64,000 nucleotides of DNA from Malacoraja senta (Eukaryota), in the NCBI GenBank assembly GCA_038087875.1, contig CM075994.1, positions 9,052,001 through 9,116,000 on the forward strand. Direction: 5' to 3'. The position numbers and the translations under genes are program-made. A model generated the notes under the pieces. The model worked only from the letters and a program-made list of their open reading frames with translations, made no database searches and was not told where the DNA came from. Shown here in pieces: positions 1-64,000 of this stretch (positions are counted from its first letter, which is position 1; each line of letters opens with the position of its first letter).

Positions 1-11521: not shown

Positions 11522-12890
11522 GTAAGTTTCCGTTATATTAACTTTGTCTTTAATGTTCTAAAAAACATTCTGAACACCGGCCACCACACGCCTCAACAAC
11601 AAAGCTTTGTCAGTTCAGATTTAGGCACATAAATTCATTATATATGTAGGAACCAGGGGGCACAGTTTAAGAATAAGGGGTAAGCCATTTGGGACTGAGA
11701 TGAGGAAAACCCGTAGAGTTGTGAATCTGTGGAATTCTCTGCCCGAGAAGGCAGTTGAGGCCAATTCTCTGGATGCTTTCAAGAGAGAGTTAGATAGAGC
11801 TCTTAAAGATAGCGGAGTCAAGGGATATTGGAAGAAGGCAGGAACGGGGTACTGATTGTGGATGGACAGCCATGATCACAGTGAATGGCCGTGCTGGCTC
11901 GAAGGACCGAATGTCTATTGTCTATTGCCCACACCGGCCAACACGTCCCAGCGACATTAGTCCCACCTGCGTGCGCTTGGTCCATATCACTCGAAACCTG
12001 TCCTATCCATGTACCTGTCCTATCCATGTACCTGCTTCTTACACGATGGGATAGTCCCAGCCTCCACGACCTCCTCTGGCAGCTTGCTCCATACACCGAC
12101 CATTTTTGCCATCGAAGAACAATCAAATTCCCTCTTAATTCACATGCCCGCTACGCTCACTCCGACTCCTCCAATTATCAGGGGTAATTTACAGCTGTTC
12201 ATTACCTATCAGGACGCACGTCTCTGGGATGAGAGAGGAAGCAGTAACGCCCAGGGGAAACGCAGGCAATAACATGGAGAACGTGCAAACTCCACACCGG
12301 TAATCAGCATTGAGACCAGGCTACTGGCCCTCAGAGGCAGTAGCTACTTCGGCTATTCCCTCAAGAAACCAAGGTGGAGATAAAGGGAACAGCAAATGCA
12401 GGGTTACAAACAAAAAGACGCAAAATGCTGGAGTAACAGCGGGCCCGGCAGTATGTCTGGAGAACATGGATAGGTCACATTGCGGGATGCTGAAGAAGGG
12501 TGCCGACCTGAAACGTCGCCTATCCATGGGGGTGGTAGATTGCAACCTTCACGTGGTCCGCCCTGTTTCGACGAATGCAATCAACCCGGCGTGCACAATC
12601 AAATAAGATCAAATAGAACAAGTTGTCCTACAACTTTAGGCAATGCACGACATATGCAAGAAGAAGAAGCCTATCCATGTTCTCCAGAGATGCTGCCTGA
12701 CCCGTTGACTTACTCCAGCACTTTGTATACTATGCCAGATTCCCACATCTGTTGTTCCTTTTCAGGCAACTGAAGTCTACGAATTGGTTTACGTTTTGAA
12801 TGGTAGTGGGAACATTTCTGTGTATAAGAATGGAAGGAAACAGAAATGAACTGGGAAGTAATTTGTGAACTTGATGTTTTATTCCTACAG

Positions 12891-13063
12891 AACAGAGCCT
12901 TCTAGAAAGCCCTGCGTGGAGATTACGTTGGCAGCTGCTGATAATGGGAGTGAAACTTGCAACGTTCATTGTGATCAACGTTATAATAGTCTTCATCATC
13001 CGCTCATGGGAGTCTTGTGGATTTGCCAGTCGTAGAAAAGAAGCCAAACAGGCTGGTCAAACG
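12891..13063 (+). CDS. Gene 1 stalk/TM exon with intramembrane lysine (activating type)
   Basis: Acceptor ttttattcctacAG; in phase with V-B; QSLLESPAWRLRWQLLIMGVKLATFIVINVIIVFIIRSWESCGFASRRKEAKQAGQT; donor ACG/GTAAGA. No ATG, so absent from the ORF track. Confidence 0.85.
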
Positions 13064-13179
13064 GTAAGAGGATTGCCAGCTGCATGTGTGGGTTGCATTA
13101 GCAACTGAGGTCACTGGACAACGGTGCATTTTATTGTCACCTGCGAGGTACTACCACAGTGAAAATATTTTCCTTATAA

Positions 13180-13410
13180 ACTTACCTTAACTTAAATTAA
13201 CTTAACCAAATGAAACTATACTTAAACATAACTTAACGTAACTTAACGAAATTAAACAAAAAAAATTAACCAAACTTTACTTAACTGAATAATAAAACTT
13301 AACTAATCTTAATCAAACCAAACCATTCTAAACCAAACAAAATAAAACTGACCTAAACTAAACTTAACTTAATTTAACTTAACTTAACGTAACTTAACTA
13401 ATCTAAAATA
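13180..13410. repeat. Degenerate (TTAAC/CTAAA)n AT-rich simple repeat in gene 1 intron
   Basis: Directly visible pentamer array. Confidence 0.85.
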
Positions 13411-14159
13411 CACTACCTTGGCCACGCTCATATTTCACTCCTACTGTCAAGAAGAAGATATCCGAGTCTGAAAACCGTGACCACAAGGTTCAAGAACAGC
13501 TTCTTCCCTCCAACGATCAGGCTCGTGAACATCACAGAAGGCTAGGCTCAACTATGAACATCTATGGACTTTCTTGGGTTGCACCAAGGATCTTGTATTT
13601 TCGTGTTTGCACTAGTTAGAAATTTATTGTTGGTTTAGTTTATAATATTTTATCTAAGTTAGTTGTATGTACAGGCCTATTACGCTGCTACCAGTAAGAA
13701 TTCCATTGACCGGTTGTCGGTACAACAAACTTAGATAAAATATAATAAACAGAACCAACAATAAATTTGTAACTAGTGCAAACCCTCTTGATTCTTGCAA
13801 CGTACACTTGCTGCAACAAAACAAAGGCAACATGGCAGGGAAAACCGAACCTGGCCAGAAATAAGGAACTCATACAGGACTTGGATGGTACATGGATAGG
13901 ATATGTTTGGAGAGACATAGGCCAAACGTAGGCAGGTGGGTTTAATGTGGCTGGGATATGTGGGCTGGTGTGGGGAAAGTGGGCCCTGAGAGCCAGTTTC
14001 CACGCTGTATCACTCTATGACTCTATGACTAAGAGTTATGTGGACACATAATTGACAGGAACTTTAATAACAATAATAGCAGTCAATTGTGTTCAATGCT
14101 ATTAATGTTTTTTGTGCCTGTCCTTGTGGTATACTAATGTATCTATTTTATTTTCTCAG

Positions 14160-14249
14160 ACCATAAATGTTGAACTCCCTACATATTTGAAAAAACTCAT
14201 CCAGCAGATCAAAGCAAGAAAAGCAAACCCATTACTGAATCTATATTAG
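14160..14249 (+). CDS. Gene 1 putative terminal cytoplasmic exon (no ITIM)
   Basis: Acceptor ctattttattttctcAG; phase 0 matches the TM-exon donor; TINVELPTYLKKLIQQIKARKANPLLNLY*; ATTAAA at 14324. Confidence 0.55.
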   Translation, partial: TINVELPTYLKKLIQQIKARKANPLLNLY

Positions 14250-15777
14250 CTCAGTCAGCTGTGCTGATACTGTTGTGGGTCAACACCCATTTGGGGTAAT
14301 GTAATTTGTGAAATCTTACACTCATTAAAACTCCTTCTTGTTTGTTCTTTCCTGGCAACAACAGATTCAAGTCAGAGTGGCTACATTTCAACACAGACCC
14401 AGGCGCTCCATTCTCTCAGCATATGACAGTCCCGCTATCCCGGGAATTAACCTTGTAAACCAACGTTGCACTCCCTCAATAGCAAGAATGTCTTTCCTCA
14501 AATTAGGTGATCAAAACTGCACACAATACTCCAGGTGTGGTCTCACTAGGGCCCTGTACAATTGCAGAAGGACTTCTTTGCTCCTATACTCAACTCCTCT
14601 TGTTATAAGGGCCAACATGCCATTCGCTTTCTTCACCACCTGCTGCACCTGCATGCCCACTTTCATTGACTGATGAACAAGGACTCCCAGATCCTGCTGC
14701 ACCTCCCCAAGCGACGATGCAATCTGAAGCGTCTTCACCCGGAACGTCACCCATTCCTTTTCTCCAGAGATGCTGCCTGACTCGCTGAGTTACTCCAGCT
14801 CTTTGAATCTATTTTCGGACAGTACACGTGCGTTCCATTTGCCATGGCCTGATGGATCTCCCGGTTGCAACTCTCCTTCCCATTCCCACACTGACTCCTC
14901 TGCCCTGGGTCTCCTCCATTGCCTGAGTGAGGCCATTGGAGAAACAGGACCTCATACTCCATCTGGGTAGCTTAGAACCCAATATTCAACTCTGAATTTT
15001 CTAATGTCAGGTAAATAACCTGCAACCCCCTCCGTCCCTTCCCCCACTGTTCCATGTGCCCCAGCTGGATATACACCCATTTCCCTTACCCGCCCCTTCC
15101 ACCAATCTTCCTTCCTCTGGTTCCGCAATCATATTTTCTGTTCACACCTCTAATTCCCTTATGGATTGCGCAATTGTATCAACCTCCCTTACCCTTTCAC
15201 GCAGCGAGTTTCAGATCAATGTGGCGCACTATTGTACCTGTATACGACTTGTATTGTTTGTATCATGTGGAGTGGAGAAGTTCACGTGTCGTATGAACAC
15301 TCATTTAATATTTACACACCGTTTAATAGAGAATAAACAATAGATGCAGGAGTAGGCCATTCGGCCCTTCAAGGCAGAACCGCCATTCAATGTGATCATG
15401 GCTGATCATCCCCAATCAGTACCCCGTTCCTGCCTTCTCCCCATATCCCCTGACTCCGCTATCTTTAAGAGCCCTATCTGGCTCTCTCTTGAAAGTATCC
15501 AGAGAACCTGCCTCCACCGCCCTCTGAGGCAGAGAATTCCACAGACTCACAACTCTCTATGAGAAAAAGTGTTTCCTCATCTCCGTTCTAAATTGCTTAC
15601 CGCTTAATATTAATATTAGTACCAAAGCGATGGCTGCCAAGTGAAATCTAGCTCTGTCGTCTGTTGCACCCCTTCGCCTGCCCAACCAGATCGGCGTTGA
15701 TTGTTCGGCCCAGATCACGCCAGTTCAGGCGAGAGTTCGAGCTCGGCAAACGAAGCTTCGAGACCAAAGTGGCTCGG

Positions 15778-15793
15778 CCACTAGATGGCGCCA
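15778..15793 (+). promoter_or_regulatory. CTCF core motif
   Basis: CCACTAGATGGCGCCA matches the vertebrate CTCF core consensus; lies in a small CpG-rich unique patch. Confidence 0.6.
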
Positions 15794-18700
15794 CAATGGT
15801 GTGATTTGACAGTGATTATTACAGGTTGTAATAATAGACCAATAATGAACACTTTGTTAATAGGATCTTGTTCATGTTCTTTAAATAATGACAACAATTT
15901 AACGCTGAGTGATGTGCGCTGAAAAGTTAGTAAAAGTCCTGCTGTATCCGAAACTTTAATAAGTCTCTTCTGTTGTATGGATGTCCATTCTACCGGTATA
16001 TACACGTATGTATCTCATAAGGTGATAAGGTCATAAGGTCATGGGATTGGATCAAAATCAGGTCATTTGGTCCATCAAGTCTACTCCGCCATTCGATCAT
16101 GGCTGATCTATCTCTCCTAACCCCATTCCACTGCCTTCTCCCCATAACCGCTAACACCTGTACTAATCAAAAATCTATCTATCTTTGCCTTACAAATATC
16201 CACAGATTTGGCCTCCACAACCGTATGTGGCAAATAATTCCACGGATTCACCACCCTCTAACTCATGAAATTCCTCACCATCTCCTTTCAAAAAGAACGT
16301 CCTTTAATTCTGAGGCCACGACCCCCGAGTCCTAGACTCTCCCGTAAGTGGAATAATCCTCTCCACATCCACTCTATCCAAGTCTTTCACTATTCAGTAA
16401 GTTTCAATGAGGTACCCTCTCATCCTTCTAAACTCCTGCTGGTATAGGCCCAGTCAAACGCTGATCATATGTAATCAAACTCAATCCTGGGATCATTCTT
16501 GTAAATCTCCTCTGGACCCTCTCCAGAGCCAGCACATCCTTCTTCAGATATTGGTCTTGTAGAATCCTATAGCTCCTCTCCTTGGCGTTCACTACAACCC
16601 GATCTCAGATAAAACATTTCCAATCTCCGCAATGTGTTAACAAACAATTTGAAATATTGTTTGAAATTAAACCAAGGAATATATACAAGTACAATATTCA
16701 GCGGCAGAAAAGCAGGTTCGATCCCTACTACGGGTACTGTCTGTACGGTGTTTGTTCGTTCGCCTCGGGACATGCGTACGATGGCTCCGAGATCTCCGGT
16801 TTCATCCCACACTCCAAAGACATACAAGTTTGTAGGTTAATTGGCTCAATATGAATGAAAATGGTCCCCAGTGTGTGTAGTGTAGTGTTAATGTGCGGGG
16901 ATCGCTGGTCGGTGCGGACTCGGTGGGCCGAAGGGCCTGTTTCCGCGCTGTTCTCTAAACACAACTAAACTGAACGAAACTAAAAGTAATTGAATCTCTG
17001 AATAGGTGACGTTTCGGGTCAGAACACTTATTCAGACATTGTGTCTTTTTTTGTAAACCTACACTTGCAGTTCCTTGTTTCTACAATATATACAGCTGGT
17101 TCTGCTATAACTCGATATCTGTTTCTTGAAGCAACCTCGCAATTATGTCAATTGGAAAATAGCGTTTGGGCTCGAGTGTTTCTGAACTTAACGCTTAACC
17201 CCCCAGGCAATTCCCCAAAATAATGATTTTTTTCCATAGCTAAAATACATTTATATCTGTATTACTGCAAGCTAAAATACTAATGTTACATTGTTAAATC
17301 GAGTATTGTTGTACAAGACTTGTAAATTTCAATAGCTACCTGCAGCGAAATCGACAGTCTGTGTTCTTAAGAAACAATTATCACTGATTACTGCAGGGAG
17401 GTTACATGGAAACGGGTTTTCGTTATCCCCGACTGTTTTTCCACAAGGCCAGTTGTTTTCCTGCATGTAAATTTGCATAATAGTTTTCAAGTGGTTCTCA
17501 AGCATCAGTCGAGTCAATCGCGTTGTGGAAACACTGATTATGCAGAAATATCCTGCATTGTGAAACATTTCGGGGATTTTGCTACTGACATCAGCACAAA
17601 GGTTTTGCAATTCAAACATATTGCTCTCACGTTCCTTACCAAACACCGTGGCAAGAAATGCATGGCCACGGATCAAACAGCAGGATTTCAGTTATCAGTT
17701 TAGTTTATTGACACGTGTACCGAGGTAGAGTGAAAAGCTTTTGTTGCGTGCTAATCATTCAGCAGAAAAACAAAACATGATTACAATCGAGCCATTTACA
17801 GTGTATGTATACATGATAAGGGAATAACGTTTAGTGCAAAGTAAGATCCAGTAAAGTCCGAGCAATGATAGTCCGAGGGTCACCAATGAGGTAGATCGTA
17901 GTTCAGCGCTGATCTAAGGTTCTGGTAAGATGGTTTCGTTGCCTGATAACAGATGGGAAGAAACTGGCGCTGAACTGAATTGAAATTTACGTTTCAACTC
18001 ATTATAAGCGCAACATAAAAGTTAATAGAAAAGTAGACACATAATGCTGGAGCAACACAGCGGGTGAGGCAGCATCGCTGGAGAGAAGGAATGGTCGACG
18101 TTTCGGGTCATCCTTCTTCAGACTGATGTCAGTGGAGCGGGCGGGACAAAGATAGAATGTAGGCGGAGACAGTAAGACTCGGGAGAACTGGGAAGGGGGA
18201 GGGGATGGAGAGAGAGAGCAAGGGCTATCTGAAGTTAGACAAGTCAATTTTCGTACCGCTCGGGTGTAGGTACCCTAGCAAAATATGATGTGCTGTTCCT
18301 CCACTTTGCACTTGGCCTCACTCTGACAATGGAGGAGGCCCTGGACAGAAAGGTCAGATTGGGAATGGGAGGGGGAGTTGAAGTGCTGAGCCACCGGGAG
18401 GTCAGGTAGGTTTAGGTTAATAGAAAAGTGGTCGTTGAGGGTGGCACAGTGGCTCAACGGTAGCGTTGCTGCCTTACAGCGCCACGTGACCTGGGTTCCA
18501 TCCTGACTACGGCTGCTGTCTGTATGGAGTTTGTACATTATCCCGGAGACCGCGTGGATTTTCTCCTGGTGCTCCGGTTTGCTCCCACACTTCAAATACC
18601 TACAGGTTTGTAGGTTAACTGGCTTCGGTATAAATTGTAAACTTCCCCCGGTGTGTAGGATAGAAATGTTTAAGAAAGAACTGCAAATGCCGGTAAAATC

Positions 18701-20319
18701 GAAGTTAGACACAAAATGCTGGAGTAACTCAGCGGGTGAGGCAGCATCTCTGGAGAGAAGGAATGGGCGACGTTTCTTCAGTCTGAAGAAGGGTCTCGAC
18801 CCGAAACGTCGCCAATTGTTTCTCACCAGAGATGCTGCCTCACCCGTCGAGTTTCTCCAGCATTTTGTGTCTATCTGTAGGATAGAACTAATGGATGGGG
18901 AGATCGTTGGGCGGCGCGGACTCTGTGGGCCGAAGGGACTGTTCCCGCGCAGTATCTCTAAAGCCGCTAATGTCTGAAGACCCACTAAAACAGTTTACTG
19001 CATTTTATCAACTGTCCCCATTCCTGCAAAAGGTCGTCATTGGTACTGTCCTCATCAAAGGAGACAGTTTCTTGTCCAGGGATTGACACTTGTCCCAGAT
19101 GAAGCAGCGATTCCCAGCATCTGTTTAGTGCTTTCCTAAGATATTGTCTATTTTAGTTAGAGAAACCGAAAGCGGTTTAGAGTCAGAGACTTAGAGTGAT
19201 ACAGTGTGGAAACAGGCCCTTCGGCCTAACTTGTCCGTAGCGACCAATATATCCCATACAGTACATTCTATCCTTGTCTCTCCCCCACCCCTGACATCAG
19301 TCTGAAGGGTCTCGACCAGAAACGTCGCCCATTCCTTCTTTCCAGAGATGTCGCCTGTCCCGCTGAGTGACTCCAGCATTTTATGTCTACACATCTACAC
19401 TAGGCCCACCTGCCTGCGTTTGCCCCATATCACTCCACACCTGTCCTATCCATGTACCTGTCTAATTGTATCTTAAACGTTGTGATAGTCCCTGCCTCAC
19501 CTACCTCCTCTGGCAGCTTGTTCCATACACCCACCAGCCTTTGTGTGAAAATGCTATCCCTCAGCTTCTTGTTAAATCTTTTTAGTTTAAGTTTAGTTTA
19601 GTTTAGTTTGGTTTAGTTCAGTTTAGGTTGGTTTTGTTCCATTTAGAATTAAAGCGTGGAAGCAGGCCATTCGGCCCACCGAGTCCACGCCGTCCATCCA
19701 TCAGCCGTTCACGTTAGTTCTGTGTTTTCCCACGTATCCACTCCCTACCCACTGGGGGCGATTTATCTAGGGCCAATTAGATCCTCAAACCCCGCACGTC
19801 TTTGGGATGTGGAAGGAAATCCACGCGGTCACAGCGAATGCGTGCAAACTCCACACACACTGCACCCGAGGTCAGGATCGAACCCGGTTCTCTGGCGCTG
19901 CGAGGCAGCGGCTCTACCAGTTGCGCCACCGTGCGGTCTATTTTACCATAGGATACGATACGATAGAACTTAATGTATCCCAGGAGGGAAATTGATCTGC
20001 CAACTGTCATAACAGCACAAAAACACATAGTACATGAAACATGAAATTAAAGTGACGAGTGGAAAGGATTGGGGATGTGCAAAGATTGAGATGGGGGGAG
20101 GGGGGTGCGAGGAGTTAGTTTCAGTCTCAGTCTACCCCACGACAGAAGGGGGAGGAGTTGTACAGTCTGATAGCCACTGGGAAGAAGGATCTACTGCAGC
20201 GTTCTGTGCTGCAACTTGGTGGAACAAGTCTGTTGCCTGCCCTCCAAGGCCACCTCCCATGAATCCAACTCCGCCCCCACGACGGTGCCAGCCTTCCTGC
20301 TGAGTTTTAGCTGGAGAAA

Positions 20320-20520
20320 CCTAAGGCATGGCAACCACACAGAATTTGCCCGCGTCCTCAACATGGTTTACGGAAGCTAGAATTGTGCCGGGTGCAGATA
20401 AGACTGGATGTTGATAAGACTTCTCTGTTTTTGTAGCTCGGTGCTTCGCCCCCCGTAAGAAGTTCAAGTGCTGCTTTATATCCAACGCTGCCGTTGCGCG
20501 ACAATTGATTGGGGGTAAGT
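20320..20520 (+). promoter_or_regulatory. Candidate promoter and non-coding first exon of gene 2
   Basis: AACCACA (RUNX) 20333, CGGAAG (ETS) 20371, AGATAA/TGATAA 20396/20412, strong donor GGG/GTAAGT at 20515; the leader exon has an acceptor that needs an upstream exon. Confidence 0.3.
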
Positions 20521-20779
20521 ACCGGAATATCGAGTTGCCCTCGGGAGGGCGTTGGGAATATTGTGTGTTTATGGTGGTGGCTTCAACCAGTTTAGTTTAA
20601 TTTAGAAATACAGTGCGAAAACAGACCCTTCGGGCAGACTGCACCCGTGGTCGGGATCGAACCTGGGTCTCTGGCGCTGTAAGCGCTGTAAGGCAGCAAC
20701 TCTACCGCTGCGCCACCATGCCGCCAGTGTAATGCGGGGAAGACTGAGTGTTGGTGAATGAGTTACCATGGAGGGGGTT

Positions 20780-20990
20780 CATGGATGGAAGGGGAGGGGG
20801 AGTAGGGAGAGGAGGAAGGGGGTGGGTAGATGGAGGCAGAGAAGGGGAGAGGGGGGTGGGAAGAAAGAGGGGAGAAAGAAGGGCGAGGGAGGAGAGGGGG
20901 AGAGGTGGTGAGAGAGAGCGGGAGAGAGAGGGGGACGAGAGGGGGAGAGGGGGGAGAGAGGGAGAGGGAGAGGGAGGGAGGGGAAGAGAC
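20780..20990. repeat. Polypurine (GGAGA-rich) tract
   Basis: Near-continuous G/A low-complexity sequence. Confidence 0.9.
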
Positions 20991-22119
20991 TGTTACACGT
21001 TATTTATATTTAACTTATCTTGTTTGTGTATCGAGGAGCGCGGGGATTTGAAGACTGTGTACGGAGAGAACAATCTCTTAAAATGGCGGAGTCAGGGCAT
21101 ACGGGGAGAAGGCAGGGGCGGGGTACTGATTGTGGATGATCAGCCATGGTCACATTGAATGGCGGTGCTGGTTCGAGAGGCCGAATGGCCTACTCCTGTA
21201 CCTATTGTATGTTGTCTATTGCCTGTTTCAGTTTAGCACCGTAACTTTTGTGCACGTCTCCCGTTTCCCATTCCCCAGACTCTCAGTCTGAAGAAGGGTC
21301 TCGACCCGAAACGTCACCCATTCCTTCTCTCCAGAGATGCTGCCTGTCCCGCTGAGTTATTCTCGCTTGTTGTGTCTTTGCCGTGGTTACCCCTTTTTGC
21401 TTTTAACAGAGTCATGGACGCATACGGAATGGGATCAGGCCCTTCGGCCCAACTTGCCCACACCGACCAACATCGTCCCATCTACACCAGTCACAACTGC
21501 CTGCGTATCCGCCATGTTGACTACCCCCCCTCCCCCCCGCAATTCGTGTTCTAGTTGGAGAGTGGAGAGTGTGCTCTTTAAGCCCCCCAACTCCGCGAGA
21601 TATCAAGTTGGTGGACACATTTGTAAACCCTGTGAATGCAGAAGGGCGGTAAATGCAGAGGAACTAAACAACTTGGCGTTAACCAGGCTGCAGATGCGGT
21701 CTCCTCGAAATACATTTCTACACGTCGTTACTAATCACACACATCTTTTCTTACGATATAATCACAAAATTTAGGAAGTTTAATTGCCTGCTTGTGAGGA
21801 AGTGAAACTAGTTGTGAGCAATCTTGATGATTTTGTTTTAATTTCATGAGAAAAGATCAGAATATCTTTAGCTTGCTTCCTCTTGCTTGAGGTCCACTGT
21901 ACCCCTATGTTGATATGATGATCGGCCCTGTTACTAGGGATACGGGATCCAATTCTCCACGTTTCATCTAGACCCTGAGTGCTGTCTGAATAGAGTTTGC
22001 ACATCTCCCAATGAACTTTTAGGGGTTTCTTGTATGCTCCAGTATCTTGGTTTAAGGCTAAATGGCTAGTAATTTTGTCCCATGTGAACAAGGAACTATA
22101 AAAATAAAAGAGTAGAAGT

Positions 22120-24070
22120 ACAACATAGCAAAGATAAGCGGGAAGCCTGAGGATTAGGTAACGTTTAAAGAGCAACAGAATATAACTAAAAAGGCAATAC
22201 GGGGAGAAAAGATGAGGTACGAAGGTAAGCTAGTCAAGAATATAAAGGAGGTTAGTAAAAACTTCTTTATGTGAAGAGGAAAACATTACTTAGCAGCAAA
22301 TTTGGACCCCTGAAGAATGAAAAGGGTGAATTTATTATGGGGAACAAGGAAATGGCAGATGAATTGAACAGGTACTTTGGATCTGTCTTCACTAAGGAGG
22401 ACATAAACAATCTTCCTGATATTGTAGCGGCCAGGCGATCTGGGGCGACGGGAGAACTGAAGGAAATCTACATCAGGCAGGAAATGGTGTTGGGCAGACT
22501 GATGGGACTGAAGGCTGATGGTCTGCATCCCAGGGTACTTAAGGAATTGGTTCTAGAAATCATGGACGCATTGGTGATAAATTTCCAATGTTCTATAGAT
22601 TCAGGATCAGTTCCTGTGGATTGGAAGGTAGCTAATGTTATCCCACGTTTTAAGAAAGGCGGGAGAGAGAAAACAGGGAATTATAGACCAGTTAACCTGA
22701 CATCGGTGGTGGGGAAGATGCTGGAATCAATTATAAAAGATGAGATAGCCGCACATTTGGATAGCAGTAACAGGATCGGTCCGAGTCAGCATGGATTTAC
22801 GAAGGGAAAATCACGCTTGACTAATCTTCTGGATTTTTTTGACGATGTACCTCGGAAAATCGACAATGGAGAACCAGTGGATGTAGTGTACCTGGACTTT
22901 CAGAAAGCATTTGATAAGGTCCCACATAGGAGATTAGTGGGTAAAATTAGGGCACATGGTATTGGGGGTAGAGTGCTGATATCGATGGAAAATTGGTTGG
23001 CAGACAGCAAACAAAGAGTAGGGATTAACTGGTCCCTTTCAGAATGGCAGGCAGAGACTAGTGGGCTATCCCAAGGCTCGGTGCTGGGACCGCTGCTATT
23101 TAAAATATATATTAATGATTTAGATGAAGGGATTACAAGTAACATTAGCAAATTTTCAGATGCCACAAAGCTGCGTTACAGTGTGAACTGTAAGGAGTAT
23201 GCTATGAGAATGCAGGGTGACTTGGACAGGTTGAGTGAGTGGGCAGATGCATGGCAGGTGCAGTTTGATGTGGATAAATGTGAAGTTATCCACTTTGGTA
23301 ACAACAACAGGAAGGAAGATTATTATCTAAAGGGTGTCAAGTTGGGAAAAGAGGAAGTTCAACAGGATCTGCGGGTCCTTGTTCATCAGTCAATGAAAGT
23401 AAGCCTGCAGGTACAGCAGGCAGTGAAAAAAGCGAATGGCATGTTGGCCTTCATAACAAGAGGATTGGGTATAGGAGCAAAGAGTCCTTCTGCAGTTGTA
23501 TAGGGCCCTAGTGAGACCACACCTGGAGTTTTGTATGCAGTTTTGGTCTCCAAATTTGAGAAAGGATATTCTTGCTACTGAGGGAGTACAGAGTAGGTTC
23601 ACAGGGCTAATTTCCGGGATGGCGGGACTATCATATGATGAGAAAATTGAGCGACTGAGCTTGAAAACTCTGGAATTTAGAAGGATTCCCATCTTATTGA
23701 AATATATAAGATTATTAAGGTTTTGGGCACGCTAGAGGCAGGAAACATGTTCCCGATGTTGGGGGAGTCCAGAGCCAGGGTCCACAGTGTAAGAATAAGG
23801 GGTAAGCCATTTAGAACGGAGATGAGAAAACACTTTTTCACGCAGAGAATTGTGAGTCTGTGGAATTCTCTGCCTCAGAGGGTGTGTAGGGCGGTTCTCT
23901 GGAAACGTTCAAGTGAGAGCTAGATAGGGATCTTGAAGATAACGGAGTCAGTGGATATGGGGAGAAGGCAGGAATGGGGTGCTGATTATGGATGATCAGC
24001 CATGAACACATTGAATGGCGGTGCTGACTCGAAGGGCCGAATGGCCTACTCCTGCACCTGTTGTCTATTG
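22120..24070 (+). mobile_element. CR1/HER1-like LINE, 5'-truncated, degenerate
   Basis: ORF 22271-23503 (RT motifs) and downstream fragments; (CTATTGT) tail. Confidence 0.93.
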
Positions 24071-25716
24071 TCTCTTGGGACAAAGTAGAGATGGTTGAAA
24101 ACTTCAAATTCCAAGAGGTCAAACTCACCAATTACTTCTCCTGGACCACCCATATTGAAGCAACAATCAAGAAAGCACTACACCGCCTCTACTTCCTTAG
24201 AAGGCTTAGGAAATTTGACATGTCTCCTATAACTCCCACCAACTTCTACAGATGCACCACAGAAAGCATTTTACCATGATGCATCACAATTTGGTTTGGG
24301 AATAGCTGCATCCAAGACCGCAAGAATTTGCAGCGAATTGTGGAGGCAGCCCAGACCATCACACAAACCAACCTCCCTTCCATTTACTCCATTTATGCCT
24401 CACGCTGCTTCGGCCAGGTCAGCAGCATAATCAAGGGCCCGTCAAACCCTGGCCACTCCCCCTTCTCCCCACACCCATCGAGCAAAAGGTGTAGGTGTGA
24501 AAACGCACACCTCCAGATTCAGGGACAGTGTCTTCCCAGCTGTTATCAGGCACCTGAATCATGCTACCACAACTAGAGAGCAGTCCTGAACTACTATCTA
24601 CCTCAATGGTGACCCTTGGACTATCCTTTATCGTACTTTACTGGCTTTACCTTGCACTAAACGTTATTCCCATATCATGTATATGTACACTGTAAACGGC
24701 TCAATTGTAATCACCTATTTGTCTTTCTGCTGATTGGTTAGCACGCAACAAAAGCTCTTCACTGTACTTCGGATAGACACAAAATCTGGAGTGACTCGAT
24801 AGACAATAGAAATAGACAATAGGTGCGGGAGGCCATTCGGCCCTTCAAGCTAGCACCACCATTCGCTGTGATCATGGCTGATCATCCACAATCAGTACCC
24901 CGTTCCTGCCTTCTCCCCACAACCCCTGACTCCGCTATCTTTCGGGGCTCTGTCTAACTCAGCGGGACGGGCAGCATCTCTGGAGTTAAGGAATTGGTGA
25001 CGTTTCGGGTCGAGACCCTTCTTCAGACCTCTGTACTTCGGCACATGTGACACTACACTAAACTGAGTGCAGATCCAGATTATCCGTTCGGGCAATGAAC
25101 GAAATCCCGAATTCTGAATTTGAGTTTTCAATAAATATCTTACTTATATATCTGCCACTAAGTAAATTGTTTGCACGCAACAAGTTGAAAGGATTCGTCG
25201 TCTTTGAAGCAGCTAACGCAGCTAAAGCGGTCTAGCTTGTTCCGCCTGAAGGGATTTCACAATGCTGCAGCCAAGACGTTAACATCGTCCCCCCCCCCCC
25301 CAATATTGCTGGAGGAACTGAACCGGTCAGGCAGCATCTCTGGAGGTCAAAACAATGAACCGCAGGTGGTGGTTAATGAATGCACAAGAGGACATGAAGT
25401 GATGGAGTAACAGGTCAGGCAGCGCCTCTGGAGGTGGGAACAAGGAACTGCAATGCTGGTTTTCGCACAATAACATAAAGTGCTGGAGTAACTCAGCAGG
25501 TCAGGCAGCGGCAGCGCCTCTGGAGCTGGGAACAAGGATCTGCAGAGGCGTGTGGATGCATATCAGAAAGTGCTGGAGTAGATCAGCGGGTCAGGAAACA
25601 TCTCTGGAGAACATGGATAGGCGACGGTTTGGGTCTGGATCTCTCTTCAGACGGATTTCCCATGTCTTTCGCAGATGCTGCCTGACCTGTTTTTGTGCGT
25701 TTGCTTCCGCCTACAG

Positions 25717-25763
25717 GTAGCCGTTCAAAGATGCGGTGGAGTATGGTCGCTTGGTCCTTTCTG
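25717..25763 (+). CDS. Gene 2 leader exon, 3' end in N gap
   Basis: Acceptor cttccgcctacAG, ATG at 25731, MRWSMVAWSFL; paralog of 2714-2767. Confidence 0.75.
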
Positions 25764-26401
25764 NNNNNNNNNNNNNNNNNNNNNNNNNNNNNNNNNNNNN
25801 NNNNNNNNNNNNNNNNNNNNNNNNNNNNNNNNNNNNNNNNNNNNNNNNNNNNNNNNNNNNNNNNNNNNNNNNNNNNNNNNNNNNNNNNNNNNNNNNNNNN
25901 NNNNNNNNNNNNNNNNNNNNNNNNNNNNNNNNNNNNNNNNNNNNNNNNNNNNNNNNNNNNNNNNNNNNNNNNNNNNNNNNNNNNNNNNNNNNNNNNNNNN
26001 NNNNNNNNNNNNNNNNNNNNNNNNNNNNNNNNNNNNNNNNNNNNNNNNNNNNNNNNNNNNNNNNNNNNNNNNNNNNNNNNNNNNNNNNNNNNNNNNNNNN
26101 NNNNNNNNNNNNNNCACACATACGCACGCACACACGTGCACACACACGTACACACACACGTACACTCACANNNNNNNNNNNNNNNNNNNNNNNNNNNNNN
26201 NNNNNNNNNNNNNNNNNNNNNNNNNNNNNNNNNNNNNNNNNNNNNNNNNNNNNNNNNNNNNNNNNNNNNNNNNNNNNNNNNNNNNNNNNNNNNNNNNNNN
26301 NNNNNNNNNNNNNNNNNNNNNNNNNNNNNNNNNNNNNNNNNNNNNNNNNNNNNNNNNNNNNNNNGGATGGGCCGAAACTATAAGATGATTTCTGGTTTCA
26401 G

Positions 26402-26725
26402 GTGCTGTTGGATCCGATGAATCGATCATACAATCACCGTCGCAGATCACAGTTACTGAAGGCGGGACTGTGCGGATGAATTGTACATTTGTTAACAAGA
26501 CAATTGGGGCCATTAGTTGGTACAAAGACGTGGAATCTCGTACCGTTACCAACACGAGCGGCGACTATTATGGTCGCGTTCTGACAAGCAGTTCACTGGG
26601 AATTCTAAAACAATCCATCGAAATCACTGACCTCAAAATGAACGAGACAGGAAAGTATTACTGCCGAGTGACAGTTTTCACAAGGGAAATATATAATGGC
26701 CACGGCACAGAAGTCACAGTCACAC
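26402..26725 (+). CDS. Gene 2 Ig V-domain exon (V-C), intact; alternative ends at 26761 and 26797
   Basis: GAVGSDESIIQSPSQITVTEGGTVRMNCTFVNKTIGAISWYKD..ETGKYYCRVTVFTREIYNGHGTEVTVT; phase 1-1; three C/GTAAGT donors 36 nt apart. Confidence 0.92.
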
Positions 26726-27159
26726 GTAAGTTTGCGTACAGCACAGATGTCGCAGTCACACGTAAGTTTGCGTACAGCACAGATGTCACGGTCACACGTA
26801 AGTTTGCGTTATCTTAACTTTATCTTTACTGTTCTTAAAAAACATTCTTAATCCGACTCCACTTGCCTTTGTGTGTCGGGTGGAACTGCAGATAGACACA
26901 AAAAACTGGAGTAACTCAGCGGGACAGGCAGCATCTCTGTAGAGAAGGAATGGGTGACGTTTCGGGTCGCGACCCTTCTTGAGGCTGGTTAGGGATAAGG
27001 GAAACGAGAGATATAGGCGATGATGTAGAGATATAATAAATGAAAGATATGCAAAAAAAAGTAACAATGATAAAGGAAACAGCCCATTGTTAGCTGTTTG
27101 TTGGGTGAAACCGAGAAGCTGGTGCGACTTGGGTGGGGGAGGGGTAGAGAGAGAGGGAA

Positions 27160-27620
27160 TGCCGGGATTACTTGAAGTGAGAGAAATCAATATTCATACC
27201 ATTGTCTGTAAACTGCCCAAGCGAAATATGAGATGCTGTTCCTCCAATTTGCGTTTAGCCTCACTCTGACAATGGATGAGACCTTGGACAGAAAGGTCTG
27301 TGTGGGAATGGGAAGGAGAATTAAAGTGTTTAGCAACCGGGAGATCAGGTTGGTTCAGGCGGGCTGAGCGAAGGTGTTCAGCGAAACCATCGCCCAGTCT
27401 GCGTTTGGTCTCGCTGATGTTTTAGAGTCCACATCTGGCACAACTGATACAGTAGATGAGGTTGGAGGAGGTGCAAGTGAACTTCTGCCTCACCTGAAAG
27501 GACTGTCGGGGTACCTGGACAGAGTCGAGGGAGGAGGTGTAAAGACAGGTGTTGCATCTTCTGCGGTTGCAGGGGAAGGTACCTGGGGAGGGGGTGGTTT
27601 GGATGGGAAGGGATGAGTTG
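27160..27620 (-). mobile_element. Penelope-like element relic (GIY-YIG endonuclease region)
   Basis: FTCTSSNLIYCISC..CGL motif. Similar relics at 29640-29930, 52550-52840, 55330-55790, 18230-18420, 59290-59480. Confidence 0.75.
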
Positions 27621-28670
27621 ACCAGGGAGTTGCAGAGGGAAGCAGAAAGGGGCGGCAATGGGAAAATGTGAGGAACTCCAGATGCTGGTTTACACGGAAG
27701 ATAGCTGGAGCAACTCAGCGGGACAGGCAGCATCTCTGGGAATGGGTGCCGGTTCGGGTGGAGACCCCTTCATCATCTTGATGATCGTCTGCTTTGATCT
27801 GTCGTTTTCACCTCACATGCTCTTTGTACCCTTGCATATCTCTAGTCTCCCTCTCCCCTGACTCAGTCTGAAGAAGCTTTTTGTGTCTATCTCCACTTGC
27901 CTTTGAATGGACACAAAATGATGGAGTAACTTTGCGGGTCAGGCAGCATCTCTGGAGAGAAGGAACGGGAGACGAATCAGGGGATATGGGGAGAAGGCAG
28001 GAACGGGGTACTGATTTGGGTTGGTCAGCCATGATCACAGTGAATGGCGGTGCTGGTTCGAAGGGCTGAATGGCCTACTCCTGCACCTATTGTCTATTGT
28101 CTATTGTCTATTGTCTATGGTACAAAGAGCATGTTAGGTGTGAAAACGACAGATCAAAGCAGACGCTGTCCAGGACGATAATGTTGGCTGAGGGGAAGGT
28201 GACAAGGGGGCATGCTATCAGTAAAATTAATCAAGGGGGACAGTGAAACGTGGGAGAACTAGGGTGGGGAGCGACGGAGGGAGCGGGGATGTAAGAGATA
28301 CTTGGAATTAGAGAAGTCAATATTCATACCGCTGGGGTGTAACACTCCAGCGCCGTACAGGTGTGTAGTTTAATTGGCTTGGTATAAATGTAATTATCCC
28401 TGATGTGTGTTGATGTGTGTAGGATAGTGTCAGTGTGCGGGGTTCGCTGGTCGGTACGGATTCGGTCGGCCGAAGGGACTGTTTCCGCGCTGCATCTCTA
28501 AACTAAAGCTGAACTAAAAAAAAACCCCACTCTAATGCCTTCTCTCCACAACACCCGACACCCGTACTGATCACGAATCTATCAATCCACTCCTTAAAGA
28601 TATATAGATTTACTTGGCCTGCGCAGCCACCTGTTGCTGTGTATTTTACTGTACTTTTATTTCTCAACAG

Positions 28671-28808
28671 AGGCTGCTGCGGGCGGCGAGGGATCGTCTT
28701 TTCAAATAAATAATATCTTTCTGCTTGTATTTCCACTCTTGGGCGTTGTGATGCTCGGGATGGTACTGATTCTGATCATTTACCTGCGACGCCGCGGTCG
28801 ATCTCCAG
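28671..28808 (+). CDS. Gene 2 stalk/TM exon, uncharged TM
   Basis: Acceptor ttttatttctcaacAG; 138 nt, phase 1-1; AAAGGEGSSFQINNIFLLVFPLLGVVMLGMVLILIIYLRRRGRSP; donor G/GTAATA. Confidence 0.9.
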
Positions 28809-31800
28809 GTAATAACATCAAGTCAAGTCAAATCAAGTCAAGTTTATTTGTCGCATACAAGATGTGCAGTGAAATGAAAGTGGTGGATTGTGCAAAACAA
28901 CTGAACAACAGAACAGAATAGAACAGAACCAGTATTTACATTTTAGGGAAAGTTAAAAAAAAAAAGACATATCACAATAGTAAATTAATGAATTAGTCCC
29001 TGGTGAGGTCAGAGTTTACAGTCCTGATGGCCTGTGGGAAGAAACTCCGTCTCATCCTCTCTGTTTTCACAGCATGACAGCGGAGGCGTTTGCCTGACCG
29101 TAGCAGCTGGAACAGTCCGTTGCTGGGGTGGTAGGGGTCCCCCATAATGTTGCTGGCTCTGGATCTGCACCTCCTGGTGTATAGGACCTGCAGGGGTGCG
29201 AGTGTAGTTCCCAGAACGCACTACTCTCTGCAGAGCCTTCATGTCCTGGGCAGAGCTGTTCCCAAACCAGATTGAGATGTTACCGGACAAGGTGCTTTCT
29301 ACAGCCCCAGAGTAGAAGCACCAAAGGATCCTCAGAGAGACTCTGAATTTCCTCAGCTGCCTGGGGTGTTAAAGGCGCTGCTTGCCTTACTCACCAGTGC
29401 GGTATGGAAGCAATTTCCTCTTTCCTTGCTACGCGAACGCAAGCTCTGGAACCCAGAAGGAAATCCTCGGACGATTAGGTCTCCTGGGATCTAAAGGTCC
29501 TGTCCGTGTGTTAGTTTAGTTTATTTCAGAGATACAGCGCGGGAGTAGGCCCTTCGGCCCAGCGACTCCGCACCGACCATTGATCCCCGCACATCAACAC
29601 TATCCGACGCACACGAGGGACAATTTTATAGTTCTACACAACCCATTAACCTGCACATCCTCCAACCTCATCTACTGCATCTGCTGCTCCAAGTGTCAAA
29701 TTCTCCACATCGGCGAGACCAAGCGCCGGCTCGGCGTTCACTTCGCTGAACACCTCCCTCTGTCAGTGTTAACAAATCTGATCGCCCGGTTGCTCAGCAC
29801 TTCACATCCCCCTCCCATTCCCAATCTGACCTTTCTGTCCTGGGCCTCCTCCATTGCCAGAGTGAGGCTCAGCGCAAATCGGAGGAACAGCACCACATAT
29901 ATCGCTTGGGTAGTTTACACCCCCAGCGGTATGAACTCCCTCCTTCCCCTCCCGTTCCCAGTTCTCCCACGTCCGACTGTCTCCACCTACTTCCTTTCTT
30001 TTTCCCGCCCCCCTTCCCCCGACATCAGTCTGAAGAAGGGTCTCTACCCGGAACGTCGGCTATTCCTTCTCACCATAGATGCTGCCTCACCAGATGAGTT
30101 TCTCCAGCATTTTTTGTCTACCTTCGATTGTTCCAGCATCTGCAGTTCTTTCTTAGACAACTCACCTACACATCTGTAGCTCTTTGAAGCGCGGGAGGAA
30201 ACCGAAGATGTCGGGGAAAACCCACGCGGGTCTCGGGGAACACGACAAACTCCGTCCAGACAGTACCCGTACTCGGGATCGAACCCGTGTCTCAGGCGCT
30301 CCAGAGATGCTGCCTGACACTCTGTTATTCCAGCATTTTGTGCTTTCTTCAAAAAAACTGAACGTATTGCACAGATTTGGAATTTATTTCCACTAATCAG
30401 AAGCGAGAAAGATTCTTGTTTATGCAGATAAAATACTAGCAGATCTTCGCCTACTTATTGGTCCCTAAAAGTACTCGAGGAAGCTTGTAACAAGGGAATA
30501 CGAAGGGGAACAAGTTCCGAATGTGGAGGGAGAGAAGAAACATGACGCAGGGGATTATTAAATTTGCCAGCAACACAAGTTTATTATCTCAATGTGTGGG
30601 AAGGAACTGTAGAAAGTGATTAAGACACAAAAATGCAGGAGTAACTCAGCGGGACAGGCAGCATCTTCGGAGAGAAGGAACGGGTGACGTTTCGGGTCGA
30701 GACCCTTCATCAGACTGATGTCAGGGGAGAGGGAGATACAGAGATAAGAAAATGTAAGGAGTGAGAACGAGAAGGAGAAGCAGTACCCATTCCCTTGATC
30801 TCCAACCCCTTTTATGTATCGTTCTCACACCTTACACGTCCTTATCCCCTGTATCTCCCTCAAGTCAACTCAAGTCAAGTCAAGTCAAGAGAATGTATGT
30901 CATGTATCCCAGATAGAACAATGAAATTCTTGCTTGGGGCCAGGGTGTGAGTGGTCCTTGCTTATGCTGCTGGTCTTGCCGAGGCAGCGTGAGGTATAAA
31001 TGGAGTCAATAGGAAGGAGGTTGGTTCGTGTGATGGTCTGGGCTGCGTACCCAATTCAATGCAATTTCTTGCGGTCTTGGATGGAGCTGTTCCCAAACCA
31101 AGCTGTGATGCTTCCCGATAAATGCTTTCTATGTGCATCTGTAGAAGTTGGTGGCAGTTGTAGGGGACACGCCAAACTTCCTAAGCCTTCTAAGGAAGTA
31201 GAGGCGTTGGTGTGCCAACGAAATATTTAGAGACATGCGCCCAAACGTGAGATTCATCATCGTTGAAAACATTAGCGACGCAGTGGTGCTGGTTTCCAAC
31301 GGGAACGGTGACGGAAGCACCACAGATCTCTGTCCTCCAGTTCTTGCGGACTTCCGCCGCTGGAAGTATAGGATTTTGGTGTGTGTGTGTGTGTTGTGTG
31401 TGTGTGTGTGTGTGTGCTTTATCATCATTCCTTACAATGCCATGTACGACAGTGATCGCAACTTCTACTAAAGTGTGGTGGCCGTTGGCTCGCTAGAAGC
31501 TCATCCGCCCTTTGACTGGTCTTGTCTTTGGTTCTGCTGGGGGTCCACAGCCCCCCTACTCACTGGCAAAACAGGTGGGGGAGACGTTTAGTCGCCGACT
31601 ACCCGATCATGGAGGAGGTAGCACGGGATTACATGGTACCCGTGGCGGGAACTCCCGTCAGATGGGACAGGCGTAAATGGAGCATCTTGGTCGACATGGA
31701 AGTTGAGGGGGGGGGGGTGTTTCGGTGCTGATGACTCTATATTCAAAAAACTATTGTACAGAGAAAATATAATTTTGTAAGAGCAAGGTTATGTTAATGA

Positions 31801-31931
31801 GTAAAGTTATGTTAATGAACGAACTATTATTCTCATAGGCCACATCCTCTATTGAATGAAATCGAATTTTATTATTGGTAGTTATTTGTTTCGGTGCTTG
31901 AAATAAGTAACTTGTTCACAATATATTACAG

Positions 31932-31962
31932 ATAAAGGAACCGGAACAGAACTGGGGATAAG
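31932..31962 (+). CDS. Gene 2 cytoplasmic micro-exon (31 nt; 1 nt shorter than the gene 3 paralog, frameshifting the ITIM exon)
   Basis: tatattacAG/ATAAAGGAACCGGAACAGAACTGGGGATAAG/GTATGT. Confidence 0.6.
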
Positions 31963-34215
31963 GTATGTAGTCAATTATACTTTAAATGTTTCCTCTGACT
32001 TGATCAGTGGTTATTTGCCATTTTTGTTTCTTTGTGAATTAAATTGACATTAGACAATAGACAATAGGTGCAGGAGTAGGCCATTCGGCATTTCAAGCAG
32101 CACCGCCTTTCAATTTGTTCATGGCTGATCATCCCCAATCAGTGCCCCGTTCATGCCTCCTCTCCATATCCCCTGACGCCGCTATCTTTAAGAGCCTATC
32201 TATCTCTCTCTTGAAAGCATCCAGAGAATCGGCCTCCACCGCCCTCAGAGGCAGAGAATTCCACAGACTCACAACTCTCTGTGTGAATAAGTGTTTCCTC
32301 CCCTCCGTTCTAAATGGCTTATCCCTTATTCTTCAACTGTGACGCCTGGTTCTGGACTCCCCCAACATCGGACGTTTCCTGCCCTCTACCATGTACAAAC
32401 CCTTAACAATCCTTTATGTTCAATAAGATAACCTCTCATCCTTCTAAACTACAGAGTGTACAAGCCCAGCCGCTCCATTTCTCAGCATATGACAGTCCCG
32501 CCATCCCGGGAATTAACCTCGTGAAACCTACACCCGAACTCCCTCAATAGCCATCCAGACCGGTCCTTGTTCATCAGTGACTAAAAGTTAGCATGCACAT
32601 ACAGCAGGCAGTGAAGAAAGCGAATGGCATGTTTGCCTTCATAATAAGAGGAGTTGAGTATAGGAGCAAAGAGGTCCTTCTGCAGTTGTACTGGGCCCTA
32701 GTGAGATCACACCTGGAGTATTGTGTCCAGTTTTGGTCCCCTAATTTGAGGAAGGACATTCTTGCTATTGAGGGAGTGCAGCGTAGGTTTACAAGGTTAA
32801 TTCCCGGGATGGCGAGGCTGTCATATGCTGAGAGAATGGAGCTACTGGGCTTGTATACTCTGGAGTTTAGAAGGATGAGAGGGTATCTTATTGAACATAA
32901 AGGATTATTAAGGTTTGTACATGGTAGAGGCAGGAAACATGTTCCCGATGTTGGGGGAACACATCTCCATTAACCCCCCCCCCAAAAAAAACCTTCTCAC
33001 AGTACAGCTATGCCCCCTAGTGTTCGACATTTCAACCCAATTAATGTTGAATTATTGTTATTCACGGTGACAAAACTAGAATGAGAAGTTCCCTTCAGGC
33101 AATTGCTTTGGGATAAATATTACATATTCATTTAAAGAGATTTTCAAGCGAATTGCAAGAAAATGGATCATTTATCGCAAGTATTTGTTCAGCCACGGTA
33201 TAATCTGCTCAGCATTCTATGGTGTATCTATCATTGGAATTAACCGGTAACGGTGGATATATTAATCTCACAACTTAATGGCGAACCTAAAACAGTTAAT
33301 TTGCTTTCATCCCGCGGCATGCTTCGCAGCGGAGTTGTTATAAATGTTAGGTTGCTGAACCGCTTCATGAAAGAGGCTCATTGACCAGAAACTAACACAA
33401 TGCTCGATACCTCAAATCAATAGACAATAGACAATAGGTGCAGGAGTAGGCCATTCGAGCCAGCACCGCCATTCAATGTGATCATGGCTGATCATCCACA
33501 ATCAGTAACCCGTTCCTGCCTTCTCCCCATATCCCCTGAATCCGTTGTGAACTTTTGAAGAGGGATAAGTTACCGGACAAAATCCAATCGTATGTAGGTT
33601 TCAAATGGAGTCATGGAGTGATACAGTTTGGAAACACGTCCTTCGGCCCAACCTGCCCACTCCGGCCATCAATATCCCAGCTACACTAGTCCCAACTGCC
33701 TGCGCTTGGTCCATATCCCTCCAAACCTGTCCTATCCATGTTCCTGTCTAACTCTTTCTTAAATGTTGTGGCAGTCCCATCCTCAACTACCTCCTCTGGC
33801 AACTCGTTCCATACACCCACCGCGGTTTGTGTGGAAAAGGTTACTCCTTAGATTCCTATTCAATCTTTTCCCATTCACCTTGAACAACCGTCCTCTGGTC
33901 TTCGATTCCTCTACTCTGGGGAAGAGACTCTGTGCATCTACCCGATCTATTCCTCTCGTGATTTTGTACACCTCTATAAGATCACCCCTCATCTTCCTGC
34001 GCTCCAAGGAATAGAGACCCAGCCTACTCAACCTCTCCCTGCAGCTCACACCCTCTACTCCTGGCAAAATCCTCGTAAATCTTGCAACAAATAATCCAGA
34101 AACTAACACAATGCTTCAAATCACACAGGGTTTATGGAATTAGGAAGAGGTGCTGGACAATTTCCAAACTTGTTTAGGTTTCAAATGTTGTAACAAATAC
34201 CCTGTTACATTCCAG

Positions 34216-34515
34216 GAAAATGACACATCGGAAAATATAATCTATGCTGACCTGAATATCAAAAAGTCGAACAGAAATCACCGTTCGGGTCACGATGCCA
34301 GAGGGAATGGGGCTAGGGTCAAAGACCCCGGCGGGGCCGGACCTCTGTCAGCAGCAGGTGGAAGGGAAGACCCGGTCGTGTACTCCGCCTTGAAACCCCG
34401 CGCTCCGATTAACACTCCAGCGTCGAGCAAGCAGAAGAAGCATCACAGAAGACAGGAACAGCAGGTTGTGTACGCAACGGTAAATGCTCAGCGTCCACCA
34501 GTTCTCTATCACTGA
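34216..34515 (+). CDS. Gene 2 terminal exon encoding three ITIMs (IIYADL, VVYSAL, VVYATV)
   Basis: Acceptor gttacattccAG, phase 0, 100 codons to TGA; motifs fit (S/I/V/L)xYxx(I/V/L). Confidence 0.88.
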   Translation, partial: ENDTSENIIYADLNIKKSNRNHRSGHDARGNGARVKDPGGAGPLSAAGGREDPVVYSALKPRAPINTPASSKQKKHHRRQEQQVVYATVNAQRPPVLYH

Positions 34516-35285
34516 ACATTGGGAATGAGAGGACTGTACTAGGCGGCGACGCTCTCTTAGTTTAGTTCATTAACGCGGAAACAGGCCCCGCGGCCCCCCG
34601 AATCCGCTCCGACCAGCGCTTCTAGCACTAACACACATTAGGGACAATTTACCATTTTTGCCGAAGCCAAATTAAACCACAAACCCGAATGTCTATGGAG
34701 TGTGGGAGGAAACCGGAGCACCCGGGGAAAACCCACGCGGGTCACGCGGAGAACCTAAAAACTCCGTGCAGACAGCACCCGTAGTCAGGATCGAACCCAG
34801 TAGCTTGTTCCATGCACCCAGCCAATTAAATGTAATATTTCCAAGTTTGCGGATGACACAAAGCTGGGTGGCAGTGTGAGCTGCGAGGATGATGCTATGA
34901 GGCTGAAGGGGGACTTGGATAGTTTGGGTGAGTGGGCAGATGCATGGCAGGTGCAGTAAAATGTCGGTTATAAATGCAGCATAAAGGCAGTATAAAGGGC
35001 CGAATGGCCTACTCCTGCACCTATATTCTATATTTCTATGTTTATAATTAATTCCAACAGCTTTGGAGCAGTCACGAATAGTTATTTCTGGAAGACTTTT
35101 ATTTTGATAAGACACGAGCGCCATTGCATTCAATGAAATTTACTAACAAATAACCATTCATGTAAATATCGATGGAAATATTACCTATGCTATTTGTGTG
35201 AGGGATTTTGAAGTATTATGACATAAGTATGGTTGTTAAACATCAACAATTCAGTGTTACCTGTGGTTTAAACATTCGATACTTC

Positions 35286-35291
35286 AATAAA
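35286..35291 (+). terminator. Candidate polyadenylation signal of gene 2 (paralogous signal of gene 3 at 46718-46723, minus strand)
   Basis: AATAAA retained at the equivalent position in both 3' flanks; a third partial copy near 41120 reads AATAAC. Confidence 0.35.
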
Positions 35292-38200
35292 GTTTTGGAA
35301 TGGTATCACACCGAGTATTTAGCACCGAGTTCTGATTTCCTTTCGCCTTTACGCCAATTGACTTCAACGAATACACGTTCTCCCCGTGACCACGTAAGTT
35401 TTCTCCGAGATCTTCCTCCCACACTCCACAGATGTACAGGTATTGGCTGGTTGTATGTGTAAATTGTGCCGGGTATGTGAGATCATATTGAATGTCGGTG
35501 CTGGCTCGAAGGCCCGAATGGCCTACCCCTGCCCCTATTTTTCTACGTGTCTATGTTTTTCTATGTGTAGGATAGTGTTAATGTGTGCGGGGATCGCTGG
35601 TCGGCGTAGGTAGGGCCAAAGGGCTTCTTTCCGCGCTGTATCTCTAAACTAAACTAAACTAAACTAAACACAAGACGTGATTAATTTTCTACTTAGTCAG
35701 CGTTGAAGATTAAACTAAGATTTCGTTTAGAGATACAGCGCGGAAACAGGCCCTTCGGCCACCGGGTCCGCGCCAACCAGCGATCCCGCACACTAACACC
35801 ATACTACACCCACTAGGGACAATTTTTATTTTTATTTTTTTTATTTTTGCATTTACCAAGCCAATTTAACCGACAAACCTGCACGTCTTTGGAGTGTGGG
35901 AGGAAACCGATTTTCACGGTGGAAATCCACGCAGGACGGGTAGAACGTACAAACTCTGTACAGACAGCACCCGCTAATGGCTGGCGTTTCAAAGCGATTG
36001 TTGCCTTTGCCCTTCTTGGTCGTTGAGACCTTGGCTGGGGGCAAGGAGGTGTGGGAGGAAGTTGCCTTGGCAAACAAGAGAGTTTGGTTTAGAGATACAG
36101 CGCAGAAACAGGCCCTTCGGCCCATCGACCAGCGATCCCCGCACATTAGCACTATCATAGAAACTATGTGCAGGAGGAGGCCATTTGGCCCTTCGAGCCC
36201 GCACCGTCACACATTGGTGTGTATCCTACACACCCTAGGGACCATTTTACATGTACCAAGCCAATTAATCTGCAAACCTGTTCGTCCTTGGACTGCGGGA
36301 GGAAACCGAAGATCTCGGAGCAAAACCCACGCAGGTCACGGGGAGAACGTGCAAACTCCGAACAGACAGCACCCGTAGTCGGGATCGAACCCGGGTCTCT
36401 GGCGCTGTGAGGCTGCAGCTCTACCGCTACCTCACCGATAAGCAAAATCTGTGGTTCGAACCACATTTGACGCTATACAACGCTCCAGGTTTAGCGTTTA
36501 TACAACAGGGCAGGTTTAGAGAGATACGGGACATAAACGCAGGACTCGTGTAGATGGGGCATCTTGGTCGACATGGGCAAGAAATAATACAGCCAGAAGG
36601 GTAAATGCAGAGTAACCCCGTGTGAAATTGTGCAGAGCCATAGATAAAGGCTCTTGGAGAAAGGAATGGGGGGGGGGGGGGTTGTAGACCTAGAAGCACT
36701 GATATTAAGAACAAACCTTTTCATTAATCTCATCTGAAATGGAGGTAAGAGACAACATTTCAGGTTGAGACCTTACCTCAGACTGGAGAAGGGTCCAGAC
36801 TTGAGATGACATCATCCATTTCCCTCTACAGATGCTGCCTGACCCGGTGAGTTCCTCCAGCACTTCGCATTTTCCTCGTGCTTCCAGGACCTTGACGATT
36901 TTCAATCATGTTTCAATGGTACTTAATTGTCATAGTGATTTTTTTTACATCATTCGTAAAGCAAAGCGCATTAAAGCACAGGAACGGGCCTTCGGCCCAC
37001 AATGTTTGTGCGGAACATGTTGCCAAGTTCAGCTGATCTCATATGCCCATACATGATCAATTTCCTACTGATTCCTGCACTCGCTTGAGTCCTTTCGGGT
37101 CAGATCCCTTCTTCAGACATTGAAGGCACTTCCACCATTGATTTGTCCCCAACCGGCACGTCTTCATTGTTATCCGTCACCAGGAGAGGGCGCTCCGACC
37201 CAGAATTATGGAGGCATACAGCACGGAAACAGGCCCTTCGGCCCAACTTGCCCATGTCGACCAAGATACCCCATCTACACTAGTCCCATCCACCTGCGAT
37301 AATATCCAGTATCTCTCTAAACGTCTAAATGTCTCTTAAATGTTCTTACAGCACATAAAGCGTTGTATAGCGTCAAATGTGGTTCGCTATCGAACCACAG
37401 ATTTTGCTTACCGGTGAGGTAGTGGTTGAGCTGTTGCCTCACAGCGCCAGAGACCCGGGTGCGATCCCGACTACAGGTGCTGTCTGTACGGAGTTTGCAC
37501 GTTTTCTCCGTGACCTTCGTGGGTTTTCTCCGAGATCTTTGGTTTCCTCCCACACTCCAAGGACGTACATGTTTGCAGATTAATTGGCTTGGTACGTGTA
37601 AAATTGTCCCTAGAGTGTGTGGGATACACACCAATGTGTGACGGTGCGGGCTCGAAGGGCCAAATGGCCTCTTCCTGCACCTATTTTCTATGATAGTGCT
37701 AATGTGCGGGGATCGCTGGTCGATGGGCCGAAGGGCCTGTTTCTGCGCTGTATCTCTAAACTAAACTCTCATGTTTGCCAAGGCAACTTCCTCCCTCACC
37801 TCCTCGCCCCCAGCTCCGGCCTGAACGACCAAGAAGGGCAAAGGCAACAATCGCCTTGAAACGCCAGCCATTTGCAATTCACGTCTCCTACCATAGATGA
37901 CACAACACTGACCCTTCATCTTCACCAGATCTACATCTATCAACGGTCTGCCCAACGACACGGCGGGAACACCTTCACTGGAAGGACTGTAATGGTTCAA
38001 GAAAGCGAATATTTTAGTTTAATTTAGTTTAGAGATAGTGCCGGGAAACAGGCCTTTCGGTCCACCGTGGCCGCGCCGACCAGCGATCCCCGCACATTAA
38101 CACGATCCTACACCCACCAGGGACAATTTTTACATTTGCCACAAGCCAATTAACCTACAAACCTGTACGTCGTTGGAGCGTGGGAGGAAACCGAAGATCT

Positions 38201-38919
38201 TGGAGAAACCCCACGCAGGTCATGGGGAGAACATACAAACTCGGTACAGACAGCACCCGTAGTCGGGATCGAACCCGGGTTTCCGGCGCTGCATTCGCTG
38301 TAAGGCAGCAACTCTACCCCCGCGCCACCGTGACCGGCCGAGTCGTTACTACTTTCGCAAAAAATATTAATTATATCAATAATAAATTACCAGAGTAGGC
38401 GAATCGAGGACAAGAGGACATAGGTTTATGGTGAAGGGGAAGGGGAAGGGGGAAATATTTAATAGGAATCTGAGGGGTAACTTTTTCACACATAGGGTGG
38501 TGGGTGTATAGAACAAGCTTCCAGAGGAGGTAGTTGAGGCTGGGACTATCCCAACGTTTCAGAGACAGTTAGACAGGTACATGGATAGGACAGGTTTGGA
38601 GACATATGGGGCAAACGCGGGCAGGTGGGACTAGTGTAGCTGGGACACGTTGGCCGGTGTGGGCAAGTTGTGCCGAAGGGCCTGTTTCCACGCTGTATCA
38701 CTATGACACGATGGCTCTAATAAATCCTGACCTGCCAGAGCTGACCTGCTCCCAAGAACTGAAGAAATAATAATAACGCCCTAAGCACTAAGTTATCATA
38801 CGTGGAACAGCAGGTCAAAGTTCAGAAGCGTCATCCACCTGACGCATTATTGATGTGAATTTCTGCGCCCGACGGAAAACACATTTTATTCCCGCCGCAA
38901 GTCTTTAATTTCTCCATTA

Positions 38920-40380
38920 GAAACATAGAAACATAGAAAATAGGTGCAGGATAAGGCCATTCGGCCCTTCGAGCCTGCACCGCCATTCAATATGATCATG
39001 GCTGATCATCCAACTAAGTATCCTGTACCGGCCTTCTCTCCATACCCCCTGATCCCTTTAGCCACAAGGGCCACATCTAACTCCCTCTTAAATATAGCCA
39101 ATTAACTGGCCTCAACTACCTTCTGTGGCTGAGAATTCCACAGATTCACCACTCTCTGTGTGAAAAATGATTTTCTCATCTTGGTCCTAAAAGACTTCCC
39201 CCTTATCCTTAAGCTGTGACCCATGGTTCTGGACTTCCCCAACATCGGGAACAATCTTCCTGCATCTAGCCTGTCCAACCCCTTAAGAATCTTGTAAGTT
39301 TCTATAAGGTCCCCCCTCAATCGTCCAAATTCTAGCGAGTACAAGCCGAGTCTATCCAGTCGTTCTTCATATGAAAGTCCTGCCATCCGAGGAATCATTG
39401 TGGTGAACCTTCTCTGTCTTCCCTCTATGGCAAGAATGTCTTTCCTCAGATTTGGTGACCAAAACTGTACGCAATACTCCAGGTGTGGCCTCATCAAGAC
39501 CCTGTACAACTGCAGTAGAACCTCCCTGCACTTATACTCAAATCCTTTTGCTATGAATGCTAACATACCATTCGCTTTCTTCACTGCCTGCTGCAACTGC
39601 ATGCCTACCATGACACCCAGATCTCGTTGCATCTCCCCTTTTCCTAATCGGCCACCATTCAGATAATAGTCTACTTTCTGTTTTTGCCACCAAAGTGGAT
39701 AACCTCACATTTATCCACATTATACTGCATCTGCCATGCATTTGCCCACTCACCCAACCTATCCAAGTGACCTTGCAGCCTCCTAGCATCCTCCTCACAG
39801 CGAAAACTGCCCCCCAGCTTCGTGTCATCCGCAAACTTGGAGATGTTGCATTCAATTCCCTCATCCAGATCTTTAATACCCCACTAGTCACTGCCTGCCA
39901 TTCTGAAAAGGACCCGTTTACTCCTACACTTTGCTTCCTGTCTGCCAGCCAGTTCTCTATCCACATCAATACTGAACCCCCAATACCGTGTGCTTTAAGT
40001 TTACATACTAATCTCTTATGCGGGACCTTGTCGAAAGCCTTCTGAAAGTCCAGGTATAACATATCCACTGGTTCTCCCTTATCCACTCTACTAGTTACAT
40101 CCTCGAAAAATTCTACAAGATTCGTCAGACATGATTTACCTTTCATAAATCCATGCTGACTTTGTCCAATGATTTCACCACTTTCCAAATGTGCAGCTAT
40201 CCCATCTTTAATAACTGACTCTAGCATTTTCCCAACTACCGATGTTAGACTAACTGGTCTGTAATTTCCCGTTTTCTCTCTCCCTCCCGTTTTAAAAAGT
40301 GGGGTTTCATTAGCTACCCTCCAATGCTCAGGAACTATTCCAAAATCTAAAGAGTTCTGAAAAATTATCACTAATGCATC
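38920..40380 (-). mobile_element. CR1/HER1-like LINE fragment
   Basis: ORFs 39538-40371 and 39102-39632 with RT motifs; duplicate of part of 43560-45870. Confidence 0.93.
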
Positions 40381-42044
40381 ACTAAATTATCACTAATGCA
40401 TCACTGTCTGACCGGAGTCTGTACCTTCTCCCCGTGACCTGCGTAGGTTTTTTTCCGAGATCTTTGGTTTCCTCCCACACAACAAAGACGTGCAGGTTTG
40501 TAAGATAAATTGGCTTGGTAAGTGTAAAAACAAAAAAATATATTAAACAAATTGTCCCTAGTGGATGTAGGATGGTGTTAGTGTGCGGGGATCGCTGGTT
40601 GGCGCGGATCCGGTGGGCCGAAGGGCTTGTTTCCGCGCTGTATCTCTAAACTAAATCTTAGTTTTACCTTTAACGCTGACTAAGTAGTAAATTAATCACG
40701 TAAATTAAATTAATCACGTCTTGTGTTTAGTTTAGTTTAGGTTAGAAATACAGCGCGGAAACAGGCCCTTTGGCCCACCGGGTCTACGCCGACCAGCGAT
40801 CCCCGCACACATTGACACTATCCTACACATTGAAAAACATAGAAGCGTAGAAAAATAGGGACTGGAGTAGGTCATTCGGCACTTCGAGCCAGCACCGACG
40901 TTCAATATGATCACACACTTCAGGGACAATTTACACATACAACCAGCCAATTAACCTACATACCTGTACATCTTTGGAGTGTGGGAGGAAACAGAAGATC
41001 TCGGAGAAAACTCACGCGGTCACGGGGAGAATGTGTGTTCGTTGCAGTCAATTGGCATAATGGCGAAAGGAAATCAGAACTCGATATTAAATAATCGGTG
41101 TGATATCATTCCAAAACGTTATTGAAGTATCGAATGTTTAAACCACAGGTAACACTGAATTGTTGATGCATAACAACCATCGTTATATCATAATATCTCT
41201 CCGTCCTTTAAAATCCTTCACACAAATAGCATAGGTAATATTTCCATCGATATTTACACAAATGGTCATTTGTTAGTAAATTTCATTCAATGCAATGGCG
41301 GTCGAAAAAGATTTGTCCCGAGGAGAGGGCGCTCCGACCCAGAATTATGGAGGCATACAGCACGGAAACAGGCCCTTCGGCCCAACTGGCCCATGTCGAC
41401 CAAGATGCCTCATCTACAATAGTCCCAACCACCTGCGTTTATGCTCCGTACTTCTCTAAAGCTGTCCTGCCAAATGTCTCTTAAATTTTCTTACAGCATA
41501 TAGAGCGCTGTATAGCGTCAAATGTGGTTCGCTATCGAACCACAGATTTTGCATACCGGTAGAGCTGCTGCCTCACAGCGCCGGAGACCCGGGTTCGATC
41601 CAGACTACGTTCTCCCCGTGACCTGCGTGGGTTTTCTCCGAGATGTTCGGTATCCTCCCATACTCCAAGAACGTACAGGTTTGCAGATTAATTGGCATGG
41701 TACATGTAAAATTGTCCCTAGAGTGTGTGCGATACACACCAAGGTGTAGCGGTGCGAGCTCGAAGGGCCAAATGGCCTCCTCCTGTACCTATTTTCCATT
41801 ATAGTGCTAATGTGCGGGTATCGCTGGTCGGCGGGCCGAAGGGCCTGTTTGTGCGCTGTATCTCTAAACTAAACTCTCATGTTTGGCAAGGCAACTTCCT
41901 CCCTCACCTCCTCGCCCCCAGCTAAGGTCTCAACGACCAAGAAGGGCAAATGCAACAATCGCCTTGAAACGCCAGACATTTGCAATTCACGTCTCCTACC
42001 CTAGATGACACACCACTGATCCTTCATCTTCACCAGATCTACAG

Positions 42045-42570
42045 TCAACAAAATAGAGAGAGTACAGAGGAGATTTACTAGAATGTTGCCTGGGTTTCAG
42101 CAACTAACTTACAGCGAAAGGTTGAACAAGTTAGGTCTTTATTCTTTGGAGCGCAGAAGGTTAAGAGGGGACTTGATAGAGGTCTTTAAAATTAAAAGCG
42201 GGTTAGACAGAGTGGACGTGGATAAGGTTTTCCCATTGAGAGTAGGGAAGATTCAAACAAGGGGACATGACTTGAGAATTAAGGGACAGAAGTTTAGGTG
42301 GAACATTAGGGGGAACTTCTTTACTCAGAGAGTGGTAGCTGTGTGGAATGAGCTTCCAGTGGAAGTGGTGGAGGCAGGTTCGATGTTATCCTTTAAAAAT
42401 AGATTGGATGGGGTATATGGACGGGAAAGGAGTGGAGGGTTATGGTCTGAGTGCAGGTAGATGGGACTAGGGGGAAGTATTTATTTTTAATTAAATTATT
42501 ATTTTTTTTAATGTTCGGCACGGACTTGAAGGGCCGAGATGGCCTGTTTCCGTGCTGTTATGGTTATATG
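42045..42570 (+). mobile_element. CR1-like LINE 3' fragment, different subfamily
   Basis: ORF 42083-42460 (RLNKLGLYSLERRRLRGDLIEVFK). Confidence 0.88.
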
Positions 42571-43559
42571 GTTACATCTATCAACGCTTTGCCCAACGAC
42601 ACGGCGGGAACACCTTCACTGGAAGGACTGTATTGGTTCAAGAAAGCGAGTCTTTTAGTTTAATTTAGTTTAGAGATAGAGCGCGGAAACAGGCCCTTCG
42701 GTCCACCGTGTCCGCGCCGACCAGCGATCCCCGCACATTAACACGATCCTACACCCACCAGGGACAATTTTTACATTTACCACAAGCCAATTAACCTACA
42801 AACCTGTACGTCTTTGGAGAGTGGGAGGAAACCGAAGATCTCGGAGAAAACCCACGCAGGTCATGGGAAGAACATACAAACTCGGTACAGACAGCACCCG
42901 TAGTCGGGATCGAACCCGGGTCTCCGGCGCTGCATTCGCTGTAAGGGAGCAACTCTACCCCCGCGCCACCGTGACCGGCCGAGTCGTTACTACTTTCGCA
43001 AAAAATATTAATTATATCAATAATAAATTGCCAGAGTAGGTGAATCGAGGACAAGAGGACATAGGTTTATGGTGAAGGGGAAGGTGAAGGGGGAAATATT
43101 TAATAGGAATCTGAGGGGTAACTTTTTCACACAGAGGGTGGCGGGTGTATAGAACAAGCTCCCAGAGAAGGTAGTTGAGGCTGGGACTATCCCAACGTTT
43201 CAGAGACAGTTAGACAGGTACATGGATAGGACAGGTTTGGAGAGATATAGGGCAAACGCGGATAGGTGGGACTGGTGTAGCTGGGACACGTTGGCCGGTG
43301 TGGGCAAGTTGGGCCGAAGGGCCTGTTTCCACGCTGTATCACTCTATGACACGATGGCTCTAATAAATCCTGACCTGCCAGAGCTGCCCCGATCCAAAGA
43401 ACTGAAGAAATAACAATAACCCCTTAAACACTAAATAATCATACGTGGAACAGCAGGTCAAAGTTCAGAAGCGTCATCCACCTGACGCATTATTGATGTG
43501 AATTTCTGCGCCCGAGGGAATACACATTTTATTCCCGCCGCTAGTATTTAACTTCTCCA

Positions 43560-45870
43560 TTAGAAACATAGAAACATAGAAACATAGAAAATAGGTGCAG
43601 GAGTAGGCCATTCGGCCCTTCGAGCCTGCACCGCCATTCAATATGATCATGGCTGATCATCCAATTAAGTATCCTGTACCTGCCTTCTCTCCATACCCCC
43701 TGATCCCTTTAGCCACAAGGGCCACATCTAACTCCCTCTTAACTATAGCCAATGAACTGGCCTCAACTACTTTATGTGGCTGAGAATTCCACAGATTCAC
43801 CAATCTCTGTGTGAAAAATGATTTTCTCATCTCGGTCCTAAAAGACTTCCCCCTTATCCTTAAACAGTGACCCCCTTGTTCAGGACTTCCCCAACATCGG
43901 GAACAATCTTCCTGCATCTAGCCTGTCCAACCCCTTAAGAATCTGATAAGTTTCTATAAGATCCCCCCTCTATCTTCTAAATTCTAGCGAGTACAAGCCG
44001 AGTCTATCCAGTCTTTCTTCATGTGAAAGTCCTGACATCCCAGGAATCAGTCTGGTGAACTTTACTGTACTCCCTCTATGGCAAGAATGTATTTCCTCAG
44101 ATTTGGTGACCAAAACTGTACGCAATACTCCAGGTGTGGCCTCATCAAGACCCTGTACAACTGCAGTAGAACCTCCCTGCACTTATACTCAAATCCTTTT
44201 GCTATGAATGCTAACATACCATTCGCTTTCTTCACTGCCTGCTGCAATTGCATGCCTACTTTCAATGACTGATGTACCATGACACCCAGATGTCGTTGCA
44301 TGTCCCCTTTTCCTAATCGGCCACCATTCAGATAATAGTCTACTTTCCTGTTTTTGCCACCAAAGTGGATAACCTCACATTTATCCACAATATACTGCAT
44401 CTGCCATGCATTTGCCCACTCACCCAACCTATCCAAGTGACCTTGCAGCCTCCTAGCATCCTCCTCACAGCTAACACTGCCCCCCCAGCTTCGTGTCATC
44501 CGCAAACGTGGAGATGTTGCATTCAATTCCCTCATCCAGATCATTAATATATATTGTAAATAGCTGGGGTCCCAGCACTGAGCCTTGCGGTACCCCACTA
44601 GTCACTGCCTGCCATTCTGAAAAGGACCCGTTTACTCCTACTCTTTGCTTCCTGTTTGCCAGCCAGTTCTCTATCCACATCAATACTGAACCCCTAATAC
44701 CCTGTGCTTTAAGTTTGCATACTAATCTCTTATGTGGGACCTTGTCGAAAGCCTTCTGAAAGTCCAGATATAACACATCCAGTGGGTCTCCCTTATCTCT
44801 AGCATTTTCCCCACTACCGATGTTAGACTAACAGGCCTGTAATTCCCCGTTTTCTCTCTCCCTCCCTTTTTAAAAAGTGAGGTTACATTAGCTACCCTCC
44901 AATCCTCAGGAACTACTCCAGAATCTAAAGAGTTCTGAAAAATTATCACTAATGCATCCACTATTTCTGGGGCTACTTCCTTAAGTACTCTGGGATGCAG
45001 CCTGTCTGGCCCTGGGGATTTATCGGCCTTTAATCCATTCAATTTACCTAACACCACATCACGGCTAACCTGGGTTTCACTCAGTTCCTCCATCTCATTT
45101 GACCCCCAGACCCCTGCTATTTCCGGCAGATTATTTATGTCTTCATAAGTGAAGACAGAACCAAAGTAGTTATTCAATTGGTCTGTTGTATCCTTGTTCC
45201 CCATGATCAATTCACCAGTTTCTCACTGCAAGGGACCTACATTTGTTTTAACTAATCTTTTTCTCGTCACATATCTATAAAAACTTTTGCGGTCAGTTTT
45301 TATGTTCCCTGCCAGGTTTTTTTCATAATCTATTTTCACTTTCCTAATTAAGCCCTTTGTCCTCCTCTGCTGGACTCAGAATTTCCTCTGGTAGGCTGCT
45401 TTTTCGGGCTAATTTGTATGCTTCATCTTTTGTTTTAATACTATCCCTGATTTCCCTTGTTATCCACGGATACGCTACCTTCCCTGATTTATTCTTTTGC
45501 CAAACTGGGATGAACAATTGTTGTAGTTCATCCATGCAGTCTTTAAATGCCTTCCATTGCATATCCACCGTCAACCATTTAAGAATCACTTGCCAGTCTA
45601 TCTTGGCCAATTCACGTCTCATTCCCTCAAATTTACCCTTCTTTAAGTTCAGAACCCTTGTTTCTGAATTAACAATGTCACTCTCCATCCTAATGAAGAA
45701 CTCAACCATATTATGGTCACTCTTGCCCAAGGGGCCACGCACAACAAGACTGCTAACCAACCCTTCCTCATTACTCAATACCCAGTCTAGAATAGCCTGT
45801 TCTCTCGTTGGTCCCTCTACATGTTGGTTTAGAAAACTATCCCGCATATATTCCAAGAGTGTATCTTGTT
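43560..45870 (-). mobile_element. CR1/HER1-like LINE, degenerate with internal deletion
   Basis: ORFs 45344-45874 (APE), 44722-45210, 44471-44776, 44062-44598. Confidence 0.93.
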
Positions 45871-47482
45871 GCATTGTTTACGTCGAAGTCCGTGTAATTT
45901 ACAATGATATATACCTGTTCCAGACTTGCATGCATCACTACTTCAGTACTGTCACGATTAGGAATCACACCATCTCGCAACCGAATGCAGCGCCAGAGAC
46001 CCGGGTTCGATCCCGACTACGGGTGCTGCCTCTACGGAGTTTGCACCTTCTCCCCATGACCTGCGTGGCTTTTTTTCGGAGAACTTCCGTTTCCTCCCAC
46101 ACTCCAAAGACGTGCAGGTTTGTAAGTTAAATTGGCTTGGTAAATGTAAAAATAAAAAATAAATTAAGCAAATTGTCCCTAGTGGGTGTAGGATGGTGTT
46201 AGTGTGCGGGGATCGCTGGTTGGCGCGGACCCGATGGGCCGAAGGGCCTTGTTTCCGCGCTGTATCTCTAAACTAAATCTTAGTTTTACCTTCAACGCTG
46301 ACTAAGTAGTAAATTAATCACGTCTTGTGTTTAGTTTAGTTTAGTTTAGTTTAGAAATACAGCGCGGAAACAGGCCCTTTGGCCCACCGGGTCTACGCCG
46401 ACCAGCGATCCCCGCACACATTAACACTATCCTACACATAGAAAAACATAGCAACGTAGAAAAATAGGGGCAGGAGTAGGTCATTCGGCCCTTCGAGCCA
46501 GCACCGACATTCAATATGATCACACACACCAGGGACAATTTACACATACAACCAGCCAATTAACCGACATACCTGTACATCTTTGGAGTGTGGGAGGAAA
46601 CAGAAGATCTCGGAGAAAACTCACGCGGTGACGGGGAGAACGTTGGAGTCAATTGGCGTAAAGGCGGAAGGAAATCAGACCCGATATTAAATAATCGGTG
46701 TGATATCATTCAAAATCTTTATTGAAGTATCGAATGTTTTAACCACAGGTAACACTGAATTGTTTATGCATAACAACTATACATGTCATAATATCTCTCC
46801 CTCCTTCAAAATCCCTCCCACAAATTGCATAGGTAATATTTCCATCGATATTTACACGAACGGTCATTTGTTAGTAAATTTCATTGAATGCAATGGCGCA
46901 CGTGTCTTAACTAAAAAAAAATATTCCAGAAATAACTGTTAATGACTGCTCCAAAGCTGTTGGAATTAATTAGAAACATAGAAACACAGAATATAGGTGC
47001 AGGAGTAGGCCATTCGGCCCTTTATACTGCCTTTATGCTGCATTTATAACCGACATTTTACTGCACCTGCCATGCATCTGCCCACTCACCCAACCTATCC
47101 AAGTCACCCTGCATCCTCATAGCATCCTTCTCGCAGGTTACATCTTTGTGTCATCCGCAAACTTGGAAATGTTACATTTAATTGGCTGGGTGCATGGAAC
47201 AAGCTACCGGGTTCGATCCTGACTACGGGTGCTGTCTGCACGGAGCATTTACGTTCTCCCCGTGACCCGCGTGGGTTTTCCCCGGGTGCTCCGGTTTCCT
47301 CCCACACCCCAAAGACGTTCGGGTTCGTGGTTTAATTTGGCTTCGGCAAAAATGGTAAATTGTCCCTAATGTGTGCAGGATTGTGCTAGTAGCGCTGGTC
47401 GGGGCCGAAGGGCCTGTTTCCGCGTTACTGAATTAAACTAAGAGAGCGCCGCCGCCTTGTACAGTCCTCTCATTCCCAATGT

Positions 47483-47857
47483 TCAGTGATGGAGAAGTGG
47501 TGGACGCTGAGCATTCACGGTTGCGTACACCACCTGTTGTTCCTTTCTTCTGGGATTCTTCTTCTGCTTGCTCGATGCTGGAGTGTCCATCGGAGCGGGA
47601 TGTCTCAAGGCGCAGTATACGACCGGGTCTTCCCTTCTACCTGCCGCCGATGCTGGAGTGTCTGTTGGAGCGGGATGTCGCAAGGCGGAGTATACGACCG
47701 GGTCTTCCCTTCCACCTGCCGCCGACAGAGGTCCAGCCTCGCCGGGGTCTTTGACCCTAGCCCCATTCTCTCTGGCACCGTGATCCGAACGGTGATTCCT
47801 GTTCGACTTTTTCATATTCAGGTCAGCATAGATTATATTTTTCGATGTGTCATTTTC
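47483..47857 (-). CDS. Gene 3 terminal exon encoding four ITIMs (IIYADL, VVYSAL, VVYCAL, VVYATV)
   Basis: Acceptor tttacattccAG; 125 codons; 75 nt longer than the gene 2 exon because of an internal duplication. Confidence 0.88.
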   Translation of the reverse strand, partial: ENDTSKNIIYADLNMKKSNRNHRSDHGARENGARVKDPGEAGPLSAAGGREDPVVYSALRHPAPTDTPASAAGRREDPVVYCALRHPAPMDTPASSKQKKNPRRKEQQVVYATVNAQRPPLLHH

Positions 47858-47939
47858 CTGGAATGTAAACAGAGTATTTGTTACAAGACTTAAACCCCAA
47901 ACGTGATGTGCAATTGTCCAGCACCTCGTCCCTCTTCTA

Positions 47940-48262
47940 AAGTCCAAAGATCGTAACGGATCCGTAGGAGGCCGTAGGAGGCCGTAGATATGTCGTAAAC
48001 CAGCCGTACGCACTCGGGGTATACTCCCGACTATTTTTTTACTCGTGGACATTTTTTTATCATTATGGAAAAACGTACCTACTTACCTGATGCCCCGAGT
48101 ACCTACGGCTGGCATAACGAGCCGCTACGATATATCTACGGACTCCTACGGACCCGTTACGAACATTCTGCGAGTTTGAATCAAGGGGAAAAGTCGGGAG
48201 GATTCATGAATAACTCGGGAGAATTCGTGAATTACCTCGTAAAGTGGAACAGGCCCTTAAGA
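47940..48262 (-). mobile_element. Non-autonomous DNA transposon/MITE fragment with internal hairpin
   Basis: One terminus TTAA-GGGCCTGTTCCACTT; 47953-48022 is the reverse complement of 48094-48160; absent from the gene 2 intron. Confidence 0.6.
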
Positions 48263-60849: not shown

Positions 60850-63420
60850 CGTGGCTGACAGGAGATGGCATCAAACAGGAAATTAGAAATGCGTGCAACA
60901 AAGGCAAAACAGTTATAATGGGTGACTTCAATCTACATATAGATTGGGTGAATCAAATTGGCAGGGGTGCTGAGGAAGAGGATTTCTTGGAATGTATGAG
61001 GGATAGTTATCTAAACCAACATGTAGAGGAACCAACGAGAGAGCAGGCTATTCTAGACTCGGTATTGAGTAATGAGGAAGGGTTAGTTAGCAGTCTTGTT
61101 GTGCGTGCCCCCTTGGGCAAGAGTGACCATAATATGGTTGAGTTCTTCATTAGGATGGAGAGTGACATTGTTAATTCAGAAACAACGGTTCTGAACTTAA
61201 AGAAAGGTAACTTTGAGGGTATGAGACGTGAATTGGCCAAGATTGACTGGCAATTAGTTCTAAAAGGTTGACGGTGGATATGCAATGGAAGGCATTTAAA
61301 GACTGCATGGATGAACTACAAAAATTGTTCATCCCAGTTTGGCAAAAGAATAAATCAGGGAAGGTAGTGCATCCGTGGATAACAAGGGAAATCAGGGATA
61401 GTATCAAAGCAAAAGATGATGCGTACAAATTAGCCAGAAAAAGCAGCATACCAGAGGACTGGGAGAAATTCAGCGACCAGTAGAGGAGGACAAAGGGCTT
61501 AATTAGGAAAGGGAAAATAGATGATGAAAGGAAACTGGCAGGGAACATAAAAACGGACTGCAAAAGTTTTTATAGATATGTGAAGAGAAAGAGATTAGTT
61601 AAAACAAATGTAGGTCCCTTGCACTCAGAAAAAGGTGAATTGATCATGGGGAACAAGGATATGGCGGACCAATTGAATAACTACTTTGGTTCCGTCTTCA
61701 CTAAGGAAGACATAAATAATCTGCCGGAAATAGCAGGGGGCCGCGGGTCAAAGGAGATGGAGGAACTGAGTGAAATCCAGGTTAGTCGGGAAGTGGTGTT
61801 GAGTAAATTGAATGGATTAAAGGCCGATAAATCACCAGGGCCAGATAGGCTGCATCCCAAAGTACTTAAGGAAGTAGCTCCAGAAATAGTGGATGCATTA
61901 GTGATAATTTTTCAAAACTCTTTAGATTCTGGAGTAGTTCCTGAGGATTGGAGGGTAGCAAACGTAACCCCACTTTTTAAGAAGGGAGGGAGAGAGAAAA
62001 CGGGGAATTACAGACCAGTTAGTCTAACATCGGTAGTGGGGAAACTACTAGAGTCAGTTATTAAAGATGGGATAGCAGCACATTTGGAAAGTGGTGAAAT
62101 CATTGGACAAAGTCAGCATGGATTTACGAAAGGTAAATCGTGTCTGACGCATCTTATATAATTTTTCGAGGATGTAACTAGTAGAGTGGATAGGGGAGAA
62201 CCAGTGGATGTGTTGTATCTGGACTTTCAGAAGGCTTTCGACAAGGTACCACAAAAGAGATTAGGATACAAACTTAAATCACACGGTATTGGGAGTTCAG
62301 TATTGATGTGGATAGAGAACTGGCTGGCAAACAGGAAGAAAAGAGTAGGAGTAAACGGATCCTTTTCACAATGGCAGGCAGTGACTAGTGGGGTACCGCA
62401 AGGCTCAGTGCTGGGACCCCAGCTATTTACAATTTATATTAATGATCTGGACGAGGGAATTGAAAGCAACATCTCCAAGTTTGCGGATGACACTAAGCTG
62501 GGGGGCAGTGTTAGCTGTGAGGAGGATGCTAGGAGACTGCAAGGTGACTTGGATAGGCTGGGTGAGTGGGCAGATGTTTGGCAGATGCAGTATAATGTGG
62601 ATAAATGTGAGGTTATCCACTTTGGTGGCAAAAACGGGAAGGCAGACTATTATCTAAATGGTGGCCGATTAGGAAATGGGGAGATGCAGCGAGACCTGGG
62701 TGTCATGGTACACCACTCATTGAAAGTAGGCATGCAGGTGGTATGTTGGCCTTCATAGCAAGCGAATGGTATGTTGGCCTTCAGAGCAAGAGGATTTGAG
62801 TATAGGAGCAGGGAGGTTCCACTGCAGTTGTACAGGGTCTTGGTGAGACCACACCTGGAGTATTGCGTACAGTTTTGATCTCCAAATCTGAGGAAGGACA
62901 TTATAGCCATAGAGGGAGTGCAAAGAAGGTTCACCAGACTGATTCCTGGGATGTCAGGACTTTCATATGAAGAAAGACTGGATAGACTTGGCTTATACTC
63001 GCTAGAATTTAGGAGATTGAGAGGGGATCTTATAGAAGCGTACACAATTCTTATGGGGTTGGACAGGCTAGATGCAGGAAGATTGTTCCCGGTGTTGGGG
63101 AAGTCCAGGACAAGGGGTCACAGCTTAAGGATAAGGGGGAAATCCTTTAAGACCGAGATGAGGAAAAACGTTTTCACACAGAGAGTGGTGAATCTCTGGA
63201 ACTCTCTGCCACAGAGGGTAGTTGAGGCCAGTTCATTGGCTATATTTAAGAGGGAGTTAGATGTGGCCCTTGTGGCTAAAGGGATCAGGGGGTATGGAGA
63301 GAAGGCAGGTACGGGATACTGAGTTGGATGATCAGCCATGATCATATTGAATGGCGGTGCAGGCTCGAAGGGCCGAATGGCCTACTCCTGCACCTATTTT
63401 CTACGTATCTATGTATCTAT
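60850..63420 (+). mobile_element. CR1/HER1-like LINE (~2.6 kb, APE part and RT), degenerate
   Basis: ORFs 60780-61271, 61580-62161, 62186-62758, 62918-63322; (ATCTATGT) tail; very similar to 4335-6297. Confidence 0.95.
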
Positions 63421-64000
63421 GTTAGGGATAGAATAAAACTAAAAGGAAAGATGTATAACACAGCAAAGTGTAGCCGGAAGCCAGTGGATTGGGAAAATTT
63501 CATATGACAACAGAAGGAAACAAAGCGGGCAATACGGGCTGAAAAGTTGAAGTACGAGGGAAAGCTGGCCAGGAATATAGAGAAGGACAGTAAAAGCTTC
63601 TTTACATATGTTAAGGGAAAAAGAATAGCAAAGTCAAATGTGGGTCCCTTGAAGGCAGACACGGGTGAAATTATTTGGGTAACAAGGAAATGGCAGAAGA
63701 ATTGAACAGGTACTTCGGATCTGTCTTCACTAAGGAAGACATAAACAATCTGCCAGATGTACTGGGGGACAGAGGATCTAAGGGGGTAGAGGAACTGAAA
63801 TAAATTTTCATTAGTCGAGAAATGCCATTTGGTAGGCTAAAGGGACTGAAGGATGATAAATCCCCTGCGCCTGTAGGTCTGCATCCCAGGGTCCTCAGGG
63901 AGGTGGCTGTAGAAATAGTAGACGCATTGGCGATCATTTTCCAATGTTCAAAAGATTCAGGATCAGTTCCTGTGGATTGGAGGATAGCTAATGTTATTCC
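63421..64000 (+). mobile_element. Second CR1-like LINE fragment running off the window
   Basis: Closely matches the reverse complement of ~8680-9265. Confidence 0.9.

What the first reader, a model, noticed from the sequence alone, without database searches (positions are those of the whole stretch)
12891..13063. Hidden lysine-bearing TM exon unrelated to the inhibitory TM exons
Absent from the ORF track but bounded by strong splice sites and in frame with V-B. It has no visible similarity to the 138-nt TM exons of genes 2 and 3, although the V exons are highly similar. Inference: activating and inhibitory forms arose by placing a homologous V exon on two unrelated signalling back-ends (exon shuffling), not by mutation of one TM.
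Basis: partly seen in the sequence, partly recalled or inferred. Interest (0 to 1): 0.7.

Follow-up and report, generated by a model that had tools for sequence, protein, structure and literature searches.

The report
Skate NKp30-like activating membrane exon
This is a real exon, conserved in skates, rays and sawfish, that gives one skate immune-receptor gene a lysine-bearing membrane anchor (the "activating" form), while neighbouring genes carry the same outer domain on an unrelated "inhibitory" anchor and tail; this is another case of the familiar paired-receptor design, not a new kind of gene.

Summary
Positions 12891-13063 (+) follow a good acceptor and join the V-B exon (11153-11521) in frame, phase 1 to phase 1. 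They encode one helix with a lysine in its outer third and a short tyrosine-free tail.

The same exon sits behind the same VJ-type V domain in predicted proteins of another skate, three stingray/manta genera and a sawfish. Lys21 and Asn29 never vary. Between skate and sawfish DNA, apart from repeat-like pieces, only the V exon and this exon align.

No test found similarity to the 138-nt inhibitory TM exons (z about 1-2; hhalign probability under 0.3%). Same-type comparisons over the same evolutionary distance give z of 6-23.

Two corrections:
- **3' boundary.** In the skate and sawfish relatives this is the last coding exon, with the stop inside it. The GTAAGA at 13064 may therefore be read through to the TGA at 13106-13108.
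- **Age of the split.** Both back ends predate the skate/ray split. The high V similarity comes from repeated within-lineage exchange of a promoter-leader-V cassette. The V tree rejects grouping by back end (AU p about 1e-49).

The pattern resembles Siglec-11/16 and CEACAM1/3. It is a new member of a known kind. Expression and adaptor pairing are untested.

The parts
2728..2767 (+). Start of the leader exon of gene 1 (ATG, MQWSLVAWSFLLL), running into a masked N stretch at 2768. It is the only leader upstream of V-B.
   Evidence: tblastn with the Rhinoraja leader finds only 2728-2766 and 25731-25763 in the window; sequence read. The promoter and leader region 1806-2760 is 83% identical to 24800-25763 of gene 2.
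3487..3706 (+). V-A, an upstream V exon copy whose 5' part is masked. The donor position reads AT, not GT, so it is probably skipped or dead.
   Evidence: In alignment A4, ACAC is followed by ATACGT at 3707.
11153..11521 (+). V-B exon: a V-set Ig domain with a J-like GHGTxVTVT motif. Phase 1 at both ends; donor ACAC|GTAAGT.
   Evidence: Pfam V-set E=3.7e-12; 89-92% nt identity to the V exons of genes 2 and 3.
10923..11574 (+). Extent of homology between gene 1 and genes 2/3 around the V exon: about 230 bp of 5' flank, the exon, and about 50 bp of 3' flank. Homology ends in the intron.
   Evidence: blastn matches 10923-11532 to 56788-56193 (89%), 11122-11533 to 26371-26773 (87%) and 11531-11574 to 26807-26851.
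12891..13063 (+). The finding itself: a K-type exon encoding a juxtamembrane LRWQ motif, a TM helix with Lys (exon residue 21) and Asn (residue 29), and the start of a basic, tyrosine-free tail.
   Evidence: orthologous exon in Rhinoraja and Pristis; conservation island 12856-13021 against sawfish.
13064..13108 (+). Possible read-through extension of the coding sequence (14 codons, then TGA at 13106-13108), used if GTAAGA at 13064 is not spliced.
   Evidence: Rhinoraja reads GTC AGA TGA at the same place and its NCBI model ends there. Pristis reads GTG ATC TAA.
13291..13346 (+). Two AATAAA motifs (13291-13296 and 13341-13346), 183 and 233 nt after the TGA. They are candidate poly(A) signals inside an A/T-rich simple repeat.
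   Evidence: Consensus match only; AATAAA is common in this window.
28671..28808 (+). Inhibitory-type TM exon of gene 2 (138 nt, phase 1-1), used as comparator.
53687..53824 (-). Inhibitory-type TM exon of gene 3 (138 nt, phase 1-1), used as comparator.
34178..34515 (+). Tail exon of gene 2 with three ITIM-like tyrosines (IIYADL, VVYSAL, VVYATV). The acceptor at 34176-34177 is inferred from phase.
   Evidence: homologous to the manta I-type tail, E=2e-14.

Best explanation
Positions 12891-13063 are the membrane-anchor exon, and most likely the last coding exon, of an activating member of a batoid NKp30 (NCR3)-like receptor family.

Gene 1 reads: leader (2728 onward), then V-B (11153-11521), then this exon. 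V-A, which has lost its donor, is skipped.

The product would be a single VJ-type V domain on a very short stalk, one TM helix and a short basic tail with no tyrosine. The helix has one conserved face that carries an invariant lysine in the outer third and an invariant asparagine two turns below. By analogy with other immune receptors that have a basic TM residue, the lysine would pair with an aspartate in the membrane helix of an ITAM adaptor (DAP12, FcR-gamma or CD3-zeta type), which would signal for it.

Genes 2 and 3 in the same cluster carry the same promoter-leader-V cassette on an unrelated 138-nt TM exon plus an ITIM-type tail. Together the genes form an activating/inhibitory pair. Both back ends are old and conserved across skates and stingrays/mantas (the K type also in a sawfish). 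The V cassette is kept alike within each lineage by recurrent exchange or gene conversion, with the break in the intron just after the V exon.

Shown: the exon, its frame, its conservation, the lack of similarity between the two TM exons, the homology break, and the discordance between the V tree and the back ends. Inferred: expression, use or non-use of the 13064 donor, and adaptor pairing.
For: - **Frame and splice sites:**
- **TM helix:** hydropathy and the AlphaFold helix.
- **Same exon in relatives:** NCBI models from Rhinoraja longicauda, Hemitrygon akajei, Hypanus sabinus, Mobula birostris, M. hypostoma and Pristis pectinata carry it behind the same V domain. Nine columns are invariant, including K21 and N29.
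- **Conserved face:** conservation along the helix peaks at 100 degrees per residue, which marks one conserved face.
- **Genomic copies:** the exon sits at the matching place in Rhinoraja and Pristis DNA with a conserved acceptor.
- **Conservation island:** skate against sawfish aligns the V exon and this exon; the few other matches are short stretches in repeat-rich DNA that I did not examine.
- **Where the module occurs:** a profile of the back end searched against 1.84 billion proteins returns only batoid NCR3-like proteins.
- **K against I TM exons:** z 1.0-1.9, against 6-23 for same-type controls; hhalign probability below 0.3%.
- **I-type tail:** homologous between skate and manta, E=2e-14.
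- **Shared 5' cassette and break point:**
- **V tree:** V domains cluster by lineage. Holding the I-type V domains as one clade costs 120.7 lnL, AU p about 1e-49.
- **V identities:** V-B is 89-92% identical to the I-type V exons of the same genome but 83% to the K-type V exon of Rhinoraja.
Against: - No RNA data were available, so expression and the splice junctions are not shown.
- pN/pS between this exon and the Rhinoraja copy is about 0.9 on 57 codons. No constraint is visible at short range.
- Gene 1 has an 8-kb first intron full of LINE fragments and a dead V-A exon.
- The in-exon stop seen in Rhinoraja is lost here.
- The relatives are automatic gene predictions, not cloned cDNAs.
- No adaptor gene was examined.
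- The name NCR3-like comes from automatic annotation. Solved NKp30 was not among the 60 best sequence matches of V-B in the PDB, which were mostly antibody-type V domains, with some pIgR and NCAM2 entries.
Confidence: 0.8

Rival explanations
1. The K-type and I-type TM exons descend from one ancestral TM exon. The activating form arose from an inhibitory gene by point mutation and tail truncation, as in KIR, and the similarity has since been erased.
For: TM segments are short and drift quickly. Even the true skate/manta I-type TM pair fails BLASTP with composition correction. One K-against-I3 local alignment (ESPxxR plus TM) reached p=0.014 in shuffles before correction for multiple tests. Both exons start in phase 1 directly after the V exon.
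Against: All K-against-I comparisons give z of 1.0-1.9, while same-type skate/ray comparisons give 6-23 with the same method. The profile-profile probability is below 0.3%. There is no DNA similarity. The exon builds differ: 173+ nt and terminal, against 138 nt and internal phase 1-1. Neither gene type holds a relic of the other's exons.
Confidence: 0.1
2. Gene 1 is a decaying copy. The exon is a conserved-looking relic that is no longer expressed or no longer makes a working receptor.
For: V-A has lost its donor. About 7 kb of LINE and other repeat sequence lies between V-A and V-B. The stop codon position of the Rhinoraja copy is lost. pN/pS is about 0.9 against Rhinoraja. Neighbouring gene 3 carries frameshifts, so pseudogenes do occur in this cluster. 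The gene did not appear as an annotated product in the protein search.
Against: The V-B and K exon reading frames are intact, with canonical Cys, Trp, YYC and J motifs, good splice sites, and all nine invariant back-end positions kept. The Rhinoraja gene has the same long first intron and the same repeat insertions and is still modelled as an intact gene.
Confidence: 0.12
3. The K exon and the I-type exons are alternative 3' ends of one larger transcription unit, not parts of separate genes.
For: NCBI lists a K-type protein (P0006, isoform X2) and an I-type protein (P0012, isoform X1) under one Mobula hypostoma gene name. Only the longer product is on record, for a 29-kb gene. In the window the K exon lies upstream of gene 2 on the same strand.
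Against: The two Mobula isoforms differ inside the V domain, so they use different V exons. In the window gene 2 has its own promoter and leader, 83% identical to those of gene 1. There are no I-type exon relics between 13108 and 24800 and no K relic in genes 2/3. No I-type exons lie downstream of the K exon in the Pristis locus.
Confidence: 0.05

Closest known systems
NKp30 (NCR3) and the shark NCR3 gene family (Flajnik et al. 2012; Kinlein et al. 2021; neither paper could be opened here, so the comparison rests on my own knowledge and on database names)
   Same: A single non-rearranging VJ-type V domain encoded by one exon, a TM helix with a basic residue, and a short tail with no signalling motif. 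The closest database relatives are named 'natural cytotoxicity triggering receptor 3-like'. Earlier notes of this scan place a skate NKp30 gene about 98 kb upstream.
   Different: The basic residue is lysine, not arginine. The TM profile finds no shark, bony-fish or tetrapod NKp30. Orthology to mammalian NCR3, MHC linkage and B7H6 binding were not tested. This subfamily also has ITIM-bearing partners.
Siglec-11/Siglec-16 and Siglec-5/Siglec-14 paired receptors (PMC5701461, PMC4042635)
   Same: An inhibitory ITIM receptor and an activating partner lie side by side, and their ligand-binding exon is kept nearly identical by repeated gene conversion in each lineage.
   Different: The family (sialic-acid lectins) and the host group (primates) differ. 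Here the exchanged unit includes the promoter and leader, and the pattern spans skates and rays.
CEACAM1 and its ITAM-bearing relatives such as CEACAM3 (PMC2832619)
   Same: [quoted passage not shown]
   Different: The activating CEACAMs carry their own ITAM-like tail and do not use a charged TM residue and a separate adaptor.
KIR2DL/KIR2DS and Ly49 pairs (own knowledge)
   Same: Clustered activating and inhibitory receptors; the activating form has a TM lysine and a short tail.
   Different: In those families the activating TM exon is a clear homologue of the inhibitory one, changed by point mutation. Here the two TM exons share nothing detectable.

Membership tests
NKp30/NCR3-like VJ-type IgSF receptors | One V-set Ig domain with a J-like GxGTxVxV motif, encoded by a single non-rearranging exon | tested here: met
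   Pfam V-set E=3.7e-12. The motif GHGTGVTVT and its partial repeat lie within exon 11153-11521. The best PDB sequence matches are mostly antibody-type VJ domains.
NKp30/NCR3-like VJ-type IgSF receptors | TM helix with a basic residue and a short cytoplasmic tail without tyrosine motifs | tested here: met
   Lys at exon residue 21, no Tyr in the tail; helix. The residue is Lys, not the Arg of mammalian NKp30 (own knowledge).
NKp30/NCR3-like VJ-type IgSF receptors | Closest relatives belong to the family | tested here: inconclusive
   The hits are batoid proteins named NCR3-like, TIGIT-like, pIgR-like or uncharacterized by automatic annotation. No tree against bona fide NKp30 was built, and NKp30 was not in the top 60 PDB sequence hits.
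NKp30/NCR3-like VJ-type IgSF receptors | MHC linkage and binding of B7H6 | not testable with these tools
   Only the 64-kb window is readable, and no binding assay is possible.
Paired activating/inhibitory immune receptors | Clustered genes with near-identical ectodomains | tested here: met
   V exons are 89-92% identical within the window. The promoter and leader are 83% identical.
Paired activating/inhibitory immune receptors | One partner carries ITIM-type tyrosine motifs | tested here: met
   IIYADL, VVYSAL and VVYATV in the tail exon 34178-34515, with a copy on the minus strand. Homologous to ray tails.
Paired activating/inhibitory immune receptors | The other partner has a charged TM residue and signals through an ITAM adaptor | not testable with these tools
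   The charged TM residue is present and invariant. Adaptor association needs co-expression experiments.
Paired receptors kept alike by gene conversion (Siglec-11/16 type) | The ligand-binding exon clusters by species or lineage, and the signalling ends cluster by type | tested here: met
   V tree and AU test. V-B is 89-92% identical to I-type V exons of the same genome but 83% to the Rhinoraja K-type V exon. Back ends match only within a type.
Origin by exon shuffling from another gene family | The back end is found attached to a different ectodomain elsewhere | tested here: not met
   The K profile returns only batoid NCR3-like proteins. The I back end returns only the same family in rays (a word-limited search). 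The PDB gives nothing. Shark and chimaera genomes could not be searched at DNA level.

The most novel reading that the evidence does not exclude
The lysine/asparagine membrane module and the ITIM module may both have been kept since before skates and rays split, which is on the order of 200 million years by my own recollection. Over that time a promoter-leader-V cassette has been copied back and forth between them in every lineage. If so, this would be one of the oldest and most persistent cases of concerted evolution of a paired receptor, in the family around NKp30. The K module may also dock an adaptor through a Lys+Asn face that has no detectable counterpart outside batoids.
Probability: 0.45. 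Interest if true: 0.5.

Novelty: new member of a known kind. Interest (0 to 1): 0.35.

Why it matters
The result gives a correct gene model for an activating NKp30-like receptor in a skate. It shows that activating and inhibitory members of this family use two membrane and tail modules with no detectable relationship, and that both are conserved across batoids.

It also shows that the ligand-binding cassette moves between the two modules. Pathogen-driven models of paired receptors predict this behaviour, and it has been documented mainly in mammals. Comparative immunologists get a testable case in cartilaginous fish: which adaptor binds the Lys/Asn helix, and do the paired genes bind the same ligand?

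It is not a new kind of system, and public gene catalogues already predict the relatives.

Tried and rejected
1. **TCR-alpha-like motif.** The helix (K-L-A-x-F ... R-x-W) reminded me of the TCR-alpha TM motif. A profile search of all PDB chain sequences, including full TCR-CD3 complexes, gave only a chance hit at E=2.9, so I dropped the idea.
2. **Pfam.** Pfam on the K exon and the I exon gave only sub-threshold noise.
3. **Relics of the other type.** I looked for a relic K exon in genes 2/3 and relic I-type TM or tail exons downstream of gene 1. There were none by blastn or tblastn.
4. **A further coding exon.** I searched the window with the longer tails of stingray K-type proteins to find an exon after 13063. 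Nothing credible turned up.
5. **Selection test.** pN/pS against Rhinoraja is about 0.9 on 57 codons, which is uninformative.
6. **Key papers.** The two shark NKp30 papers (Flajnik 2012, Kinlein 2021) are not held. I could therefore not check whether charged-TM and ITIM subtypes were already described for sharks.
7. **Mobula gene.** The DNA of the gene that lists both a K and an I isoform could not be fetched.
8. **Earlier notes.** A look-up by sequence was blank.

Full report
**What is at the coordinates.** The stretch 12891-13063 on the + strand follows a polypyrimidine tract and AG (TTGATGTTTTATTCCTACAG|AA). It is followed by GTAAGA.
- The upstream V-B exon runs from 11153 (after TTTCAG) to 11521 (ACAC|GTAAGT) and ends with one spare base. 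The first two bases of the candidate exon complete that codon, so the two exons join in frame, phase 1 to phase 1 as usual for Ig-superfamily genes.
- The remaining 57 codons encode a short juxtamembrane piece, a hydrophobic stretch with a lysine at exon residue 21 and an asparagine at residue 29, and a basic tail without tyrosine.
- The best 19-residue hydropathy window scores 2.56.
- AlphaFold with nine relatives gives one continuous helix over residues 7-55, with pLDDT 87-94 in the core.
- The exon is missing from the ORF list only because its longest ATG-to-stop stretch is under 60 codons.

**The neighbours.** The window holds a cluster of single-V receptor genes.
- Gene 1 has a leader at 2728 that runs into a masked stretch. 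It then has a V-A copy whose donor position reads AT, then V-B, then the exon in question. No other leader lies upstream of V-B.
- Gene 2 (+ strand) has a leader at 25731, a V exon starting at 26402, a 138-nt TM exon at 28671-28808 and a tail exon ending at 34515. The tail carries three ITIM-like tyrosines.
- Gene 3 is an inverted copy of gene 2 on the minus strand, with its TM exon at 53687-53824.
- Earlier notes of this scan call the genome a skate and describe further NKp30-like genes on both sides of the window. I used them only as leads.

**Is the exon real?** Yes, on comparative grounds.
- A protein search with V-B found a 196-residue predicted protein of the skate Rhinoraja longicauda and a 258-residue 'natural cytotoxicity triggering receptor 3-like' protein of the stingray Hemitrygon akajei. 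Both carry the same membrane segment behind the same V domain.
- A second search added relatives from Hypanus, two Mobula species and the sawfish Pristis.
- In an alignment of nine back ends, nine columns are invariant, including the lysine and the asparagine.
- Conservation along the helix has its strongest period at 100 degrees per residue. That marks one conserved helix face: Q14, M18, K21/L22, F25, I28/N29, V33, I36.
- In the Rhinoraja and Pristis loci the exon sits at the matching place, about 2 to 4 kb after the V exon, with a conserved acceptor.
- Between the skate window and the sawfish locus, the V exon and this exon (12856-13021) align. The few other matches are short stretches in repeat-rich DNA that I did not examine.
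- Against the closer Rhinoraja copy, exon and introns are about equally similar (85% against about 80-83%) and pN/pS is about 0.9. Constraint shows only at long range.
- No transcript data could be consulted.

**Correction to the 3' boundary.**
- In Rhinoraja the bases after the shared ...CAAACG read GTC AGA TGA, and the NCBI model ends there (...GQTVR).
- In Pristis the coding sequence likewise ends inside the exon (GTG ATC TAA).
- In the window the same place reads GTA AGA GGA. The early stop is gone, a better donor consensus has appeared, and the frame stays open for 14 codons to TGA at 13106-13108.
- Two AATAAA motifs follow at 13291 and 13341.
- I think read-through to 13108 is more likely, roughly two to one, because the relatives are three-exon genes and the stop position drifts among them.
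- Splicing from 13063 to an unseen exon is not excluded. Stingray paralogues diverge right after the corresponding point.

**Are the two TM exons related?** No test found a relationship.
- DNA local alignment scores equal those of shuffled sequence. Protein scores lie at z of 1.0-1.9.
- With the same method and across the same skate/ray distance, K against K gives z of 17-23 and I against I gives z of 6-8.
- Profile-profile comparison of ten K back ends with six I-type TM segments gives a probability below 0.3%.
- The exons differ in length and phase.
- Neither gene type keeps a relic of the other's exons in the window.
- The I-type tail is clearly homologous between skate and manta (E=2e-14).
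- Two distinct back ends therefore existed before skates and rays diverged.

**Where do the modules occur?**
- A profile of the K back end, searched against 1.84 billion representative proteins, returned only four batoid NCR3-like proteins and one spurious repeat protein.
- The I back end, in a word-limited search, returned only ray members of the same family.
- Neither back end was found on a different ectodomain, so no donor family for a shuffling event can be named.
- The PDB gave nothing.

**How the V exon relates to the back ends.**
- Gene 1 and gene 2 share about 950 bp of promoter and leader at 83%, and the V exon with about 230 bp of 5' flank and about 50 bp of 3' flank at 87-89%. Beyond that, only dispersed repeats match.
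- Over the V exon alone, V-B (K type) is 89% and 92% identical to the V exons of genes 2 and 3 (I type). That is as close as genes 2 and 3 are to each other (92%). V-B is only 83% identical to the V exon of the Rhinoraja K-type gene.
- In a maximum-likelihood tree of 18 V domains, the skate, Mobula and stingray sequences group by lineage with K and I types mixed. The tree needs at least three to four changes of back-end label.
- Forcing the five I-type V domains into one clade costs 120.7 log-likelihood units (AU p about 1e-49).
- The V cassette and the back ends therefore have different histories. The cassette is exchanged between the two gene types again and again, with a break in the intron after the V exon.
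- The same pattern is described for Siglec-11/16 (PMC5701461) and for CEACAM1 and its ITAM-bearing relatives (PMC2832619).

**Mechanism.**
- Shown: a receptor gene with a V domain, a one-pass helix with an invariant lysine and asparagine on one conserved face, and a short tail with no signalling motif. It lies next to genes with the same V domain and ITIM-type tails.
- Inferred from established knowledge of immune receptors with a basic TM residue (NKp30 with CD3-zeta, see PMC12272517; KIR2DS with DAP12, own knowledge): the lysine pairs with an aspartate of a dimeric ITAM adaptor, which makes this the activating partner.
- Which adaptor, and whether it exists in this genome, was not tested.

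**Verdict.** The back ends are modular and unrelated as far as can be seen, and V exons do move between them. The event is old and recurrent, not a single origin visible in this cluster, and an erased common origin cannot be ruled out. This is a new member of a known kind, of moderate interest to comparative immunologists.

Noticed in passing
window 56193-56600 (-): Relative to V-B and gene 2, the V exon of gene 3 has a 1-nt deletion near its 5' end (GTGCTG-TGGATCC) and a 1-nt insertion just before the J motif (GGCCATCGG). From the normal acceptor the frame hits an early stop. Gene 3 is probably a pseudogene, or the assembly has errors there.
   Followed up: partly
window 26690-26810 (+); 56120-56250 (-); 11470-11527 (+): The J end plus splice donor is tandemly repeated in 36-nt units. 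Gene 2 has three ACAC|GTAAGT donors, with exon ends at 26725, 26761 and 26797. V-B has one extra copy whose donor has decayed (GTTCGT).
   Followed up: partly
window 47483-47866 (-) against 34178-34515 (+): The tail exon of gene 3 has an internal duplication that adds a fourth ITIM-like tyrosine (VVYSAL followed by VVYCAL), compared with three in gene 2.
   Followed up: no
window 3487-4111 and 11271-11916: V-A and V-B share the repeat element inserted just after the V exon, and genes 2/3 lack it there. The V-A/V-B duplication therefore happened after that insertion. The Rhinoraja gene has the same insertions after its single V exon.
   Followed up: partly
window 10505-10758: A perfect-looking tandem duplication of a 127-bp unit (98% identity) lies a few hundred bases upstream of V-B.
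   Followed up: no
window 13180-13410: An A/T-rich simple repeat built on AACTTAA-like units lies directly downstream of the K exon and is partly shared with the Rhinoraja locus. The candidate poly(A) signals lie inside it.
   Followed up: no
proteins P0006 and P0012 (Mobula hypostoma), P0003 (Hemitrygon akajei): NCBI lists a K-type and an I-type protein as isoforms X2 and X1 of one Mobula gene, although their V domains differ at several residues. A Hemitrygon K-type protein carries three tandem V domains on the same lysine anchor.
   Followed up: partly
window 5231-9933 (-), 22271-23503 (+), 39102-40371 (-), 44062-45874 (-), 60780-62758 (+): There are many fragments of reverse-transcriptase-bearing (LINE-like) elements, several with long open frames. 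They fill the introns and spacers of the receptor cluster.
   Followed up: no

Follow-up and report, generated by a model that had tools for sequence, protein, structure and literature searches.

A minisatellite spanning an exon–intron boundary repeats the splice donor in a putative NKp30-like receptor family of skates

Introduction

Can a short tandem repeat that copies a splice donor together with coding sequence set the length of an immune-receptor stalk? The question is raised by a 64,000-nt stretch of the genome of the skate Malacoraja senta (contig CM075994.1, positions 9,052,001 to 9,116,000; hereafter "the window", to which all coordinates refer), which carries four homologous immunoglobulin (Ig) V exons, V-A, V-B, V-C and V-D. 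The V-C exon ends in a 36-bp repeat with a donor in every unit, and the original prediction made for this locus was that copy number and splicing together tune the height of the receptor ectodomain.

Receptor necks and stalks of variable length are well known. The 23-aa neck repeats of CLEC4M/L-SIGN, the 13-aa repeats of GP1BA and the hinge exons of IgG3 are tandem coding repeats that alter the distance between binding domain and membrane, and they vary between alleles. To our knowledge, these repeats lie wholly within an exon or consist of whole exons, they contain no splice donors, and splicing choice plays no part in setting their length. The skate unit, in contrast, carries a donor of its own. 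Here, we describe the V-C array, compare it with its paralogues and with the corresponding genes of a second skate, and weigh the ways in which the repeated donors might be used.

Results

V-C ends in three in-register units with identical donors

The V-C V exon follows an acceptor AG at 26400-26401, begins at 26402 and runs on the forward strand to a first donor (26402..26725; Pfam V-set, E 3.2e-12). It encodes a germline-joined V-J Ig domain with the J motif GHGTEVTVT; the leader exon is not visible because of runs of N upstream. A stalk and transmembrane exon with a phase-1 acceptor (28671..28808, +) contributes ~15 stalk residues and the membrane segment. By homology to a protein of the skate Rhinoraja longicauda, described below, we placed a 31-nt cytoplasmic mini-exon at 31932..31962 (+) and a last exon at 34216..34515 (+) with the tyrosine motifs IIYADL, VVYSAL and VVYATV. 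The frame of these inhibitory-type motifs is still open in the last exon. However, the mini-exon is 32 nt long in V-D (50498-50529 region) and in Rhinoraja, and the V-C copy, being one base short, shifts the frame as assembled, leading to a stop at 34238 after ~25 cytoplasmic residues and before the tyrosine motifs. A weak GT four bases past the mini-exon would restore the frame; it overlaps a far better donor. The loss of the tail would be due to an assembly error, to a lesion of recent date or to V-C being a tail-less variant. Given the uncharged membrane segment and the ITIM-type tail exon, we regard V-C as an inhibitory-type paralogue rather than NKp30 proper.

At the end of the V exon, Tandem Repeats Finder (TRF) reported a 36-bp repeat at 26705-26809 (2.9 copies, 94% matches, score 189). 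Read in register, the array (36 bp x 3.0; 26702..26809, +) consists of exactly three units, at 26702-26737, 26738-26773 and 26774-26809, with unrelated intron sequence beyond; the original prediction had the correct start but extended the array to 26817, past its end at 26809. Each unit comprises the last 24 nt of the J-like V exon end and the first 12 nt of the intron, and the first of them spans the exon–intron junction, the exon ending at 26725. Since the duplicated segment includes both the end of the exon and the start of the intron, the phase-1 donor is repeated with it. As predicted, the donors (CAC/GTAAGTTT, that is CAC/GTAAGT, where the slash marks the boundary) are identical and in phase 1 at 26726, 26762 and 26798. 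The 11-mer CACGTAAGTTT is the same in 3/3 units, with equal U1 duplex energy. The 19-mer GTCACACGTAAGTTTGCGT, which crosses the junction, has three exact occurrences; allowing ≤3 mismatches, it is found at eight sites in the window, all of them V-exon ends, where 0.01 would be expected by chance.

From each of the three donors the frame runs on into the membrane exon at 28671 and across the transmembrane segment, and the read-through is free of stops (...GHGTEVTVT RKFAYSTDVAVT RKFAYSTDVTVT RKFA). Each additional unit contributes 12 aa in frame, which bears out another part of the original prediction. Counting the stalk from the end of J to the membrane segment, V-C could make stalks of ~15 residues from donor 1 (26726..26731, +), 27 from donor 2 (26762..26767, +), which adds RKFAYSTDVAVT, and 39 from donor 3 (26798..26803, +), which further adds RKFAYSTDVTVT. 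Units 2 and 3 differ at 2/36 positions. The units can be read without a stop in two of the three frames, and the handful of positions at which they differ all change the amino acid; purifying selection on the added peptide is thus not apparent. Separately, we considered differential masking of the donors by RNA secondary structure and dropped it, as folding of the V-C array gave no structure beyond that of shuffled sequences (z 0.10).

One way to read these features is that V-C carries a neutral intronic minisatellite: only 26726 would be used, units 2 and 3 would be silent pseudo-sites, and the in-frame unit length would be coincidental. In favour of this reading, the prior chance of a unit being in frame and stop-free is ~1 in 5.

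The added units would form a flexible stalk below an NKp30-like domain

Among PDB entries, the top single-domain non-antibody matches to V-C were human NCR3 chains (6yjp, 3pv6, 3noi and 9fww; E 2.7e-19 to 2.8e-18), and GHGTEVTVT aligns with the J motif (GxGTxVxV) of ray and shark relatives that NCBI names "NCR3-like". We consider the V-C V domain to be NKp30-like by sequence; the window has no flanking marker genes by which to link it to NCR3. V-C and human NKp30 (NCR3) both have a single V-J type Ig domain, and the 15-aa stalk of NKp30 compares with a basal stalk of ~15 aa in V-C. They differ in that NKp30 has neither an ITIM tail nor a repeat of J end and donor, whereas V-C is an apparent inhibitory-type paralogue in a large skate family. 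A charged residue for adaptor pairing, a mark of activating NKp30 proper, is absent from the V-C membrane segment; the V-B membrane segment has a lysine.

In an AlphaFold model built from a shallow, 16-sequence alignment, residues 6-112 form the Ig domain, with the first J as its G strand (103-108), while residues 113-136 have pLDDT below 50 and no secondary structure. The model fits a role for the additional units as a flexible stalk outside the Ig fold. Could an extra J-like unit take the place of the G strand or exchange with it? We rejected this idea, since in the same model, with the same shallow alignment behind it, the first J belongs to the fold and the units are disordered.

The stalk is the basis of a second reading, in which the V-C donors are used alternatively, copy number varies between alleles, and selection acts on an ectodomain height of 0, +12 or +24 aa. 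That all three V-C junctions are in frame agrees with it. So does the finding that human NKp30 depends on its 15-aa stalk for oligomerisation and gains apparent affinity and signalling from it (PMC7409301). However, that study describes the effect of having a stalk and not graded tuning by its length; the original prediction, which took an effect of stalk length on NKp30 as established, holds for the presence of the stalk only. The lack of sequence constraint on the added peptide also argues against a selected tuning device.

Unit number and donor quality differ among paralogues in the window

We read the ends of the other three V exons in the same way, measuring donor strength by U1 duplex energy and consensus matches. 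In the one assembly used, unit number is one in V-A, two in V-B and three in both V-C and V-D. The single-unit V-A exon (3487..3712, +, of which 3487-3706 precede the donor; 5′ part masked) has the dead donor that was predicted, CAC/ATACGT at 3707, with no GT. V-B (11152..11521, +; 11152-11485 to the first donor) likewise has the predicted pair of a weak donor, GTTCGT at 11486, and a strong one, GTAAGT at 11522, 36 nt apart; its additional unit reads RSFVYGTEVTVT. An activating membrane exon with the lysine in its membrane segment lies at 12891..13063 (+), in frame with the phase-1 donors. The U1 duplex energy was -5.7 kcal/mol for every GTAAGT, -0.2 for the first V-B donor and +0.5 for ATACGT. 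As an observation apart, a 127-bp tandem repeat (2.0 copies, 98% matches) occupies 10505-10758, ~400 bp upstream of the V-B exon.

V-D lies on the reverse strand, with its V exon and three-unit array at 56160..56556 (V exon 56556-56240); TRF found this second 36-bp array, at the end of the V-D exon, at 56160-56258. Its first two donors, at 56239 and 56203, are GTAAGT; the third, at 56167, is a dead ATACGT. The prediction of two strong donors and one dead one was correct for V-D, to which we add an extra T at 56263 (- strand; the J end reads GGCCATCGG, as against GGCCACGG in V-C). The extra T shifts the J frame and puts both live donors in phase 2, and V-D is probably a pseudogene as assembled. 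In its last exon we noted a 75-bp x 2 in-frame tandem duplication (47573-47725, -; 92% matches), which doubles a 25-aa segment with the middle tyrosine motif (VVYSAL + VVYCAL) that V-C has in one copy. The dead ATACGT, which departs from GTAAGT by G1A and A4C, is common to V-A (3707-3712) and the last unit of V-D (56167-56162), and suggests that an activating-type and an inhibitory-type copy share this site by descent or through conversion.

Copy number does vary among paralogues, in keeping with a tuning device. However, both three-unit genes are frameshifted as assembled, once each, and this weakens the argument that selection tunes them. To judge from these lesions, V-C and V-D may be decaying. 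The frameshifts could instead be assembly errors, in which case V-C would encode an intact inhibitory receptor and keep all three donors live. Persistence of the array in a frameshifted V-D is, for its part, what a neutral minisatellite would lead one to expect.

Two-unit genes have a decayed first donor and a perfect second one

Two NCBI models from Rhinoraja longicauda, XP_078271940 and XP_078271942, were the only close proteins that large databases returned. Word-indexed searches of protein databases with the V-C read-through and both Rhinoraja models as queries returned no M. senta protein and nothing transcript-derived. In the genomic sequence of the Rhinoraja activating gene, CAC/GTATGA is followed 33 nt on by CAC/GTAAGT; in the neighbouring inhibitory gene, CAT/GTATCA is followed 27 nt on by CAC/GTAAGT. 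Copy number and donor quality therefore vary between the two skate species as well as between paralogues, the latter as originally predicted. The first Rhinoraja donors have U1 duplex energies of -2.3 and -1.3 kcal/mol, which places decayed donors overall at -2.3 to +0.5 kcal/mol, well clear of the GTAAGT sites. Both Rhinoraja models, which may be ab initio (one of them, P0151, is truncated at its 5′ end), splice at the second donor and so include one extra unit in the coding sequence, giving the products ...GTAVTVT-RMSTAVTVTVT-... and ...GTAVRVT-CISTAVTVT-.... Across V-B, V-C, V-D and the two Rhinoraja genes, unit lengths are 36, 36, 36, 33 and 27 nt, all of them multiples of three and stop-free. 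Decay of the first donor occurred independently at least twice, as GTTCGT in M. senta and as GTAT[G/C]A in Rhinoraja.

Several features together suggest that the extra unit has become ordinary coding sequence: the first donor is decayed, the last is perfect, the frame survives changes of length (36, 33 and 27 nt), and the gene models splice from the final donor. In V-B and both Rhinoraja genes, with their upstream donor decayed and their terminal one still perfect, the extra unit would have become constitutive; it is probably now a fixed, flexible stalk extension of 9–12 aa. The stalk would thereby have grown from ~15 to 24-27 residues, the length that we count in V-B and the Rhinoraja genes; ray relatives have stalks of ~8-17 residues. 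The case for an absorbed unit is suggestive rather than strong. By chance alone, the first donor would be the one lost in two or three lineages with a probability of ~1 in 4 to 8, V-D has lost its last donor and not its first, and the frame-keeping length changes are few and partly explained by slippage at a hexamer repeat (see below).

These genes bear on both other readings. A neutral intronic minisatellite fails for V-B and Rhinoraja, where the first donor is weak or dead, the second is perfect and the Rhinoraja models include the unit. A device for tuning by donor choice is also disfavoured, since the older copies have resolved to one strong donor. The claim that repeat number and splicing tune ectodomain height is accordingly divided: stalk length does differ between genes, the two Rhinoraja models having one extra unit each, but older two-unit genes with a decayed upstream donor point to a single fixed donor.

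A single duplication at the edge of a homogenised V exon

Both M. senta and Rhinoraja longicauda have the duplication, in activating as well as inhibitory paralogues. Its junction is identical in every copy of both skates, intron sequence ending ..GT being followed by the AC[G/A]G of the J end, and a single junction in all copies argues for a single origin. The founding event was one ancestral 36-bp tandem duplication, taking in the last 24 nt of the J end and the first 12 nt of the intron. Unequal exchange or slippage would later have set copy number between one and three, and a GTCACA-GTCACA hexamer repeat within the unit is a plausible seed for slippage. Outside skates, the one electric ray (Narcine) locus that we read has a single TAC/GTAAGT donor and no repeat, and the J repeat was not found at the protein level in predicted stingray and shark relatives; absence beyond skates is a statement about that one locus and those predicted proteins.

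Sequence similarity divides differently on the two sides of the junction. Downstream intron flanks group by gene type (91% identity for V-B and Rhinoraja activating, 92% for V-C and Rhinoraja inhibitory, ~75% between activating and inhibitory), whereas V exons cluster by species (90-95% within, 82-85% between). We interpret this pattern, a usual mark of exchange in paired receptors, as evidence of sequence exchange between paired receptor genes that is confined to the V exon. With V exons grouping by species and introns by type, the array falls at the edge of a tract homogenised between paralogues. By the same comparison, the array would either predate the activating/inhibitory split or have spread by exchange.

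V-C and V-D themselves are the arms of a ~10-kb tail-to-tail inverted duplication (26371-35973 versus 56594-46020; 87-88% identity), which intron divergence would make about as old as the species split. Between the arms there is a direct repeat of ~2 kb with 94% identity (37932-39878 versus 42573-44549), probably a transposable element or a recent segmental copy. Unit 3 of V-C matches unit 2 of V-D at 36/36 positions, and the first J end of V-D resembles unit 2 of V-C. This correspondence suggests a register shift through unequal exchange.

A similar array in a bird receptor

A predicted SIRP-like protein of the barn swallow Hirundo rustica (RMB95766.1) repeats GEWGSGTEVSV[L/Q] ~14 additional times beyond its first J motif, and its gene (QRBI01000184.1, L004 9672-10214) contains a 36-bp x 15.1 array with 97% matches. 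As in the skates, the unit lies at the V exon end and combines the J end (GSGTEVSV[L/Q]) with a phase-1 donor, here G/GTGAGT. The swallow array differs in having many more copies and in lying between the V and C1 domains rather than before the membrane anchor. We conclude that this arrangement arose independently in a different family of V-J receptors. We know of no paper that describes it. That the deposited annotation translates every unit is probably an artefact of prediction and not a sign of a 170-residue hinge. Fifteen translated units would make an implausibly long hinge, a point in favour of units being spliced out as the neutral reading has it.

Donor-repeating minisatellites are a known class, with divided precedents

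The closest precedent for the V-C array is intron 7 (IVS7) of human F7, where the first monomer of a 37-bp VNTR spans the exon 7 boundary and provides five to nine identical donors (PMC1557585, Borensztajn et al. 2006). Both are boundary-spanning minisatellites with an identical donor every 36-37 nt. In several cell types, only the most upstream F7 donor is used, and the next is used only if the first is mutated (PMC1557585); by the summary in the same article, LMNB2 and PDGF likewise use the first donor only. These cases favour silence of V-C units 2 and 3 and weigh against tuning, F7 doing so at near-identical spacing. Takeover by the next donor upon mutation of the first in F7 is also the state that we see in V-B and Rhinoraja. 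F7 differs from the skate genes in several respects, however. Its 37-bp unit is mostly intron (4 nt exon + 33 nt intron), it has five to nine copies, its polymorphism is documented, and splicing at most of its other donors breaks the frame; the skate unit is 36 bp, two thirds coding, in frame and stop-free, in one to three copies. Moreover, GTAAGT is stronger than the F7 donor (UGG/GUGGGU), and strong duplicated sites favour the downstream copy, which makes silence of the later V-C donors less assured.

Other precedents run the opposite way. As reported in PMC1557585 and PMC4526556, human IFI6 (6-16) constitutively uses the authentic donor of exon 2 together with the two nearest repeat donors, so that three mRNAs and protein isoforms are made (Turri et al. 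1995, cited there), and the account in PMC1557585 has CBS using two pseudo-sites besides the authentic donor. IFI6 as so described has repeat units that provide multiple donors, the very mechanism that had been proposed for V-C, and to that extent supports tuning. It differs in having ~26 copies and in encoding an interferon-induced mitochondrial protein rather than an Ig receptor stalk, and donor use in the skate is a prediction. For strong duplicated donors in mammalian tests, the intron-proximal copy is mostly spliced, and proximal use climbs beyond ~30 nt separation to ~100% at 45 nt or more (PMC3413131). By this proximity rule, the 36-nt spacing of V-C falls in the mixed zone where both donors are used, again as tuning would have it. 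We conclude that the skate array is a boundary-spanning minisatellite that repeats a donor, of the type of F7, IFI6 and CBS, a class already described.

Discussion

We favour, with a probability of about 0.6, an explanation in which a boundary-spanning minisatellite arose by one ancestral duplication, its extra unit was absorbed into the coding sequence of two-unit genes, and V-C splices from one dominant donor. All three V-C donors are intact and in frame; we expect the ordinary splicing machinery to make the choice, with a neighbouring donor used to a small extent, and no regulated tuning of length. The V-C and V-D arrays may persist neutrally in decaying genes.

The reading in which the units of V-C are silent throughout is doubtful, if still the better placed of the alternatives: it agrees with F7 and the frameshifted V-D, and it has no answer to the two-unit genes. 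Tuning of ectodomain height by allelic copy number and alternative donors, the central claim of the original prediction, we judge improbable. The differences in stalk length between genes survive; the step from there to a tuning mechanism meets the fixed donors of the two-unit genes and the first-donor rule of F7 with its 37-bp spacing, and with IFI6, CBS and F7 already on record the mechanism would in any case not be new in kind. We rate a shade lower still the broader proposal that minisatellites of J end and donor are a recurrent, evolvable length module of V-J type Ig receptors. On this view, combined use of the repeated donors in V-C-type genes would yield stalks of 15, 27 and 39 residues, unit numbers would vary between individuals, receptor reach would follow from splicing and copy number jointly, and the swallow array would be a second instance.

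The skate array is distinctive in that its unit keeps the frame and is coding over two thirds of its length, in that it lies in an immune-receptor stalk, and in that older copies appear to have been absorbed into the exon. As it stands, we have a neat observation on the evolution of a rapidly changing gene family, and not a new mechanism. With perfect, in-frame GTAAGT donors 36 nt apart, the array is a natural test bed for two rules that would give different outcomes here, "intron-proximal wins" for strong sites and, after F7, "most upstream wins". Should splicing use the repeated donors, V-C would be a natural case of a short repeat lengthening an immune-receptor stalk without breaking the receptor, and paired activating and inhibitory receptors of skates could alter their reach by slippage alone.
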